A stretch of 63,693 nucleotides of DNA, taken from a virus. The stretch spans positions 1 to 63,693 of the IMG/VR virus record IMGVR_UViG_3300018954_000002; one strand, given 5' to 3'. Of the stretch, positions 1-63,693 are shown in pieces (positions within the stretch are counted from its first letter, which is position 1; each line of letters starts with the position of its first letter). The position numbers were made by a program, and so were the translations under genes. The notes under the pieces are model-generated. The model saw only the letters and a program-made list of their open reading frames with translations, was not told where the DNA came from and made no database searches.

Positions 1-127
1 CCTCGATCCAGACCTCTTCGTCCGGATACATCTCCTCGGCCATGTACCGCGTGTCCGGGCACATCTCCGCGCCCCGGTGGTTGACTCCCTCGAAGTGCGT
101 GCTCGCGGCCCACTCCGGATGCCGCTC
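1..127. repeat. Terminal overlap identical to 63567..63693 (circular or circularly permuted assembly)
   Basis: Bases 1-127 are repeated exactly at 63567-63693. A CDS is continuous across the junction. Confidence 0.95.
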
Positions 128-163
128 CGGCTCGCACTCTCGTAGATGCATCACCGCAGTCAT
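1..163 (-). CDS. Hypothetical protein, 5' part of a junction-spanning CDS (64 aa in total; continues at 63566 down to 63535)
   Basis: ATG at 163 sits in an ATGA overlap with the stop of 160..354. MTAVMHLRECEPERHPEWAASTHFEGVNHRGAEMCPDTRYMAEEMYPDEEVWIE reads in frame into ...EREGTPASSS and a stop at 63535. Confidence 0.6.
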   Translation of the reverse strand, partial: MTAVMHLRECEPERHPEWAASTHFEGVNHRGAEMCPDTRYMAEEMYPDEEVWIE

Positions 164-354
164 CCCATATGCTCCGTGGTCTCGGGAAACTCTCCGTCGC
201 GCAGCGGGATCACGATGGTCAGGAATCGAGCCTTGTCGCCGCCCCGGGTGGACGTCTCGTCGCGGGTGACGTGCGCCTGCCCGGGGCCGTAGGTGCGGGC
301 GTCGCCGTCGAGCGTCACGGCCACCGAGTCGCCGAGCTTCAGGTCAACGCGCAC
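160..354 (-). CDS. Hypothetical protein (64 aa)
   Basis: GTG start preceded by GGGAGA 6 nt upstream. Protein-like composition. ATGA coupling to the next gene. Confidence 0.6.
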   Translation of the reverse strand: MRVDLKLGDSVAVTLDGDARTYGPGQAHVTRDETSTRGGDKARFLTIVIPLRDGEFPETTEHMG

Positions 355-640
355 GGTCAGTCTCCCGCTCGGTGTAGACCGTGCCCATGCTGGTCGGTCG
401 GCCCGTCAGCCGCGGAGTCGGGTCGACCTCCCACTCGGTGGCCACGACCACGCGGCGCATCGCCACGCCAGCCTCGTTCGTGTGGTACTCGTAGTGGGCG
501 TCGGTCAGCGTGTCGACGACCGCACCGGCCACGACGTCCGGATTGGCGACGGCCCCCATGCCATTCGCGTCGTACCCGACGTCGTGCACGATGCTCTCGA
601 CCTTCGAGCGGAACGCCTCAACGGCGAGCTGGTCTGTCAC
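344..640 (-). CDS. Hypothetical protein (98 aa)
   Basis: GTG at 640 sits in a GTGA overlap with the clamp gene stop. GGAGG lies 6 nt upstream. The longer track ORF N-terminus is off-frame junk. Confidence 0.6.
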   Translation of the reverse strand: MTDQLAVEAFRSKVESIVHDVGYDANGMGAVANPDVVAGAVVDTLTDAHYEYHTNEAGVAMRRVVVATEWEVDPTPRLTGRPTSMGTVYTERETDRAR

Positions 641-1815
641 TTCGAACCTCCGAGATTGCGTAGCGGCATCATCAGATACCGCCATGACGGGTCGTCCGGT
701 GACGTGAACACCACCGGCTTGTATCCACCGGGGGTGAGCGACAGCGACACGCTGTCCCCCGGAGCCGAGGCAAGCCCGGCTTGCAACATGGACGCCTTGA
801 GCGCGACTTGGCACGGCGGGCCGCCGTACTCGACGGCCACCTCCTCGTCGCCGTCCCCGCGCCCCTCGGCGCCGGCGTGCACGGCGACCATGCCGTCCTC
901 GAACGTCAGCTGCACGAGGTCGGCTTTCGGGTCGCCGAGCAGCGCGGCCCGCCTCATCGGCAGCAGCAGGTCCGCGGGGCGCAGGGTGGCCGTCTCCGGT
1001 CCGCGGTACTCGTACATCGGGCCCATGTCGAGCGCGGGGTGGTCGCTCGCCCTCAGTGTGCGCAACACCAGGGAGCGGGTCGCGGTGGCCAGGCTGAGCA
1101 CCTGCGCGCCCAGCCCGCGCTGCTCGTAGCCGATCGTGATGTCGTCAGTGAAAGCGTCCACCGCGTCGAGCAGGATGTGAGCGAATGGCAGGACGGACTC
1201 CCCGATGGGTGCGCCCTGCATCTCCGGGGCCCACGGGATGGTTTTCCGTGCGGCGCGGTACTTGTCGGTCGCGGACAAGGTCAGGAGTGGATAGCGCTCC
1301 TCGCCGGTGTCCGCGAAGTGGATGTGCAACCCGGCGAGCGCGGGGAGCGTCTCCAGGTCCCGGCCCGCCGCGATCGCCACCCGGTGAACCGCGTCGGCGA
1401 ACAGCACGTCGTCGACCACGCCGGCGGGGCGCGCCTGCTGGGGCAGCGTCGGATAGTCATTCTCGGACATCGCGGGGAGCGTCCACCGCCCGCTGCCAGA
1501 CGTCACGACGACGATCGGCCCGTCCTGCTCGAACGTCACCGGCCTGTCGGGGAAGGTGGACACGAGTTGGTCGAGCAGTCGCCCGGCGACGACGAACGCG
1601 CCCTCCGCGCTACCCGCGCCGTCTTGGGTGTCTGCGATGAACGCGGTCGCCGTGGCGTTCTCGCTCGTGCTGGCGATGACCAGCCCGCCCATGGGGAGCG
1701 CCTCGAACAACAGCCCGCCATAGACGGGCACGGTCGGCTTGGCGTCGACCCAGCGGGCGGTGTACTTGACGGCGGACGCGAGCGCGCTGGCCGGCACGGT
1801 GAATGAGCCCTTCAC
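637..1815 (-). CDS. dnaN: DNA polymerase III beta subunit-like sliding clamp
   Basis: 392 aa counted from the GTG at 1815 (GAAAGGA RBS; GTGA overlap with the methylase stop). Three-domain clamp-like sequence (VKGSFTVPASALASAVKY...LLFEA...LRPADLLLPMRRAALL...). Confidence 0.75.
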   Translation of the reverse strand: MKGSFTVPASALASAVKYTARWVDAKPTVPVYGGLLFEALPMGGLVIASTSENATATAFIADTQDGAGSAEGAFVVAGRLLDQLVSTFPDRPVTFEQDGPIVVVTSGSGRWTLPAMSENDYPTLPQQARPAGVVDDVLFADAVHRVAIAAGRDLETLPALAGLHIHFADTGEERYPLLTLSATDKYRAARKTIPWAPEMQGAPIGESVLPFAHILLDAVDAFTDDITIGYEQRGLGAQVLSLATATRSLVLRTLRASDHPALDMGPMYEYRGPETATLRPADLLLPMRRAALLGDPKADLVQLTFEDGMVAVHAGAEGRGDGDEEVAVEYGGPPCQVALKASMLQAGLASAPGDSVSLSLTPGGYKPVVFTSPDDPSWRYLMMPLRNLGGSK

Positions 1816-3206
1816 GTGGCGGGTCCTTTCTCTGCGAATGCGTCGAACAGGGTGCCGATCCCGGTCGGCTCCGGCGGTGGCTTCGGCCGCTCGCGTGCGG
1901 CAGCGAGCTGGCCAGGGTCCGTGGTACGCCACCCGGCAAGGCGGCAGTAGTCGGCGGACATGTCGACGCTGATTCCGTGCCGGCCGTAGGCGTGGGCGAC
2001 GAGCGCCGTAGTGCCGGTGCCTCCGAACGGGTCCAGGACGACCGAGGGGCGGGTGGGTGCGCTGGTGTCGGGGCAGGCGCACGCCTCTCCGACAATCGTG
2101 TGCAGCGACCGGTTCGTCACCTGCTGGCCGATAATCTCGCCGACATTGCGAGCACCGCCGCGAGTGCCGTCCGTCTGTCGAGTCCATCCGGCCTCGCGCT
2201 GCACCGAGGCGACCGGACGTCGGCCCTCGCCGCATGCCGTGCAGATCCCCGACGGTGACCAGCCCTGGATGATGCGGCGAGGCCACTCCATCGGGAACGC
2301 GGCGAAGTGATCCACTCCCAGCCCGGCGGGCACCTTGAACGGCTGCGTGGGAATGGTCCAGACGGAGCCGGGCAGCTTCCCGAGGGGGTTGACGAACTGC
2401 GCCGGGTTGAGCGTGTTCGGTGAGCCGACGGAGAAATGATCTCCCGCGTTATACGCCCTCCCCGCCCGCGCCACGCTGACCGGCGAGTGCGCCTCTCGGA
2501 TGGTGTCGACGGCGGAAAAGTACCGGGGCGACTTGACCAGGTGAAACGCCGTCTCGTGCGTGGTCATGCTGCCGTCAAGCAGCCGCTCGCCCTCGTCGAC
2601 GGTCAGCGTTCCTGCGGCGACCTGTTCGAGCACCGCCCGCACCAGTTCGGCAGGAGGCGGCGCCTCAGGTGCCCACCGGGACAGCCAAAACCACTGCTCG
2701 TGCGAGCGCCGCACCCGGTCCGTGACGCTCTCCGGTAGCCCGTTCGGCTTCGACCAGATCACTTCGGCGCGCAGGATCAGGCCGAGATCGTCGATGCACC
2801 GGATCGCGTACCGCCACGGCAGGCCGATCAGGGACTTGCCGGGCACCCCATCGACCGAGGACGGCCGAGACCTTCGGTGACCGCCGCGCGCCCCCTGTGC
2901 CATGTGCTCGTCCCGTCGCAGTCCCACGCCAGGATTGAGCCCCCCTGAGCCGGCGTATTTGTCGCCCAGATTGATCCACATCGACCCAGTCGGCTTGAGC
3001 ACCCGCATCCACTCCCGGGTGCACTCGATCAGGCTGTCGATGTACGCGGCAGGCGTCGGCTCGGCGCCGATCTGCCCGTCGTAGTGCTCGCCGCCGTCGG
3101 TGTAGGAGCGCAGGGCCCAGTACGGCGGCGAGGTGACGATCAGGTCGGCGGATTCGTCGGCGAGGGGCAGGAGCCGAGCGTCGCCCCGGATCACCTGCGC
3201 GGTCAT
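1812..3206 (-). CDS. Beta-class DNA methyltransferase (N4-cytosine or N6-adenine)
   Basis: Motif IV TSPPYW is N-terminal and motif I DPFGGTGTT is C-terminal. A Cys-rich insertion (CTACGEG...CACP) lies between them. Confidence 0.85.
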   Translation of the reverse strand: MTAQVIRGDARLLPLADESADLIVTSPPYWALRSYTDGGEHYDGQIGAEPTPAAYIDSLIECTREWMRVLKPTGSMWINLGDKYAGSGGLNPGVGLRRDEHMAQGARGGHRRSRPSSVDGVPGKSLIGLPWRYAIRCIDDLGLILRAEVIWSKPNGLPESVTDRVRRSHEQWFWLSRWAPEAPPPAELVRAVLEQVAAGTLTVDEGERLLDGSMTTHETAFHLVKSPRYFSAVDTIREAHSPVSVARAGRAYNAGDHFSVGSPNTLNPAQFVNPLGKLPGSVWTIPTQPFKVPAGLGVDHFAAFPMEWPRRIIQGWSPSGICTACGEGRRPVASVQREAGWTRQTDGTRGGARNVGEIIGQQVTNRSLHTIVGEACACPDTSAPTRPSVVLDPFGGTGTTALVAHAYGRHGISVDMSADYCRLAGWRTTDPGQLAAARERPKPPPEPTGIGTLFDAFAEKGPAT

Positions 3207-3379
3207 GCGGGACGCCGGGATCGCGCGATCCGGCGCTTGCGCGCCGCGAGGTACTCGTGAAGCGCCGAAGCCACGAAGTCCGACACCGAAACGTCGTCAG
3301 CCTTGGCGGCTGCTTCCGCTTCCTGCCAGACCTCGCGGCTTCGGCGCGAGACGTAGATCTGTCGTCGAGTGGGGGCCAT
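3203..3379 (-). CDS. Ribbon-helix-helix (CopG/Arc-like) DNA-binding protein, 58 aa
   Basis: Not in the ORF track (under 60 aa). Hand translation: MAPTRRQIYVSRRSREVWQEAEAAAKADDVSVSDFVASALHEYLAARKRRIARSRRPA. ATGA overlap with the methylase start. Confidence 0.65.
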   Translation of the reverse strand: MAPTRRQIYVSRRSREVWQEAEAAAKADDVSVSDFVASALHEYLAARKRRIARSRRPA

Positions 3380-3415
3380 GTGTGTAGCTTACGGCATAGG
3401 AACCTACACACACAA
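3380..3415 (-). promoter_or_regulatory. Leaderless sigma70-like promoter with an overlapping inverted repeat
   Basis: On the minus strand: TTGTGT, 18 nt, TAAGCT, 6 nt, then ATG(3379). A 9-bp inverted repeat TGTGTGTAG/CTACACACA (3379-3387 and 3404-3412) spans it. Confidence 0.5.
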
Positions 3416-3421
3416 GCCCGG

Positions 3422-3910
3422 TTACTCCTTCAGGCGTGACTCCCGCTGACGTACCGCCGTGGCCGCCCCGGCGACGCAGCCGGCCCATGCCGCCCGCAGC
3501 CCGCGCGTGCCCACCGGCACCGAGCCCCACACGACGCAGCTCGCCGCCGCCCGGGACACGGCTACCGCCGCCCGGTCGTCGTCCACCGTGAACTCCGTGT
3601 AGCAGATGCTGCCGCGCAACATCTGCTCCCCGGTCGGAGCAGGGTCAGGCGACACCATGCCGAGCGCGAGCCCGTGCGTTGCGGGCACGGGCAGGTCGAG
3701 CAACCAGTGCCGTTCGATCTGCATGGCGGCGACGTTGACGCACACGACGAGCAACTGCGACGCGAGATGCATCCGCTCCTCGGTGTGCACCAGGTGCGGC
3801 ATGGACAGGTCGACCTGCCAGACGTCGACGACTCCGGGGACGGTGCCGACGTCGGGCAGCCGGACCGCCCGGCCGGCGACCCCTTCGGCGACCAGCGTGA
3901 CGCCGCTCAT
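3422..3910 (-). CDS. Hypothetical protein (162 aa)
   Basis: Protein-like ORF. The start overlaps the stop of the upstream gene by 1 nt. Confidence 0.6.
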   Translation of the reverse strand: MSGVTLVAEGVAGRAVRLPDVGTVPGVVDVWQVDLSMPHLVHTEERMHLASQLLVVCVNVAAMQIERHWLLDLPVPATHGLALGMVSPDPAPTGEQMLRGSICYTEFTVDDDRAAVAVSRAAASCVVWGSVPVGTRGLRAAWAGCVAGAATAVRQRESRLKE

Positions 3911-4821
3911 CAGTCCTGCTCCTCGCGATTGAGGGTGGATCCACCGGCAGCCTCATCGTCAAGGCGCTCCGGCGGCAGGGGGAGGAAGATGGCCTCGCTC
4001 TCTCCGTCCTCGTCGTCTCCGGAGTCGAACATCGGGCCGAGATCGGACCGCTCGGCCGCGAGTTCGTCCTGCGTGACCATCACCGCCGGGTCGAACAGCG
4101 TCCCCTCGGCCTCGGCGTCCTCCCGCGCGTGCTCCAGCCTTACCCGCTCCAGCACGGGCATGTCCCCGGCGAGGATCTCGGGGTCGTCGCCGGCCCGGTT
4201 GTCGTCGGTCCACCCCGGCAGGTCGTCGGCGTCGATCTCAGACAGCTCCAGATCGCCCCGCGACCAGCCGCTCCAGCTCAATTCGTGAGCAAGCGGTCCG
4301 GCGGTGAACATGGCGGTCCGGTGCTGCGCCTCGTGGAACGCCTCGGTCTCGCTGTCAGTCAGCTTGCCCAGTTTGGTCGCTCCGTGTACAACCTCCAGGT
4401 GACGGCGCAGCTCGTCGGCCGGCGACATGGCCTCGCGCTCACGCTCCTCGTCCGCGTCGATCTCCTCGATCGAGCGGGGCAGGTCCCGGAACGCCGACTT
4501 CGCCAGCGCGGTCACCTCGTACGGCGGGAGCGCCTGCCCGGTGCGGGCGCTGAACTCGTCGGCCAGCATCTGCTTAGCCGCCTTGCGCCCGGCCTGCGTG
4601 GCGACCGGCTCGACCTGCCGGATGCGCAGCTTCACCCAGTGCACTCCCTCGGCATTGACCCCGGCGTCGGCGACGTCGTAGACGAGCAGGGCAACGCGGG
4701 GTTGCACGGTGCGACCCTCGGTCTGCTGTTGGTGCAGGGTGGTGATGAGGTCGAAGTCGTCGAGCCCGTTGACGTCGCCCTTGGGCAGCGCCGCGGCGAG
4801 CTTGATCTGATAGTCGGTCAT
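3910..4821 (-). CDS. Hypothetical protein with a strongly acidic C-terminal half (303 aa)
   Basis: Clean ORF with protein-like composition. Sits in the recombination/replication block. Confidence 0.65.
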   Translation of the reverse strand: MTDYQIKLAAALPKGDVNGLDDFDLITTLHQQQTEGRTVQPRVALLVYDVADAGVNAEGVHWVKLRIRQVEPVATQAGRKAAKQMLADEFSARTGQALPPYEVTALAKSAFRDLPRSIEEIDADEEREREAMSPADELRRHLEVVHGATKLGKLTDSETEAFHEAQHRTAMFTAGPLAHELSWSGWSRGDLELSEIDADDLPGWTDDNRAGDDPEILAGDMPVLERVRLEHAREDAEAEGTLFDPAVMVTQDELAAERSDLGPMFDSGDDEDGESEAIFLPLPPERLDDEAAGGSTLNREEQD

Positions 4822-4834
4822 GGTGCGGGTCCTC

Positions 4835-5473
4835 TCAGTCGACGGGAGGGAACGGGTGTCGGTTCGGGCTGGCGTACGCGGACTGGCTGTAGTGGATGGA
4901 GTAGCCCTGACCGCACGTGGCGCACCGGGCCGGGTCGGGCCGGTACTCGCCGTGGTCGCCCTCGTGGTAGATCGGCAGGCTGCACAGTTCGTCGCGGGAC
5001 TCGCCGTTCACGTACAGTCGCTGGTCGCAGGTGGGTCGCTGCCAGTCGGGGGCGTGCCAGACGATCTGGACGGGAGCGGCGTACCCGGCGCTGACGGTGA
5101 CGTGGTCGGCCTTGACCCACATGTTCGTCTTCCACGGGAAGCGGGAGAGGCTGATCCCGGTCGCCTGTGCGGCGTCCGCGAGATCTCTGTCCGGGGCGTA
5201 GTCCACGCCCAGGCTCACGCCGTAGGTGGTGCCCCGGAGCAGGTCGTCGATCAGGGCCTCCAGCGCCTCGGCGAACTTGGTGCCCTGGTCGTCGGAGACC
5301 GGGTGGCGACTGGCGAGCAGACCGCCCAGCATCTCGCCCACCTCGTAGGCGCGGTTCGCGGGGTCGCTGCGCGTGGGGCCGAGCCCGTCGAAGACGGGCG
5401 ATCCCACGGCCTGCGCCCACCAGAGAGCGGCGGCGCGGGCGGGGGTGTCGGCCTGGATCAGAGTGTCGGTCAT
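4835..5473 (-). CDS. Hypothetical protein, Cys/His-rich C-terminus (212 aa)
   Basis: ATG at 5473 with a GGAGGA RBS. The track ORF N-terminal 98 aa is junk. Confidence 0.6.
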   Translation of the reverse strand: MTDTLIQADTPARAAALWWAQAVGSPVFDGLGPTRSDPANRAYEVGEMLGGLLASRHPVSDDQGTKFAEALEALIDDLLRGTTYGVSLGVDYAPDRDLADAAQATGISLSRFPWKTNMWVKADHVTVSAGYAAPVQIVWHAPDWQRPTCDQRLYVNGESRDELCSLPIYHEGDHGEYRPDPARCATCGQGYSIHYSQSAYASPNRHPFPPVD

Positions 5474-5585
5474 GGTGCGGGTCCTCCGGTTCGTGCGATG
5501 ATCGATGGGTTCATGGTCGTCGGGAGCCGATCGGGAACGGACCGGCGCGGCGGGTGACCCGGAAGCACCCCGCCGCGCCGGTCTC

Positions 5586-5807
5586 CTACTCCGGGTAGTC
5601 CGTGACGACCTCCCACGGGCCGGTGAGGACGACTCGCCGAAGCTTGAGAACCTCACCCCCGACCCGCGATTGCGCCGTCTCGAACTCGGCGACCGGGAAG
5701 GCGTCGACCACCATCGCCGAGTCTCCGGCGCTGGTGGCGTGATCGGTGATGAACTCCACGGCGGCATTGCGGGCGCGCGGGTCGTCGTACGTCTTACGCG
5801 GGGGCAT
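5586..5807 (-). CDS. Hypothetical protein (73 aa)
   Basis: AGGAGA RBS before the ATG at 5807. Protein-like composition. Confidence 0.6.
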   Translation of the reverse strand: MPPRKTYDDPRARNAAVEFITDHATSAGDSAMVVDAFPVAEFETAQSRVGGEVLKLRRVVLTGPWEVVTDYPE

Positions 5808-5840
5808 GGGTTCTCCTGTTCCTCGTGCGGTTGACGGGTC

Positions 5841-6491
5841 CTACTTCGGGGGCTTGTCGCAGCGCACCACGTTGAACGGGTGCAGCCAGTGATCGCCGTT
5901 CTTGAGGCAGACGACCTTGTGTCCGCACTTCTTCGTGACGGGCTTGCGCCGCGAGACCGCGCCGTACGGCTGCGGCCATGCCGGGTCGTCCAGTTTCAGC
6001 GGCCACTCGATCGAGGCGAGTGCCCGTTGCGCCCGAGGGTCGATCTTCGCGATGAACCGCTCGCGCTCGAACATCTCCCCCATCCGCTGCAGCACCCATG
6101 CGTCGGCCTGGTTGTCGTCGTCGGGCGTACGTCCGGTCTGCTGAGCCACGAACGCCATGACCTCGGCCTTGTCCGCTCGGCCGTCACCGGTGGCGAACAC
6201 CTTCAACGCGCTCACGTTGACGTAGGCGAACGGAACGCCGTGCCGGGCGAGTATTTCGCGTGCCACACCGTGCACCCGCTCCAGGACGCCCGACGCCGAT
6301 TCGTAAGGCGGTACGGCCTCGATCATCGCGAGGTCGTACCGGGTGCCCTTCATCCAGTGGTTGAGGTGGTCGCGGATGATGCAGAACCGGCGGTCGCCCG
6401 TCTTTGCGTCGGTCCGCAGGGTGTACGGCCGCGCGCCCACCGGTGCGATGCCGGGCGCGGTGAGCGACAGGTCGAGCCCGATCACGTTCAT
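5841..6491 (-). CDS. RuvC-like Holliday junction resolvase
   Basis: N-terminal MNVIGLDLSLTAPG and a later DDNQADAW motif are typical of phage RuvC-family resolvases. C-terminal Cys cluster. Confidence 0.8.
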   Translation of the reverse strand: MNVIGLDLSLTAPGIAPVGARPYTLRTDAKTGDRRFCIIRDHLNHWMKGTRYDLAMIEAVPPYESASGVLERVHGVAREILARHGVPFAYVNVSALKVFATGDGRADKAEVMAFVAQQTGRTPDDDNQADAWVLQRMGEMFERERFIAKIDPRAQRALASIEWPLKLDDPAWPQPYGAVSRRKPVTKKCGHKVVCLKNGDHWLHPFNVVRCDKPPK

Positions 6492-6670
6492 CGCTTCCGC
6501 CCGTCATGCCCGTTCAACTCGTCGGCCTTCGTCTGCGCCTGGTCCCGGGAAGGGGTGACGTGGCGGTCAACGCGGACCTTCAGTTCGGAGTCGAAAACGT
6601 AGTAGAGCTTTTCCCAGCGCCGGGAGGTCCTGTAGCGGACCCGATAGCGCGGCAGATCCTCGCGGTTCAC
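6488..6670 (-). CDS. Hypothetical protein (60 aa)
   Basis: ATGA-coupled to the resolvase gene. Confidence 0.5.
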   Translation of the reverse strand: MNREDLPRYRVRYRTSRRWEKLYYVFDSELKVRVDRHVTPSRDQAQTKADELNGHDGRKR

Positions 6671-6864
6671 TGGACACCTGCCTGACTGCGTGCACCCTCT
6701 GCGACGTCGATTTCGTTGACCAACAACGCCCGCATGCCCAGCTCCAGTGCCTCGCTCAGACTGACACGCCGCCCGAGGTCCTTGGAGAGATCCAGTGCAA
6801 GCAGTTCCAGCGCTCGCTTGGCGTCCGGCTTGACCGACATGTTCACGTACCCGGTTGCTGTCAT
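6667..6864 (-). CDS. Ribbon-helix-helix-like small protein (65 aa)
   Basis: MTATGYVNMSVKPDAKRALELLALDLSKDLGRRVSLSEALELGMRALL has a strand-helix-helix pattern. The codons upstream of 6864 have low GC3, so I chose the shorter start. Confidence 0.55.
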   Translation of the reverse strand: MTATGYVNMSVKPDAKRALELLALDLSKDLGRRVSLSEALELGMRALLVNEIDVAEGARSQAGVQ

Positions 6865-6900
6865 GTCCAGTACGTTACCAGATAACCCAGCAACCGTCAA
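6865..6900 (-). promoter_or_regulatory. Leaderless sigma70-like promoter
   Basis: On the minus strand: TTGACG (6900-6895), 17 nt, TAACGT (6877-6872), 7 nt, then ATG(6864). Confidence 0.5.
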
Positions 6901-7187
6901 CTAGGCCCGCGCTGCGTCTTCGGTTGAACCCGCCAGTCCTTGGCGCGGACACAGGTGACGAAGTGTGACGTCCGCAGCAATGCCCCGCCCTCTTCCGCCA
7001 GGCCGGGCCCCTGTCCGGCGAGTACCTCGGCGTAGACGGTCCCCTGTCGTAACGACAGCAGGACGTTACCCACCCCGTCACTGGTCGGCTCAGCGTCCAC
7101 GGGCATCAACTTCCCGATCTTCGTGCGTGCCCAGATGATGTCCGCCCCGCACTCGGGGGTGCGGCACTTCTCGGTCGGGTAGGTCAT
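6897..7187 (-). CDS. Hypothetical Cys-containing protein (96 aa)
   Basis: CRTPEC...HFVTC arrangement. ATGA-coupled. Confidence 0.6.
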   Translation of the reverse strand: MTYPTEKCRTPECGADIIWARTKIGKLMPVDAEPTSDGVGNVLLSLRQGTVYAEVLAGQGPGLAEEGGALLRTSHFVTCVRAKDWRVQPKTQRGPS

Positions 7188-7435
7188 TGCGGTCGTCCCT
7201 TCCCGTAGCCAGTGCGGCCCGGTTCGAGCCGGTCGATGAACGCGATGATCTCGCGACGTGTGCGCCGGCTGGACTTCAAGAACCCGCAGGCGTTGGCCAG
7301 CTTCTCGCCGGATAGGTGCCTGCTCGCCGTGAACAGCGCATCTGCGCGTAGATCCTTCGGCACGGTCCCGTTGTCGAGCCGGCTTCTATGTGCGTCGATC
7401 GCTTCGCGTCTGGCGGCAGTGAACGGCTCGCTCAC
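7184..7435 (-). CDS. Hypothetical protein (83 aa)
   Basis: GTGA overlap with the ERF gene stop. Confidence 0.55.
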   Translation of the reverse strand: MSEPFTAARREAIDAHRSRLDNGTVPKDLRADALFTASRHLSGEKLANACGFLKSSRRTRREIIAFIDRLEPGRTGYGKGRPQ

Positions 7436-8388
7436 CGCCCACCACCCGGGCCACCCGTCGTCCCGTCAGCCGCGAGCAGCGCGCCGTCTCCGGGCTCCCA
7501 CGGCGGCGTCTCGCTGTTCGGGTCCGCCGTGCCAATGACCGAGTCGCGGACCGTGCGCCGGCCGGGAGCCGCGGTCGGCGCGGTCGGCGCCTGCGCGGCC
7601 TTCTTCTCGATCAGTTTCGCGATCACCGTCTCGGCCTGCTCGAACGTGAGTTCCTTGCTGGTCGACAGCGCGGGGTTACCGACCAGCCTCCCCGTGATCT
7701 CGATCCGGAGGGTGCGGTTCGCGTCCCCGCCGTATCCGAGTTCATTCCAGAGGGCGTGCATGCGTCGGTGCTGGCTGTCGTCGACCATGCGGCGATCGCC
7801 CGTCGCGGATGCCACCGTCCGCGGCGTGGCCCGGTCGCTCGGAAGCGGCGGGCGCCCCGCCCGCTGCGCTGTCGCCTTGGCGGGAGCGGGGGCGGGAGCG
7901 GGGGTGTCCCCCGCAGGTGATGGCGCCGCCTTCGCCGGTCGCGACCGGGTGGCGGGTGGCGTGCGCTGCGCAGTGGCGGGCCCCTCGCTCAGCCGCGACT
8001 CGTCGTCCTCGTCCGCCGCCACGCCGACCACCGCCGCGAGGCAGTACCGCCGGGCGTACGTGATCCGTCCGCCGATCATCTGGATTCCACCCTCGCCGGA
8101 CAGAGGGAACTCGCCTGACATGACCTCGCCGGAGGCGTGCATCAGGTGGTAGCGAAGTGCCATCTTTCCGTCCGAGCCGGCGCCCGGCATGGCGAGGAAC
8201 GACAGACCGTGCTTCGCGAGCAGCGGGAGAATCGCGTCGGACAGGTTGGCGAGGGTTACGTAGCTGTACGAGTAGGACCCGCCGTTCTTCTGTTGCACCT
8301 CGACGGTACGGTCCCGCTCCAGCTTCGGCAGTTCCGCCTGAACCTTGGCGAGCGCGGCGGCGAGCCCCCCCGGTGTCTGCGTGGTCAT
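7432..8388 (-). CDS. erf: ERF-family single-strand annealing recombinase
   Basis: From the ATG at 8388: ...NGGSYSYSYVTLANLSDAILPLLAKHGLSF...GGRITYARRYCL, which are hallmark ERF motifs. Pro/Ala-rich linker. Confidence 0.8.
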   Translation of the reverse strand: MTTQTPGGLAAALAKVQAELPKLERDRTVEVQQKNGGSYSYSYVTLANLSDAILPLLAKHGLSFLAMPGAGSDGKMALRYHLMHASGEVMSGEFPLSGEGGIQMIGGRITYARRYCLAAVVGVAADEDDESRLSEGPATAQRTPPATRSRPAKAAPSPAGDTPAPAPAPAKATAQRAGRPPLPSDRATPRTVASATGDRRMVDDSQHRRMHALWNELGYGGDANRTLRIEITGRLVGNPALSTSKELTFEQAETVIAKLIEKKAAQAPTAPTAAPGRRTVRDSVIGTADPNSETPPWEPGDGALLAADGTTGGPGGGR

Positions 8389-9243
8389 GATCCGGCCTCC
8401 ACGGTGGTGACGGCGTATGTCGAGGCGATGGGCGGGACGATCGGGTCGCCCACGAGATCCCGCGAGCCGGCGTCGAACCGGCCGACCTCGCGGACGTACT
8501 GGAACGCCAAATGCTCGTCCTCCTCGGCTTTCACCGGGATGAGCGAGTACCCGTCGGGGCGAACCCACACGGCGCCAGTCCACGCGATCTCCGGCATCGG
8601 GATCGCAGTGCCCGGATCTTTCGGGTCGGTCTGCAGGAACTCCGCGAAGCGATACCCGGCGAGCTGCAACGCCGTCTCGCCGAAGATCCCCGACCGGTTC
8701 GTCTTGGCGTCGATCAGGCACCAGTTCACGAAGCCGTCTTCATCGCGGGGCAGGTGGTCGTACTCCGGCATGTCCGGCAACAGGATGTCGCCGATGATGT
8801 CGATCTGCCCGCAGTAACGCAGGGTCTCGGAGTACACCAGGCACTCCAGGTGCCGCACCCGTAGCTGGAATTCGTCGAGGAACCGGACGTACGAGTTGAC
8901 GTGGCCGACCAGCGGATCCGGGATGGTGACCTTCTCGCCGCGCATCAGCCGCTCGCCGAACGTGTGCACCTGCGTGCCGCGGTTCGCCGCCTCGTCCTTG
9001 ACTGCGTATCGGCCGCGCTGCATCTTGCTCAGCCGCGCGGCGGGCGGAAGTGCGGCGAGCTCGTCCCAGTGGTCGAGCGTGTAATCGGCGGTCGCGTTGC
9101 CGGCCCAGTTGATGAGCGCTTTCTTCGGCATGCCGGCGTCGATCTCGCCGGTGACGCCGGGGACCCGTTCGCCGTTGGCGTCGAGGTCGACGTACCAGTG
9201 GTTCCGGCCGCTGTCCTTGCGGATAATCCTCATCGGGTGCGGG
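8385..9243 (-). CDS. PD-(D/E)XK (RecB/Cas4-like) exonuclease
   Basis: From the ATG at 9243 (GGAGAGGA RBS): GQIDIIGD ... CLIDAKT ... QLAGY motifs. Directly upstream of erf. Confidence 0.75.
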
Positions 9244-9559
9244 TCCTCTCCCATGCGCCGCGTGCGTCGAGCCACGCCTGAATCTTGGTGTCGTGCATCG
9301 GTATCCCGTAGACCGCTGTGTCGGTCGCCGCCGACGCCAGCGCGCACGCCGCCTCCCACGCCAGCATCTGCGCGTCGAACCGCTCGCGCTGCGCCGCGGT
9401 CAGCTCGTCGTACGTGCGAGTCCTGCGCGAAGACATCTCGTCCACGGGGACGACGAATCTCTGCGGGACTTCGAGGGAGACCCGCCCGCCGGTGTTGTTC
9501 CAGCCTTCCCGGACGGCCTTGCGCTGGAACGACTCGGGCTTCCACCTTCCGGGGCTCAT
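9230..9559 (-). CDS. Hypothetical protein (109 aa)
   Basis: Protein-like ORF. Confidence 0.55.
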   Translation of the reverse strand: MSPGRWKPESFQRKAVREGWNNTGGRVSLEVPQRFVVPVDEMSSRRTRTYDELTAAQRERFDAQMLAWEAACALASAATDTAVYGIPMHDTKIQAWLDARGAWERTRTR

Positions 9560-9562
9560 CCG

Positions 9563-9991
9563 TCACGCCTCCTGTTCGTTGCGGGTCGCGGTGGCCATCA
9601 GCCTGACGACCTGGCGCCGGGCGTTGTCCACGGCCACGATCGCCTGAGTCAGCGCGGCGTACACCTGCTCGGGCGTGCGGTGCTCGACGCGGGTCAGGTT
9701 GGTGACCACGCCGGCCGCGGCGGCGAGTTCGGTCCGGGCGCGGGCGGTCAGTGCTCGCCGGTCGTGCAGCGGCACGAGGACCCGCGGCGAGTGCGGGCCC
9801 CCGGCGAGCGGGCGAAGCGACGTCCGGTTGTACCGCTCGCCGTCGGAGGTCACGACCATGGTCTGCGTGATGTTGACGATGGTGACCTCGGGGCCGACCG
9901 CGTCGCGCCCGATCGGCGACTGGGACAACCTGAGGTCGACGGCGCGGTCGCCCTTCTGGGGCCACCGGCCCCCGGTCGCACCCTGGCTCAT
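9563..9991 (-). CDS. Hypothetical protein (142 aa)
   Basis: ATG at 9991 in an ATGA overlap with the ParB-like gene stop. The upstream part of the 508-aa track ORF is junk. Confidence 0.55.
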   Translation of the reverse strand: MSQGATGGRWPQKGDRAVDLRLSQSPIGRDAVGPEVTIVNITQTMVVTSDGERYNRTSLRPLAGGPHSPRVLVPLHDRRALTARARTELAAAAGVVTNLTRVEHRTPEQVYAALTQAIVAVDNARRQVVRLMATATRNEQEA

Positions 9992-10815
9992 TTCGGCTGC
10001 GGGAAGTTGTCGTTGGTCAGTTCGCCGCGGGCGATCTGGATGCGGTCCATCGACTCCCCCGCCCGGAATGCATTCCACGACCGGACGAACAGTGCCAGCT
10101 GCTCGGGCCGCGTGACCCGGTCTACCCGCACCCGGGCCATCCGGTTGCGCAGCGCCAGCACCGGCGAGCCGCCCGGGAGGTTGGCGCCGGAAACGTACTG
10201 GTCGAAGAACTGGTGTGTGAACTCTGCGTCGATCCGGTTGAACAGATAGTGGGCGACACCGGCTGGAGCCCCGACTCCGAGTCCGCGATTCTGGCAGTCC
10301 GTCGCCCGCTTGGACGCTGCGTCGTACCGCTCGGCCTCGGCCCGGTAGCGGTGCATGATCTCCGACGTGGTGGGGGCGAAGGTCCCACCGCCGCCCATGT
10401 AAAGCCCGACGTCCCACATCAGCGACCACCGCACGATCGCGGCCCCGCGCATCCGGTCGTGCGCGCCGGCGATCCGCAGCGCGTCGCCGGCGGACCGCGC
10501 CGCCCCGGAGTCGATGACCTGCATGGCCTCGGTGGGTACGTCGTAGGCGATGGTCATGTGCACGCCAGGGAACGCTGGGTCCTGCTCTCCGGCCAGAATC
10601 ACGGCGCGCATCCGGTTCTGCCCGTCGATCAGTGTGCCGGCGATGTCGACCTTGATCGTCTCGCCGGTGTTGGGGTTCCAGTTGCCGCCGAGCATGTCGC
10701 GGGCGAAGCGCGCGATGCGCGCCTCCTTGGGCCTGCGGTTGTTCTCGGCGTTGCGGCCAAGGATCTGTTTGGCTCTCTGCGGCGTGATCAGTTCGTGGTT
10801 GAAGGTGATGCTCAC
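9988..10815 (-). CDS. ParB N-terminal-domain (DGQ[N/H]R) protein
   Basis: ...KVDIAGTLIDGQNRMRAVILAG... is characteristic of the ParB/sulfiredoxin-like nuclease fold. Confidence 0.65.
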   Translation of the reverse strand: MSITFNHELITPQRAKQILGRNAENNRRPKEARIARFARDMLGGNWNPNTGETIKVDIAGTLIDGQNRMRAVILAGEQDPAFPGVHMTIAYDVPTEAMQVIDSGAARSAGDALRIAGAHDRMRGAAIVRWSLMWDVGLYMGGGGTFAPTTSEIMHRYRAEAERYDAASKRATDCQNRGLGVGAPAGVAHYLFNRIDAEFTHQFFDQYVSGANLPGGSPVLALRNRMARVRVDRVTRPEQLALFVRSWNAFRAGESMDRIQIARGELTNDNFPQPK

Positions 10816-10842
10816 GGGTCGGCTCGCTTTCGGGGAGTGCGG

Positions 10843-11097
10843 TCAAGACGGACGTGGACGAATGAGTCGAGCGGTGATGCGCGCGAGAAGGCCCGGCGCA
10901 CGGTGCGTGTGCTGGATGCCGAGTGCACGGCGCGCGCGGACGAGGTCGGCCACGTCCACGCCGAGCCGACCGGCCGAGGTGTTGAGGTCCCCGGTCAGGT
11001 CCGACGGTCGGATGACGACGATGGTCTCCGGGGCGGGTTGGTCGTTCAGGCGACGCGCGTCTCCGGCGTCGAGTTCGCGGATGTCCCACTGGCGCAT
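10843..11097 (-). CDS. Small HTH DNA-binding protein (84 aa)
   Basis: ATG at 11097 with a GAGGAG RBS. Helix-turn-helix-like SAGRLGVDVADLVRARRALGI. Confidence 0.5.
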   Translation of the reverse strand: MRQWDIRELDAGDARRLNDQPAPETIVVIRPSDLTGDLNTSAGRLGVDVADLVRARRALGIQHTHRAPGLLARITARLIRPRPS

Positions 11098-11108
11098 GGC
11101 GCGTCTCC

Positions 11109-11420
11109 TCACTGCGCGGTCACAGTTTCGCGGGCGTAGGCGCCGACCACCGCGCCCAGGGCGTCGGAGAGGGCGTGCGCCGGGATGAGCGCGGCGCGTG
11201 CCTTGGCGGCGCCGCGGATGGCCTTACTACGGGCGACCTGGAACTCCCAGCCGTTGCCCCAGCGCTCGCGGGCACCGTCGGTGAAGGTGACGACCCGCTC
11301 GGCGTACGGGGTGAGCTTCTCGACCTTGGCGACCTGCCGGAAGGCGTGGGTGTTGCTGGAGCGGATGACCATGCCCGGCTTGAGTTGGGCGGTGGTGCGA
11401 ATCTTGGTGCGCATCTGCAC
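11109..11420 (-). CDS. Hypothetical protein (103 aa)
   Basis: First gene downstream of promoter P1. GGGGAG RBS. Confidence 0.6.
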   Translation of the reverse strand: MQMRTKIRTTAQLKPGMVIRSSNTHAFRQVAKVEKLTPYAERVVTFTDGARERWGNGWEFQVARSKAIRGAAKARAALIPAHALSDALGAVVGAYARETVTAQ

Positions 11421-11449
11421 TCCCCGTGCTTCGTCTGACTGGTACGCCT

Positions 11450-11479
11450 AGTCTATATCCATGTATGGATAAGTGTCAA
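11450..11479 (-). promoter_or_regulatory. Promoter-operator cassette P1
   Basis: On the minus strand: AACTCTTGACAC, -35 TTGACA (11479-11474), 18 nt, -10 TAGACT (11455-11450). The spacer is filled by the palindrome TATCCA-N4-TGGATA (11456-11471). Confidence 0.75.
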
Positions 11480-11519
11480 GAGTTGCGGCGAGCCGCGGCG
11501 GGCATCTCGTGGCCGCAGG

Positions 11520-11831
11520 TCACTCGTCCTCCTCGGCCGACGTGTTGCGTACGACGTCTTCGATCAAGTCCATCAGGTCGAGTCCGTGCGCTGCGGCGAT
11601 GGCCGGGAGCATGGGGTCGATGTGGACCATCTTGTCGTCGATGCGGATCCCCCCGCTGTAAACGCGGATCAACTTCTTGCGCCCGGTGAGCCACCGGGAG
11701 ACGGTGACGTCGGACGGACGGCTGCCCGTCAGCTCCTCGACCCGGTCCGCGATGGCAGCACCGCTTAGGGTTTGGTCCTTTCTCGCGGCACGCAGTTTCT
11801 CGGCGAGTCGATCGGCTGACGGGTTCGCCAT
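11520..11831 (-). CDS. XRE/Cro-CI-type HTH transcriptional regulator (103 aa)
   Basis: From the ATG at 11831: LAEKLRAARKDQTLSGAAIADRVEELTGSRPSDVTVSRWLTGRK. Confidence 0.65.
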   Translation of the reverse strand: MANPSADRLAEKLRAARKDQTLSGAAIADRVEELTGSRPSDVTVSRWLTGRKKLIRVYSGGIRIDDKMVHIDPMLPAIAAAHGLDLMDLIEDVVRNTSAEEDE

Positions 11832-11976
11832 GTCGGGTTCCACCCCCTCTCCTTCCTGTCGTGGCCAGCCCGGTCGGGTTGACCTTTGTGCCCTCGGCCC
11901 GGCTCGAACGGGCTGCAACCCTGGAATCCCGATGCGCGACGCTTATGCGTCCCATCTCCTGGCGGGGGCGGGTGGT

Positions 11977-12372
11977 TCAGTCGCGAGGGGCCAGTTTCGT
12001 CACGCCGAGGACTCGGCTGGCGTGCAGGGCTGCCGCGCCGTGGCTGTCGCCCTGGCCGTGTCGACGTGCGATCAGGTGCAGCAGGGCTTCGTCCACCCGC
12101 TCGAACCGTAGGTGGTCGCCCTCGCCGCCGTGCACCGTGGCGAAGTTCAGAGTGGCGATCGAGCCGCGCTCGTAGCGGATCACCTCAACGACGTACGAGC
12201 CGGTCACGTCGAGTTCCGCGTCGGGCTCGATGTCGTCGAACAGGCTGACCACGTGGCCGATCCGGTAGCGGTCGCCGAGGCGCAGGATGGTGGCGAGTGC
12301 CTGGTTGCGCTGGAAGATCCGGTGCTGCCGCTCGTAGGCGGCGTCTCGCTCGATCTCCTGAAGGCGGTTCAT
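11977..12372 (-). CDS. Hypothetical protein (131 aa)
   Basis: AGAGGA RBS. Protein-like composition. Confidence 0.6.
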   Translation of the reverse strand: MNRLQEIERDAAYERQHRIFQRNQALATILRLGDRYRIGHVVSLFDDIEPDAELDVTGSYVVEVIRYERGSIATLNFATVHGGEGDHLRFERVDEALLHLIARRHGQGDSHGAAALHASRVLGVTKLAPRD

Positions 12373-12378
12373 GGCGGG

Positions 12379-12717
12379 TCAGTCCTCTTGGGTGCTGCGG
12401 GTCTCGGCGGAGGCGAGCCGCGCGGCGTCCTCGGCGGCGGCCTCGATGCGGTAGCGGTCCGCCTCGGCGGCGTGCTGGACTGCGGTGTGCAGCTGCGCGC
12501 TCATCAGCCACACGGCGTGCTCGTGGACGGCCCGCCCGGCGACCTCGGCGGCCCATTCCCGGCCCGGCCTCGGCACCATTTCCAGCAGGTTGGCCAGCTG
12601 CTCGAAGGTGTCGGCGAGGGTCCGCAGGCTGGAGGCGTTGATGCGGAGATGTCGCTGCGCGCGCTGGGTCGAGTACTCCGCAGGGGTCGGGAGCGCCTTG
12701 CGGCTGAAGTCGTTCAT
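12379..12717 (-). CDS. Hypothetical protein (112 aa)
   Basis: First gene downstream of P2. GGAGA RBS. Confidence 0.6.
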   Translation of the reverse strand: MNDFSRKALPTPAEYSTQRAQRHLRINASSLRTLADTFEQLANLLEMVPRPGREWAAEVAGRAVHEHAVWLMSAQLHTAVQHAAEADRYRIEAAAEDAARLASAETRSTQED

Positions 12718-12756
12718 GGCGGGTCTCCGATCGGGATTGCCTTGCTGGTGTGACCC

Positions 12757-12786
12757 AGTCTATATCCATGCGTGGATAAGTGTCAA
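12757..12786 (-). promoter_or_regulatory. Promoter-operator cassette P2
   Basis: -35 TTGACA (12786-12781), 18 nt, -10 TAGACT (12762-12757). Palindrome TATCCA-TGCG-TGGATA at 12763-12778. Confidence 0.75.
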
Positions 12787-12820
12787 GGGTTCCGAGGGAG
12801 GGAGATTGCGCCAACGCGAA

Positions 12821-12851
12821 GCGGCCCGGCGGTTGGTGGCCGCCGGGCCGC
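12821..12851 (-). terminator. GC-rich hairpin (12-bp perfect stem)
   Basis: GCGGCCCGGCGG, 7-nt loop, CCGCCGGGCCGC. Followed on the minus strand by TTCGCGTTGG. Confidence 0.55.
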
Positions 12852-13042
12852 TGTCGCTTCCGTCCCGCCCTTTACGGTCCTCACCAGAGCCGCGGGTCGC
12901 CCACGGGATTCCTGTCCCGCTCAGTTCGCCCGGTAGGGTCGCGTCACCCCGGCTCGCGCGCTGCCGCCCCTGGTTTGGCCGGTAACCCAGCTTGGGGAGC
13001 TGATCAGGTTGGTCCGGCACCACCCGCTGCCTCCCTGACACC

Positions 13043-13381
13043 TCAAACTCTACCCTGGGGTGCCGTTCGTGTCAAGCCCGTCAGGCTAGTTGGCACAAAC
13101 TGGCCCTGACCTGCGGAAACGGCCCTGGCGCGGGCCCGGTGACGTACGGCCGCCTTGCTGACCGCCGCCACGGAGACGCCCAGCTGAGCGGCGGTCGCCG
13201 CCTGCGTGGCGTCGGCGAGGGCCTCTACGACCGCCGCGTCACCCACGGCGGACAGCGCGGCTTTCGCCACGTCCGTCAACGCCCTGGCCGCGCGTACCCG
13301 CTCCAGAGCGGGCATGGTGGGCAGTTGCTCCAGCGCCGACACCAGGGCGGCCAGTTCGTCGCCCGCATCCGGGGCCGTCAC
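13043..13381 (-). CDS. HTH-containing protein (112 aa)
   Basis: GTG at 13381 in a GTGA overlap. TQAATAAQLGVSVAAVSKAAVRHR is HTH-like. The 3' end carries an embedded promoter. Confidence 0.55.
   Translation of the reverse strand: MTAPDAGDELAALVSALEQLPTMPALERVRAARALTDVAKAALSAVGDAAVVEALADATQAATAAQLGVSVAAVSKAAVRHRARARAVSAGQGQFVPTSLTGLTRTAPQGRV
13047..13075 (-). promoter_or_regulatory. Consensus sigma70-like promoter embedded in the 3' end of 13043..13381
   Basis: TTGACA (13075-13070), 17 nt, TAGAGT (13052-13047). It is written with codons that are rare for this genome (TTG ACA CGA ... GGT AGA GTT). Confidence 0.65.
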
Positions 13382-13572
13382 GCGAGCCACCCGCGGCGTC
13401 TACGCGATCGCCGACTCGTGAGCAGCGACATCACCACGGAGAACACGACGGCTACCGCCACCGCCGGCCACCCGCCAGCCCGGTAGACCGCCGTGCCGAG
13501 CAGGATCACGACGCAGGCGAGGACGGCGACAGGCCACGTACCGCGCGAGCGGCGGGAGCGACGGCGAGCCAT
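13378..13572 (-). CDS. Small membrane protein, 2 predicted TM helices (64 aa)
   Basis: MARRRSRRSRGTWPVAVLACVVILLGTAVY...AVAVAVVFSVVMSLL. Confidence 0.55.
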   Translation of the reverse strand: MARRRSRRSRGTWPVAVLACVVILLGTAVYRAGGWPAVAVAVVFSVVMSLLTSRRSRRRRGWLA

Positions 13573-13802
13573 CACGCGCTCCGCTCGTGGTTCTCGACGT
13601 GCACGATCGCGGCCTGTACCGCGTCCTCGAACCCCCACCACTCGCGCTCCGGCTCGATGTCCGGCGGGCAGTGGGGGGACTCGGAGCACTCGATGCGGAG
13701 GGTGCCCTCGGCGGGGTCGACGTCGCGGACGTACACGACCGGGTCACCCGGGAGTGCCTCGCCACGTGCCGCGCGGTCGGTGGTGACGATGACGGTGGCC
13801 AT
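13572..13802 (-). CDS. Hypothetical protein (76 aa)
   Basis: ATG at 13802. Start-stop overlaps on both sides. Confidence 0.55.
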   Translation of the reverse strand: MATVIVTTDRAARGEALPGDPVVYVRDVDPAEGTLRIECSESPHCPPDIEPEREWWGFEDAVQAAIVHVENHERSA

Positions 13803-14302
13803 CAGTGCACCTGCCTCATCTGGTCGGACTCGGAGTCGAGGAGCTGGCCGACCGCCCACGAGCGGGCGAGGCGGTCGTAGATCCTGACCATCTCGGCGTA
13901 CGTCTTCATCGTCGAGCGCATGAGGGTCGTGTGGACGTTGGTCCACCCGAACTGCTGCCGGTTGAGCCACATGTCGCGCGCTGCACCGCGGTAGCCCTCG
14001 ACGGCCTTCGCGCGCTTCTCGGCGTACGGGTTGCCGAACTCGATCAGGGTCGCGATGCGCTGCTCGCGGGTCGGCTCGGGCGTGGTGGCTTCGAGGTAGG
14101 CCGACCATGCGTCGTGGTCGTAGGGGTCCTCGGGTGCGGAGACGTCGGTCAGGTTGGGCTCGCGGTGGGGGCCACGGTCGGCGGGGGCGTAGGGGTACGG
14201 GTCCTCTCCGCGAGCGAACTTGTCGAGCTCGGTCCGTAGTTCTGCGACGTAGGCGTCGTACTCCGGCGTTCCGACCGGGTAGCGCGGCTCCGGCTGCGTC
14301 AT
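13802..14302 (-). CDS. Hypothetical protein (166 aa)
   Basis: Clean protein-like ORF. Confidence 0.65.
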   Translation of the reverse strand: MTQPEPRYPVGTPEYDAYVAELRTELDKFARGEDPYPYAPADRGPHREPNLTDVSAPEDPYDHDAWSAYLEATTPEPTREQRIATLIEFGNPYAEKRAKAVEGYRGAARDMWLNRQQFGWTNVHTTLMRSTMKTYAEMVRIYDRLARSWAVGQLLDSESDQMRQVH

Positions 14303-14445
14303 CGCGCACCACCGGCGGTGAGCAGGAACAGCGGGCGCAGGTCGCGGGCGATGATCTGCACCGCCGCGACCTCGCTGCGGCGCATGCTGCGAACGCGGAC
14401 GGTGGAGTGCTGCCGGTCGGAGATCCTGCGGTTGCGGCGGGCCAT
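14299..14445 (-). CDS. Small basic protein (48 aa)
   Basis: MARRNRRISDRQHSTVRVRSMRRSEVAAVQIIARDL... ATGA-coupled downstream. Weak RBS. Confidence 0.4.
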   Translation of the reverse strand: MARRNRRISDRQHSTVRVRSMRRSEVAAVQIIARDLRPLFLLTAGGAR

Positions 14446-14450
14446 CGTGG

Positions 14451-14678
14451 TCACCGCCCGGCCAGTGCAGCGGCGTGGTCGTCGTCGAGTGTGGCGAAGC
14501 GCAGGGTCCCGTAGCTGACCTCGCCGGTCAGCTTGACGCCCTTCTCCACGCGCCCGTTCGGCCACAGGACGTCGCACACCGTCTTGCGCTGGCGGACGAT
14601 CTGACCGCGGACGACGAGGTCGTCCTGCGGGTCGGTCCACTCGGCTGCGACGTAGACGGGGAACTCTTTGCGGGCCAT
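14451..14678 (-). CDS. Hypothetical protein (75 aa)
   Basis: AAGGAG RBS before the ATG at 14678. First gene downstream of P3. Confidence 0.6.
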   Translation of the reverse strand: MARKEFPVYVAAEWTDPQDDLVVRGQIVRQRKTVCDVLWPNGRVEKGVKLTGEVSYGTLRFATLDDDHAAALAGR

Positions 14679-14718
14679 CTGGACCACTCCTTGGTGTCGT
14701 TCGTTCCTGACACCACCT

Positions 14719-14748
14719 ACGCTATATCCACACGTGGATAAGTGTCAA
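14719..14748 (-). promoter_or_regulatory. Promoter-operator cassette P3
   Basis: -35 TTGACA (14748-14743), 18 nt, -10 TAGCGT (14724-14719). Palindrome TATCCA-CACG-TGGATA at 14725-14740. Confidence 0.7.
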
Positions 14749-15008
14749 GAGTTCTGCGCCACGGAGTTTCCCGGCAGTCCCGCGATCCTGTATGCGTACG
14801 CCTGCACGCTGTCGACGTACACCCGCCGGTGCCCACGGAGCACTCGCCCGCGAACGTCCTCCGTCACCCGGTGCGCCCGGGTCCACGCGAACTCCAGCTC
14901 TCCCAGCGAACAGAGCGCGCGAATTTCGCGAAGCGAAACACCGAGCGTTTTCGCAGCCTGTCCCGTGGTCATCGTCTCGCGGTCGCCCCGCGTGGCTTCG
15001 CTTGTCAT
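14745..15008 (-). CDS. MerR/excisionase-type HTH DNA-binding protein
   Basis: MTTGQAAKTLGVSLREIRALCSLGEL. The start is ambiguous (ATG at 15008 or 14972). The stop lies inside the P3 -35 box. Confidence 0.6.
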   Translation of the reverse strand: MTSEATRGDRETMTTGQAAKTLGVSLREIRALCSLGELEFAWTRAHRVTEDVRGRVLRGHRRVYVDSVQAYAYRIAGLPGNSVAQNS

Positions 15009-15556
15009 GTGGTCAAAGTAGCAAGACGAACGAAAGTCTGCCATGCTGCGAACCATGACCCCGCTGACTTCGCTTCGTTCGCTTCGTTCGCTCCCGTTCG
15101 CTCTGGCTTCGCTGTTCGTCGTCGTGAGCGTCATCGCTGCGTTCGCATACGCGATCAACGCATGGCAGGTCTACGGCTTCGCTGCGAACGTGTGGCAGCT
15201 GCCGGCGGTCCTGTGCGTCTTCGCCGCGCTCGTCGCCGACGCTCTTTCGCTCGCCGGACTCTTCACCACGTACATCCTTCGCAGAGCGAAGCTGCACGTC
15301 CGCGCGTACGCATGGTTCGTCTTCCTCAGCATGACTTCGCTGTCCATCCTCGCGGCCGAGTCGTTCGCGAAGTGGCGTCAGCTCCCGCAAAGTTCGCGGG
15401 ATCTCTTCGCCAACGAACCCTCGCTCATCGAAGCGGACAGCGTCGCTGGCGGGGTTCTCGACGACGCGAACGTGGCCGCTGCCGTGATCGCCCCTGCGCT
15501 CGCTCTCGCGGTGCACCTGCTCATCATCTGCGTTCGCCACGCGGTTCCGGCTTCGC
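14887..15556. repeat. TTCGC/GCGAA-dense island 1
   Basis: About 29 copies counted by eye in about 670 bp. Background elsewhere is about 2-3 per kb. Includes the 9-bp tandem TTCGCTTCG at 15070-15095. Confidence 0.7.
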
Positions 15557-16047
15557 GGGACGGCGCGACCCCGGCGGGGCACCCTGACTTCATCGCCTGC
15601 CCGCTCTGCGGCGGCGACGCCATCTCGCCCACGGTGCTCGCGGAGCACATGGCCCGGCGGCACCCGGCTCCCTCCGTGGCCCAAGGGCCTCCCCGCGCCG
15701 TGCGTCCCGTCCGGACCGAGCAGGCACCGGAGCCCGACCGGCCTGTTCCGGTCGTGCGCGAGCAGGCCGAAAAGGTCCAGGTCATGCCCCCTGCGCCCCG
15801 GCGCGGAGGACGCCGGGGCGGAATCAGCGCAGTGAACAAGGCGAACGCTGTTGCCCGGGTCATCGCCAAGGAGATGACCGCAGCCGAGGTGGCCGCCCTG
15901 CTGGACTGCTCGACGCGCGCCGTCGAACAGTGGGTTAAGGCGTACCGCGAGCAGCAGGCGGGCCAGCCCCTCGCCGCGATGCGCACGTTGACCGACGGAT
16001 CCGGGCAGGTCAACGGCCACAAGCCGGAAGAGACGGTGAGCCTGTGA
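15043..16047 (+). CDS. DUF2637-like polytopic membrane protein with a C-terminal HTH
   Basis: Four hydrophobic helices in the N-terminal half, a CPLCGG Cys/His (zinc-finger-like) motif, and C-terminal MTAAEVAALLDCSTRAVEQWV. This gene type usually sits next to FtsK-like genes in actinomycete conjugative elements. Confidence 0.6.
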   Translation: MLRTMTPLTSLRSLRSLPFALASLFVVVSVIAAFAYAINAWQVYGFAANVWQLPAVLCVFAALVADALSLAGLFTTYILRRAKLHVRAYAWFVFLSMTSLSILAAESFAKWRQLPQSSRDLFANEPSLIEADSVAGGVLDDANVAAAVIAPALALAVHLLIICVRHAVPASRDGATPAGHPDFIACPLCGGDAISPTVLAEHMARRHPAPSVAQGPPRAVRPVRTEQAPEPDRPVPVVREQAEKVQVMPPAPRRGGRRGGISAVNKANAVARVIAKEMTAAEVAALLDCSTRAVEQWVKAYREQQAGQPLAAMRTLTDGSGQVNGHKPEETVSL

Positions 16048-16087
16048 GCACCCGCGAGGGCCCACGGATGCGCACGGTGAGTGATAT

Positions 16088-16287
16088 TGCAAGTGCAAGT
16101 GCCGCCGCGCCCTTTTCAGACGCGCCGGTACCTAGGGGGGGAGATGCAAAGGATCTTGCAAGCCGTCCGGTATGGACCGATTGCAAGGCGCGGTGCAAGT
16201 CCGGTTTGATCAGGTTGCAAGCCCCGCTGCAAGCCCTGCAAGTCACGCAGCGTAGGGATCCCGGACCTGCAAACGATCTACTGCAAG
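16088..16287 (+). repeat. Array of 11 TGCAAG/TGCAAA hexamers upstream of the traB-like gene
   Basis: Copies start at 16088, 16094, 16145, 16157, 16182, 16194, 16216, 16228, 16237, 16268 and 16282. Three pairs are 12 bp apart. Confidence 0.85.
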
Positions 16288-16303
16288 CGAGGGGGGCAGG
16301 GCC

Positions 16304-18505
16304 ATGGCGGTGAAGGCAGACGAGCGCCGCGAGCGCGAGCAGGGCGGCCACACCCGGCCGACCAGCAAGCGGCACGTCCCGTTCCTCGCGTCCTTCCTGG
16401 TCGCGTTCGTCGTCATCCCGGTCACGTTCGCGATCTCCCACGCCATCTACCTCTGGGACCCCGCGACCGGCCTCATGCTCGCGCACGGATGGTTCATCAC
16501 CGGCTGCACCGTCGCGTTGGTCGCCGTCGGGATCGGCCTGTTCCACGCCAAGCGCACCACGTTCCTGATCAAACACGTCGCGATCACCGTGTTCCTGTTC
16601 GGCGCGGCCGGCGACGTCATCACCCTCGCCGGATTCCGGCATCGCTTCCTCGACGTCGTGTGGTTCTTCGCGACCCTGATCGTGTGGCTGTCGTGGATGC
16701 TCTACCGCGTCGACGCCTTCCGTGCGAAGGCGACCGGCGAATCGAGCGACTCGTGGGGCGACGTCATCGGCCTTGCGAAGTCGCGGCCGAAGAAGGTTCG
16801 CACGACGCCCAGCGAAGTCATCATCGACGTCGAGCACGGCCCCGGCGAAACGATCGGCGACGTCCGCAACGCAGCGAAGGAACTGGAGGACAAGGCCGGT
16901 GCCATCGTCGGGCGAACGACCGTCATCGCGGGCGAACGTGGCGGGTCTTCGCAGATTCGCTTGACGATGGCGGACCCCTTCGACGAGTGGCGAAAGTTCC
17001 CCGGCCTTTCGCACCCCGGCGGTTCGTTCGCTCTGCCGTTTCGCACCGCGTACTACTCAACCGGCGACGACCAGTGGTTCGGTTTCGCTCGCGGCACCCT
17101 CGCTTCGCCGCTGACGAACTTCGTCGCGCCGCAGGCGACCTTCGTCGGCATCGTCGGCACCACCGGCGCAGGCAAGTCCGGCGAACAGAACAACATCGCC
17201 GCCGAGGGGCTTTCGCGGTGCGACGCGATCCTCTGCTGGGTCGACGCGGAGAAGCTGTTCCAGAACGCCGGGTGGTGCCTGGACATGCTCGGCATGGCGG
17301 CCCCGGACCGGCCGAAGGCGGCACGGCTTTCGCGGGCGCTCAAAAAGCTGGCCGAGCACCGGGTGCAGTTGTTCGGTCAGATGTCGCTCGACGCCGCCCT
17401 CGACCCCGACAACCCCGACGCCATCGGTGGCCGGGAGTGGACGCCGGAGGTCGCCCGGGAGACCGGGGAAGCCGCCGTGCTCGTCATCATGGACGAGGCC
17501 GACACGTTCCTGCAGAAAGGCGAATGGGACTGGCTCGGCAAGCGGGGCCGCTCCCTCGGGATCTTCCTGTGCCCGTCCGTGCCCCGGGCGTCGACACAAG
17601 AGGTGCCGGCGGCCTTCCGCGGCAGCATCGCCGCGTGGAAGACGTTCGCGATCGGCGACAAGTACAGCGGCGAGTTCACCCTGTCGCAGTCGACCCGCGA
17701 CGCCGGGGCGGACCCGGAGTCGCTGCGCATGCCGGGCGGCCACTGGTTCGACCTCGCGCCCGGCGTCGACCCCCGGCTGTGGCCGCTGCTCTGCCGATCG
17801 TTCTGGTCGGACGGCCGGATGCTGCGACAGATGGTCCTCGCCGCCCGCCAGCGGTTCACGCCGATGGACTTCACCGACGCGGCGAAGGCCGCGATGGGGC
17901 AGGACTACGAGGTGTGCACCCCCGCCGCGGTGATGGCTGTACGCGCGCCCGAGGTGCGCAACGAAGGCGACGGGGCCGCCGCGCCGGCGGACCCGCAGAC
18001 GACGCAGGAGACTCCCGGACCCGCCGGACCTGCCGACAGCAGAGGAGGAGATGACGTGGACACCGAGCCCGTCGAACGCACAGAAGAGGGCGCCCGCGCC
18101 CCGGAGGGGGATGATGGCGTCGTCGCCACTCTCTCTCACCCGGGCCTGCCGGGCGCCGCCGAGTCCGACCCCCGCGCGCCGATCGAGCGCGGCACCACGG
18201 GAGTCGAGGTGCCGGAGGACAAGCCGCCCGCCCCATCGAGAGAACAGGAAGACGCCGACCTCGACCACGCCCTGGTGAAGCTGTACCAGGACGACGTGTC
18301 CGAGTTCACCCCGGAGGACGTCGCCGATCGGCAGCAGTACGCGATGCAGCCGTGGACGATGTCGCGCCGGCTCGGTGCCCTCGCGGCGTCCGAGACGATC
18401 AAACCGCCCGGCCTCAAGGTCGAGCGACTCCGCGCCGGGCGGTACCTGTTGGTCCGCGTCGGCCCGTCCCCCCGCCCCACCAACGTCCCGCGAAAGGGTG
18501 AGTAG
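16304..18505 (+). CDS. traB: FtsK/SpoIIIE-family DNA translocase, TraB-like
   Basis: N-terminal TM helices, Walker A GTTGAGKS, Walker B VLVIMDEAD, an acidic linker and a C-terminal winged-helix-like tail. 733 aa. Confidence 0.85.
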   Translation: MAVKADERREREQGGHTRPTSKRHVPFLASFLVAFVVIPVTFAISHAIYLWDPATGLMLAHGWFITGCTVALVAVGIGLFHAKRTTFLIKHVAITVFLFGAAGDVITLAGFRHRFLDVVWFFATLIVWLSWMLYRVDAFRAKATGESSDSWGDVIGLAKSRPKKVRTTPSEVIIDVEHGPGETIGDVRNAAKELEDKAGAIVGRTTVIAGERGGSSQIRLTMADPFDEWRKFPGLSHPGGSFALPFRTAYYSTGDDQWFGFARGTLASPLTNFVAPQATFVGIVGTTGAGKSGEQNNIAAEGLSRCDAILCWVDAEKLFQNAGWCLDMLGMAAPDRPKAARLSRALKKLAEHRVQLFGQMSLDAALDPDNPDAIGGREWTPEVARETGEAAVLVIMDEADTFLQKGEWDWLGKRGRSLGIFLCPSVPRASTQEVPAAFRGSIAAWKTFAIGDKYSGEFTLSQSTRDAGADPESLRMPGGHWFDLAPGVDPRLWPLLCRSFWSDGRMLRQMVLAARQRFTPMDFTDAAKAAMGQDYEVCTPAAVMAVRAPEVRNEGDGAAAPADPQTTQETPGPAGPADSRGGDDVDTEPVERTEEGARAPEGDDGVVATLSHPGLPGAAESDPRAPIERGTTGVEVPEDKPPAPSREQEDADLDHALVKLYQDDVSEFTPEDVADRQQYAMQPWTMSRRLGALAASETIKPPGLKVERLRAGRYLLVRVGPSPRPTNVPRKGE
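16724..17333. repeat. TTCGC/GCGAA-dense island 2 (inside traB)
   Basis: About 20 copies by eye. GCGAA dominates from 16724 to 16932 (8 of 9). TTCGC dominates from 16948 to 17329 (9 of 11). Confidence 0.65.
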
Positions 18506-18508
18506 CCG

Positions 18509-18889
18509 ATGCCGCAGATGCCCCCGGCCAATCAGTCGACCAAGTACAACGAAGAGATCGAGGCGCTCGGCGTCGCCGTCCGCGCTGCGGCGATCGCCGG
18601 CCACGACTTCCTGTCCCCACTCGCCGCGTCGCTGTCTCGGCGCCTGGCGAAGGGTCTGCGTTCCGAGGGGCTGGACGGCGGCAACTTCGCCTCTCGGTTC
18701 CTGCGCGGCGGGGACGCCGCCCGGACCGCGATGTGGATCACCGAGCCGATGCGGGCCGCCGCGGCGGACCTCTACAACTGCTCCGTGAACATGACCACCT
18801 TCGTCCGGCGGTTCCGGGTCGGCTACGTCGACGCGATCATCCAGGCACGGAACACGGCGAAGGACGACGACATCGTCGTCGTCCGCTAA
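18509..18889 (+). CDS. Hypothetical protein (126 aa)
   Basis: Starts 4 nt after the traB stop. Protein-like composition. Confidence 0.6.
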   Translation: MPQMPPANQSTKYNEEIEALGVAVRAAAIAGHDFLSPLAASLSRRLAKGLRSEGLDGGNFASRFLRGGDAARTAMWITEPMRAAAADLYNCSVNMTTFVRRFRVGYVDAIIQARNTAKDDDIVVVR

Positions 18890-18915
18890 CGGCAGACGAG
18901 GCAGGAGGACCGGCG

Positions 18916-19311
18916 GTGTTCAACAGTCAGGCGCGGACCGAGCGCAGGAAGCGGGACCGCGAGCAACAGCGGTGGGCGGCGAACAAGCGCGTCGGCCACG
19001 ACCTCGCGTACTGGATCCTGTACGGGGGGCAGATGCTGGCCGCCGTTGGCCTCGCCCTGCTGGCCTTCGCAGCGGTATGGGTGTGGGTCTCCGTCGACCG
19101 CATCCTCATCGCGGAGACGCTCGGCGCCGTGGGGATCCTGATCCTCGCCGTGTATGCCGCGTGGTGGGCCCGGCGAGCGACCCCGCAGTCCCGCGTACTC
19201 GCTCGCGCCGCAGGCATGGCCAACAACGCGCTGGTCTGGCATCTCGTCGGAGCCGCCGGCCTCCTGCTCGTCGTGGCCGGCGTGCTGCTCTGGCAGCAGG
19301 TCGCGGCGTGA
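18916..19311 (+). CDS. Spd-like polytopic membrane protein (131 aa)
   Basis: GGAGGA RBS, 6 nt, GTG at 18916. Three or four hydrophobic helices. Confidence 0.6.
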   Translation: MFNSQARTERRKRDREQQRWAANKRVGHDLAYWILYGGQMLAAVGLALLAFAAVWVWVSVDRILIAETLGAVGILILAVYAAWWARRATPQSRVLARAAGMANNALVWHLVGAAGLLLVVAGVLLWQQVAA

Positions 19312-19544
19312 GCGGCGAGCGCCGCCGGGTGGAGGTCGTGGTCGTCCGCGGCCTTGCCCGGCTGCTCGCCGCCGGGACGGCACTGACCGCCCTCGGCGCG
19401 CTGGCCTTGGTCGGCTGCATGTGGTCGTGGGCCCGGGACGCGGGTGCCGACCCGTCCGTGCTGTGGATGCTCGGCGGGATCGCCGCCGTCCTGTTCGTCG
19501 GAGGGATGTTCTCCGTGGTGGCGTTCGAGTGGGCGCGGGCATGA
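19308..19544 (+). CDS. Small membrane protein, 2 TM helices (78 aa)
   Basis: GTGA overlap at 19308. Confidence 0.55.
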   Translation: MSGERRRVEVVVVRGLARLLAAGTALTALGALALVGCMWSWARDAGADPSVLWMLGGIAAVLFVGGMFSVVAFEWARA

Positions 19545-19990
19545 TCGCCGGGTCGCTCGTCCTGGCCGCGATCGCCCTGCTCGTGCTCGCGCTCCGGCTC
19601 GCCCGCCGCCGCGAACCGTCGCCGGGTCGGCAGGTGACGATCCAGCGCCGCGCCACACCGGCACCTCCGAAGCGACAGCCGCCGCGGCGCGACATCCCGC
19701 ACGCGCTCTACGTCTGCCCGCACCAGTTCGGCGGCGTCGTCTACGTCGGCATCTCGCACGAGCCGGAAGCGCGGCACGAGCGACGGATGGCTGAGTTCAG
19801 GCGCGGCAACCCCCGGGTCGCGTGGGTCGCCGACTCCACCGGCCGGATGCAGATCATTCGGTGGTACCCGGATCGGTCCGCCGCGCTTGCGGCCGAGGAC
19901 GCCCTGATCAAACGTCTCGCCCTGGAGGGACACCCGGTCGCCAACGTCCAGGGCAACCCGCTACGAAGGAGGACTCGTCGTGCTGCGTGA
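19541..19990 (+). CDS. Membrane-anchored GIY-YIG-like nuclease domain protein (149 aa)
   Basis: ATGA overlap. N-terminal TM helix MIAGSLVLAAIALLVLAL, then ALYVCPHQFGGVVYVGISHEPEARHERR...AAEDALIKRL...N. Confidence 0.5.
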   Translation: MIAGSLVLAAIALLVLALRLARRREPSPGRQVTIQRRATPAPPKRQPPRRDIPHALYVCPHQFGGVVYVGISHEPEARHERRMAEFRRGNPRVAWVADSTGRMQIIRWYPDRSAALAAEDALIKRLALEGHPVANVQGNPLRRRTRRAA

Positions 19991-20312
19991 CGTCCCGCAG
20001 GTGCAGTGCCACCACCGCGTCGAGGACGGCGGGAGGGCGCTGGTCGCCGTCCTCGTGTCGGCCGGCGTGCCGCTGGAGACCGCGTACATCCTGAAATGCG
20101 ACGACGTGCACCCGTTGGTCGAGCTGTACGCCCGCTCCCGGTGCCTGGCCAAGGGGGAGCGGACGCTGGTCGCCGAGCTCCCCGACCCGCCGACGCCGGA
20201 GCGCCCCGAGCCCCGATCCGTCGGGGCATCGGCGGTCACCGCCGCGCTGTGGGCGACCCTGGCCCTCGTCTTCCTCTGGCTGGCGGGCGCGCTCACGGCG
20301 GCGGTCCTGTAG
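19980..20312 (+). CDS. Hypothetical protein with a C-terminal TM helix (110 aa)
   Basis: Protein-like ORF ending in AVTAALWATLALVFLWLAGALTAAVL. Confidence 0.5.
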   Translation: MLRDVPQVQCHHRVEDGGRALVAVLVSAGVPLETAYILKCDDVHPLVELYARSRCLAKGERTLVAELPDPPTPERPEPRSVGASAVTAALWATLALVFLWLAGALTAAVL

Positions 20313-20521
20313 TGACCGTCTACGACTACGATCCGGACGAGTACGGGTGGCGTGTGGCGAATCCGCGCCTTGACTACGACCCCGACGTCGGTCAGCACTC
20401 GGCCGGCGAGGACCGGTACGCCGAGTGGCTCGCGTGGCACGACGCGCACTGCACCGACGACCACAGCACTGAGTCGTACCTGCGCGCGATCGTCACCATC
20501 GACCCGCATCCGTTCCTGTAG
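20312..20521 (+). CDS. Hypothetical protein (69 aa)
   Basis: GTG overlapping the previous stop by 1 nt. TVYDYDPDEYGWRV... Confidence 0.5.
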   Translation: MTVYDYDPDEYGWRVANPRLDYDPDVGQHSAGEDRYAEWLAWHDAHCTDDHSTESYLRAIVTIDPHPFL

Positions 20522-20532
20522 AGAGGACCCGC

Positions 20533-21435
20533 ATGGCCTCGTCCATCTGGCAGTGGGGCCGGCGCCCCGACCCGACGCCCGCCGACCGGTCCGCCGCGCT
20601 CGGCGGGCCCAACCCGAACACCGCATGGCCCACGGCGCTCGACATCAGTCAAGACGAGATGCAGCGCGGATGGCTTCCCCGAGAGGATCGACCCATGACC
20701 GAACCCCAGCCCCAACCTCCCGTCGACGACTGGCCCGAGGAGAGTCAGGCGGCGCCCGGCGACCGGCCGCCGCCGCAGCACGCCGCCGCCCCGGAGACGG
20801 AGCGCTTCGACCGCCGCCCGGACTGCCCTCACTGCCTCGGAACGGGGAAGACGTTGACCGCCAACGACAAGCTGCGCCAGTCCCTCGCGCTGTTCCCCGT
20901 CGAAGACGCGGCGGCGATGGACGGCATCGTCGCCGGCTTCTACGCCCGGCTCGTCGCCCGGGATCAGACCGGCGGCCCGGGGGGCGGGCCGAAGCCGCTC
21001 GGCGAGCAGCTCGCGCCGCTGTTCCCCCACGACCTCACCACCGGCCCCGCGCCGAACAGCCGGGGGAACCCGCAGCGGGACATGCTGCTGCACGCGCTCG
21101 TCGCCATGATCGAGGAGTACGACCCGGACAACCCGACGTCGCAGGGCATGCAGGTCCGCGAGCAGGAGTTGCTGCGCGCCGGGCGGTCGCACTCGTCGTT
21201 TCGTCGTCCGGACGGCTCGGAGCGCCCGCCCTCGGCTGCGGAGTACGCGGAGGTGTTCGACGTGCTCGCGGGCCTGCTGCACGAGGCGTTCGGCGACAAG
21301 TGGTTGCCGGAGTACGACGAGCTGTGGGCCGAGGCGTACGACGACGCGGTGGTCGTGATGCGCTACGCCGGCCGTGAGCACCAGAGGGAGACCGGCGGTC
21401 GCCTGGTGGGCCGGATGCCGAGGCAGGCGCGATGA
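20533..21435 (+). CDS. Globin-fold domain protein with an N-terminal extension (CPHC knuckle)
   Basis: The C-terminal ~200 aa follow a bacterial globin pattern: ...GIVAGFYARLVA...LFPHDL...PQRDMLLHALVAMI...GRSHSSF...EYAEVFDVLAGLLHEAFGDKW...LWAEAYDDAVVVM. Confidence 0.5.
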   Translation: MASSIWQWGRRPDPTPADRSAALGGPNPNTAWPTALDISQDEMQRGWLPREDRPMTEPQPQPPVDDWPEESQAAPGDRPPPQHAAAPETERFDRRPDCPHCLGTGKTLTANDKLRQSLALFPVEDAAAMDGIVAGFYARLVARDQTGGPGGGPKPLGEQLAPLFPHDLTTGPAPNSRGNPQRDMLLHALVAMIEEYDPDNPTSQGMQVREQELLRAGRSHSSFRRPDGSERPPSAAEYAEVFDVLAGLLHEAFGDKWLPEYDELWAEAYDDAVVVMRYAGREHQRETGGRLVGRMPRQAR

Positions 21436-21569
21436 ACTGGGGGTGGCTCCGACGCCGGCTCCTGGCGTCGCACCGGCACCGATGGGTGCGCGGCGACTCG
21501 GCGGGCGCGAGGGCGTGCGTCTCGTGCGGCGTGTGGCGCTGGCCGCTGGTCGGCCTGCGGCGCGGCTGA
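21432..21569 (+). CDS. Small basic Cys-containing protein (45 aa)
   Basis: ATGA-coupled. MNWGWLRRRLLASHRHRWVRGDSAGARACVSCGVWRWPLVGLRRG. Confidence 0.4.
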   Translation: MNWGWLRRRLLASHRHRWVRGDSAGARACVSCGVWRWPLVGLRRG

Positions 21570-21587
21570 CCCACTCTCCGAACGGTG

Positions 21588-21617
21588 GGCCCTCACTTCG
21601 GTGGGGGCCTTCCTCTT
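21588..21617 (+). terminator. Intrinsic terminator with a UUCG tetraloop
   Basis: GGCCCTCAC-TTCG-GTGGGGGCC, followed by TTCCTCTT. Confidence 0.7.
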
Positions 21618-21651
21618 GCGATCACTACAGCGCGCGCTGTAGTCTACGGGC
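21616..21651 (+). promoter_or_regulatory. Leaderless promoter with an 18-bp perfect palindrome in the spacer
   Basis: TTGCGA (21616-21621), 18 nt, TAGTCT (21640-21645), 6 nt, then ATG(21652). Palindrome CTACAGCGCGCGCTGTAG at 21625-21642. Confidence 0.65.
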
Positions 21652-21894
21652 ATGACGAACGTCATCGACCACCAGGACGCAGCCGGGATGGCAGGGGCTC
21701 CGCTCGGCGCCTTCATCGACGGCATTCGCGTCGGGACCGTGGCAGACCACAGCACGGACCCGTTCGGCGAGCACCTGGCCCGCCGCATGCGCGCCGCCCA
21801 CCAAGGCGCACACGTCGAGATCCTTCTGACCTGCCCCGGACACCCACACGTGGCCGCCGTCGACTGCCTCGACTGCGCGCCTGAGGACGAGTGA
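21652..21894 (+). CDS. Hypothetical protein (80 aa)
   Basis: Protein-like ORF. Confidence 0.6.
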   Translation: MTNVIDHQDAAGMAGAPLGAFIDGIRVGTVADHSTDPFGEHLARRMRAAHQGAHVEILLTCPGHPHVAAVDCLDCAPEDE

Positions 21895-21898
21895 GCAG

Positions 21899-22021
21899 GT
21901 GATCGCCCGCCTGCTCGCCGCGGCCGAAACCCTCGACCGCGTCATCTCCGACCTCCGCACGCTCGCATGGTGCGCAGCGTGCGCCGCCTACATCTGCGCA
22001 GTGGAAAGGACCCGCTCATGA
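21899..22021 (+). CDS. Small hypothetical protein (40 aa)
   Basis: GTG start. ATGA-type coupling to the next gene. IARLLAAAETLDRVISDLRTLAWCAACAAYICAV... Confidence 0.35.
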   Translation: MIARLLAAAETLDRVISDLRTLAWCAACAAYICAVERTRS

Positions 22022-22398
22022 CCCGAAACGCCGAACTCGCCTATCAGGTGCTCGACCACATCCTCGCCCACCCCGAGATGCACGACCAGGGCGATTGGTT
22101 CCGCAGGACCGAGTGCGGCACCGTCGCCTGCTTCGCCGGGTGGGCCACGCTGCTGTCCGGTCTCTCTTTCGCTCCCGGCTCGATCATTGTCGAGCACGCC
22201 CCCGATCATCTTCTGCGCCTGCGTGAGATGTCGGTCGGTCGGGCGGCGGCGCGGCTTCTCGGCCTGCCCGATCCGCACTGGACGGCCACCGAGGACGGCA
22301 ATGAGGCCGACGACCTGTTCCACCCCGGCAACGACCGGGAGGATCTGGCCGAGCGCGTGGAGAAGTATTTCGGCCCCCGCCCGGTGGCGACGTCATGA
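22018..22398 (+). CDS. Hypothetical protein (126 aa)
   Basis: GGAAAGGA RBS before the ATG at 22018. Confidence 0.6.
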   Translation: MTRNAELAYQVLDHILAHPEMHDQGDWFRRTECGTVACFAGWATLLSGLSFAPGSIIVEHAPDHLLRLREMSVGRAAARLLGLPDPHWTATEDGNEADDLFHPGNDREDLAERVEKYFGPRPVATS

Positions 22399-22643
22399 CC
22401 TTCCTGCACCGCGTCGGCTTCGCCGTCGCCCAAGTCGCCCGCCGGACGTGGGACTTCTACGCCGGGCCGGCGCTGACGCCCGACGCGCTTCCGCCGTACC
22501 CGCTGCGCTGCCAGCACTGTCCCGAGCCGATCGAGTTCGTCGGATGGTGCGGCGGCTCGATGTTCGCCGATCCGGCCGGGCGCATCACCTGCGACGCCGA
22601 GCAGCACATCCCGCACCGTCCCATGCCGAGCATCCTCGGCTGA
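22395..22643 (+). CDS. Hypothetical Cys-containing protein (82 aa)
   Basis: ATGA overlap. Confidence 0.55.
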   Translation: MTFLHRVGFAVAQVARRTWDFYAGPALTPDALPPYPLRCQHCPEPIEFVGWCGGSMFADPAGRITCDAEQHIPHRPMPSILG

Positions 22644-22656
22644 AAGAGAGACGACC

Positions 22657-23073
22657 ATGACCGAGAAGAGACCCATCCTGCCCGGCATCACCGGCCCCAT
22701 CTGGCGCGACCGCGACGGCGACCCGTGGGAGGAACTGCCCGATGGGCTCCTGCGTAACGTCGCGGACGACGGCGACCCCCACCCCGGGGCTGCCTATTCT
22801 CGCGGGTACGTAAAGAGCGTCTGGGGGTCACTCACCCGCGAGACGCCCCTCACGTGGGACCTCCCGCCCGAGCCGGGCCCCGAGGTGCGGGCGGTACGCA
22901 CCCAGGACGGCCAGATTTGGTGCCGCTCCGAAGGCCACCACGTAACCGGAGGTTGGCAGGCGATCCACAACGACCGAGGGGCTCGCCCTCGGTGGCATAC
23001 CTTGCTCTGCGGCATGGGCCAGCTCACCGACGCCACCGCCGAGGTCGAGGCGCAGGACGGAGCGACGGCATGA
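22657..23073 (+). CDS. Hypothetical protein (138 aa)
   Basis: Protein-like ORF. Confidence 0.6.
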   Translation: MTEKRPILPGITGPIWRDRDGDPWEELPDGLLRNVADDGDPHPGAAYSRGYVKSVWGSLTRETPLTWDLPPEPGPEVRAVRTQDGQIWCRSEGHHVTGGWQAIHNDRGARPRWHTLLCGMGQLTDATAEVEAQDGATA

Positions 23074-23339
23074 CCCGGCCGACCATCGTCGAGTGCCACG
23101 ACCGGTACCGCTCGACCTTCGACCACGCCGGCGTCGACATCCGAGGGACCCGACTCGGCATCGACTGCCACCTCGACGAAAGGGAGTGGCGTCTGCTGCG
23201 TGCCGACATCAAGGCGGGCAAGTACGACGACCTCTACCCGGACGAGCGGGTGCAGTGCACTGACCCTGAGTGCGCGAACGCCAACCCGCAGCCCCTCGCC
23301 CACGCCGAGCGGCCCCCGAGACGGTTCCCCGATGCCTGA
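23070..23339 (+). CDS. Hypothetical protein (89 aa)
   Basis: ATGA overlap at 23070. Confidence 0.55.
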   Translation: MTRPTIVECHDRYRSTFDHAGVDIRGTRLGIDCHLDEREWRLLRADIKAGKYDDLYPDERVQCTDPECANANPQPLAHAERPPRRFPDA

Positions 23340-23562
23340 CGACAAGGGACGTCTGTTCGCGTCCGACATCGCCGAGCAACTCGGCATCCAGCCGTCCGAC
23401 TGGCGTGCCCGAGTCTCCCGCGGGCACGCGCCCGGACCGATCGACCACGCCGTGCACGGCGGCGCGGTGCGTGCCGTATGGGACCCGGAGACGTTCTCCG
23501 AGTACCTGCGCAAGCGCGACGAGCGCCTCGCCTCGCGCGCCACCACCACGGAAGGAGATTGA
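23332..23562 (+). CDS. Small HTH-like DNA-binding protein (76 aa)
   Basis: LFASDIAEQLGIQPSDWRARVSRG. Confidence 0.5.
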   Translation: MPDDKGRLFASDIAEQLGIQPSDWRARVSRGHAPGPIDHAVHGGAVRAVWDPETFSEYLRKRDERLASRATTTEGD

Positions 23563-23565
23563 CCC

Positions 23566-24063
23566 GTGCCTATCTCTGATCCCTCGTCCGTGATTACGGA
23601 CGATCTGCTGAACACCTTCCGCGACGCCTGGATGAACTCCATTCAGTCCGACCCGCGTACCGACGACCCGGAGCGAGTCGCCGACCGGGCCGGGCTGGAA
23701 GCGGTAGCCGCCGAGATGGCGGGACCGTGGAGGACCGCGCAGGCGATCGACAGCGAGGTCATCGTCGAGGCGACGCGGCTGCTGAACTACGCACTCCACC
23801 TGCGGATGCACGGTGAGCGAGCGCCCGGCGGGAACGAGACGTGGGCCCAGTTTGACCGCGAGTGCGAGCACTTCCTGAGGGCTATCCGTCCGAATTCTGC
23901 GCCCGCGTGTGGCTACCGGCCCGCCCACCTGGCGCACGAGTTCGTGAATGTCGCCAACGACGAGCGCGACTTCGACGAGGAGGCGTGGTGCTACGGCGTG
24001 CCCGAGCCGGCCGCCGCCGTTACCGCGCCCGACGTGACTGAGGGCGGTGCGGGCCGTGGCTGA
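23566..24063 (+). CDS. Hypothetical protein (165 aa)
   Basis: Protein-like ORF. Confidence 0.6.
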   Translation: MPISDPSSVITDDLLNTFRDAWMNSIQSDPRTDDPERVADRAGLEAVAAEMAGPWRTAQAIDSEVIVEATRLLNYALHLRMHGERAPGGNETWAQFDRECEHFLRAIRPNSAPACGYRPAHLAHEFVNVANDERDFDEEAWCYGVPEPAAAVTAPDVTEGGAGRG

Positions 24064-24487
24064 CCTGCCCCCGACTCAGTACCTCGTGATGGAGGTGCTC
24101 GCTGCCCGTGCTCGGACCGGCGAGTCGCTGTGGACCTTCCCGTCCAACCTGGCGGTGCCGCTGCGCGCTCTCGAGGAGCGCGGCCTGATCTCGGTGATGC
24201 ACGGCATCGTCCAGAACACGGTTCGGGCCAGGCTCACCGACGCCGGCCGCGCCGAGTGCCTCAAGGGTGACTACGTGACCCCCCTCGCCCGGAAGGCGCT
24301 CGAAGCGGTCGAGGAGGGCATGCGCGCCGCGTCGTCGCTTCTCGCCGCGGCCGGGACCCCGCAGGCGGCCGATCAAGCCCTAGGTGTTGCGTACGCCATC
24401 CCGAAGGTCAAGGCGTACGTGCGCGGCGCCTTCCTGTTCGGTACGGATAGCGCGCCAAGCCTCTCGTCGGAGGTGGACCGTGGCTGA
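24047..24487 (+). CDS. Winged-helix (MarR-like) protein
   Basis: PTQYLVMEVLAARARTGESLWTF...LRALEERGLISV...RLTDAGRAE. The start could be either GTG, at 24047 or 24056. Confidence 0.5.
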   Translation: MRAVADLPPTQYLVMEVLAARARTGESLWTFPSNLAVPLRALEERGLISVMHGIVQNTVRARLTDAGRAECLKGDYVTPLARKALEAVEEGMRAASSLLAAAGTPQAADQALGVAYAIPKVKAYVRGAFLFGTDSAPSLSSEVDRG

Positions 24488-24719
24488 ACTGGTGCTCTAC
24501 GAGCTTGGCCGGACCCGCATCGCCAGCCCGGACGGCTGCGCTGTGTGTGGCCACCCCGAGCGCGGCCACCACCGGTGGTATGTCGAGCCGCACATCCAGC
24601 CGGGCGTACCGGTCACCTACGTGCGGCCGAACGACGCTACCCGCCTGGCCCGGATGAAGCTACGCCGTGCTGAGCGGAAAGACGCGGCGAGCGATACCGG
24701 TTCAAAAACGACCCCTTGA
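24480..24719 (+). CDS. Hypothetical protein (79 aa)
   Basis: The GTG overlaps the end of the previous gene. CAVCGHPERGHH motif. Confidence 0.5.
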   Translation: MAELVLYELGRTRIASPDGCAVCGHPERGHHRWYVEPHIQPGVPVTYVRPNDATRLARMKLRRAERKDAASDTGSKTTP

Positions 24720-24769
24720 CCGACCCGCACATCCTGAAAGCATCCCGCTCCCGAAAGGAACCCCACCCC

Positions 24770-25093
24770 ATGACCCGCATCTACCGCCGCAGCATCGCCG
24801 CTGGTATCGCCGTGGCCCTACTCCTCGCCGGACTCACCGGCTGCGCCAAACGCAGCATCGACCCCCGCAGCACCGGATCCGTCGAGGTCGAGGGCACCGA
24901 CGGGTCCCTGATGAAGTTCTGCGACGGAACCATCCTGATCTACTGGACGCCCGGCCGGAACAGCGGCGAAGAGGACGACTACGAGTTCATCGTCTACGAC
25001 GGCTGCACGCCGGACGGCCGGATCGTCAACGGCGACAACGCCGAGACCCGCCCGCCCACCGAGGATCTGAACCCGGAATCCGAGGACGACTAA
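24770..25093 (+). CDS. Lipoprotein (107 aa)
   Basis: GAAAGGAA RBS. Signal peptide and lipobox: MTRIYRRSIAAGIAVALLLAGLTGC. Confidence 0.7.
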   Translation: MTRIYRRSIAAGIAVALLLAGLTGCAKRSIDPRSTGSVEVEGTDGSLMKFCDGTILIYWTPGRNSGEEDDYEFIVYDGCTPDGRIVNGDNAETRPPTEDLNPESEDD

Positions 25094-25104
25094 CCAGGCA
25101 CGGA

Positions 25105-25143
25105 GCAGCCCCGCACCTCTGGCCGGAGGAGATGCGGGGCTGC
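25105..25143. terminator. Bidirectional hairpin between convergent blocks
   Basis: GCAGCCCCGCA ... TGCGGGGCTGC outer stem, with an inner CCTC/GAGG pairing. Confidence 0.65.
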
Positions 25144-25153
25144 CGTCTGTGCG

Positions 25154-25396
25154 CTACCGCGCGCCAGTGATGACCCGGTCGCCGGTCCCGCGCTTCGCCG
25201 CCCACGCGGTGATGACGCCGGAAAGCTGTCCGACCAGCACGGCCGCGGCCGTCGAGGCGAACGTCGGGAGGGTGCTGAAATCGATCGTGCCGAGCCACTC
25301 GACAACGCTGAGGGCTGCCGTGGTGACGACCGTACTGACTGCGAATCCGAGCTTGCTGTCGCGATAGAGCTTCTTGGCTCCGTCTCCGATGGACAT
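25154..25396 (-). CDS. Small membrane protein, holin-like (80 aa)
   Basis: GAAAGGA RBS. Two hydrophobic helices. Confidence 0.5.
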   Translation of the reverse strand: MSIGDGAKKLYRDSKLGFAVSTVVTTAALSVVEWLGTIDFSTLPTFASTAAAVLVGQLSGVITAWAAKRGTGDRVITGAR

Positions 25397-25413
25397 GGTG
25401 TGGGTCCTTTCGA

Positions 25414-25950
25414 TCAGGTGGAAAGCGTTCCTCGCCTGCGACCGCGGGTTACGATCGCCTCGGACAAGCTGTGGTACGCGAGCGGGATCAACAACAACGC
25501 CATGAACACCGCGTGCGGCAGGGCGTACACCGTCAGCGCGAACACCCGTGGCGCCGTCGACCACCACCCCGCGCGGCGGTACGACGAGAATGCGGCCCCC
25601 CACCGGACGCCGAGCCACATCAACCACGCCCGGACCGGCGGCGTGTCGAGCTCCTCCAGCGCCTGACGGAACAGCTCGTCGCACTCGACCGACGACATCC
25701 GGCCGTGCTTCACGAGCTTTTCAAGCGCGTCGTCGTGCCAGATGGCGCCGGGCACCCACCGGCCGAACCGGGCGATCAGCCACACGGCGACGCGCGGGAC
25801 CGAGGCGAGGTCGGTAACCGTGCCAGCGGGCACGGTCCACTCGCCGTAGGTGATCGGCTCCAGGGTCACCCACCGCTGGTCGTCGATCAGCCGCACCACG
25901 ACTTCGGTGCCGACGGGGAACCGGCGCCTACGCGGGACTCGCACCGGCAC
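25414..25950 (-). CDS. DUF1353-like protein with a C-terminal TM region
   Basis: VTDLASVPR ... AIWHDDAL pattern. The start may be the second GTG, at 25944. Confidence 0.55.
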   Translation of the reverse strand: MPVRVPRRRRFPVGTEVVVRLIDDQRWVTLEPITYGEWTVPAGTVTDLASVPRVAVWLIARFGRWVPGAIWHDDALEKLVKHGRMSSVECDELFRQALEELDTPPVRAWLMWLGVRWGAAFSSYRRAGWWSTAPRVFALTVYALPHAVFMALLLIPLAYHSLSEAIVTRGRRRGTLST

Positions 25951-25987
25951 CTCCGTTGATGTTCATGCTGGTCATCATCCCACGTCT

Positions 25988-26413
25988 CTACGCTTTCGCC
26001 GCGTCCTGCGCGCGGACCTCGGCCGCCGCCGCCGCCCACAGCGCGGGGAACCGGTTGCGGATGGCCTGGATCGGCACGCCGTCCTTGCGGAACCGCTCGT
26101 CGGCCGCCGCCCACACCTGCCGCCGGGCCGCGTCTTTCCACCCGCCGGGGCCGGGTAGCGCGTTGATGACGTCTTCGTTCGGCCCGGCAAGCGGGGCGAT
26201 CACCCACTCCAGCCCGCCGCCCTCGCGCGGCCGGCGGTACCCCGGGAAGTCGATGCCCCACGCGCGCACCACGTCGGGGCCCGCCGGGATGGAGGTCATC
26301 TGCGCTTCGGTGAGGCCAATGTTCATGCCGTGGTACGCCAGCAGGGAGTCGGGCGCCTGCCCGGCCAGGGCCACGAAGTACAGCGTCGTCGGGGTGCCGA
26401 GGTCAACCGGCAT
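25988..26413 (-). CDS. Hypothetical protein (141 aa)
   Basis: Protein-like ORF. Confidence 0.6.
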   Translation of the reverse strand: MPVDLGTPTTLYFVALAGQAPDSLLAYHGMNIGLTEAQMTSIPAGPDVVRAWGIDFPGYRRPREGGGLEWVIAPLAGPNEDVINALPGPGGWKDAARRQVWAAADERFRKDGVPIQAIRNRFPALWAAAAAEVRAQDAAKA

Positions 26414-26446
26414 GAGCGTCCTCCTGTGGCTACGGTGTCGAATCCG

Positions 26447-26569
26447 TCAGCGCGAGCGCCGCGCCGACTTACGCCCGGCTTTCACCTTGGCCCGATCTCG
26501 CTTCGGACGGCCCACCTTCGACTCGGGCACCGAGTACCCGCAGTACCCGAACAGCGACCCGTACGGCAT
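26447..26569 (-). CDS. Small basic protein (40 aa)
   Basis: Not in the ORF track. Perfect AAGGAGG RBS. MPYGSLFGYCGYSVPESKVGRPKRDRAKVKAGRKSARRSR. Confidence 0.5.
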   Translation of the reverse strand: MPYGSLFGYCGYSVPESKVGRPKRDRAKVKAGRKSARRSR

Positions 26570-26584
26570 AGCCGCCTCCTTTTG

Positions 26585-26655
26585 CTTGATGGCCACTTGC
26601 AGTAAAGCCCCAAATCGCGGCGTTTCCGCAGGTCAACCTACTTGATGGGCACTTG
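26585..26655. repeat. Two 15-nt direct repeats CTTGATGG(C/G)CACTTG in a lower-GC intergenic region
   Basis: Copies at 26585-26599 and 26641-26655. Confidence 0.7.
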
Positions 26656-26723
26656 TGCTTTCGTTGCTAGTACGTTTCGAGTAGACCGATCACGGATTCG
26701 TGGTGGCGGCCCTCCGCTGGCGC

Positions 26724-28373
26724 TCACCGGCGCCTCACGAACCCGCGGCGCTTCACCTTCGCCAGCATCCGCGCCACGCTCGGCGTGTACGAGTCCAGCT
26801 CCAGTGTCGCAGCGTTGTCCGCCGACGAGTACGACGTCGCGGCAATCTTGAACACCGTGATTCCGTCGCGGCCGTCGGAGTTCAGGGAGTCGGGGTACGA
26901 CTCGACCCCCTTGACCCGGATCAACTCGCCGGGCCGGATCTCCCACGGGTTCACCATGCGCCCCGAGCGGAAGTCCACGATCGGGCGGCGGATCGTCAGC
27001 CGGCCCGCGTTCACCGGGACCTTGTGCTCGGCGAGGAACTGGTCGCCGACCCGCTCGGCGTTGACCTGCGTGCTGGCCTCGTCGCCGAGATCGATGAAGG
27101 CCGTGCGATCAAATCCGGCATCGGTCAGCGCCTGGACCGTCTGCGTGCGCACCGGCACTCGGATCGTGCCTCGGTTGTGGTAGCGGACGGCCACCCGGTT
27201 GAACACGGTGTTGCCGGACGCCGGGGCGGCGAACCCGTCGAGGACGTCGGCCTCGTACCGCGGCACGACCGGCCATGCCACCCACTCGAACCGGAACTTG
27301 CCATTGGCAGGGTTCGACTCCCACAGGTGGTAGGTGTACCCCTGCTCAAGCAGCATCATGTCGTCCAGGATCTTCGCCGGGGTCGCGCCGTCCGGGTACA
27401 CGAGGTGGTCGATCGCGAACGACGTGGCGTGGATCGTCGCGTTCGCACCGTCGATCGTCTGCTGCAGGACCCGGCCGAGCAGATCCCCGACCACGTTCGA
27501 GGCGTTGATGGTGTCGGCGGCGTACGCCCCGCCGGCCAGCCACTCCGTCCCGTTCGACTGGTACAGCACGGTCCGCACGACCAGGTTGGTGATCTGCACC
27601 CACCAGGTGTCCGCGTTGACCACCCCGGCCGCGCCGTTGTAGTGGAACCGCAGGATCGGCCTGTTCCTGCCGAGCGTCCAGTCGGCGTACGTCTTCGCGA
27701 TCGACCCGCCGGTGGTGGAGAAGGTCGCCGTCCACGGGACGTCGGCCGCACCCACGCCGGAGGTGGCCGCGTACAGCGACGCCACGAGCGACGTCGCGTT
27801 CTGCCCGGCCTTCCACGTGAACGACACTCGCGACAGCTTCATGCCCGAGGACGCGATCCCCCGGTGCGACGCCACCGACCGCGGCGAGTTCGCCCCGTCC
27901 ACGCTCGTGCCCTGCGGGATGCGCAGCACCAAGGCGGGAGTGTCCGAGCCGGCCACGGCGCCGGTGTCCTGGAGCTGGTCGACCTGCGCGGCGGGGGTGA
28001 CCACGTCGATCTGATCCCAGTTCGACGGGTCCGCGTCGACGTAGTAGAGCTGGCGGGTGTCGTCCTGTAGATGCGCCTGACCGCCGATCGCGGCGAGCTG
28101 GAACGACTCGCCGTCGTCGCCGGCCGAGCGGCCAGGGTCCTGCAGCCGGCCCTCGTAGACGGTCTCGCCGGTCTGCCCGTCGTAGACGTACAGCCGGCCG
28201 AACTGCCCCACCTCGCCGGGCATGAGGCGGATCGGCCGGTACAGCGACACCGTGCAGTCGGCGTACCCGCCGGGCGAGGTGCTGCCGAACGTGAAGTCGC
28301 TGATCTCGTTCGTGATGTGCCGGAACCCCCGCGCGGTGGACAGCGCGACCGACAGCGGGACCGAGACGCTCAC
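26724..28373 (-). CDS. Minor tail protein (549 aa)
   Basis: Large protein directly downstream of the tape measure and distal tail genes. Confidence 0.7.
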   Translation of the reverse strand: MSVSVPLSVALSTARGFRHITNEISDFTFGSTSPGGYADCTVSLYRPIRLMPGEVGQFGRLYVYDGQTGETVYEGRLQDPGRSAGDDGESFQLAAIGGQAHLQDDTRQLYYVDADPSNWDQIDVVTPAAQVDQLQDTGAVAGSDTPALVLRIPQGTSVDGANSPRSVASHRGIASSGMKLSRVSFTWKAGQNATSLVASLYAATSGVGAADVPWTATFSTTGGSIAKTYADWTLGRNRPILRFHYNGAAGVVNADTWWVQITNLVVRTVLYQSNGTEWLAGGAYAADTINASNVVGDLLGRVLQQTIDGANATIHATSFAIDHLVYPDGATPAKILDDMMLLEQGYTYHLWESNPANGKFRFEWVAWPVVPRYEADVLDGFAAPASGNTVFNRVAVRYHNRGTIRVPVRTQTVQALTDAGFDRTAFIDLGDEASTQVNAERVGDQFLAEHKVPVNAGRLTIRRPIVDFRSGRMVNPWEIRPGELIRVKGVESYPDSLNSDGRDGITVFKIAATSYSSADNAATLELDSYTPSVARMLAKVKRRGFVRRR

Positions 28374-29830
28374 GTCGTCGCCGGCCGCAGCGGGAATAGG
28401 TAGCGCGGGAAGTACGACGCGGTGAGCACGTTGGTCGCGGTGATCGAGTCACCGGTGCCGAGCGACGCCGTGCCGGTGCCGACGTCGCGGACGAAGAACA
28501 CCCGGTTGGTCCGGCCCGGCGTGATCATCAGTCCCGACCCGGCAATCTCGATGGCCTCGGTGGACGTCAACTGCCCGTTGGTGTTCAGGCAGTACACCGA
28601 CGGACTCGGCCCGCCCTGCGCCACGAACGTGTCCGACGAGAACGTCTGCGTCGTCGGCCATTTGATGTACTCGGTCCGATCGTCCGACGGCAGGAACAGC
28701 AGAAGGTCCGTGTCGAGCGTCCCGGACCCGGAGTGCCGCTGTGCCTGCAGCGACAGGAACACGCCTTCGGTGGCGAGTTCCGTGCCGGTCAGCCCGTCGA
28801 CCACCGGGTCGTAGTTGATCGGGATCTGCACCCGGCCGAGGTCGACGTACATGATGTTCCCCGCCGTGCCCGGAGCCACGATCCGCACCGCGTCGCCGAC
28901 GATCTGGATGTTCGTCGACCCGTACAGCAAGCGCAGGTCCCACACGTCGGCGGTGGTGTTCTGCCGGATGCGGGCGAACACCCGGTACGACCCGCGTGCG
29001 TCGACGCTGGCGGTGGACGGGAACCGGGTCGTCGTCGACAGGCGGGTGAGCATCGTCGTGGTGGTCGGGGTGGTCTTCACGAAGTTGGACCCGGAGCCGG
29101 AGAACGCCGCGTTGTTGGCCTGCACGACGGTCTCGGTGCCCATCGTCATCGACTCGGCCTGCAGCACGAGCGGGGTGTTGGCCACCGTGCCGCGGCGGCG
29201 CACCGACAGGGCGGACCGCAGCCGGCCGGTCGCGCCGAGCCCGTGCGTGCCGTTGGTGAAGCGGATCGTCAGGGGGGTCTCGACGTCGCCCTTCACGGTG
29301 GTGATGTCGAAATACATCCCGTTGGTGCCCGCGGCCGGGTTGTTCGTCACCGTGGCCGCCGAGAGGGTCTCGCGCAGGCCGTAGCCGAACGGCTCGCACG
29401 GGATCTCCAACGTCACCTTGCCCTGCATCGGCAGCCGCATCGACATGTCGTACACGGCGTCCGGGGCCGGGAAGGTGCGGAAGAACATCGGGTTGGTGGT
29501 GCCCATCTGCACGCGGATGATGTTGCCTGGCCCGCCGGGCTCGACCGACTCCCGCGACAGTTCCCGGGCCAGGGACTGCAAGAGTGTCGCCTGGAGGTCC
29601 GCGGTCGCCCGGGTCACGAACAGCGGGATCCGCAGCACCCGGTTCTCGAACGCCGACGCCGGCAGCGTCGCCCCGTCGCTCATCATCGACGACGCCCACG
29701 CCCGCCGCCGCTGCGGCGGGGACATCTCCGGCTGCTCGGTCAGGACGATCCCGTTGGTCAGCGAGTTGATGTCCAGGCGCACCGTCGGCGACGACGCGAT
29801 CGAGTCGACGAACTGCCACGTGTGCGGCAT
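28370..29830 (-). CDS. Minor tail protein (distal-tail-like, 486 aa)
   Basis: Immediately follows the tape measure gene, with a start-stop overlap. Confidence 0.7.
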   Translation of the reverse strand: MPHTWQFVDSIASSPTVRLDINSLTNGIVLTEQPEMSPPQRRRAWASSMMSDGATLPASAFENRVLRIPLFVTRATADLQATLLQSLARELSRESVEPGGPGNIIRVQMGTTNPMFFRTFPAPDAVYDMSMRLPMQGKVTLEIPCEPFGYGLRETLSAATVTNNPAAGTNGMYFDITTVKGDVETPLTIRFTNGTHGLGATGRLRSALSVRRRGTVANTPLVLQAESMTMGTETVVQANNAAFSGSGSNFVKTTPTTTTMLTRLSTTTRFPSTASVDARGSYRVFARIRQNTTADVWDLRLLYGSTNIQIVGDAVRIVAPGTAGNIMYVDLGRVQIPINYDPVVDGLTGTELATEGVFLSLQAQRHSGSGTLDTDLLLFLPSDDRTEYIKWPTTQTFSSDTFVAQGGPSPSVYCLNTNGQLTSTEAIEIAGSGLMITPGRTNRVFFVRDVGTGTASLGTGDSITATNVLTASYFPRYLFPLRPATT

Positions 29831-32511
29831 CAGGCTCCCCTCGACCAGAGATCGGCTTGCGCCCCGATCATGCTATCCGCGCGGGTGCCCGCTCGGTTGA
29901 CATGCCGGCCGACGACGTCACCGATGCGCGGGGCCAGCCGCGACAGCACGTCGAGCATCTGCTGCATCACCTCCAGCTGCTCGTCGGCTCGCGTCGACAT
30001 CGGCTCCGGCTTGCCGGTGTTGTTCGCGATCAGGTTCCATCCCTGCTGCAGCGTCGTCCGACCGGTGTCCGCCGTGCCGACCTTGCGGATCGGGACCACC
30101 TGACCGCCCTCGGCCATGGCGATGTGGATGTGGTTGCGGTGCGCGTTCATCAGGGACTGATTGAACGACCCCATGTTGCGGCCTCGGGTGTAGGCGTAGT
30201 CGCGGCGCCGCGTGCGGTGGATCAGTTCGAGCGGGCGCTTGCTGGCCAGGTAGGACGCGAGGGCGTCCATGTTGAAGCCCATCCAGTCGACCGCCCGGCC
30301 ACTGCCGTGCCACTTCGGGTCGCCCGGCCTGTACCCGTTGCCGAACGATCCCTGACGGGGGCCCGACTTGATGAGCCGCACCACCTGGCGCCAGATACCG
30401 GAGTCGCCGCGCTGCGCAGCCGGCGAGCTCGGCCAGTTGCCGAACACCGGCGCGACCCGGCGCAGAGCTTCCTCCTGCTGCATGACGTAGGCGTTGCGCA
30501 CGTTGACCGGGAACCGCATGTACCGCGACGTCTCCACGGGCGCGATGACCCGGCCGCCGTAGGCGTAGGGGGCCAGCGCTTCCCGGGGGACGCGCCGGTG
30601 CTGAATGGCTTCCATCGCCGCAGCGCCGTAGTAGTCCACCGAGGCGACGGGATGTACCCATTCGTTCGCGGTCAACCGCACCCGCGGGACGCCGTCCACG
30701 GAGGCGGTGATGTTGTCGGCCTTCGAATGCGGCGAGTGCCCCGGCACCCGGCCGCCGTCGGCGAGCAGCGACCGCATCGCCGCTGAACCCTCGTAGCGCA
30801 CCTGGTTGATCGTCTTGCCCTCGGCGAGCGCCCGCTGTGCGAGGTAGACCCGCTTCAACTCGATGATGATCTGGTTGACGCCGGACGCGATCAGGTCCGT
30901 CTCCTTGCGGCCGGGGATCCGCCCGTACGTCTTGATCAGGTCCCGGGTCTTGCGGTCGTTCAGGCCGAGCCGGTCGGCCTCCCGCTCGATCGCCTTGGTG
31001 CGCGCCTCGTGCTTCTTGCGGGCCGAGTCGGTGGACTGGCCCTGCGCGATGTTGGCGTAGTACATCTCGTTCGACGACTGCAGGAGCGCTTCGAGGCCGT
31101 CGCGGTTCGCCCGGCCGGCTTGGGTGTTGATGCTCAGGCTGCGGCCGTTGGTCTTCACCGACGCCGACAGCGAGTCCAGCGCCGCCTCGTACGCCTCGGT
31201 CGCCTCGGTCGCCGTGACCGCGCCGCCCGTCATGCTCGCCTGAGCCTTGCGCAGCCCGTCGATAAGCTGAGTCGTGTACGACGCGCGCGGGTTGAACGAG
31301 TCGAGCACGCTGCTGTAGTTCTGCTGCGCGGTGGTCAGCGCCTTCTGCTGCTTCGTCAGCGCCTCCTGCCGGACCTTCATCGTCTCGGCGTCGTCGCCGG
31401 CCTTGCGGATGCTCTCGCCCATGGCCAGGTTGGCGCTACCCGTGCGCCGTGCCGACTCGCCCGCGTCGTCGGACGCCGACGCCCAGTCGTGCAGCTTGAG
31501 GATCGAGTCGAGCACCATGTCGCCATTGATCCGCTCGCCGATCTCGTACAGCTCCGCGAACATGTTGACCAGGCGGAACGTGGTGTCGACGCCCATGTCG
31601 ATGACGCCGAACAGCTGCGTCAAGGCGCGGGCCGACGACTCGCCGTTGTCGGCCATCCCCTCCAGCCCGGTCGACAGCGACTCGCCCACCCGCGCGATCC
31701 CGGAACTGATCGCCTGCACCCCCGGCCCGGCGTTCGCGACCAGCTTCTCGACGGCGTCGCCCATGTCGTCGATCGCCGAGGTCACGCCGCGGGTCAGCAC
31801 CGGGACGTAGCGCGAGGAGTCCCGCAGGATCCGCTCCACGTCCACCCGGTCGATGGCCCGCTCGATCTCGGTGACGCCTTGCAGGGTCGGCTGCACGAAC
31901 ACGCCGCCGGCACGCAGAAGCCGGCCCTCGATCCGGTTCCCCATCCCCTCGATCGCCTCGGCGACCCGCTCGTCCTTGCGGGCCAGGGCGAACCCGCCCA
32001 CGACACCGCCGACGCCGACGCCGCCGACCACCCCGGCCGACAGCGCGGCGGACAGCAACGGCGCAGCGCTGAGCCCGGCGGCGGCCACCACCCCGAGCAG
32101 GGGCGCGGACACCGGCAGCCGGGCCATCAGGGGGCCGAGCCGGGCACCCATCGACGCCGCGAATCCGGTCGCCGCCGCGGGCCCGGCAGCCTCCCCGGAT
32201 CCCCGCAGTTTCTTCTCGAACCGGTCCACCTGCCGGATGGCGTCGTCGGCCTTGACGCGCAACTCCACCGTGTCGGCGTCGGCCGCCAGCGACCCGAGCC
32301 GCCGACGGGTCTCCTCGATGGCGGCGAGCGCCTGCACGGGGCTTACCTTCATGTCGATCGGGTCGAGCCGCAGCGACCGCAGCTGTTTGTTCAGGGCGCC
32401 GCCGAACTCCCGCCCGACCCGGGTCGCCTTGATCCGGACGTCGGGCCGCAGCTTCGAGTCGTCGGCGCGGATCTCGACGTACGCATCGGAGAGCTTCCTG
32501 CCTCGTGCCAC
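29830..32511 (-). CDS. Tape measure protein with an embedded LAS/M15-like peptidase motif
   Basis: 893 aa, coiled-coil and Gly-rich TM segments. HGSGRAVD ... HRNHIHIA near the C-terminus (about 30110-30330). Confidence 0.85.
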   Translation of the reverse strand: MARGRKLSDAYVEIRADDSKLRPDVRIKATRVGREFGGALNKQLRSLRLDPIDMKVSPVQALAAIEETRRRLGSLAADADTVELRVKADDAIRQVDRFEKKLRGSGEAAGPAAATGFAASMGARLGPLMARLPVSAPLLGVVAAAGLSAAPLLSAALSAGVVGGVGVGGVVGGFALARKDERVAEAIEGMGNRIEGRLLRAGGVFVQPTLQGVTEIERAIDRVDVERILRDSSRYVPVLTRGVTSAIDDMGDAVEKLVANAGPGVQAISSGIARVGESLSTGLEGMADNGESSARALTQLFGVIDMGVDTTFRLVNMFAELYEIGERINGDMVLDSILKLHDWASASDDAGESARRTGSANLAMGESIRKAGDDAETMKVRQEALTKQQKALTTAQQNYSSVLDSFNPRASYTTQLIDGLRKAQASMTGGAVTATEATEAYEAALDSLSASVKTNGRSLSINTQAGRANRDGLEALLQSSNEMYYANIAQGQSTDSARKKHEARTKAIEREADRLGLNDRKTRDLIKTYGRIPGRKETDLIASGVNQIIIELKRVYLAQRALAEGKTINQVRYEGSAAMRSLLADGGRVPGHSPHSKADNITASVDGVPRVRLTANEWVHPVASVDYYGAAAMEAIQHRRVPREALAPYAYGGRVIAPVETSRYMRFPVNVRNAYVMQQEEALRRVAPVFGNWPSSPAAQRGDSGIWRQVVRLIKSGPRQGSFGNGYRPGDPKWHGSGRAVDWMGFNMDALASYLASKRPLELIHRTRRRDYAYTRGRNMGSFNQSLMNAHRNHIHIAMAEGGQVVPIRKVGTADTGRTTLQQGWNLIANNTGKPEPMSTRADEQLEVMQQMLDVLSRLAPRIGDVVGRHVNRAGTRADSMIGAQADLWSRGA

Positions 32512-32521
32512 GCCTACCTCC

Positions 32522-33405
32522 TCACCGCAGCGCCCGGAGCTTGATGTCGCGCACCGTCATGGACTTCGGTTGCTCGCTTGCCGGTGGCGAGGCCAGGTCC
32601 GCGTTGAACGCGGCGACCTCCTGCTCCCACAGCGGCACCGGAACTTCCCCGCCCATCGCCGCCGCGACGCCGGCCGCGATCTGCAGCGCCTGCACCTCCC
32701 GGGCCAGATCCTCCAGCCGCAGGGTGTATGCGACCGCGAGGATCTCGGCCAGGGTCAGATGATCCCCGCCTCGTGCAGCTTCTCCCGGTCCCGGCGTTCG
32801 GCCTCGATCGCCTCCCGCTGGACCCGGATGCGCTCCTCGTGCTGCATCACGTAGAACTCCTGAATGTCCGGCCGTCCTCGCTCCAGGGCCAACGCCTGAT
32901 GGAGATCCGAGCCCGACAGCAGATCCGGCGAGGGCGAGCCGACCGCGGACGAGTCCGGAGTTCTCGGTGACCCATCGGGCGAGCCGGACCGCCGCCCAAT
33001 AGGAAAATCCGTCGTCGCCTCCACCACGGCGCCGGTCAGGGCGCGGATGTCCGCCCACAGATCCGACACCTGCTGACCGTTCTCCTTGGCCAGCCGCCAG
33101 TACGTGGCGAAGTCGTCCGGGTGGATGAGGTCGTGCAGCGCGGTCATGGTCGCCTTGAAGCCTGCGGTGACCGACCGGCTCGCCGCCGTGAGCAGTCGTG
33201 CCTGGTCCTCCGGTTTGAGCGCCTCCAGGTCCGACAGGTCGAGGTCGGCCAGTCCCTCGACGTCGACGTCGCGGCCCGCCTCCAGAAACTCGATCTCGAC
33301 CGCGTCGGTGGCGTGCGGGTTGACGCGGATCTTCGACCCGAAGTAGTCGAACTCCAGGTCGAGCGGCTCGCGCTTGCGACCGAGTGAGCCGATGCTGCGG
33401 CCCAT
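32522..33405 (-). CDS. Tail assembly chaperone frameshift product (G-T-like)
   Basis: A -1 shift is possible on the GGGG run at 32767-32764, just before the G-frame stop. The -1 frame then reads DHLTLAEILAVAYTL... Confidence 0.45.
32755..33405 (-). CDS. Tail assembly chaperone (G-like)
   Basis: Position between the major tail protein and the tape measure. An overlapping -1-frame ORF extends to 32522. Confidence 0.65.
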   Translation of the reverse strand: MGRSIGSLGRKREPLDLEFDYFGSKIRVNPHATDAVEIEFLEAGRDVDVEGLADLDLSDLEALKPEDQARLLTAASRSVTAGFKATMTALHDLIHPDDFATYWRLAKENGQQVSDLWADIRALTGAVVEATTDFPIGRRSGSPDGSPRTPDSSAVGSPSPDLLSGSDLHQALALERGRPDIQEFYVMQHEERIRVQREAIEAERRDREKLHEAGII

Positions 33406-33998
33406 CACGAACCGAGCCGCCCCGTGCCGGCACCGTAGACGGCGAACGCCTTGCCCGCGGCCGGGCGCTCGAACGACCACGTCGTCGCGATGCCCGCCGC
33501 CGTGCCGCGGCCGAACGAGGACTGCATCTCGCCGCCGTTGATGCACTGCCGACCGACCAGCCGCAGCGTGTGATCCAGCGACTCCCACCCGACCATGCAC
33601 CGGATGATCGCCTCGGGCTCCGGCGGCTCCAGCTTCGACGACAGCGTCGCGCCGGTGCCGGACACCGTGGAGATGGCCGACGTCGGCGCATTCATCGCCC
33701 GGCGCAGGTTGTGAAGGGTGTAGTTCATCATCACGAACGCCAGCGTCGTGGTCATCTCGGTCACCGAGTAGGCCACGGCGTCGAACAGCTCGGCCGCCCG
33801 GATGGGCTCGATGTTCTGCGTCGAGGCGAACGTCGAGCCCTCCTGCGTGGGCCCGGTCGGGATCCACGCCGCCGGCCACGTGTCCGCGTCGTAGGTGGAC
33901 CCGGCCGCCACGTGAGTAGGCTCGGCGGTCGCCAGCGGGGCCAGGAACAGGAACCCCGGCTCCTTGATGATATTGGGAGTGGTCTGCGACAGCGGCAT
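33405..33998 (-). CDS. Major tail protein
   Basis: 197 aa, in the canonical position upstream of the chaperones. Confidence 0.7.
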   Translation of the reverse strand: MPLSQTTPNIIKEPGFLFLAPLATAEPTHVAAGSTYDADTWPAAWIPTGPTQEGSTFASTQNIEPIRAAELFDAVAYSVTEMTTTLAFVMMNYTLHNLRRAMNAPTSAISTVSGTGATLSSKLEPPEPEAIIRCMVGWESLDHTLRLVGRQCINGGEMQSSFGRGTAAGIATTWSFERPAAGKAFAVYGAGTGRLGS

Positions 33999-34000
33999 GG

Positions 34001-34429
34001 CTACTTACCCCTCTTGATCGTGCTGGTCGCCGGCTTGTCGCCGTCGGTCTCCTCGGGCGCGGCCACCGCCTGCGGCTTCTCCTGCTCGGACTCGCGCTCG
34101 GCCTTGCGCGACGCAGCGGCCTTGTCCTTCTCGGCCCACGCCTCGCGCTCCGCGGTCGTCGCCGAGTCGGTGCGCTCCAGCACCTCCCGGCCCGCCGCCG
34201 ACGTGCGGGTGGTGACCAGGCCCATCTCGTCCCACTTGAGTCGCTCGACCGTGGAGATCGGCACAGCGTCGCCCGGGGTGAACGCGACCACCGCACCCCA
34301 CGGGATGTAGTCGAGGGCCACGTACTTGCCGTACTCGGCCTCCCGCTCGGCGCGACGCGCCTCCACCGCGGCGAGGTCGGGGTCAGCCGCCAGCGCCGCC
34401 TTGTCGTTCTCGATCCCTGGATACGTCAC
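34001..34429 (-). CDS. Hypothetical virion-module protein (142 aa)
   Basis: Protein-like ORF. Confidence 0.55.
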   Translation of the reverse strand: MTYPGIENDKAALAADPDLAAVEARRAEREAEYGKYVALDYIPWGAVVAFTPGDAVPISTVERLKWDEMGLVTTRTSAAGREVLERTDSATTAEREAWAEKDKAAASRKAERESEQEKPQAVAAPEETDGDKPATSTIKRGK

Positions 34430-34740
34430 TCCGCTACTCCTTCTAGGGCACGTTCGAGGAAGTTGGTCGCCCGCAGCCGGTCGGTTCCTTCGTTGTGGAA
34501 GTACATGTAAAAGCGGTCACGGGTCCACGAGACCCGCACCGTCCACTCGTCGATGTCGACCACCGGTTCGGCCCGGATCGACTCGGCACCGGCGCCGGTG
34601 CGCCGCGGCGCGTAGCCCGGGGACTTCGCCCGCTCGACCACCGGCGCGGCCTCTTCCATCAGGAAGTCGCGCAGGTCGTCGGAGGTCATCAGGGCGCGGT
34701 AGGCGCTCTCGTCGTGCACGACGCGGATGTCATCCGGCAT
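34426..34740 (-). CDS. HK97 gp10-like head-tail joining protein
   Basis: 104 aa with ...WTVRVSWTRDRFYMYFHNEGT... Sits in the head-tail connector region. Confidence 0.55.
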   Translation of the reverse strand: MPDDIRVVHDESAYRALMTSDDLRDFLMEEAAPVVERAKSPGYAPRRTGAGAESIRAEPVVDIDEWTVRVSWTRDRFYMYFHNEGTDRLRATNFLERALEGVAE

Positions 34741-35218
34741 AGCCGACCTCCTCGGCCGTGAACACGAGCGCCGCCGTGGCGGTCACCGACGGCTCCGGGT
34801 TCGGGGCGAGATCCTGCGCGTCCTGCGCATACGACGACAGCCACAGCCGACCGGTGGGCCACAGCGGCGCGTCGACGAGCGCCGACGCCACGGCCGAGCA
34901 CAGGTCGCCGAGCGCCTGATCGACGCCCTCGCGGTCCTCGCCGGGCTGGAACATCCGCACGCGCAGTTCGAGCGTCGGGGTCTGCGTGAGCACGGTCGGG
35001 GACTCGGCGGTCACCTCGCGCACGGCCGAGCGGATCGGCATGCCGTACACGCAGATCCGCTCCGGCATCTCGGCCGGCTCGAAGTGGGCGATCTCCACCG
35101 GCCGCGACGCGGTGGATACGAGCAGCTCGGTCCCGATCGGCGCGACGATGTCGCCGTCCGCGATGGAACGCAGGCGAGCCAGGGCCAGCCGCTTGATGGG
35201 CCACGCGAGGATCTTCAC
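34730..35218 (-). CDS. Head-tail connector/completion protein (163 aa)
   Basis: GTG at 35218. Called from position. Confidence 0.5.
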   Translation of the reverse strand: MKILAWPIKRLALARLRSIADGDIVAPIGTELLVSTASRPVEIAHFEPAEMPERICVYGMPIRSAVREVTAESPTVLTQTPTLELRVRMFQPGEDREGVDQALGDLCSAVASALVDAPLWPTGRLWLSSYAQDAQDLAPNPEPSVTATAALVFTAEEVGYAG

Positions 35219-35222
35219 GCGA

Positions 35223-36095
35223 TCACCCGAACCCGGGGCGCGGCGACAGGTGGCGGGCGTACGCGGCGTCCGTCTCGGGGATGCCGGTCCGGTCCTCGGT
35301 GGCTGAGGCGTAGACCGTGCTGCCGCCGGCCGCGTCCACCGTGACGACCCGGGCGGCGCGGTCCGAGAGCGCCGACTGGTTGGCCATCGCGAGGCTCTTG
35401 AAGCGCAGCAGGGCACCGCGCTTGATGTCGGGCACCGGGCGGTCGTGGCCGTGCTCGTACTCGACGACGACGTTGCGGGCGCCGGGGTGCACCGACCCCC
35501 ACGAGCCGGGCGGGTAGATCAGGCCCGTGTCGGAGAACGTCAGCGCGGCGACTGCGGATGGGGCGTACGCCACGCCGTTGACGGTCATCGCCCGGACGGC
35601 GCGGATCATCGTGTGGGTGGTCACCAGGGGCCCGAGGGAGTTGCCGGACAGGGTCTCGCGGCAGAACCGGGGCACCCACGCCTGCCCGGTGATCTGCTCG
35701 CACTCGTCCTCGGTGTTGGTGCGCGCCTCGATCAGTTTCGCGGTCGGGTAGCGCGTGGTGTTCTGTAGCGCCGCGTCGGACGCCCGTCCCTCGGCGAGAC
35801 CGAAGTAGAAGCTGCCGACGACCTCGATCCGGTCCTGGTCGAAGACGATGGCGTCGCCGCCGAACGTGCCCGACCACGTCACCGTCAGCTCGTCGAGGAC
35901 GTCGGAGCCGGGGAACAGGTAGGAGTATGCGTTGTTGATGTCCGGACCGGTGGCCGACGCGACGTCGACCACCGTCCCGTCCAGGCGGGCGACGGACACC
36001 GTGACGGACCCCGTAGCGGGCGTTCCCACCTCGTCGAGATAGAACGTCCGCTGCAAGGTCGCCTTGGAGGTCCGCAGGACCCGCAGATCGGTCAC
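35223..36095 (-). CDS. Virion structural protein (290 aa)
   Basis: GTG at 36095. Called from position, between the head and tail genes. Confidence 0.5.
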   Translation of the reverse strand: MTDLRVLRTSKATLQRTFYLDEVGTPATGSVTVSVARLDGTVVDVASATGPDINNAYSYLFPGSDVLDELTVTWSGTFGGDAIVFDQDRIEVVGSFYFGLAEGRASDAALQNTTRYPTAKLIEARTNTEDECEQITGQAWVPRFCRETLSGNSLGPLVTTHTMIRAVRAMTVNGVAYAPSAVAALTFSDTGLIYPPGSWGSVHPGARNVVVEYEHGHDRPVPDIKRGALLRFKSLAMANQSALSDRAARVVTVDAAGGSTVYASATEDRTGIPETDAAYARHLSPRPGFG

Positions 36096-36096
36096 G

Positions 36097-36585
36097 TCAA
36101 GCCTTCGGCTTCCCGGTCCGACCCTGCGGCGGCTGCGTGCGCGCACCGCTGCGCAGCGACTCGACGTCCACCCGGGCCGACCCGCCGGTCGGGGCCGCCG
36201 GCTCGTCGCCGATGACGTCGCGGACGTCCTGCGAGTTGTCGTAGGCCGCCTCCACGGCTGCGCGCCGCTTCTCGGCCGCGTTCGTGAGGTCGCTCATCTC
36301 CGCTCCGATCCGCTTCTCTGCCGCGATGGTGAGCTGTTCGTTCGAGTCGTGCGGCGGGATGTTGCGGGGGTCGCTGCCGTCGAACGGCACCTTCGGGTTG
36401 GTGTTGTCGTCGATCGTCGGGTCGCTCGTGCCGTGCGGCTGCACCGGCACGTGCCCGGAGTTGTCGGTGACGACGTTGTTCGGCTGCGGCTCGGGCTGCG
36501 CGCCCTCGATGTCGCTGGCCGTGGGCGGCGGCGCCGTCTCTTCCTTCGGCGCCGCGGTCGACTTGCTGTCCTTCTGCTCAGCCAT
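36097..36585 (-). CDS. Hypothetical Pro/Asp-rich protein (162 aa)
   Basis: ATG at 36585. Confidence 0.5.
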   Translation of the reverse strand: MAEQKDSKSTAAPKEETAPPPTASDIEGAQPEPQPNNVVTDNSGHVPVQPHGTSDPTIDDNTNPKVPFDGSDPRNIPPHDSNEQLTIAAEKRIGAEMSDLTNAAEKRRAAVEAAYDNSQDVRDVIGDEPAAPTGGSARVDVESLRSGARTQPPQGRTGKPKA

Positions 36586-37150
36586 GAGTGGCCGCTTCCC
36601 TTCCGTGAACGTGCACGAGTCCGTATCCGTCCGGGTCCACCGACCCGACGAGTTCCTTTCCACCGCAGGGACGCAGGCCCGCCCAGAAGCGCCGGACCCC
36701 CGGGTACCGGAAGTTGGCGATGCCGCGCACGAGTACGAGCCCGCCGGGGCGGACCATCGGCGCGAACCGCTGGTAGTCCGCCCGGATCCCGTGCTCGGTA
36801 TCCCGGCCGCCGAGCACCAGCACGTCCACCGCCCGCCCGCCGATCAGGTCGCCGACCCGCCCGTACGGCACGGGCTGGCGCGGATCGCCCACGACCACCG
36901 AGACGGACGTCGGCCACCGGTCGCCGGTGAACCCGTCCTCCGGAGCCGGGTCGCGGTCGGCCAGCGCGACGAGTTCCGCGCCGGTCGACCACCACGCCCA
37001 CCACACGGCGGGCTCCGACCGGATGTCCACGATCAACCTCGGGTGCAGGGTCTCGACCACGTCGAGGGCCGCCCACAGCTCGTGCGGGTTGATCCCGGCG
37101 CAGCGACGCCCCGCCTCAAGGGCGATGTCGCGAGACAGCTCCGCGGTCAT
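36578..37150 (-). CDS. Class I SAM-methyltransferase-fold (Methyltransf_24/CmcI-like) protein
   Basis: DVLVLGGRDTEHGIRADYQRFAPMVRPGGLVLVRGI resembles the family core. The Gly-rich motif I is degenerate (LIVDIRSEPAVWW). Confidence 0.45.
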   Translation of the reverse strand: MTAELSRDIALEAGRRCAGINPHELWAALDVVETLHPRLIVDIRSEPAVWWAWWSTGAELVALADRDPAPEDGFTGDRWPTSVSVVVGDPRQPVPYGRVGDLIGGRAVDVLVLGGRDTEHGIRADYQRFAPMVRPGGLVLVRGIANFRYPGVRRFWAGLRPCGGKELVGSVDPDGYGLVHVHGREAATHG

Positions 37151-37152
37151 CG

Positions 37153-37515
37153 TCAGTCCCCGAACACCACGACGGCCACCTTCGCCGTCACCGCCGGGGT
37201 CGTCCCGGCCACCGTGGCGGTGACGCGGACGAACGACTGCGTCGGGATCGCGGACACGGTAGCGTTGCCGACGCCCGCGAGGGCCGCCGACGACGCGCCG
37301 GGAACCGCGGCCCATCCGGTGCTGCCGTTCTCCGACTGTTCCACGACCACGGTGAGCGTCGGGCCGGTGCCCGTCGCCGCTGAGGTGTGGACCATGACCA
37401 GTACGACGGCGGCCTCTCCCGACGCGGCGAGCGGGCCGGACGACGTAGCGCCCGCCCCTGCCGTGGTGAGCGTGAGCGCGATGTCGCCCCGAGCGAACTG
37501 CAACCCTGCCGGCAT
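37153..37515 (-). CDS. Small Ala/Thr/Val-rich head-associated protein (120 aa)
   Basis: Directly downstream of the capsid gene. Confidence 0.5.
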   Translation of the reverse strand: MPAGLQFARGDIALTLTTAGAGATSSGPLAASGEAAVVLVMVHTSAATGTGPTLTVVVEQSENGSTGWAAVPGASSAALAGVGNATVSAIPTQSFVRVTATVAGTTPAVTAKVAVVVFGD

Positions 37516-37551
37516 ATCTACCGCCCTCCTTAAAGTTTCGGGGCCGAGACT

Positions 37552-39003
37552 TTAGAAGGTCGGGGTGACCATGCCGGTGTCGGTGATCGCCTGCACCGAG
37601 TTACTAAACCGCCTGAAGCTGTAGGCAAAGTAACCATACAGGACCATAAGGACACCCAAACTCGCCGCCGCGGCCTGCTCTGCCCGGATGAAGATCGGGG
37701 CGTTGGGGTCTTCCCAGAGATGGCACTCGTCGGTGTCGACGATGTAGATCCGGTCCTCATTCGTGCCCGTGCCGAGGTTGGTCGCGATGTTCGCGTCCGT
37801 GACCACGGCCAGACCCGACGGCAGGAACCCGCGGAACCCGCGCCCGTACTCGGCGCCGGTCGCCACGCCGCCCGCGTCGCCCGGGATGTTCGGCTGCTGG
37901 ATGAACGGGCGCGAGGTGGTGAGCTGCGACTGCATCCAGTACCACCGGCGGGGGTGCATGAGAGCCACCTTCGCCGAGCCGAGACCTTGGAGTGCCGTCT
38001 CGACCGCGCCGGCCGCGCCGAGCAGCTTCGGCCACAGCTCGGCCGCCGTCGGGGAGGCGTCGGTGTAGGCGTTGGCCACGGCTACCGCGTTGAGCCCGGT
38101 CGTCGCCTGGTTGATCAGGGTGGAGTCCAGGGTCGCCGCGTACCGGCGCATGAGGTCGTCCATCACGACGCCCTCGACGCCCGTGCCACGCTCGATCGCC
38201 TGACGGGACAGGGTCTGCTGGCCCGCCGCCGTCTGGATGTTCTCGGTCAACAACGTGTCGTCGATGTCGGTGTTGCTGACGTTCGTGTTCTCCGACGCCT
38301 GCAACGCCACGCTGGTCGGCGTGGTGATGCGGGAGATGTTGACCGTCATGCCGGAGTCCGGGAGGTCGTGGCGGTTGCAGATGTCCGCGAACGGCCGCAT
38401 GTTCGACAGGGCCGGGGCGTACAGCTCCGTGAGGTACTGCGGCACGACGAGGCCCGCGAACGCGCCGGTGCCCGCCGCACGGGTGAGGTACTGGCCGCGC
38501 TCGACCCGCTCCTCCTGCATGTGGCGGTTGAGTCGCTGCTCGGCCTCCAGGTCGCCGTAGAGGGTCTTCATGACGATGTCGCGCACGAACGGGCCGCCCT
38601 TGCCGGTGTTGCCCCGGTGGTAGGTGCGCTCCTCCTGGCCGATGCGGTGCACGTGGTCATAGGCGGGGGATCCTCCGGCGCGCTGGCCGCGCTCGGGGAG
38701 CGGCTGCGCGCCGCCCGGCCCGCGCTGCGCGAGCGCTTCGTCGGCCTCCATCTCGCGGACCTTGGTCCGGCGGGCGATCTCCAGCTTGCGCCGGACGCCT
38801 TCGAGCTCGGCCTTGGCTGCGGAGTCGTTGCGCTCCTCGGCCTGCACTTCGTCGTCTTCGGATTCGGTCAGGTTGGCACGGCCGTCACGCTTCGCGCGTT
38901 CGAGGATGGAGCGGATCGTCGCGCGGGAGCGGTCGCCGCGCTTGATGGCCTGCTCTTCCTCAACCTCAAGGCCGATGATGATGTCGTCGATCGTCGCAGC
39001 CAT
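37552..39003 (-). CDS. HK97-fold major capsid protein with an N-terminal coiled-coil delta domain
   Basis: AAGGAGA RBS before the ATG at 39003. 483 aa. Confidence 0.85.
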   Translation of the reverse strand: MAATIDDIIIGLEVEEEQAIKRGDRSRATIRSILERAKRDGRANLTESEDDEVQAEERNDSAAKAELEGVRRKLEIARRTKVREMEADEALAQRGPGGAQPLPERGQRAGGSPAYDHVHRIGQEERTYHRGNTGKGGPFVRDIVMKTLYGDLEAEQRLNRHMQEERVERGQYLTRAAGTGAFAGLVVPQYLTELYAPALSNMRPFADICNRHDLPDSGMTVNISRITTPTSVALQASENTNVSNTDIDDTLLTENIQTAAGQQTLSRQAIERGTGVEGVVMDDLMRRYAATLDSTLINQATTGLNAVAVANAYTDASPTAAELWPKLLGAAGAVETALQGLGSAKVALMHPRRWYWMQSQLTTSRPFIQQPNIPGDAGGVATGAEYGRGFRGFLPSGLAVVTDANIATNLGTGTNEDRIYIVDTDECHLWEDPNAPIFIRAEQAAAASLGVLMVLYGYFAYSFRRFSNSVQAITDTGMVTPTF

Positions 39004-39058
39004 GACGGCTGTCTCCTTACGTAGCAGGGTGTGAGCCTGCCGCGCAGGAACGGTCACG

Positions 39059-39178
39059 TGCCGGTCTGACTGCCGGGTGCGTTCGTCCTAACCGCCGCGA
39101 TCTGACTGTCTCGCCGGTCTGCGTGGCTTGTGGGACGCGCGCCCGGTCTGGCTGCCGGGGACCGCCGATCTGACTGTC
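39059..39178. repeat. Imperfect tandem duplication in the protease-capsid intergenic region
   Basis: CCGGTCTG(A/G)CTGCCGG at about 39061 and 39143. ACCGCC(GC)GATCTGACTGTC at 39091-39110 and 39161-39178. A partial CCGGTCTGCGTGG at 39114. Confidence 0.75.
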
Positions 39179-39200
39179 GACGGAAGGTGCGCCGTGCTGA

Positions 39201-40979
39201 TTACTTCTCTGCGGCTAGTTGCGCCTCGATGAGCGCAATGCTACGGCCCCGAGGCTGCTCAGGGGTAGCGGTGATGTTCTTGGACCGCTCGACGATCGCG
39301 CGGGCGACGTCCGGGTCGGTGCGTTCGCGCATGGCCAGCGCGTCCGGTGTGCCGAGCGAGGACGCCTCGATCCGACGGGCGATCCGCCGCTGCATCGGGT
39401 CCGGGGCCGCGCCGCGGCCGGCGTACCGGTAGCCGTAGCGGGTGATGTCGTGCGTCCGGGCCATCCGCTCGTCGAGATCACGGTCGCCGGTCGCCGGGGT
39501 GCGGTCGTGGCGCGTCTCCACCCGGTCGGCGAGACCGAGGTCGACGGCCTCCTTGCCGATGGCCCACGTCTCCGCGCGCATGAGGTCCATCCACTCGGCC
39601 GGGTCGCCCCCGGCCCGCCGGGCGTACAGGTCGGCGATGTTCTCCGACTGACGGCGCAAGAAGGTGACCATCCGGTCGTGGTCCATGTCGTCGCCGTCGG
39701 TCGTCGCCGACGCGCAGTGAATCATCATCTGTGTGCCCGGCATCATCACGACCTCGTCACCCGCCATGGCGATCACCGACGCCGCGCTCGCCGCGTACCC
39801 GTCGATGTACGACGTCACGCGGGCCGGGTGGTGCAGCAAGGACGAGTGGATCGCCAAGGCGTCGAACACGCTGCCGCCCGGCGAGTTGATCCGAAGGGTG
39901 ATGTTCGGGGCCGTGATCTCCTCCAGCGCCATCGCGAACGATTTGGCGTTGGTGCCGAACGACCCGCCGATCTCGTCGTAGATGAAAATCGTTGCCGTCG
40001 CGCTGTCGCCCTGCGCCGCCTTGCCGTCCCGGGCGTCGTCGTACTCCTCGCCGTCCGCGTTGCGGATGGCAAACCACGGCAGTTTCACGTTCTGGATCGT
40101 GGACACCGTGCGCTCGGTCTGCTCGCCCGCGAAGAACCGGCGGTACCGGTCCGCGGTCCGGTCGATGCGCGCCCGCAGTCGGGCGGCGAGATCCGAGCCG
40201 GACGCCGACCGCCCGGCGACCTCGATACGCTCCCGCCGTGCGCTGGTCGGCGCCTCGCCGCGGCGCTGCAACCGCTCGGCCGCCGCGCGCAACGCACCTT
40301 GCGGCAGGTGGTCGATGTCGTTGAGCACCTCGGCCGTACGGGCGGCGATGTCGGTGTACGGGTTCGCGCCGTAGTTCACCGCCGACACGTCGCCGCGGTC
40401 GATGTCCCACTCGATGATCTCGAACTCGGTCCAATCCTCCGACCACAGCCCCTTACCCTCGGGGATCATGAAGGCGTAGGACATCTGGTCGATGTTGCCG
40501 TCGTCCATGGCAATTAGCATGTCGGCCACGTCGCGGCGCTTCGGGTTGACCCATGCGTCATGCCACGCGCCGGTGTCCTCCTCGCGCAGTTCGAGCGTCG
40601 GCTGCCGGGTCCCGTTCGTCGCCGTCCGGGCCATCGTCACCCCGGCGTGGTTGATGAGGAACGCCACGTCGGGATCCGACGCCAGCGAGCGAGCACCCGA
40701 CCCGGTCCGCACCCGCTCGGCGTACTCGCCGAACACGTCCCACATCGGATACGACCGGTTGTAGACCGTGAAGTAGCCGAAGGTGTGCACCATGTCGATG
40801 CCGTTGCGCTTCTCGGGCTTCGCCCGGATCTGCGTCTTCGTCGGCACTCGCCGGGCCGCGCCGATCCCCGGCACGGCCGACCGGTACGCCCGGAACGCGG
40901 CGTCACCCCCGCGCTCCCCATGCTGCTCCGCGGCCTGCCGCCGCAGCGCGGCGGCTGCGCGTCGTTCGCTCGCCGACAT
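39201..40979 (-). CDS. Prohead protease fusion: HK97-type S78 domain plus ClpP-like S14 domain
   Basis: N-terminal FGYFTVYN...FLINH...MSYAF...GANP. Central IFIYDEIGG...INSPGGSV...GYAASAASVIAMAG...MIHCAS. One continuous 592-aa frame. Confidence 0.75.
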   Translation of the reverse strand: MSASERRAAAALRRQAAEQHGERGGDAAFRAYRSAVPGIGAARRVPTKTQIRAKPEKRNGIDMVHTFGYFTVYNRSYPMWDVFGEYAERVRTGSGARSLASDPDVAFLINHAGVTMARTATNGTRQPTLELREEDTGAWHDAWVNPKRRDVADMLIAMDDGNIDQMSYAFMIPEGKGLWSEDWTEFEIIEWDIDRGDVSAVNYGANPYTDIAARTAEVLNDIDHLPQGALRAAAERLQRRGEAPTSARRERIEVAGRSASGSDLAARLRARIDRTADRYRRFFAGEQTERTVSTIQNVKLPWFAIRNADGEEYDDARDGKAAQGDSATATIFIYDEIGGSFGTNAKSFAMALEEITAPNITLRINSPGGSVFDALAIHSSLLHHPARVTSYIDGYAASAASVIAMAGDEVVMMPGTQMMIHCASATTDGDDMDHDRMVTFLRRQSENIADLYARRAGGDPAEWMDLMRAETWAIGKEAVDLGLADRVETRHDRTPATGDRDLDERMARTHDITRYGYRYAGRGAAPDPMQRRIARRIEASSLGTPDALAMRERTDPDVARAIVERSKNITATPEQPRGRSIALIEAQLAAEK

Positions 40980-40986
40980 GTCTCGC

Positions 40987-42231
40987 CTACCTCTCATCCG
41001 CGCCGGGGCCGGGCAGGTTGCCGAGCTCGCCGGGGTCGCTGTCGCTGGCCGCGCCCTTCGGCGGGCCGTAGATCTTCTCGAACTCGTCGATCTGCGCGTC
41101 GGTCAGCGCAGGCAGGTTCTCCAGGGCGCGAGCCTCGGTGTTGGTCAGCAGGCGCGAGTCGATGCGGGACTTGAGCACCTTCTGTCGGGTCGCCGGGTCC
41201 ATCCGCAGCAGGGCGTCGGTGTTCATCTTCACGTACCGCGGCGTCGGCAACAGGCGCGACAGGGCCCGCTCGCGGCGCTTCACTGAGGGGCCCATGTGGT
41301 AGATCAAGAACTGCAGGTTGCGCTCGGTGATGTTGGCGTACGTGATGCTGCCGCCCGAGCTGGCCTGCACGTCCACGAGGTCGGCCGGCGTGTCGAAGAA
41401 TCGGCAGATGTCCGCGCCGGCCAACTTCCGGCCGTCGATGAACTCCTGCCCCGCCTGCTCGGCTTGGATGACTTTGTACTCCCAGTCCGCGCCGGTGACG
41501 AGCAGATCGCCGTTGGCCACCGTGTCGGCCCACCACTGCTTGACCTGAGGCGTGTCCTCGCCGTTGAGCCGCTTCGCGGTGTTGCGCATCATCGCCTTGG
41601 GCACGCCGCCGCCACCGAACCAATCCAGGCCATACTGCTGCATGTTCAGCGCCTCGCCGATCGACAGCGCCGCGTACAGCACCGTCGGGAGGCCGACCTT
41701 GAGTCCGGGTACCACGTTGGCCCGCTCGTGGTAGACGTCCTCCGGGTCGTATTCCTCCTTGCCGATCCGCCACCGCGGAGCCTCGCCGGGTCGGGCGATG
41801 TACGCGCACGTCGACGCCTGCACCAGTTCGATCCGGGTCGGGATCCCCTTCTTGTGGTACTTCGAGGGCAGGGTGGAGCGCTCGACGATCAGGCCCACGG
41901 CGTTGCCGGAGCGGCGCAGGTCCACCTCGGTCATGGCGAGGAAGTCGACGATGTCGAGCTCCGTGCCGCCGGGGTCGGTGAGGATGGCGGGCTTCATCGG
42001 CAGTTCGGTCTGCATGCCGAGCAGGTCGCGGTACTGGTCGACGGGGAAGGTGGACATCAGGCCGGCGTGCAGGCGGATGCATGCCCAGACGACGGAGTTC
42101 CGCATCGCCTTGTCGTCGGTGACGACCACCTTCCCGACCTGCCGGGTACCGCCGCCTGCCCGACCGGGGATCAGATCCTCGGCCCCGGTGATGCCCCAGA
42201 ACGCCCGCGCCTGCCGACCGAACAGCCCCAT
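40987..42231 (-). CDS. Portal protein (HK97 family)
   Basis: 414 aa, downstream of the terminase. Confidence 0.85.
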   Translation of the reverse strand: MGLFGRQARAFWGITGAEDLIPGRAGGGTRQVGKVVVTDDKAMRNSVVWACIRLHAGLMSTFPVDQYRDLLGMQTELPMKPAILTDPGGTELDIVDFLAMTEVDLRRSGNAVGLIVERSTLPSKYHKKGIPTRIELVQASTCAYIARPGEAPRWRIGKEEYDPEDVYHERANVVPGLKVGLPTVLYAALSIGEALNMQQYGLDWFGGGGVPKAMMRNTAKRLNGEDTPQVKQWWADTVANGDLLVTGADWEYKVIQAEQAGQEFIDGRKLAGADICRFFDTPADLVDVQASSGGSITYANITERNLQFLIYHMGPSVKRRERALSRLLPTPRYVKMNTDALLRMDPATRQKVLKSRIDSRLLTNTEARALENLPALTDAQIDEFEKIYGPPKGAASDSDPGELGNLPGPGADER

Positions 42232-42548
42232 CAGTGGCCCCTAACGTGCAGAGTGCCCGGGTCTTCCGGGCCGGGCAGCGCAGTCACGTGTGGGTGCTTA
42301 CCGCGCGGCACCTTCGCCGGGCGCGCCGGGATCTGCCGACGCTGCGCAATGCCGGAGAGCGCGGTGACGACCAGTCCGGCGCAGAGCAACCCCACAGGGA
42401 TCCCCCATGCCTCCCACGCCCCGGCGCCGGCCGCCGCGGCGAGCAAGAGCACGCCGAGGGCATCCATCACCGTCGTGACGACGTCGTTAAACCGGCGCAC
42501 GAGCGGATCGGGCCGCGCGAGCACCTGCGGCGCGTCGTCGTCAGCCAT
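42231..42548 (-). CDS. Small membrane protein (105 aa)
   Basis: Two hydrophobic helices. Lies between the terminase and the portal. Confidence 0.5.
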   Translation of the reverse strand: MADDDAPQVLARPDPLVRRFNDVVTTVMDALGVLLLAAAAGAGAWEAWGIPVGLLCAGLVVTALSGIAQRRQIPARPAKVPRGKHPHVTALPGPEDPGTLHVRGH

Positions 42549-42551
42549 GCG

Positions 42552-44123
42552 TCACCCCAGACTCGATCCGATGGAGTACGAGCCGCCAAGCCACTCGACC
42601 TCCTCGCCCGCCGCACGGGCCAGCGTCACCGCGTACGTCGGCGAGGCGTCGCCGCCCTCGCCCGCGCGCTGCCACCGCCACTCGTCGCCGAACGTGTACT
42701 TCGCCAGCCCCGCGATGGAGTCGTTAAGTTCCGGCTGGTCGATGTGCCTGATCCTACGGTCCGGGCGATCAGATTCGGTCGTCCCGACCTCGCCCGTCTC
42801 CAAGAAGAACTGCCGACACGCCTTCGACACGTCGGGGCCCTGCATCACCACGAGTTCGGTGTCGACGTTCGCCTCGGCCAGCGCCCGGCGTAGCGGGGTG
42901 ATGATCGGGGCCGCCGGGCCGTGCGCCGCGATGCCGATCGAGCACGGGCCCATGCGCTCCGCGACGTCCACCAGGGCGGGCACCGTCCACGACAGGCCCG
43001 GCTCGCGGGCGACCAACTCGACGTAGGTGTCGCCGTTGACGTCGAGCGCCGCCATGCCGATCGAGGCCACCGACTGATCCGGCGCCGCGTCCACGCCGAA
43101 CGCGATCGGGTCCAGGTAGCGGCCCGACACGTTGGGCACCCGCAGGCCGCGCCACGTCGCCTCGGTGATCACGCCCCACTTCGCCACGCGCGCGTCCGGC
43201 TCCCACCCGAGGTACTCGGCGCAGAAGTCGATCAGGTCCATCGCCTCGAAGTCGGAGCGGATCGCCGCCTCGTCGACCGTGTGGCCGAGCGCTGGCATGC
43301 ACGACCACCACGTGTCCGGGTCCGCCGGGTCCATGTCCGGGTCCGCCGACCACTCGAAGTACGCCACCCGCGAGCGCACCCCGGCCTGCACCCGGTGCCG
43401 GCCGTTCTGCCGCTTGGTGTGCAGGTACGGCCACGTCCCGGGCATCTTGCGGGACAGCCCCGGGATCATCGACGCAATCCAGAGCTGGCGCCACTTGCGG
43501 GTCAGCATGGCAGGGCGCAGACCCAGTTCGGTCCGCATGTCCTCCTTCGCCCACGCCTCGTCGATCACGGCCAGGTCGATCGTGTCACCGGTACCGCCGG
43601 TCTTCGCCGTGGTGCTGCCCGGCCCCCACGTCGACCGGTTCGGCCATTTGATCTGCTCGAAGTTGGTCCGCAGCCGCACGTCGATCTGCGGGGCGAACGC
43701 CGACTCCTTGAGCCGCTCGACGTGGATGTCGCGCCACTTCTGTTTCGCGTTGTCGGCGGTCTGCGCGGTGTAGAGGACCCGCTGCGGGCCGGGGTCGACG
43801 ACCGGGCGGCCGAGTTCCTCGCGTACCCACTGCGCCAGCTTCGCGTTGATCGCCGTGCACCGGTGGGTCATCAGGGGGAACATAAACTCCGTCTTGCCCT
43901 GCTGCCGGTTGATGATGAGCACGGCCTCGTCGTACGCGAAGTACCCCGTGTCCGGGTCGATCTCCAGCGCGACGTCGGCGATCAGGTGTTGGTGCGGAAG
44001 GAACGGCTTGCCGAGCTTCGCGGCGACCTTCGCCAGCCCGGGGCCGAGCGTCGGCCGATCCGGGGTCCGCGGCGTGGCGAACCGGGGCGGGCAGCGCAGG
44101 TCGGCCGCGGTCAGGGTGGTCAT
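42552..44123 (-). CDS. Terminase large subunit
   Basis: 523 aa from the ATG at 44123. ...LIINRQQGKTEF...DLAVIDEAW... ATPase motifs. Confidence 0.85.
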   Translation of the reverse strand: MTTLTAADLRCPPRFATPRTPDRPTLGPGLAKVAAKLGKPFLPHQHLIADVALEIDPDTGYFAYDEAVLIINRQQGKTEFMFPLMTHRCTAINAKLAQWVREELGRPVVDPGPQRVLYTAQTADNAKQKWRDIHVERLKESAFAPQIDVRLRTNFEQIKWPNRSTWGPGSTTAKTGGTGDTIDLAVIDEAWAKEDMRTELGLRPAMLTRKWRQLWIASMIPGLSRKMPGTWPYLHTKRQNGRHRVQAGVRSRVAYFEWSADPDMDPADPDTWWSCMPALGHTVDEAAIRSDFEAMDLIDFCAEYLGWEPDARVAKWGVITEATWRGLRVPNVSGRYLDPIAFGVDAAPDQSVASIGMAALDVNGDTYVELVAREPGLSWTVPALVDVAERMGPCSIGIAAHGPAAPIITPLRRALAEANVDTELVVMQGPDVSKACRQFFLETGEVGTTESDRPDRRIRHIDQPELNDSIAGLAKYTFGDEWRWQRAGEGGDASPTYAVTLARAAGEEVEWLGGSYSIGSSLG

Positions 44124-44329
44124 CGGCGATACCGGCGGCGGTAGTCCGCCCACAGGGCGGCGGCGAGAGCGCATAGAGCCGCCGCGGCGACGCATGACAC
44201 GACCGCCCCCCGCATCTCGTCCGGCTCGGGCATGCCGTCCGTTGCGACCACGAAGACGATCAGGGTCAGGCAGAACAGGGCGGGCACGGTGACAATCCAG
44301 GCGAGCGTGCGCGCGTCCCTGGCCTCCAC
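44120..44329 (-). CDS. Small membrane protein, 2 TM helices (69 aa)
   Basis: GTG at 44329. Confidence 0.45.
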   Translation of the reverse strand: MEARDARTLAWIVTVPALFCLTLIVFVVATDGMPEPDEMRGAVVSCVAAAALCALAAALWADYRRRYRR

Positions 44330-44330
44330 G

Positions 44331-44618
44331 TCAGCCTCCGACGGTGGGCGTCGAGACGTCGTCCTCGAACTCGCCCCACCCCGGACTCTCATCGCCACCC
44401 TTGCGTGTCAGCTTCTCCATGACCTTGGTCAGCTCAGCCGCCAGCTTCGCTGTGACTGATGGTCCGTCATCGGACCCCCGTTTGTCGATCACAGCGGCCA
44501 GCCAGAGCGCCAGCGCCTTGTACGTGCGGGCCCCGGGCACCTTCGCCATGTCGATGTCGGCGAGGTCCGCCTGCACGGCGAGCAGGACCGGGCCAGGCTT
44601 CTCCTCAGGCTCGCTCAT
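44331..44618 (-). CDS. Putative terminase small subunit
   Basis: 95 aa, helical, just upstream of TerL. Confidence 0.45.
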   Translation of the reverse strand: MSEPEEKPGPVLLAVQADLADIDMAKVPGARTYKALALWLAAVIDKRGSDDGPSVTAKLAAELTKVMEKLTRKGGDESPGWGEFEDDVSTPTVGG

Positions 44619-44827
44619 ACCGTGTCGCCCCGCAGCGTCGCGGCGGCGTAGTCGAGTAGGTCGGCGGCGTCGGCCCGGGTCAGCCCGTCGGTGAGCGCCA
44701 CCTCCGTGCGCGCGTGCTGGCCGTCGAATGCCGGAGCCAGCGAGACAAGCACCGCCGGGCGGTCCTCGGCCAGCGCGAGCGCGACGTCATCGCGGAACGT
44801 GGGGTCGGCCGGCACCTGCGGGTCCAT
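44615..44827 (-). CDS. Hypothetical protein (70 aa)
   Basis: ATG at 44827 overlaps the upstream stop. Confidence 0.5.
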   Translation of the reverse strand: MDPQVPADPTFRDDVALALAEDRPAVLVSLAPAFDGQHARTEVALTDGLTRADAADLLDYAAATLRGDTV

Positions 44828-45696
44828 CACAACCCCTTCGCGTCGAGCCACGCCCGGATCGCGCGCCGCTTCGGGCGCGACGCGACGGCATCCCGGCGGG
44901 CCCACGGGCCCACGGCGGCGGCGAGCGCGAGGTCGGCGGCATCGGACGGTGACATGTCCGGGTCGACCGGCTCAGGCGCGGGAGCGTCCGACGCGACGAA
45001 GAACGTGACGTCGCCCTGCCTGTCGAGCAGATCGCCGTACTCCTCGGCGGGGATCGCGAACCGACCGTCCTCGCCGAACCCCTCGCCCCACGAATTGGCG
45101 AACCACACCAGACCCCGCTCTGCGTCGTAGCCGTCGCACACGTACTCATGCCCGCCTGCGTCCCGACCGGTCGGGTGTACGATGCCCTCGGCGTCCGGCT
45201 CGAACATGTCTTCGGTCCACCACGTGCCGGTGATGAAGGGGCGCTCCATCAGTGCCTGCAGCGCCGTGTCGAGGGTGAAGGCCCACTCGTACCCGGCGAT
45301 CAGGCCGTTGGCGTGCAGCACCTTCGCCACGCTCAGCCCGTCGCTGCCGGTGTCCTCCGGCGGGTACGACCCGGGAAACGGGTCGATCATCGTGGCGTGC
45401 GCGTAGACGTTGACGGCGCCCGACTGGTCGAGCGGGATCAGTTCGAGCTCGTGGGCGTCCAGCGTCGTGTGAAACGGGTCGGTGGCCATGCACCCGACCG
45501 CGGCGTTGCCGGTGCATGAACCGAGGTTGCCCTGATCGAAGATCGGGACGTGGCGGGTGTGGCGGACCGACCGCAGCTTGACGTCGGCCGTGCGGACCGG
45601 GAAGCGGCGCGAGCGCGGGTCGTGGTTGACGTGCCGGCCGAGGCGGGGATCTGCCGGGCGGACCGTCTGCGCGACGCGGTAAGTGCCGGAAGCCAT
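44827..45696 (-). CDS. Papain-like (C1 family) cysteine peptidase
   Basis: DQGNLGSCTGNA (catalytic Cys), GGHEY (His), NSWGEGFG (Asn-Ser-Trp). GGGAGG RBS. Confidence 0.75.
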   Translation of the reverse strand: MASGTYRVAQTVRPADPRLGRHVNHDPRSRRFPVRTADVKLRSVRHTRHVPIFDQGNLGSCTGNAAVGCMATDPFHTTLDAHELELIPLDQSGAVNVYAHATMIDPFPGSYPPEDTGSDGLSVAKVLHANGLIAGYEWAFTLDTALQALMERPFITGTWWTEDMFEPDAEGIVHPTGRDAGGHEYVCDGYDAERGLVWFANSWGEGFGEDGRFAIPAEEYGDLLDRQGDVTFFVASDAPAPEPVDPDMSPSDAADLALAAAVGPWARRDAVASRPKRRAIRAWLDAKGL

Positions 45697-45753
45697 CAGG
45701 CCGCCTCCCTGAGATGATGGACCGGAACGCTCCCCGGCCCGCTAGGAGACATC

Positions 45754-46305
45754 ATGCCCGACCCTGACCCGAATCGGACCGACGACGAGAACGCCCGCAT
45801 CGCCCGCATGATCGACGCAGGGGTGCCCGTCGACCGGATCAAGCCACTCGCGGACGGCACTTACGCCTACGTGGCACCGTGTCGTGCCGAGTCGGCCTCT
45901 GCGCTTGAGCCCGGCACGCTGCCGTACGAGTACGAGTCGACCGACGCGCACCTGGCGCAGATCGGGGCATTGCCCACCCTGCGTCACGCCGTCGAATCAC
46001 GATTCCCGGAGCGATATGCCGCCGCGCTCGGAGACCCGACGATCCGCTACCGCACCACGTTCCTGATCGGGGACGGCGCTCAGCCGCCGTACGTGTCGGG
46101 CGAGGTCGCCTCGCAGTTGCTGACCGCCCACAACCCGATCGAGAGCGACACACTGGCCGAAGGTCTCGCCCTGATGCCGGACCACATCGGCCGCGTCCTG
46201 GTCGAAGAACGCCAGTACGACGACGTGCACCACGCGGACCGCGGCGACCGGTGGCGCGCGGTGCGGACGTGGACCCGCACGGACGACGGTTGGGGGCACT
46301 CGTGA
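45754..46305 (+). CDS. Hypothetical protein (183 aa)
   Basis: AGGAGA RBS. Divergent from the late block. Confidence 0.6.
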   Translation: MPDPDPNRTDDENARIARMIDAGVPVDRIKPLADGTYAYVAPCRAESASALEPGTLPYEYESTDAHLAQIGALPTLRHAVESRFPERYAAALGDPTIRYRTTFLIGDGAQPPYVSGEVASQLLTAHNPIESDTLAEGLALMPDHIGRVLVEERQYDDVHHADRGDRWRAVRTWTRTDDGWGHS

Positions 46306-46373
46306 CGTGCGAAGCAACGCGAACCGCCCTGCGCCCGATGGGGTGGACGTGCGCGGGAGAGTAGCTGTCTGTC

Positions 46374-46607
46374 GTGCTGGAGGGGCCCGGCGGGCTGCCG
46401 GTCGTCTGCCCGACCGAACGACTGATGGACCTCGGCTTGGCCGAGTGGCAGATCATGGCACGGAGCGGCGGACCGCGGCCGTTCGCAGGGGGCGACCACT
46501 ACCACGTCACCCTCCCGCCGCTGCCGCACCCGCTGTACGTCTGGTTGAGCATCCTCGCAACACGAGCCAACCGACGGGGTGGCACTCTTGACACACTCGG
46601 GCGGTAA
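46374..46607 (+). CDS. Hypothetical protein (77 aa)
   Basis: GTG start. In the same frame as a 20-codon ORF (46302-46364), separated from it only by a TAG and three further codons. Confidence 0.4.
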   Translation: MLEGPGGLPVVCPTERLMDLGLAEWQIMARSGGPRPFAGGDHYHVTLPPLPHPLYVWLSILATRANRRGGTLDTLGR

Positions 46608-46617
46608 GATGCCGCAC

Positions 46618-47016
46618 ATGAAGACTCGACTCGCTGCCGTCGTCTCCGCCGCGTTCATCGCCGCCGGGATGACCCTCGCCGCCACACCGCCCGCCCACGC
46701 GCAGGCCAACTGCGCCCACTCCGAGCCCGTCCTGCGGGTCACCACGTACACCCTGCCCGGGTACTGCGGGTACAAGGGCGAGTGGGCCCTGTCCATCGAC
46801 GGGGGATGCCACAACATGCTCAACGGATGGCGCAACACCACCGACTCGCTGGTCAACTACCACTCGTATCCGGTCCGGATCTACTCCGGGCTCTACTGCA
46901 CCGGGCCGGGCTACACCCTCGGGTCGGGCAACAGCCACCCGCGTCTCGCGAACACGGCCGTCGGGGGCAACGACGCCGAGTCCATGCGGCTCTGTGTGCC
47001 GGGTGGACGCTGCTGA
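46618..47016 (+). CDS. Secreted Cys-rich protein (I36/beta-gamma-crystallin-like)
   Basis: Signal peptide MKTRLAAVVSAAFIAAGMTLAATPPAHAQA. ...VRIYSGLYCTGPGYTLGSG... Confidence 0.6.
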   Translation: MKTRLAAVVSAAFIAAGMTLAATPPAHAQANCAHSEPVLRVTTYTLPGYCGYKGEWALSIDGGCHNMLNGWRNTTDSLVNYHSYPVRIYSGLYCTGPGYTLGSGNSHPRLANTAVGGNDAESMRLCVPGGRC

Positions 47017-47034
47017 AACCCGACGCACAGCGAA

Positions 47035-47062
47035 GGGCCCCACCCCGGCCAGGGTGGGGCCC
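47035..47062 (+). terminator. Hairpin terminator
   Basis: GGGCCCCACCC-loop-GGGTGGGGCCC. Confidence 0.65.
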
Positions 47063-47121
47063 TCGTCGTTCCGGAGACACCGTCCGAGGCTCAGCGTACG
47101 CGACCGTGCGACGATCAGGCC

Positions 47122-47388
47122 ATGCCGCTGAACAACCCGCACCACCGCGCACCCGAGATCGACCGCGACCCGCTGACCGACTCCGGCATCCACCGCACCC
47201 TCGGCACCCGCGTACGCCTGCACGTGGCCGGGGCCGACCCCATCGAGGTCGGGCTACTCGAACTGAGCGGAGTCACGGCGTGGTGGCAGATCAGTATGCG
47301 GGTGCGCGAGCAGATGCCTATCGAGGTCGAAGGGCGCATGTCGTTCGCCGCGGGCGTGGTGCAGTGGGTCGAGCGGATCGAGAGCTGA
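47122..47388 (+). CDS. Hypothetical protein (88 aa)
   Basis: Protein-like ORF. Confidence 0.55.
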   Translation: MPLNNPHHRAPEIDRDPLTDSGIHRTLGTRVRLHVAGADPIEVGLLELSGVTAWWQISMRVREQMPIEVEGRMSFAAGVVQWVERIES

Positions 47389-47394
47389 CATGGT

Positions 47395-47428
47395 GATGGC
47401 CACCCCGGGCGCAACCAGGGTGGCCATC
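47395..47428. terminator. Hairpin between convergent genes
   Basis: GATGGCCACCC-12 nt-GGGTGGCCATC. Confidence 0.6.
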
Positions 47429-47517
47429 GAGGGCCCTAGCAAGACCAACCACTCCGCCGCTGCGCGAGGATTGCAGCCCTCCGCCTGCGGCCATGTCAGC
47501 CTAGCACCGCGGCCCGG

Positions 47518-47985
47518 TCAGGGCGCGTAGACGCTGTTCGTCTGGTCGTTCATGTACGCCGAGAAGTCACCCCAGATGCCCGGCCTCGGGACCGTCGTGC
47601 CCTTGCCGGTGCAGCCCCAGCCGTCGAAGAACGTGATGTAGTCGTTCGTCCCGGCGGTGGTCCCGCGGTGGTAGTAGGACGTCGCCCGGTTCGCGAACGT
47701 CGAGCCATCGTCGGCGGGGTGGTCGGCGTTGAGGTCCATGCACCTGATGCCCGCGCCGTCGCTGTGCTGGTAGATCGTGGCGTGGAGCCGCTGCCACCGC
47801 ACCCCCGTACCGCCGGAGAACTGGTACAGGCAGACGGCGCCGCTGTCGCACGCCCACGCCAGGCTCGACGCCTCGTAGCGCACCCACCCGCCCGACGCCT
47901 GCGCCTGGACCGGTATGGCCAGCGTGACGACGGAGAGCAGGGCGGCGAGGGCCGAGGCGAGAGCGGCGCGGATGCGAGGGGTCAT
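47518..47985 (-). CDS. Secreted protein, peptidase-inhibitor I36 / beta-gamma-crystallin-like
   Basis: Signal peptide MTPRIRAALASALAALLSVVTLAIPVQAQA. ACDSGAVCLYQFSGGTG ... ITFFDGWGCTGKG. Confidence 0.6.
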   Translation of the reverse strand: MTPRIRAALASALAALLSVVTLAIPVQAQASGGWVRYEASSLAWACDSGAVCLYQFSGGTGVRWQRLHATIYQHSDGAGIRCMDLNADHPADDGSTFANRATSYYHRGTTAGTNDYITFFDGWGCTGKGTTVPRPGIWGDFSAYMNDQTNSVYAP

Positions 47986-48017
47986 GCGATCAGGGTAGGG
48001 CATGGGAGGGTGGACGG

Positions 48018-48146
48018 ATGGGCCAAGTCAAACGGGTGATGCGAGTCGTCGGCATCGTGCTACTCGCGGCGTGGATCGGTGCGTCCTTCCTGTTCGGTGT
48101 GCTCGTGCTGCATCCCGAGTACGTGCGTGGGTTCGAGGCGTGGTGA
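48018..48146 (+). CDS. Small hydrophobic peptide (42 aa)
   Basis: Not in the ORF track. GGGAGG lies 8 nt upstream. MGQVKRVMRVVGIVLLAAWIGASFLFGVLVLHPEYVRGFEAW. GC3 is about 80%. Confidence 0.4.
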   Translation: MGQVKRVMRVVGIVLLAAWIGASFLFGVLVLHPEYVRGFEAW

Positions 48147-48375
48147 GTGGGGCGTGTGCGCATGCATGACCATGCGGTGTGGTGCGTGAGGCTCGGACGT
48201 ACGTGACGCTGCGTGATGTGGGCTTGAGAGGGTCGAGAGTCACGAGAGTTGCGATGGTTGAGCGTTGAAGTGATCGCGTTACGTTTACGCAGGTCAGAGC
48301 GTTGTGGCTCGCGATTTTTTTAGACAGCACGAGGCCGAAAGCGCGCCGCGCATCCCGCAATTTTTCCTCCCGCCC

Positions 48376-48409
48376 AAAAAAACACCCTGAGTGATACCCA
48401 CCCAGGGTG
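48376..48409 (-). terminator. Canonical intrinsic terminator
   Basis: On the minus strand: CACCCTGGGTG-GGTAT-CACTCAGGGTG, followed by TTTTTTT. Confidence 0.8.
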
Positions 48410-48447
48410 CCCGTGCATAAGTGTCAAGAGTTATGCGGTATGGCGCG

Positions 48448-49035
48448 TCACCCGCGACACGACGGCGGGTCCGGCCGATCCTTCTTGCCTGGCTTCTTCG
48501 CCTGACCGGGCGGCACCTTCCCCGAGTTGCCCGCCGTGCCGTCGCCGCGAGGCGGGACCGGGCGCGGTTTCTCCGGCTCGACGGACGGCGCCTGCGGCTC
48601 AGGTGCGCCGGGGCGGGGCTTCTCGGCCTGTGCGGGGCGCTGCGCGGGCGGTTTCGGGCGCTGGGGCGCTGACTCGGCCTGCCGCGGGCCCTGCTGGCGA
48701 GGCTCGGGGCCCTCCGCGCGTTCGGGGCGGGCACCAGGCGCACCGACGAGCAGCAGACGCGGGCCGGCTCCGGTGCGGACGCTTGGCGTGGTCGGCGCGC
48801 CGGCCGGCGCGGCGGGGTCGGAGTCCGGGGCCGTGACGATCGGCTGTACGAACTTCGGGGCGGGTCCGGCGAGGATGTCGTCGGGTGGCACCATGCCGAG
48901 GGGCAGCAGGAGCGTCACGCCCGCGGCGCCGAGCAGCGCCCGGCGCCCGAGGTGGTCGGTCAGGCCCGGACGGCGGTGGCTGCCGGCCTTGCGCCCGCTG
49001 CGGCGGTGCTTCGCGTGCATGATGGGGTCGCGCAT
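48448..49035 (-). CDS. Pro-rich protein with an N-terminal RR/TM segment (195 aa)
   Basis: GRRALLGAAGVTLLLPLGM, then a long Pro/Ala/Gln/Lys-rich tail. Confidence 0.5.
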   Translation of the reverse strand: MRDPIMHAKHRRSGRKAGSHRRPGLTDHLGRRALLGAAGVTLLLPLGMVPPDDILAGPAPKFVQPIVTAPDSDPAAPAGAPTTPSVRTGAGPRLLLVGAPGARPERAEGPEPRQQGPRQAESAPQRPKPPAQRPAQAEKPRPGAPEPQAPSVEPEKPRPVPPRGDGTAGNSGKVPPGQAKKPGKKDRPDPPSCRG

Positions 49036-49051
49036 GCGATCACGGTACCGC

Positions 49052-49243
49052 TCACCAGTCCCGACGTCCTGCGTCGACCCAGCTGGCGGACAGGATGACG
49101 GTCAGCGCGGGGACCGCGGCGAGCAGCAGGAAGCGGAACTCCCCGTACGACACCATGCCCGGCGTGTGCTCGAACCACAGTACGTACGCCAGTGCGAGAT
49201 ACGCCGCGGTGGCTGCGAGTCCGGCGACGGCCGGGCGGGTCAC
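49052..49243 (-). CDS. Small membrane protein (63 aa)
   Basis: GTGA overlap at 49243. Two hydrophobic helices. Confidence 0.5.
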   Translation of the reverse strand: MTRPAVAGLAATAAYLALAYVLWFEHTPGMVSYGEFRFLLLAAVPALTVILSASWVDAGRRDW

Positions 49244-49509
49244 CGGATCGCCCGCAGCCAGTCGTCGTGCCGCTCGACTCTGAGGGTCGCGCGCCGGAAC
49301 GCCGGGGCGTCGACGTACCCCAGGAACGTCGACGGGTAGTCGCGGGCAGCCTCGGCCGTCTTGAACGGGCCGAACACGAACGCCTCGCGCTGCGAGGCGT
49401 GGTCGCAGATCAGGAACCATCGTTCGCGCGGCTTCGTCCGGAACCACCGCCACGGCCATGCCGCGAGGTCACCCACGGGGCACCCACCGGGCAGCAGCTT
49501 CGCGCACAT
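49240..49509 (-). CDS. Hypothetical protein (89 aa)
   Basis: Protein-like ORF. The start is uncertain. Confidence 0.5.
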   Translation of the reverse strand: MCAKLLPGGCPVGDLAAWPWRWFRTKPRERWFLICDHASQREAFVFGPFKTAEAARDYPSTFLGYVDAPAFRRATLRVERHDDWLRAIR

Positions 49510-49720
49510 CGGTTGGCACTCCGGGGTACTCGCCGCTGTAGAACTGCACCGCAGCCGCGAGCAGCCGAAGGTCGGCCTTGGCGAGTTCGCCGACAGGAAG
49601 GGCTCCGACTACCCGCCCGGAGCACCGGACGCCCTGCCAGTCGCCCACATGCGTCCATCCGGTCGGATAGCGGTCCGAGGGGCCGATCGGCCTTCCGCAG
49701 TTGGCGCAGGACTCATCCAC
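49469..49720 (-). CDS. Small zinc-ribbon-like protein (83 aa)
   Basis: MDESCANCGRPIG... Confidence 0.5.
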   Translation of the reverse strand: MDESCANCGRPIGPSDRYPTGWTHVGDWQGVRCSGRVVGALPVGELAKADLRLLAAAVQFYSGEYPGVPTDVREAAARWVPRG

Positions 49721-50177
49721 GGGGGACCTCCGACTCGGGCACGAGGTTCAGCCAGTACGGCAGCTCCAGCCGGCGCAGCGCGACGGAGAACGGCGGCAGG
49801 TCGCCCGCGAGGAGGCGCGTCGGGCCGAGAGCGATATCGACGTCCTCGCGTGGCTGGCCCGAGGTCGACCACAGGTAGGCATGCTTGCGGTACTCGCCGC
49901 GCAGGAACGCCTCGGCGTACTCCTGCCAGCCGTTGCGCGCGACCTGCCGGACGGCAGGACCGTAGTGCTTCGCCTGCTCGAACGGCACGTGCTCAGGACC
50001 CCGATGCTTCTCGATCAGGTCGAGGAAGAAATGCACGTCGCCGTGCGCGTTGGCGCACAGCCACACCATGTTCTCGGCCCGGCTCGTCCCACCGCGGGAC
50101 TGCGGGCGCAGATGGTGATACTCGTGCGCGGTGACGTACTCGTGCCGGTGGACGATGCACTTCGTGAGGCGGGGCAT
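49713..50177 (-). CDS. HNH endonuclease
   Basis: HEYHHLRPQSRGG...ENMVWLCANAHGDVH. Confidence 0.8.
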   Translation of the reverse strand: MPRLTKCIVHRHEYVTAHEYHHLRPQSRGGTSRAENMVWLCANAHGDVHFFLDLIEKHRGPEHVPFEQAKHYGPAVRQVARNGWQEYAEAFLRGEYRKHAYLWSTSGQPREDVDIALGPTRLLAGDLPPFSVALRRLELPYWLNLVPESEVPRG

Positions 50178-50524
50178 CACGCGCCGCCGTCGAGCGTCGC
50201 GGCGATCGTGTCGTCGGTCGTGGTGATGAACCCCGTGCCGGGCACGAACCACACCCGGTCGCCGTCGCCCACCTGCGAGCGCTGCACCTCGACGCCGTCC
50301 TCGAAGTACGCCCACGTGCCGCGGCCCATGTCGGAGTCGAGGCGGATCGGGATGCCAAACACGGCCCTCGTAAGCCGGCCGACGGCCACGGGGTCGGGCT
50401 TGGGCGCTGGATGGGACTGCAGCCAGCGGTAGATGGCCTCGCCACAGCGAAGCTCACGGTGTTTCGGCAGTTCGGGGAGGCTGGCGAGGATCTCGCGGAA
50501 GGACGCGAGCGGGTCAGTGGTCAC
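50177..50524 (-). CDS. Hypothetical protein (115 aa)
   Basis: GTGA overlap at 50524. Confidence 0.55.
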   Translation of the reverse strand: MTTDPLASFREILASLPELPKHRELRCGEAIYRWLQSHPAPKPDPVAVGRLTRAVFGIPIRLDSDMGRGTWAYFEDGVEVQRSQVGDGDRVWFVPGTGFITTTDDTIAATLDGGA

Positions 50525-50748
50525 GGCTGCACGACCACTTCGACCCACGCGGCGGGAACGCGGACCTCTCCCGTCTCCGTGGCGTACGGGTACGGGGTGC
50601 GCAGCGGCGCGGCGAGCATGCGGCCGTCCGGCAGCGACCAGAGCATCATGCCGGCGCCCGCGTCGAACTCGACCGGACGGAAGGGTCGGCGGTTCAGAAT
50701 GCCGAGCATGTCGGTCAACGGTCTTCCGGAGCGGGTTTCGTCGGTCAC
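50521..50748 (-). CDS. Hypothetical protein (75 aa)
   Basis: GGGAGGA RBS before the GTG at 50748. Confidence 0.55.
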   Translation of the reverse strand: MTDETRSGRPLTDMLGILNRRPFRPVEFDAGAGMMLWSLPDGRMLAAPLRTPYPYATETGEVRVPAAWVEVVVQP

Positions 50749-50788
50749 GGCGGGTCCTCCCGGCGATGGGGGCGGTACGTACGACACT

Positions 50789-51424
50789 TTACGCCGACGA
50801 GTCGCCCCGTGTCTCCACGTCCCGCTCGTCCTGCATCTTTCCTCGCTGGTCCTGTGCGCGCCCGCGGACGTCCTGCGCTTGGGCTCGCTCGTGATCCTCC
50901 CCGAGCGCGAGCCGCACCGCACGGGCGATCCGCTGCTCGAAGTCGCCGTTCACCGCCTGCGCGGCCGAGGTGGCGGCGTCGGCGGCACGGTGCGCTTCCT
51001 GCTGACCGTAGAGAGCAAGCTTCCGGCTCTCCTTCGCCTCGGCCACGACCGCCTGCCGGGTCTCAAGGGTCCGCCGGGCATGGAGCATCGCAACGGTGAG
51101 GGTGCACAGCACGCCGATCGCACCGGTCGCGTTCAGGAAGAGATTGATCAGGCGAAAGAACGAGTCGGTCGGTGTGCCGGTGATCGCGAGAACGACGAAG
51201 ACGGCGAGGAATCCGACGAGGATCACCGTGCCGCAGACGATCGCGACGGCCGGGGCCGCCTTCACCCACTCGCCCTTGCCGGGCAGCTTCTGCACCCCCG
51301 CGTCGAACTTGTCGCCCGATCCCTTGCCCTGACCCTGGAGGGTGCGCAGCGCGGCGATCGTCTCGGCGAGTTCGCGCCGCTCCCGGTCCGCGTCACCGAT
51401 CAGGTCGCCGCCGTCCGACATCAT
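50789..51424 (-). CDS. Membrane protein of the lysis cassette (211 aa, 2 TM helices plus a charged tail)
   Basis: Directly downstream of the holin-like gene. Confidence 0.55.
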   Translation of the reverse strand: MMSDGGDLIGDADRERRELAETIAALRTLQGQGKGSGDKFDAGVQKLPGKGEWVKAAPAVAIVCGTVILVGFLAVFVVLAITGTPTDSFFRLINLFLNATGAIGVLCTLTVAMLHARRTLETRQAVVAEAKESRKLALYGQQEAHRAADAATSAAQAVNGDFEQRIARAVRLALGEDHERAQAQDVRGRAQDQRGKMQDERDVETRGDSSA

Positions 51425-51765
51425 GCAGGGCCCCCGTCCACTCGCTCGATCAGGTCGTTGGCTGCCTTCAGGTCCGAGCGGAAGAACAGGATGGCCGCCC
51501 ACGTCCCTACGGCCTGAATGACGTGCCACCACACCGCCACCCATCCGACAGCGGGATGCCGGTCGTGCCCGGAGAGTACGTCCCACACCATGTCCGAGTG
51601 CGAACCGGTGCAGCCGACGAAGAACACCGCCATGGCGACCATGGTTCGCCTCGACACTTCGAGATACGGCACGAGCAGCACCGGCACGAACAGGTAGCCG
51701 AGGGCAAGAACCACGTTCGCCACGACGTACAGCTGCGCGGCGAGTCCGTACTCCAGGCCCGTCAC
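51421..51765 (-). CDS. Holin-like polytopic membrane protein (114 aa)
   Basis: GTGA overlap with the endolysin stop. Three or four hydrophobic helices. Confidence 0.55.
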   Translation of the reverse strand: MTGLEYGLAAQLYVVANVVLALGYLFVPVLLVPYLEVSRRTMVAMAVFFVGCTGSHSDMVWDVLSGHDRHPAVGWVAVWWHVIQAVGTWAAILFFRSDLKAANDLIERVDGGPA

Positions 51766-53327
51766 CGGCCGGCTGCCAACCGGGCGCCGACCTCCGCGGC
51801 CCGCGCGCCGAGTGCGACCCGGAGCAACTCCGCGATCTCGTCGGCGTCCGCACCGCCCGCGGCCAGACCGGCGAGCACGTCGCGTGCCGCTTGGCTCACC
51901 TGCCGGTCGATGTGCGCCTTGATCTGCGCGAGCTCCTCGGCGTCCGGGACGTCGCGCTGCAACATCGCCATGACCGACTCCATCGTCGCCCGCAGGTTCG
52001 CGCGCATCTCCAGCAGGACCGAGTACGTGGTGTCCGGGCTGCCGACCGCGCCGACTCTCTGGTGCCACGGCGCGACCCGCAGGGCGCTCGCCTGCGGGGT
52101 CGCGACGCCGGGCGCGAGCCGCGCGGACCACCAGGCGTCCATGCGGGCGTTGAAATCGGCCTGCGAGATCGTTGCCATGTCGTCCTCCTCGGGTGGCGGC
52201 GCCGGTGTCGGCGCGACGCCCCACGGTCGGGTGTCGTTCTCCTGCTCGGTGGTGTACCGGGCGCTGAAGTGCGCGTGCTTGTCGTGCGGGTTCGCGCCGG
52301 TGTAGGGCCGCCACGCCCATCCCCACGAGCGGGACGCGATCCGGCCGTTACGGATGATGTTCTGCAGTCGCACGTCACGGCCCTCGGCGTGCGCCCGGCG
52401 GATAGCCTCCACCTTCGCATCGAACCATCCGGGCGCCGGCCAGGGCCCCGAGTCGTCGATATCGATCGCGTGGACCTCATTGACGGCATCGGAGTCGGTG
52501 AACGGCGTCTTCCCCGTCTCGTCGGGGTTGTGGTCGGATGAATCCTGCGCGTGCGCAGCGTCGCCGATGCTTCCGTCGCTCGCCTTGTCGCGGGTCGGGC
52601 TGACTCGGTTGAACTCCTCGCGCAGTGCGACCAGGCAGGGCACCAGGACCCAGCTCGGCGTTGGGGGCATCGGGTCACCTCCGGACATCGCAGCCCACAC
52701 CGCGGGGTCGCGGATCAGGGACAAGGAACAGCCTCCCGTACCCGGTAACGGTCGCACACCCCACTGCAGGATGCTGAACGACCGCCATCCGCCCCACCCG
52801 GCCGCCCAAGCGGGTGAATCCGCCGCCGGTTCGGCCTGCACGGGGGTGTTCGGCGGGCCCATCAGGTACGGGGTGAGGCTGGCCCCGCTCCAGCCGCGTG
52901 GCTTCCACCAGTAGTCCGCCGAGTAGATCGCGATCGGACGGCCCAGCGCCTCCTGCATGGTGCCGACGTAGTCGTGCACGTGCGCCCACGTCGGCGGGGC
53001 GATGCCGTTCTTGCCGTCCTCCTCGACGTCGACCACATGACCGAACCGCTCCAGTCGGACGCCGAACAGGTTCCGCAGCCGCGCGAGGTTCGTTTCGGCC
53101 TGCTCGACGCCCGATGTGCGCCCGTCGAGCCAGTGATAGGTGGATCTGCCCATGCCGAGGGCGGTCGCGTACGTCATCTGGTTGGCGAGCCACGACCCGG
53201 CGACGTAGCCGCGGCCCCCGGTGAGCGCGAGGTTCGCGATGCTGTAGCCGACGGACTTCGCCTGCGCGAGATCGAGCGGGTCGGAGCGTTCGACCTGCCA
53301 GCGGCTCACGTCGACCAGTCGGATCAT
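51762..53327 (-). CDS. Endolysin: N-terminal GH25 muramidase plus a central His/Asp-rich putative peptidase domain
   Basis: MIRLVDVSRWQ... (GH25 signature). SDGSIGDAAHAQDSSDHNPD...VHAIDID...HDKHAHF. Confidence 0.8.
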   Translation of the reverse strand: MIRLVDVSRWQVERSDPLDLAQAKSVGYSIANLALTGGRGYVAGSWLANQMTYATALGMGRSTYHWLDGRTSGVEQAETNLARLRNLFGVRLERFGHVVDVEEDGKNGIAPPTWAHVHDYVGTMQEALGRPIAIYSADYWWKPRGWSGASLTPYLMGPPNTPVQAEPAADSPAWAAGWGGWRSFSILQWGVRPLPGTGGCSLSLIRDPAVWAAMSGGDPMPPTPSWVLVPCLVALREEFNRVSPTRDKASDGSIGDAAHAQDSSDHNPDETGKTPFTDSDAVNEVHAIDIDDSGPWPAPGWFDAKVEAIRRAHAEGRDVRLQNIIRNGRIASRSWGWAWRPYTGANPHDKHAHFSARYTTEQENDTRPWGVAPTPAPPPEEDDMATISQADFNARMDAWWSARLAPGVATPQASALRVAPWHQRVGAVGSPDTTYSVLLEMRANLRATMESVMAMLQRDVPDAEELAQIKAHIDRQVSQAARDVLAGLAAGGADADEIAELLRVALGARAAEVGARLAAGR

Positions 53328-53350
53328 GCGCTCAGTGTGCCACGGACGGC

Positions 53351-53388
53351 GAGAGGGCTCCGGGGATCGCCGGTCCCGGAGCCCTCTC
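53351..53388 (-). terminator. Strong hairpin immediately upstream of the endolysin start
   Basis: GAGAGGGCTCCGG ... CCGGAGCCCTCTC (13-bp stem). Confidence 0.55.
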
Positions 53389-53463
53389 TTTCACCGCACG
53401 TCGGGGGCGCGATACCGGCGACCCGCTACGATTCCGGTCGCTCTACCCCTCCGATGCGCTCGA

Positions 53464-53631
53464 TCATAGCGCCTGGACGGCTTTGCGGACCTCTGGCGGC
53501 AGCGAATCGACCTGTTCCGGGGAGAGGACGGCCCATCCGGCGGCGCGCAGCTTCGCGGCCTGCGTCTCTTGCCCGCGACGCACGACCGCCGCGGTGGCGG
53601 CGGTCGTGTTGGGGCGCTTGGGGGCGGGCAT
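53464..53631 (-). CDS. Small protein (55 aa)
   Basis: MPAPKRPNTTAATAAVVRRGQETQAAKLRAAGWAVLSPEQVDSLPPEVRKAVQAL. TGATG coupling to the upstream micro-gene. Confidence 0.45.
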   Translation of the reverse strand: MPAPKRPNTTAATAAVVRRGQETQAAKLRAAGWAVLSPEQVDSLPPEVRKAVQAL

Positions 53632-53765
53632 CAGGACATGCATCCGCACTTTGGAGCAAAGGACGTGTGCTGCGCGGGGGTCTTCTTCTGGCACTCGATG
53701 CCAGCCGGATGGCGGTGCTCGCAGTCTCGGCACTTCCGCGTCAATTTCTGCTTTCCCTGTGTCAT
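53631..53765 (-). CDS. Small Cys-rich protein (44 aa)
   Basis: Not in the ORF track. MTQGKQKLTRKCRDCEHRHPAGIECQKKTPAQHTSFAPKCGCMS. Leaderless start. Confidence 0.45.
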   Translation of the reverse strand: MTQGKQKLTRKCRDCEHRHPAGIECQKKTPAQHTSFAPKCGCMS

Positions 53766-53801
53766 GCCTAAACGATAACACGGTACCGTCTACCGTGTCT
53801 A
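53766..53801 (-). promoter_or_regulatory. Leaderless promoter with an inverted repeat in the spacer
   Basis: On the minus strand: TAGACA (53801-53796), 18 nt, TATCGT (53777-53772), 6 nt, then ATG(53765). Inverted repeat ACACGGTA/TACCGTGT at 53778-53798. Confidence 0.5.
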
Positions 53802-54146
53802 GCCCCTCGGAATGCCGCCGGGAAACCACTCGCGGGACGCCGGCCGCCGCGCGCTGGCACGTGCGCCGCGGGACTGATTGCACAACCGGTCGCACACCGG
53901 GCACGGATTCGGTGGCTCGCCGGGACCCATCGTGCCGTGCGCCGGGCGCAGGTTCGAGAGATCGTCCACACCCGGGATCAGTCGGCCCGCCACGTCGCGC
54001 GGCCACAGCCGGTGCGGGACGATGTGGTCCGCCGTCCGGGCGCCGTGGTGCCCGCAGATGCCGCAGATGTCGTTCGAGGCTAGTAGAAGGGCCCGATTCC
54101 GCCGGTACGGGCGGCTACCGGTGCCGGAGCGCCCCGATCCGGTCAC
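53799..54146 (-). CDS. HNH endonuclease (115 aa)
   Basis: GTGA overlap with the fibre gene stop. CGICGHHGARTADHIVPHRLWP...NLRPAHG...CPVCDRLCN. Confidence 0.7.
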   Translation of the reverse strand: MTGSGRSGTGSRPYRRNRALLLASNDICGICGHHGARTADHIVPHRLWPRDVAGRLIPGVDDLSNLRPAHGTMGPGEPPNPCPVCDRLCNQSRGARASARRPASREWFPGGIPRG

Positions 54147-57100
54147 TCGACCGACGAGTAGCGCAGTGAGCCGGAGGGTTCGGCGTACGCCACCGATGTC
54201 CGGCCCGGCTCGACCGTCGACCGGGCCACGGTCACCGAGTCGGCCACCACGAAGTCGACCACGCCGGTGAGCATCTCGGCCGACGCGAGCAGGGTCACGA
54301 CCGCGGCCAACGCCGCGCCGGTGCTGCGCATCTGCGCTCCGCCCGCGGACAGGGACACCGTGACGGTCAGGACGGTGGAGATGGGGGCGGATCTGCCGGT
54401 CGTGGTCGTGAACGTGGCCGAAATCGCCAGCACGGCACCTGCGGCAGGCCCGCGTGTCGCCGCGGCAGACAGCGAGACGGTGATGGCGAGCGTGGCCGTG
54501 GCCAGCACGGGCGGCGTGTCCGTGGTCGCGTCGGCCGCGAGCACCGCGGTGGCCGCGAGAGACGCGGCGGCGAACAGGGACTCCACGGCGGCGGCGGCCA
54601 CCGTCGCGGTCACCAGCAAGGCGGCCGCCGCGGCGCGTTGCGGCGTGACCGCGGCGGACAGCGTGGCGACGGCGGCGAGCGCGGCACTGGCCACCTGAGC
54701 CAGCGTTGCGGCCGTCGTCAGGGTCGCGGTGACGTTCAGGGCGGCGATCGCAGGCGAATCGCCGAGCACGGCGCCTGCCGAGAGCGCCGCAGTGGCCGAC
54801 AGCGCCGCATCCACCGGAGCGGACCTGCCGCCCGTGGCCGCCAGGGTGGCGGCCACGGCGAGGGACGCCTGCGCGGACAGCGTCCCGACCGCCGCAGCCG
54901 CGAGCGTCGCCGTGGCCGCGAGAGACGCGACGGCCGTCCTCGACACCGGAGCGGTCGCGGACAGCGTGACCGTCACCGGCAGGACGCCGGCCAGCGGGCG
55001 GGAGACGGGCGTGGCGGTCGCCAGGGTGGCCGTGACGGGCAGAACCGCCGCAGCAGACCGGGCGGCCGGCGCCGTGGACGCGAATGTGGCCGTCACCGGC
55101 AGAGCGGCGTCCGCCGTGTCGGTGACGGTGGCCGCAGTGGACAGGGTCGCCGTGACGGCAAGGGCGGGTCCGGCCACCGCGGTCCGGTCGGCGGCTGCCG
55201 AGAAGGTCGCCGTCGCTGCCAGCGCCGCCGAGGACGTGGCGGGGGTGGAGACGTCCGCGGCGGCTTCGAAGGTCGCTTCGACGGCGAGGTCGGTGGCGAA
55301 CGTCATCGGGATCAGGCTGGCACCGGCCGCCAGGGTCGCGGTGACGGCGAGGCTGGCGACGGCCGACTCGACGATCGCCGTGCCGAACGACAGGGGCATC
55401 TGCACCCGTACGATGCCGTCGTCGGTGGTGATTCCCTGGTACGTGACGCTGATTGTGGTGCCGTCGTCGGCGAAGTCGAGCCAGCCGTACGCCCTGAGGA
55501 CCGCCGGGTAGGTGTCGTACGTGCCGAACGAGTAAGTGATGCTGCTCATGTCGAGAGAACCCTGCTGGAACGGGGCGCCGCACGCCTGCGGGATGCCGAC
55601 GGCGCCGGGTGTCGACCCGTCGTCGGCGGCCAGGGCGTGGGTGTCGCCGAAGATCACGAAGACCTTCCCGGCGACGCCGGCCGTGTTGTTGATGAAGTTG
55701 GTCATCTCCTGGAATTCCGTGGCGAACGACGACCAGCGGTCGCCCGACGTGCCGCCCTCGGTGCGCCACGCCATGTTCCCGCAGATGACTTTGAGCGGCT
55801 CGGTCTCCTGCAGCCGCGCCTTGAGCCACGCTTTCTGTTCGACGCCCAACATCGATTTCGACGACGAGTCCGGGTCCAGATAGTTGTTGCGCTGGCTGCG
55901 CGGGTCGATCTGAATGAACCGGACCCGGCCGATCACCCAGGTCTGCCACGCCCCCCGACCGTCGGTGGCCGGCAGGTTGTAGTGCGGAATCACGTTGCGG
56001 TACGCCGCGGCGACGTCGGCGCCCCTGACGTTGTTCTTGTCGCTGCCGTTTCCTCCCCAGTCGTGGTTATCCCACATGTACGTTATGGGGATTTCCGACA
56101 ACATCGGGGCGAACAGCGGTTGATCCAGGGTCTGGAACCACTGGTCGTAGACGCCTTGCAGGGTGTCGCTGGCCCCCCAGTCCTCGTAGTGGATGTCGCC
56201 CATGTGGATCAGGCGCCGAGCCTTGCCGGAGCCGGCCGCGACGCTGCCTGTCTTCTGCCTGATCGCCTCGAACGTATTCGTCGAGAGCACGGTGAACTGA
56301 CACGACCCGAAGGCCACCGAGAAGTTCGCCGCCGTACCGGGCGTGGGGTCGGTGGTGAACGACCCGAACCCCTCGCTGTTGATCGTCCCGTCGGCCTCGA
56401 CGCCGTAGTAGTACAACGTGTTCGGGCTGAGGCCGGTGACGGACAGCTTCGCGAGGCCCTGCGTGCCGGCCGCGACCGCCGTGCCGAACACCGGCGAGGT
56501 CAGCAGGTCCGCCGTGGTGCTCACCTTGAGCCGGGCGGTGCTCGTCAGGCCGGAGAAGGCGTACGTCACCGTGCAGCCGCTCGACGACACGTTGCCGCAC
56601 ACGGGGCCGAGAACCACCTGTGGCGGCGGGTTGCTGGTCTGCCCGTACGGCACCAGCTCGAAGATGAACCACACCGCGGTCGACGAGCTGACCGCGCCGG
56701 AGCCGTTGGTGAGCGAGACCGGCAGCTGCCGAACCAGGCCATTACTGTCGTGGATCGAGGTGGACGGGTTGATGCCCGTCGGGGCGGTTCCGGGCTTCGC
56801 CGCCGCCCTCGTGGTGTATCCGGTGGGCGGATTCCAGGTCGATCCGGACCGGTCGCCGAAACTGACCCCGATCCACGGCAGTGTCGAGCCGGGGGTGATC
56901 GTGGACGTGGTGTGCAGCGCGGTCGACGCGCCGGACTCCCACCCCGAGGCGTACGACCCGACCGGGGTCGTCTCCGAGCACCCGGCGTAGGCCATGGCGG
57001 CGAGCGCCCACTCCACCGCCGATGAGCAGGTGAACGTCAACGCCGTGGCGTCGCCGGTGCGCCAGATGCGCCACAGCCACGCCGCGCGGTGGTCGTTCGG

Positions 57101-57445
57101 CGAGCCGGTGTCCGAGATCGGGCCGACCTGCGTCCACGTGCCCTGATTCGGGGTGATCGTGGCGGCGCTGATACCCCCGGCGTGCGCGTCCACGGTGATC
57201 GCCACCATGACGAGGTCGCCGTCCTGCGGCGCGATGGTCAGCGTGGGGGAGGTGAGCGCCGTGGCGTCGGAGACGGTGGCCGCGGTCCACCCGGCGGGCT
57301 GCCGGACGAAGATGGGCGAGCGGACCGCGACGATCTGCGAGGGCACCGGGTACGGGACGGCCGCCTCGCCGTACCCGAGCGTCGTCCACCGGTTTGACTG
57401 GCCGACGTACGGACTGGCCGCGCCACCGCTCTGGTAGATCGGCAC
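54143..57445 (-). CDS. 1100-aa tail-fibre-like protein with a PhoD-like metallophosphoesterase domain and 18 C-terminal repeats of 20 aa
   Basis: VTGLSPNTLYYYGV (PhoD_N-like), FGSCQ, HMGDIHYEDW, WDNHDWGGN, FGDTHA. The C-terminal 366 aa have a 20-residue period around (L/A)xVTATL. Confidence 0.75.
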   Translation of the reverse strand: MPIYQSGGAASPYVGQSNRWTTLGYGEAAVPYPVPSQIVAVRSPIFVRQPAGWTAATVSDATALTSPTLTIAPQDGDLVMVAITVDAHAGGISAATITPNQGTWTQVGPISDTGSPNDHRAAWLWRIWRTGDATALTFTCSSAVEWALAAMAYAGCSETTPVGSYASGWESGASTALHTTSTITPGSTLPWIGVSFGDRSGSTWNPPTGYTTRAAAKPGTAPTGINPSTSIHDSNGLVRQLPVSLTNGSGAVSSSTAVWFIFELVPYGQTSNPPPQVVLGPVCGNVSSSGCTVTYAFSGLTSTARLKVSTTADLLTSPVFGTAVAAGTQGLAKLSVTGLSPNTLYYYGVEADGTINSEGFGSFTTDPTPGTAANFSVAFGSCQFTVLSTNTFEAIRQKTGSVAAGSGKARRLIHMGDIHYEDWGASDTLQGVYDQWFQTLDQPLFAPMLSEIPITYMWDNHDWGGNGSDKNNVRGADVAAAYRNVIPHYNLPATDGRGAWQTWVIGRVRFIQIDPRSQRNNYLDPDSSSKSMLGVEQKAWLKARLQETEPLKVICGNMAWRTEGGTSGDRWSSFATEFQEMTNFINNTAGVAGKVFVIFGDTHALAADDGSTPGAVGIPQACGAPFQQGSLDMSSITYSFGTYDTYPAVLRAYGWLDFADDGTTISVTYQGITTDDGIVRVQMPLSFGTAIVESAVASLAVTATLAAGASLIPMTFATDLAVEATFEAAADVSTPATSSAALAATATFSAAADRTAVAGPALAVTATLSTAATVTDTADAALPVTATFASTAPAARSAAAVLPVTATLATATPVSRPLAGVLPVTVTLSATAPVSRTAVASLAATATLAAAAVGTLSAQASLAVAATLAATGGRSAPVDAALSATAALSAGAVLGDSPAIAALNVTATLTTAATLAQVASAALAAVATLSAAVTPQRAAAAALLVTATVAAAAVESLFAAASLAATAVLAADATTDTPPVLATATLAITVSLSAAATRGPAAGAVLAISATFTTTTGRSAPISTVLTVTVSLSAGGAQMRSTGAALAAVVTLLASAEMLTGVVDFVVADSVTVARSTVEPGRTSVAYAEPSGSLRYSSVE

Positions 57446-57451
57446 CGGGCG

Positions 57452-57883
57452 CTACTCGTCGTGGATCCAGGAGACTTCGACCGCGGGACCCGTCGCCGCG
57501 CCGAAGTTCCAGAGCAGCAGGCCCGCGGACACGGGTACGACGAGACCCTGCGGGAACGTCCAGATCATGCCGGAGCCGATGACCGCCGGAAGAACGATCT
57601 TCTCCATGTAGACCGTGCCGATCGTTGGCGCCGTGGTGATCGCCGTGTCGACCGCGCAGGTCGACGCCACCGACCGGACGTCCTCAGCCTGAGGGGTCGC
57701 CGAGGTGAACGTCGCGCCGACCGTGGCCGAGCGGATCACGCCCACCGACAGCGCCACGGCGGTCGAGGTGAAGACCTTGATCTCGAAGATGCGGGCGACC
57801 CGGTCGGCGGGGGTGCGGAACTGCGACACGAAAGTACCGGTCGCGGGCGCCGCCTTGGTGACGCCGGTCCTGTACCTCGCCAC
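57452..57883 (-). CDS. Hypothetical (structural?) protein (143 aa)
   Basis: GGAGG RBS before the GTG at 57883. Confidence 0.5.
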   Translation of the reverse strand: MARYRTGVTKAAPATGTFVSQFRTPADRVARIFEIKVFTSTAVALSVGVIRSATVGATFTSATPQAEDVRSVASTCAVDTAITTAPTIGTVYMEKIVLPAVIGSGMIWTFPQGLVVPVSAGLLLWNFGAATGPAVEVSWIHDE

Positions 57884-57884
57884 G

Positions 57885-58235
57885 TCAGCCTCCAGCCCGG
57901 CGCAGGGTCGCCGCCGCCACGTCGAGTTCGGTCGCTGCGTTGCGCTCGGCCAGTTCGGCAACGTGCACAGCGTTCATCAGCACCTCGCCCGAGTCGGACC
58001 CGGGCTCGTCATCCGGTCGACCGGCCCGTTCCCACTCGGCCAGTCGGGCGCGGCAGGCGGACAGGGCGCGGGCGGCGTCGGCGTGACGCACCCTCGCTTC
58101 GAGCACCTCGCGCTGGAGCGGCTCGATCATCTCGGGTGCCCGCAGATCCTCGGTGCCCACCACCGTGCGGGCGGCCGGGCCGCGGCCGAGGGCGGGCCAC
58201 TCCAGGACGGCCTCGGGGCCGTCCGGCCCGGTCAT
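57885..58235 (-). CDS. Hypothetical protein (116 aa)
   Basis: ATGA overlap at 58235. Confidence 0.5.
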   Translation of the reverse strand: MTGPDGPEAVLEWPALGRGPAARTVVGTEDLRAPEMIEPLQREVLEARVRHADAARALSACRARLAEWERAGRPDDEPGSDSGEVLMNAVHVAELAERNAATELDVAAATLRRAGG

Positions 58236-58624
58236 GCCGCCAGCGGCGCGAGAGACACGCTCATCGACGCGAGGGTGAGGGTGTCCCCGGTGTTGACGGT
58301 CTTGGGCGTGGTGAGCTGCACCGAGAAGTAGAACGTACCGGCCGAGCTCGCGCCCCAGTCGGAGATGTCGGTGACAACCTCGCCGTTGGTGCCGGCCCAC
58401 GCCGTCCACGACGGGGTGTTATTGATCGACTTCGAGCCGGCCGACGCGGCGGCCCACGTCGCGGACGGGCGGGTGGTCACCGACGAGACGTTCGCGGTGC
58501 CGTTGGCGCCGGGGTCGCCGGTGTGCAGACCGATGAACGATCCGGCCGGGGTAGTGAAGGCGGTACCGCCGAGCAGGTTCAGCCAGGCGTTGGCCAGGTT
58601 GACCGCAGAGAGACCCCGAGCCAT
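58232..58624 (-). CDS. Putative minor tail / fibre-associated protein (130 aa)
   Basis: LNLLGGTAFTTPAGSFIGLHTGDPGANG...GDTLTLASMSVSL resembles a conserved phage tail-associated family. Confidence 0.45.
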   Translation of the reverse strand: MARGLSAVNLANAWLNLLGGTAFTTPAGSFIGLHTGDPGANGTANVSSVTTRPSATWAAASAGSKSINNTPSWTAWAGTNGEVVTDISDWGASSAGTFYFSVQLTTPKTVNTGDTLTLASMSVSLAPLAA

Positions 58625-58625
58625 G

Positions 58626-59009
58626 TCACTCGCCCTTCACGACGTCGTCGCGTTCCGCGAACGGGTCCTTGATCTTCATGACGTGGTCGAGCATCTTGCG
58701 GCCGGTGCCCGGCGCGTTGGCTACCTGCGGCCCGCAGGTGCCGGTCGGGCATCCGGCGTTCGCGCAGCAGTCGAGGTGGCGATCGGAGCTGGCCCGGTCC
58801 TGCAATTCGCGAAGCAGTCGCGGCCGGTCGGCAACCGGGGCGTTGTCGAGGACCCGGTTGACGATCTCGTCGGAGACCTCGATCTGCAACTCGTCGGGCA
58901 GGTCGGCGCCGCGGGTGCCGGCGATGGAGTGCCGGGGGTGGTCGTCCACGCCGCCGCAGAGGTCGCAGACCTTGAGGACGCGGCCGTTGCCGATGGATCC
59001 TGCTGCCAT
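58626..59009 (-). CDS. Cys-rich hypothetical protein (127 aa)
   Basis: ATG at 59009. CDLCGG ... DCCANAGCPTGTC. Confidence 0.5.
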   Translation of the reverse strand: MAAGSIGNGRVLKVCDLCGGVDDHPRHSIAGTRGADLPDELQIEVSDEIVNRVLDNAPVADRPRLLRELQDRASSDRHLDCCANAGCPTGTCGPQVANAPGTGRKMLDHVMKIKDPFAERDDVVKGE

Positions 59010-59089
59010 CCGGGGGGACCTCGCCGTCTGCGATGCGATGATGCGCCCGATCATCGCATCCTGAGTGCCCCGATGCCAATGCCGGACAG

Positions 59090-59162
59090 CGAACGACCCC
59101 GGACCGGAGTACCTGTCTGCGCGCGATGCGCTCCAAGGCTATGCCGGGTCCGGGGTCGTTCG
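59090..59162. repeat. Long hairpin: 16-bp perfect inverted repeat
   Basis: CGAACGACCCCGGACC (59090-59105) pairs with GGTCCGGGGTCGTTCG (59147-59162). Confidence 0.8.
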
Positions 59163-59211
59163 GGCTTGCGTGCAGGTCACCACCACACGGTGTCGGAGCG
59201 GGTCATCGCGG

Positions 59212-59310
59212 TCACCTCCTCAGGTCGAGCATGCGGTCGACGGCACGCCACGCCTTGACGAACGCGGCGGCCACGGACGCGGCACCGAGCAGAAGCAGGG
59301 CGGGGATCAT
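59212..59310 (-). CDS. Tiny hydrophobic peptide (32 aa)
   Basis: ATGA-coupled. MIPALLLLGAASVAAAFVKAWRAVDRMLDLRR. Confidence 0.35.
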   Translation of the reverse strand: MIPALLLLGAASVAAAFVKAWRAVDRMLDLRR

Positions 59311-59627
59311 CGCCCCTCGACCATCCCGAGCAACCGCCGCAAGCTGTCCACGTGGGCATGCGGGGCGTCGGCATCGAGCTTCTCGACCGCCCAGCGCAGC
59401 GCGGCTATTTGGCCGGGAGACAACTCCCGCCTCTCCTGCGGCTGCTCGCCTTCCAGTTCCACGGGGAAGCTGAAAACCACGGCACCCGCCAACCCCACGC
59501 GCTCCGCAGCGGCGTGGATGGCCTCGCCCAGCGGGGCGAGCTTGCTGGGATCGGCCTCGCCGAGCCGGTCAAGCACGAGGATCGTCCGTTCGCCGTCGAC
59601 CACCATCGAGCGCAGACGGGGGGTCAT
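59307..59627 (-). CDS. Hypothetical protein (106 aa)
   Basis: ATGA overlap at 59627. Confidence 0.55.
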   Translation of the reverse strand: MTPRLRSMVVDGERTILVLDRLGEADPSKLAPLGEAIHAAAERVGLAGAVVFSFPVELEGEQPQERRELSPGQIAALRWAVEKLDADAPHAHVDSLRRLLGMVEGR

Positions 59628-59842
59628 CGTTCGATCCGGTTGAGCAGGTCCGTCAGCACCTGAGAGTGCCCCCGGAAGGCGTCGGCGACCGGCCCGGGAA
59701 ATCGCTCCCGGACGGCGAGCTCGGCGAGGGCCCCGCACGCGAACGCGACAGCGACCCGCTCGCGTTCAGTCAGCACCGGCTCAGGCCGGGCGGCCGGACG
59801 CCGCAGGAGCATCTCAATGGACGGGATCCCGGTGTAGTTCAT
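59624..59842 (-). CDS. Hypothetical protein (72 aa)
   Basis: ATG at 59842. Confidence 0.5.
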   Translation of the reverse strand: MNYTGIPSIEMLLRRPAARPEPVLTERERVAVAFACGALAELAVRERFPGPVADAFRGHSQVLTDLLNRIER

Positions 59843-59844
59843 CT

Positions 59845-60069
59845 TCACGCCGTCCCACTCCCGCCAAGCGGATAGTTCGCCGGGTTGCCGCGAGTCGGAT
59901 GCCACCGGCCCGACTTCGAGAGCCACGGCCAGTCGATACCGGCGCGCTTGCGTCGATCGTCCATGCACAGCGCGTCGTTGACGTGCTCCTCTACGGCGTA
60001 GGCGGTGGTTCCGCAGTCGATGCACCTCGTGCGGTACAGGTGCGACATGGGCACCGGCTCGGGGATCAC
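59845..60069 (-). CDS. Small zinc-finger-like protein (74 aa)
   Basis: GTGA overlap at 60069. RCIDCGTTAY... Confidence 0.5.
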   Translation of the reverse strand: MIPEPVPMSHLYRTRCIDCGTTAYAVEEHVNDALCMDDRRKRAGIDWPWLSKSGRWHPTRGNPANYPLGGSGTA

Positions 60070-60452
60070 GATCCGCCCCCGCAGCGGTGCGCGCGGCTCG
60101 ACGCGAGGGCGAGCTGAGGTGTGGCGTACGGGCCCCTCCAGCTACGACACCGCAGGTCCGCGCCCATGCACCGGTACCGGAACCCACCCTCAGCCCGTCG
60201 CACCTCGACCGCCACCTCGGATGCCCCTTCCGTGATCAGGATGACGGGGTGGCCCGTACCGGCGATGTGCGCAGCGGTCCAGACCTCCCGGTCGTCTCGG
60301 GAGCGGAAGGGCTGTGCCAGGTCTTCGCTGCAGGCGGCGCACACCGCGAGGTGCCACAGGAACAGCGTGCCGACCCCGCCCTCGGGGGAAGCGCTCGCGG
60401 CGGCGGGGATGCCGGGGACTCTCGCGGGCGGTGAGAGCGGGGTCGACGTCAT
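60066..60452 (-). CDS. Hypothetical Cys-containing protein (about 128 aa)
   Basis: ATG at 60452 (alternative at 60464). Confidence 0.5.
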   Translation of the reverse strand: MTSTPLSPPARVPGIPAAASASPEGGVGTLFLWHLAVCAACSEDLAQPFRSRDDREVWTAAHIAGTGHPVILITEGASEVAVEVRRAEGGFRYRCMGADLRCRSWRGPYATPQLALASSRAHRCGGGS

Positions 60453-60507
60453 GCCCGACAGCATAGCGAAACTCTTGACACTCTGCTGCCCTCTCGGGGG
60501 ATTGGCA

Positions 60508-60900
60508 TCACGCATCGCGGAGTCCGGCGTTCAGTCGGGCCACGACCTCAGGGTGCAGCGTCACGGGGATGGGCGCCGTCGAGTCGTACACGCGGCACAG
60601 GTCCCGCCACATCTGTGCGACGGATCGGGTGCCGACGCCGGGACTCCACCGGCACTCACGGTGGTCCCCGAAGTTCTCGCCGGCGACCACCACGGGCGCG
60701 CGGCTCCCGGGAGCGCCCCGGCCACCGCCGGGCGGCTCCAGTGCGGTCATCAGTTCGGCTGCGGTCACCTCGGCGCTGCGCCGACCGTCCGGGTGGGTCA
60801 CCGTCCAGGCGTCCCGGCCGCGCGCCTTGCGGGCCAGCAACCCCCGTTCGATGGCGGTCGTGCGGACGTCGTAGTCGGTTGCTGCGTGGTCACTCGTCAT
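60508..60900 (-). CDS. Hypothetical protein (130 aa)
   Basis: Protein-like ORF directly downstream of the palindrome cluster. Confidence 0.55.
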   Translation of the reverse strand: MTSDHAATDYDVRTTAIERGLLARKARGRDAWTVTHPDGRRSAEVTAAELMTALEPPGGGRGAPGSRAPVVVAGENFGDHRECRWSPGVGTRSVAQMWRDLCRVYDSTAPIPVTLHPEVVARLNAGLRDA

Positions 60901-60924
60901 GGGTCAAGACCTTCCGGGAGCCAA

Positions 60925-61097
60925 GGGGTGGACAAATTTTGGTTAAGGGGTGGAGGGGTGGACATTGTCCACCCCTACCCCCGAGGCATGCCGCGCGTAC
61001 GGTCAGAATAAGTTGTTGTTATTAGGACATACCGACCCTGTTTTTGGCGGAATCCGGGGGTTAGGGGTGGACACGTGTCCACCCCTCCACCCCTTAA
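60925..61097. repeat. Symmetric cluster of GGGGTGGA(CA) repeats and palindromes around an AT-rich core (candidate origin or operator)
   Basis: Single copy at 60925-60934. Perfect palindromes at 60955-60975 and 61064-61085. 22-bp inverted arms TTAAGGGGTGGAGGGGTGGACA (60943-60964) and its complement (61076-61097). AT-rich core at 61005-61035. Confidence 0.85.
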
Positions 61098-62497
61098 TCA
61101 AGATCACTCAGCACGTACGTAACGGTCGGCTGACCGCGGTACTCCGAGGGCTTTCCGATCACGTCTCCGGACATCAGCAGGAGATCAACGGCAGCATCGA
61201 AGTACTGCCGGTCCCTCGATGCCAGGGCCGAGCGCAACGGACCGCGTTGCATGCCGTCCGCGCCCACCCGGGCGAGCCTCTTGCGGATCGAGCGCAACAC
61301 CCGCTGCACGTCCGCCTCGCCGACCTTCTCGGTGACGATGATCGCCCGCTCGGCCTCGGCGACCGCCACGCGGGCGTTCGCCTCCCGCTGCACCGCCGAG
61401 AGCGCCTCGACGCACACGGTGCGCGTTGCGTCGGACACCGCCATGACGACGCCGGCAAGGCGCCAATCGTCCTCGCTGGCCGCCGTACGCCCGTCCAGGA
61501 TGGCCAGCGCGCACGCCACCTTGACGCGGGTCAGCACGGCGTGACTGTCGAGGGCGTCGCCGACGTCGCGGTTACGGTCCTGCCGTGCCTGCCGGATGGT
61601 CCGCTCGGCCACCTCCGGGATGTCCATGAAGATCCGTGACTGCCGCTTGAGCTCGACTGTCGGGCACTCGTTCCAGTCCGGCGGTCGCCACAACATCGGC
61701 GGCGGCGTGGCCGGCAGGTCGTCGATGTCCGGGGCGTCGCGGTCGCTGACCGGCAGCCACACGAACCGCTGTGGCGTGCCGCCGTCCGCGTCGCCGAGCA
61801 GCGCGGCCGACCGGCGCGGCTGGATGCCGGCCCACAGGCACATCCGGTACCGGTGCTCCGGCACCATCATCCGTTTCGCCTCGTCCACGTAGAAGAACCC
61901 GAGCTGCTCGCCCATCGCGGCCTGCCGCAGCTGCCCGGTCAGGGTGGACGCCTGCCGGTTCGCCAGCGCGGCGAGGTTGTCGATCTCCGGGATCTCCACG
62001 AGCGCAGCGTGGTTGTACATCTTCGGCGGGTCGCCGCGCTTGCCCGGCCGCATGAACATGTGCGACAGGCCCTCGCCGCTGCCGAGCGGCGCCGTGCGGA
62101 ACGACGTCTCCCGCTCGCCGAGGTCGAGCACCTCCCCGGCGACGCCCGCCGCCGCCCCCTTCCCGCTGCCAGACGGGCCCACGAGCCCGATGAACAGATT
62201 CAGACTCGCCGCCGTGCCGATGACCGGCGGGATCTGCACGAACGGCGGCGTCGCGGCGACCACACGGGTGAGCACCGAGCCGAACACCGCCCACGGCCCG
62301 GACATCCGGGACCGGGCGTAAGTGCGGATGTGCTCCAGAACCGGACGCTCCGTCCAGAAGTCGCCCGGCTTCGCCTCCTGCCGCTCGTCCTTGGTGATGG
62401 CGACCTGATCCCATCCCTCGGGCGGCTCGCGCCAGATGAGGTCTTCCCAGTCGTCTTCGTCGGGATGCCCCGGCACGACCGGGAGGTCCCCCGCCAT
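61094..62497 (-). CDS. DUF3987-like P-loop NTPase (putative replicative helicase or initiator)
   Basis: 467 aa from the ATG at 62497. Walker A GLVGPSGSGKGA, FFYVDEAKRM, GTPQRFVWLPV. Confidence 0.55.
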   Translation of the reverse strand: MAGDLPVVPGHPDEDDWEDLIWREPPEGWDQVAITKDERQEAKPGDFWTERPVLEHIRTYARSRMSGPWAVFGSVLTRVVAATPPFVQIPPVIGTAASLNLFIGLVGPSGSGKGAAAGVAGEVLDLGERETSFRTAPLGSGEGLSHMFMRPGKRGDPPKMYNHAALVEIPEIDNLAALANRQASTLTGQLRQAAMGEQLGFFYVDEAKRMMVPEHRYRMCLWAGIQPRRSAALLGDADGGTPQRFVWLPVSDRDAPDIDDLPATPPPMLWRPPDWNECPTVELKRQSRIFMDIPEVAERTIRQARQDRNRDVGDALDSHAVLTRVKVACALAILDGRTAASEDDWRLAGVVMAVSDATRTVCVEALSAVQREANARVAVAEAERAIIVTEKVGEADVQRVLRSIRKRLARVGADGMQRGPLRSALASRDRQYFDAAVDLLLMSGDVIGKPSEYRGQPTVTYVLSDLD

Positions 62498-62907
62498 CAC
62501 GGAGCCTCGGCGGTGCCCGGCTCGACGACGGCAGGCCATTCGACGTCCGGGTCGGGCATCTCGCCTACTCGGACCACGTTGCCGGCCTCGTCGACGCCAG
62601 TGGCGCCGCGCGCCGGGATCGGCCGCGGCGGGCGCGCGGCGTCGATCGCACGCTGACGTTCTGCTCCGGCCTCGATGGCGGCCAGTCGCTCGCGGTACCG
62701 CTGCTCGGCGGTGCGCTTCACGATCGGCTCGCCGGCCCACCGGACGATGTCCTCGGACATCTCCAGCGCGAGCGACGCGCCGGAGCGGAAGGCGAGGGCG
62801 AGGAGGTACGCCACCTCTGAGCGGTTGAACGTCTCCCGCTCGTTGAGCTGCCGCTGCACTACGCACCCGGAGCACCCGGGGCAGTCCGTGGCCAGGTGGA
62901 TCGTCAT
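62497..62907 (-). CDS. Hypothetical protein with an N-terminal Cys cluster (136 aa)
   Basis: MTIHLATDCPGCSGCVV... ATGA overlap upstream. Confidence 0.55.
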   Translation of the reverse strand: MTIHLATDCPGCSGCVVQRQLNERETFNRSEVAYLLALAFRSGASLALEMSEDIVRWAGEPIVKRTAEQRYRERLAAIEAGAERQRAIDAARPPRPIPARGATGVDEAGNVVRVGEMPDPDVEWPAVVEPGTAEAP

Positions 62908-63134
62908 GAGGCCACCCTCCGGGCGCTGCCGACGACCCTGTCGGCCATGTATTTGCGCAGTTCCTCGCGGGGGTAGCGGATGGAGGACCCGTGGCCGTCG
63001 CCGAGGCGGGCGTAAGGTGGGCCGCTGCCGCGCTTGCGCCACTCGAACAGCGTGCGCGGTTGGACCTGGAGCACCTCGCCGACTTGCTCGACGGTCATCA
63101 TCGGCGGGTACGCGATCAATGGGTCGTCGGTCAT
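62904..63134 (-). CDS. Excisionase/MerR-type HTH DNA-binding protein (76 aa)
   Basis: MMTVEQVGEVLQVQPRTLFEWRKRGSGPPYARLG. Confidence 0.65.
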   Translation of the reverse strand: MTDDPLIAYPPMMTVEQVGEVLQVQPRTLFEWRKRGSGPPYARLGDGHGSSIRYPREELRKYMADRVVGSARRVAS

Positions 63135-63168
63135 GCGTGGAATCCTATCGCATTTTGCGGAAGAAGGC

Positions 63169-63205
63169 GCGTCGCCCCGGCTCCCCCTCGAAGCCGGGGC
63201 GACGC
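63169..63205 (-). terminator. Hairpin terminator (14-bp stem)
   Basis: GCGTCGCCCCGGCT-loop-AGCCGGGGCGACGC. Confidence 0.65.
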
Positions 63206-63217
63206 GATCAGAATCGG

Positions 63218-63538
63218 TCAGGCGGTCGGTCGGAACGGCTTCCTGTACGGCGGCACCTGATCCGGGTACAACCGCTCCAGCGGGGCCCGGCGCCCGAGCC
63301 GCAGCAGGAACTCGGCCTCGCTGTCGGCGGTCGCCGGGCAGGCGTACCCCCGGTGGCTGCGTTCGAGCGCCGCGGCGTGCGGCGCGGAGTCGGCAACGCC
63401 AGTCATCAGGCACCCGAGGCAGCCCCACCGGTACTCGGTCGTCTCGGGCTGCTGTTCGCATCCGGGGTGCCGGTCGAACCCGCCGGCCGCTGCCGGCGGG
63501 CGCAGCGGAACACCACACCCGGCGGCGCAGGCGGTCAC
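63218..63538 (-). CDS. Cys-rich hypothetical protein (106 aa)
   Basis: GTG at 63538 in a GTGA overlap with the junction-spanning CDS stop. Confidence 0.45.
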   Translation of the reverse strand: MTACAAGCGVPLRPPAAAGGFDRHPGCEQQPETTEYRWGCLGCLMTGVADSAPHAAALERSHRGYACPATADSEAEFLLRLGRRAPLERLYPDQVPPYRKPFRPTA

Positions 63539-63693
63539 GAGGACGACGCGGGGGTTCCCTCCCGCTCCTCGATCCAGACCTCTTCGTCCGGATACATCTC
63601 CTCGGCCATGTACCGCGTGTCCGGGCACATCTCCGCGCCCCGGTGGTTGACTCCCTCGAAGTGCGTGCTCGCGGCCCACTCCGGATGCCGCTC
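63535..63693 (-). CDS. 3' part of the junction-spanning CDS (same gene as 1..163)
   Basis: The frame is continuous from the ATG at 163 through the 127-bp overlap to the TGA at 63537-63535. Confidence 0.6.
   Translation of the reverse strand, partial: ERHPEWAASTHFEGVNHRGAEMCPDTRYMAEEMYPDEEVWIEEREGTPASSS
63567..63693. repeat. Terminal overlap identical to 1..127
   Basis: Exact repeat, read directly from the sequence. Confidence 0.95.

Follow-up and report, generated by a model that had tools for sequence, protein, structure and literature searches.

A mirror-symmetric repeat element beside an MCM-like ATPase gene as the probable replication origin of an actinobacterial phage

Results

Genomic setting of the element

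The DNA analysed here, called the window throughout, is a stretch of 63,693 bases whose ends overlap exactly over 127 bp, which gives a circular assembly of ~63.57 kb (63.6 kb) with a GC content of ~70%. It is a full-size, circularly assembled actinobacterial phage genome, and a phage nucleotide search found no close relative of it. Because the assembly is circular with a terminal overlap, the nearness of the element to the 'end' of the window carries no meaning. The element, at 60925-61097, makes up the entire intergenic gap between two minus-strand genes, one for a 467-aa ATPase (61094-62497) and the other for a downstream 130-aa ORF (60508-60900) to which no function was assigned and which is a neighbour of the element, not a conserved partner. 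Upstream of the ATPase gene lie a 136-aa ORF and the gene for a 76-aa HTH_17 (excisionase-like) protein, followed further upstream, across the assembly junction, by a DNA methylase and a beta-clamp homologue (DnaN-like, 637-2286). Genes for an ERF recombinase and a GH25 lysin are present elsewhere in the window.

A tRNA scan found no tRNA gene, so that a tRNA-type attachment site is unsupported. We also ran the GC-skew check that had been proposed along with the original prediction of an origin, and it gave no origin signal at 61 kb: the cumulative skew has its maximum near 12-13 kb and its minimum near 46-47 kb, with no turning point at 61 kb. These extremes fall roughly where the coding strand changes in a rough gene map, and we rejected GC skew as uninformative for this genome. 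The missing signal still stands among the points against the origin reading.

Anatomy of the repeat element

The exact 10-mer GGGGTGGACA is found five times in the 63.7-kb window, always inside 60925-61085. The 8-mer GGGGTGGA occurs 12 times in the window, in comparison to 3.2 +/- 1.9 expected, and seven of the 12 copies are in the element, while every other 220-nt segment of the genome holds at most four copies of any 8-mer. This clustering is not due to chance. The repeat of the element can be written as GGGGTGGA[CA], 8-10 bp long and present in seven copies, which are ordered as half-site, palindrome, low-GC core, palindrome and half-site, plus one extra copy. Direct reading of 60600-61400 confirmed the repeats, the tandem, both palindromes and the 22-bp inverted arms exactly where the original prediction had placed them.

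Along the plus-strand numbering, the element begins with the solitary seventh copy, GGGGTGGACA at 60925-60934, which is outside any palindrome and ~25 nt upstream of the start codon of the next gene. It is followed by the distal outer half-site (TTAA plus GGGGTGGA, 60943-60954), which is part of the tandem GGGGTGGA-GGGGTGGACA at 60947-60964, and by the distal perfect palindrome GGGGTGGACA-T-TGTCCACCCC at 60955-60975. The low-GC core, a proposed DNA-unwinding element, spans 60976-61063. On its other side are the proximal perfect palindrome, formed by two inverted repeat copies (GGGGTGGACAC joined to GTGTCCACCCC, 61064-61085), and the ATPase-proximal outer arm at 61076-61097, which comprises the inner half of that palindrome, the half-site TCCACCCC and TTAA. 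The inverted outer arms (60943-60964 and 61076-61097) are perfect over 22 bp and extend to 29 nt at 93% complementarity. The TTAA of the right arm (61094-61097) overlaps the TAA stop codon of the ATPase gene (61094-61096, minus strand), as had been predicted.

Read on the minus strand and counted from the ATPase stop, the repeats start at offsets -1(+), 7(+) and 23(-) before the core and at 117(+), 132(-) and 140(-) after it, with the solitary copy at 162(-). The two arms are thus mirror-symmetric (++- on one side and +-- on the other) about the lowest-GC patch of the genome, and the centres of the palindromes are 109.5 bp apart. The lowest-GC segments of the genome start at 61002-61005, with 30% GC over 30 nt, 35% over 40 nt and 50% over 100 nt; the earlier description of this site as the most AT-rich patch holds at these three lengths and fails at 60 nt, where the core ties with two other sites of the genome. 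Within the core, a GC-rich block of 22 nt (60987-61008) is invariant among the four closest relatives. A pure unwinding role does not explain this block, and it counts against the reading of the element as an origin.

The adjacent ATPase

In the PHROGs database the ATPase matched phrog_28894 and phrog_11515, both named 'DNA polymerase/primase', with the matches confined to their C-terminal halves. The Pfam score for DUF3987 (PF13148) was 16.8 bits, below the gathering threshold of 27, and beyond sub-threshold DUF3987 and AAA_lid_2 the Pfam scan found nothing; a search of NCBIfam gave no family that fits the protein. The distant homologues P0105 and P0117 do carry PF13148, and the structural neighbours of the ATPase in BFVD are DUF3987 proteins. 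The ATPase is therefore a divergent relative of DUF3987 and not a formal member.

The AlphaFold2 model of the ATPase had a pLDDT of 86.5. When it was compared with the PDB by Foldseek, the best matches were MCM2-7 and archaeal MCM (E ~1e-7, TM 0.38-0.41), and among viral models the nearest were DUF3987 and primase-helicase proteins. A separate model of the 78 C-terminal residues (pLDDT 91.9) matched exclusively winged-helix DNA-binding domains (TMq <=0.74), including those of TFIIIC tauB, of MarR, PadR and HxlR regulators, of TubR and of Pol III. The protein is thus predicted to be an MCM-like AAA+ ATPase, a candidate initiator/helicase, with a C-terminal winged-helix domain at residues ~390-467 (encoded by 61097-61330, minus strand).

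The ATPase has at least 653 homologues, most of them ~450-470 aa long, and a few of ~810 aa which bear an N-terminal Prim-Pol domain (PF09250). A tblastn search of the window with the Prim-Pol halves of these fused relatives found nothing, and Pfam and PHROGs scans of ~30 ORFs of the window, which were not exhaustive, gave no primase or polymerase. These results are consistent with the earlier proposal that neither enzyme is encoded, and the phage appears to have no primase of its own, within the sensitivity of BLAST and Pfam.

The gene and the element form a conserved pair

To follow the pair beyond the window, we searched viral and metagenomic collections and the GTDB genomes and gathered ~160 loci that encode relatives of the ATPase with 32-86% identity; the genera sampled include Mycobacterium, Gordonia, Rhodococcus, Nocardia, Micromonospora, Promicromonospora and Leucobacter. 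A locus was scored as linked when at least four copies of one exact 8-mer were found in the 220 nt after the ATPase stop. This was the case for 90 of the 122 non-identical loci (74%), in comparison to 20 of 2977 control segments from the same loci (0.7%). Roughly a quarter of the related loci did not reach four exact copies, which counts against the origin reading.

The repeat words themselves differ: the top 8-mers of 92 loci comprise 54 distinct words, for example GGGGTGGA, GGGGTGTA, GGTAGGAC, AGCCCTGG, TGGTGACG and GTAGTACG, and the commonest word, GGGTGGAC, was found in 17 of 61 registered loci. The strict ++-/+-- layout was present in 32 of the 92 loci and mirror symmetry in 69, and 65 of 66 related loci had a GC content between the palindromes that was below the locus average. 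The spacing of the palindromes falls into clusters at ~96, 108-112, 117-122, 129-135 and 142-143 bp, and the gaps between the clusters are empty. A helical-period test on the spacing gave a best-fit period of 11-12 bp, poorly defined and obtained from loci that are not independent samples. An equivalent of the solitary copy was also noticed in loci L004, L008, L014, L027 and L045. Distant relatives share no conserved core sequence.

Homologues of the upstream HTH_17 protein and of the 136-aa ORF were found in only 3-4 of the 92 loci, indicating that they are not conserved partners of the element, and homologues of the downstream ORFs in at most one of 79. Across the loci compared, no gene other than that of the ATPase is consistently found with the element. 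The element also follows Prim-Pol-fused forms of the ATPase in the cultured phages BetterKatz, Tarzan and DS6A, with the repeats TTTGCTGG in Gordonia phage BetterKatz, CGTGGACA in Gordonia phage Tarzan and GTAGGAC in Mycobacterium phage DS6A. The arrays of these phages sit after genes called 'DNA primase/polymerase', in the same arrangement as in the window: gene and site are gp70 and 47294-47561 in BetterKatz, gp54 and 36533-36805 in Tarzan, and gp85 and 55559-55826 in DS6A. In cultured phages the gene bears no other annotation than 'DNA primase/polymerase' or 'AAA-ATPase', and in phage Tarzan the array of repeats has even been marked as coding for a protein.

An exact search for the palindromes in the viral collection, from which the window itself is absent, gave no matches. 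A looser pattern scan of the same collection found only the relative L001/L003 and the low-complexity sequence L002, which is unrelated and lacks the ATPase. By these comparisons, the pair of ATPase gene and element is conserved, with diverging repeat words, across about 90 actinobacterial phage and prophage loci.

Repeat changes in close relatives and co-variation with the protein

Among the closest relatives, position 9 of the repeat is C in the window, L164 and L167 and G in L166 and L004, and it is uniform across all copies of each element. Since the change extends to the solitary, non-palindromic copy, hairpin constraint cannot account for it. In L166, both outer half-sites have switched in mirror symmetry to another word. 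The intergenic identity is 71-83%; the four-fold degenerate sites of the gene beside it reach only 60-63%, and judged by this measure the element is under purifying selection. In L167, a relative with 77% identity, the element is collapsed to a half-site, one palindrome and a half-site and lacks the AT-rich core, which means that L167 can do without the core or that its contig represents a defective variant. The collapsed element counts against the origin reading.

Repeat divergence correlated with divergence of the C-terminal region of the ATPase, once its core was accounted for (partial Mantel 0.20, p=0.002), more than it did with the core in the reverse test (0.12, p=0.01). Twelve residues of the ATPase separate the C-type from the G-type repeat, and six of these are within residues 401-467. 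In the per-column mutual information, the C-terminal third is mildly enriched, with 14-15% of its columns in the top decile vs 5-8%, and the columns that co-vary best repeatedly include residues 422-430, where the putative recognition helix begins. The three signals are modest and confounded by phylogeny; they are suggestive of co-variation between protein and repeat, and supportive of it rather than decisive.

Discussion

Interpretation as a replication origin

We consider that 60925-61097 is probably the cognate replication origin of the phage, served by the adjacent ATPase. The original prediction had recognised origin architecture beside a helicase-like gene, and this is now supported by the conserved pair, by the predicted MCM-like fold with its winged helix and by a layout resembling that of staphylococcal pathogenicity islands (SaPIs). 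Most likely, the element is a further example of a known design, in which an initiator-helicase is encoded next to its cognate origin, here in an ATPase family which is uncharacterised and widespread in actinobacteria.

We infer that the repeats are bound, that the core melts and that the origin fires in the following manner. [quoted passage not shown] The AT-rich core would then melt, and the MCM-like AAA+ rings, loading themselves, would serve as the replicative helicase. Host enzymes would have to prime and synthesise the DNA, because no Prim-Pol domain is detectable in the genome, and the clamp homologue of the phage may take part.

Only tentatively, and with some doubt on our side, do we extend this to a large actinobacterial class of MCM-like, self-loading initiator-helicases with diversified origin words on a rigid geometry, quantised spacing and concerted arms. 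The geometry of such a class, a half-site and a palindrome on each side, would have been kept while the specificity spread into dozens of repeat words. The spacing, quantised at ~96, 110, 120, 131 and 143 bp, could mean that two oligomers, set opposite each other with the unwinding element between them, have to be in helical phase, and the concerted evolution of the two arms would possibly proceed via hairpin- or cruciform-templated conversion.

Other explanations of the element

The setting of the element between co-directional genes could also be that of a transcriptional punctuation or control region with no origin function, which we regard as unlikely. The proximal palindrome would then end the early/replication operon after the ATPase gene, and the distal palindrome with the solitary copy would be operators through which the ATPase or another regulator controls the downstream genes. 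In agreement with this, the identifiable downstream ORFs are mostly on the same strand as the ATPase (34 vs 5), the RNA of the transcribed strand folds into a stable hairpin at each palindrome (-31.8 and -34.3 kcal/mol, z -3.7 and -2.7), the solitary copy is close before the next start codon, and a review of AICEs hints at a regulatory role for the RepAM binding site (PMC2440964). However, a scan of the region detected neither a sigma-70-like promoter nor a hairpin-plus-U-tract terminator. As minus-strand RNA, the proximal palindrome gives a 10-bp hairpin with no U-tract after the stem, and a T-run follows neither of the two hairpins, as an intrinsic terminator would have it. Nor does a terminator need outer half-sites, mirror symmetry over ~110 bp, a low-GC centre, or one base change common to all copies, the copy outside the hairpins included; moreover, conservation of the element does not extend to the downstream genes. 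Terminator or operator function can coexist with the origin as a secondary role.

It is very unlikely that the repeats are degenerate DnaA boxes, opened by host DnaA and not by the phage ATPase. We compared the repeat TTGTCCACC with the actinobacterial DnaA-box consensus, TTGTCCACA, and two copies match it at eight of nine positions (60927-60935, minus strand; 60965-60973, plus strand); the commonest word of the related loci, GGGTGGAC, also includes GTCCAC. DnaA boxes are highly conserved among bacteria, whereas the words of the related loci differ widely (AGCCCTGG, TGGTGACG, TTTGCTGG, GTAGTACG and others). Only two of the seven copies reach eight of nine, and there is no window-wide enrichment, with seven matches vs 6.0 expected. 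Hardly any credence can be given to a MITE-like element, with terminal inverted repeats of 22-29 bp and TTAA flanks, or to a structured small RNA gene, either of which would lie beside the ATPase by chance. The long inverted arms do have TTAA boundaries, and the whole 160-nt region folds, as single-stranded DNA, into a long hairpin (-56.6 kcal/mol, z -8.2). Against a MITE, the window has one copy, the collection scans found none detached from the ATPase gene, about 90 loci have the element in one fixed place, at the stop codon of the ATPase, and the words diverge along with the locus. As to a small RNA, the Rfam scan of the region gave merely sub-threshold matches to a hairpin-shaped family, with no family above threshold, which leaves it unsupported; for both, the lack of core conservation between distant relatives is a further objection. 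A rolling-circle double-strand origin, as proposed for RepAM of pMEA300 with a CTTGAT-like nick site in a hairpin, is likewise barely credible here. In pMEA300-type hairpins, a pC194-like CTTGAT is flanked by 8-bp inverted repeats (PMC2440964), and in the window CTTGAT (ATCAAG on the plus strand, 61097-61102) abuts the first half-site, as it abuts the element in L001. Yet the motif is outside the hairpin in the window and is not conserved, the closest relatives reading CATGAT or CATGGT; the ATPase has an AAA+ helicase fold, with other domains absent in the Pfam scan, and 63.6 kb is large for a replicon that relies on rolling circle only.

Significance

To our knowledge, most actinobacterial phages have no mapped replication origin. 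If 60925-61097 is the origin, recognition of the module would point to an origin open to testing in many phages and prophages, among them the M. tuberculosis phage DS6A and the Gordonia phages BetterKatz and Tarzan, and it would give a concrete role to a family hitherto known merely by its likeness to a domain of unknown function. Gene and site together, ~1.6 kb, would be candidate compact replicons of naturally differing specificities for vectors of high-GC Gram-positive bacteria, and the self-loading helicase design of the SaPI type would be extended to another phylum and another ATPase family. Should the tentative reading as a large class be true as well, the loci would supply mycobacteria, Gordonia and actinomycetes with a naturally occurring series of orthogonal replicons, and double-hexamer loading would gain a bacterial model.

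Comparison with known systems

A helicase role in mobile elements has been predicted for the DUF3987 ATPases (PMC5862659). Our literature search on DUF3987 found no study that characterises these ATPases or ties them to an origin, and searches on DUF3987 origins, DS6A origins and RepAM found no description of the gene-plus-element module. In the origins of iteron theta plasmids (RepA, pi, TrfA), an initiator encoded by the element binds repeats beside an AT-rich unwinding element; the iterons, of about 17-22 bp, are tandem direct repeats on one side of it, and the initiators are not helicases and rely on loading of host DnaB (PMC4980987). The window shares with them the repeats next to a putative AT-rich unwinding element; however, its repeats are of 8-10 bp, inverted and mirror-symmetric, and the candidate initiator is itself a helicase-like AAA+ protein.

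A primase-helicase is used by the satellite phage P4, whose alpha protein binds 8-bp direct and inverted repeats at the origin through its C-terminal domain. P4 also depends on a remote second cluster of repeats (crr), and its alpha protein carries its own primase domain, whereas the window has no second cluster and its ATPase has no primase domain, although the fused relatives have one.

Among the integrative and conjugative elements of actinomycetes, pMEA300 encodes RepAM, which was shown to bind several identical 8-bp repeats in a region able to form a hairpin, at the 3' end of the repAM gene itself (PMC2440964), and which is defined by DUF3631 (PF12307) (PMC3218068). RepAM is co-transcribed with a small upstream ORF and sometimes paired with a Prim-Pol gene, and homologues were reported in mycobacterial prophages (PMC2440964, PMC3218068). 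Shared with the window are the actinobacterial mobile element and the identical, hairpin-capable 8-bp repeats at the 3' end of the gene, which in the window encodes a candidate replication protein. The two differ in that the ATPase of the window has no match to DUF3631 at E <= 0.01 and the domain is absent from the precomputed Pfam domains of 120 homologues; a plasmid protein search with the ATPase gave only two distant matches, neither of them a named RepAM. In addition, the repeats of RepAM are within the coding sequence, whereas those of the window begin at the stop codon, and the CTTGAT from which rolling-circle replication was proposed to start there is not conserved in the relatives of the window.

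In SaPIs, the iterons are located immediately downstream of rep and split around a central AT-rich region in opposite orientation, with at least two on each side; they are read by the C-terminal winged helix of Rep, a helicase of SF3 or SF6 (MCM class), for which a separate loader was not identified (PMC9371898). Rep of the SaPIbov1 type falls in helicase superfamily 6, of which the MCM helicases are also members (PMC9371898). The window differs in several respects. Its ATPase has no detectable sequence homology to SaPI Rep, a sequence-profile search of the PDB having given nothing significant and no SaPI Rep, and a protein of a Staphylococcus genomic island belongs to a different family, DUF927 (PMC5862659). 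SaPI origins have sets of 5-6-bp iterons, in contrast to the 8-10-bp repeats of the window, arranged as half-site and perfect palindrome; SaPIs are satellites, whereas the window is a full-size phage of high-GC Actinobacteria hosts, and the origin function of its element is a prediction. The likeness lies in the design. In the window too, the repeats come directly after the helicase frame, the first one overlapping the stop codon, and stand in opposite orientation on both sides of an AT-rich centre (++-/+--); the protein has, by predicted fold only, an MCM-like AAA+ domain and a C-terminal winged helix; and in both groups the specificity varies between elements and the primase is fused or separate. 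By analogy, SaPI Rep/ori, in which the origin layout is experimentally defined, is the closest functional match to the ATPase and its element.

Variation of the repeat cluster among related loci

The proposed replication origin (60925-61097) consists of two palindromes and outer half-sites arranged around a low-GC core. Among 66 related loci, the centre-to-centre distance of the palindromes was quantised, with values of ~96, 108-112, 117-122, 129-135 and 142-143 bp and empty gaps between these clusters. These increments are close to a single turn of the helix and may reflect a phasing constraint, but the 66 loci are not independent samples.

Two loci encoding relatives of the adjacent MCM-like ATPase carried altered forms of the element. 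In L166 (5404-5586) both outer half-sites were switched jointly and mirror-symmetrically to another word (GCCCTGTA ... TACAGGGC); the inner palindromes were still GGGGTGGAGA. This joint change suggests that the arms of the element are either mutually homogenised or selected as a pair. In L167, which encodes a 77% identical relative, the element (5414-5460) was collapsed to GGGGTGGA-TTTAA-GGGGTGGACA followed directly by TGTCCACCCC-TCCACCCC, leaving a single palindrome and no AT-rich core, as would be expected from recombination between the two palindromes of the full element. In the window, the long-hairpin shape of the whole element (60939-61101) accounts for a match to the plant microRNA precursor family MIR7724, which was rejected as spurious (38-44 bits against a threshold of 100 bits).

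The core, described as AT-rich, includes a GC-rich block of 22 nt (60987-61008; GCCGCGCGTACGGTCAGAATAA on the plus strand and TTATTCTGACCGTACGCGCGGC on the gene strand), which was identical in the window, L164, L166 and L004, and was missing from L001, the locus of a 50%-identical relative. The block may act as an additional binding site or serve for priming.

In the repeat array of Gordonia phage Tarzan (NC_079143.1), CGTGGACA occurs five times in direct orientation and, after that, four times inverted. The array coincides with an annotated 'hypothetical protein' ORF, gene 55 (36533-36805, corresponding to L169:2715-2987), which is probably not a gene.

Genome ends and a repetitive ORF

The ends of the window share an exact direct overlap of 127 bp (1-127 and 63567-63693), which is typical for a circular contig from an assembly with k=127; the genome is therefore ~63,566 bp long and the window ends are arbitrary. 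We also noticed an ORF of 1100 aa (54143-57445, minus strand) in the same region as a Gp80-like head or fibre gene (58232-58624). Towards its C terminus, the 1100-aa product has a long series of near-repeats rich in Ala and Thr, among them motifs like ...ATLAAxA... and ...VTATL....

Resemblance to known replication systems

The actinobacterial DnaA-box consensus is TTGTCCACA. Two repeat copies, at 60927-60935 (minus strand) and 60965-60973 (plus strand), contain TTGTCCACC, which agrees with it in 8 of 9 positions; no overall enrichment of DnaA-box-like matches was found in the window. The element is adjoined by ATCAAG (reverse complement CTTGAT) both in the window (61097-61102) and in L001 (5548-5560), and the closest relatives have CATGAT or CATGGT instead. 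In the hairpins of the actinomycete mobile element pMEA300, CTTGAT was discussed as a pC194-like nick motif (PMC2440964).

Upstream of the ATPase, the window (62497-63134, minus strand), L164, L166 and L167 have a common gene order, in which an excisionase-like HTH_17 gene (72-76 aa) is followed by an ORF of 108-140 aa, overlapping the ATPase start, and then by the ATPase itself; this order was not detected in the distant loci. The arrangement is reminiscent of the orfA-repAM pair of pMEA300, which is transcriptionally coupled.
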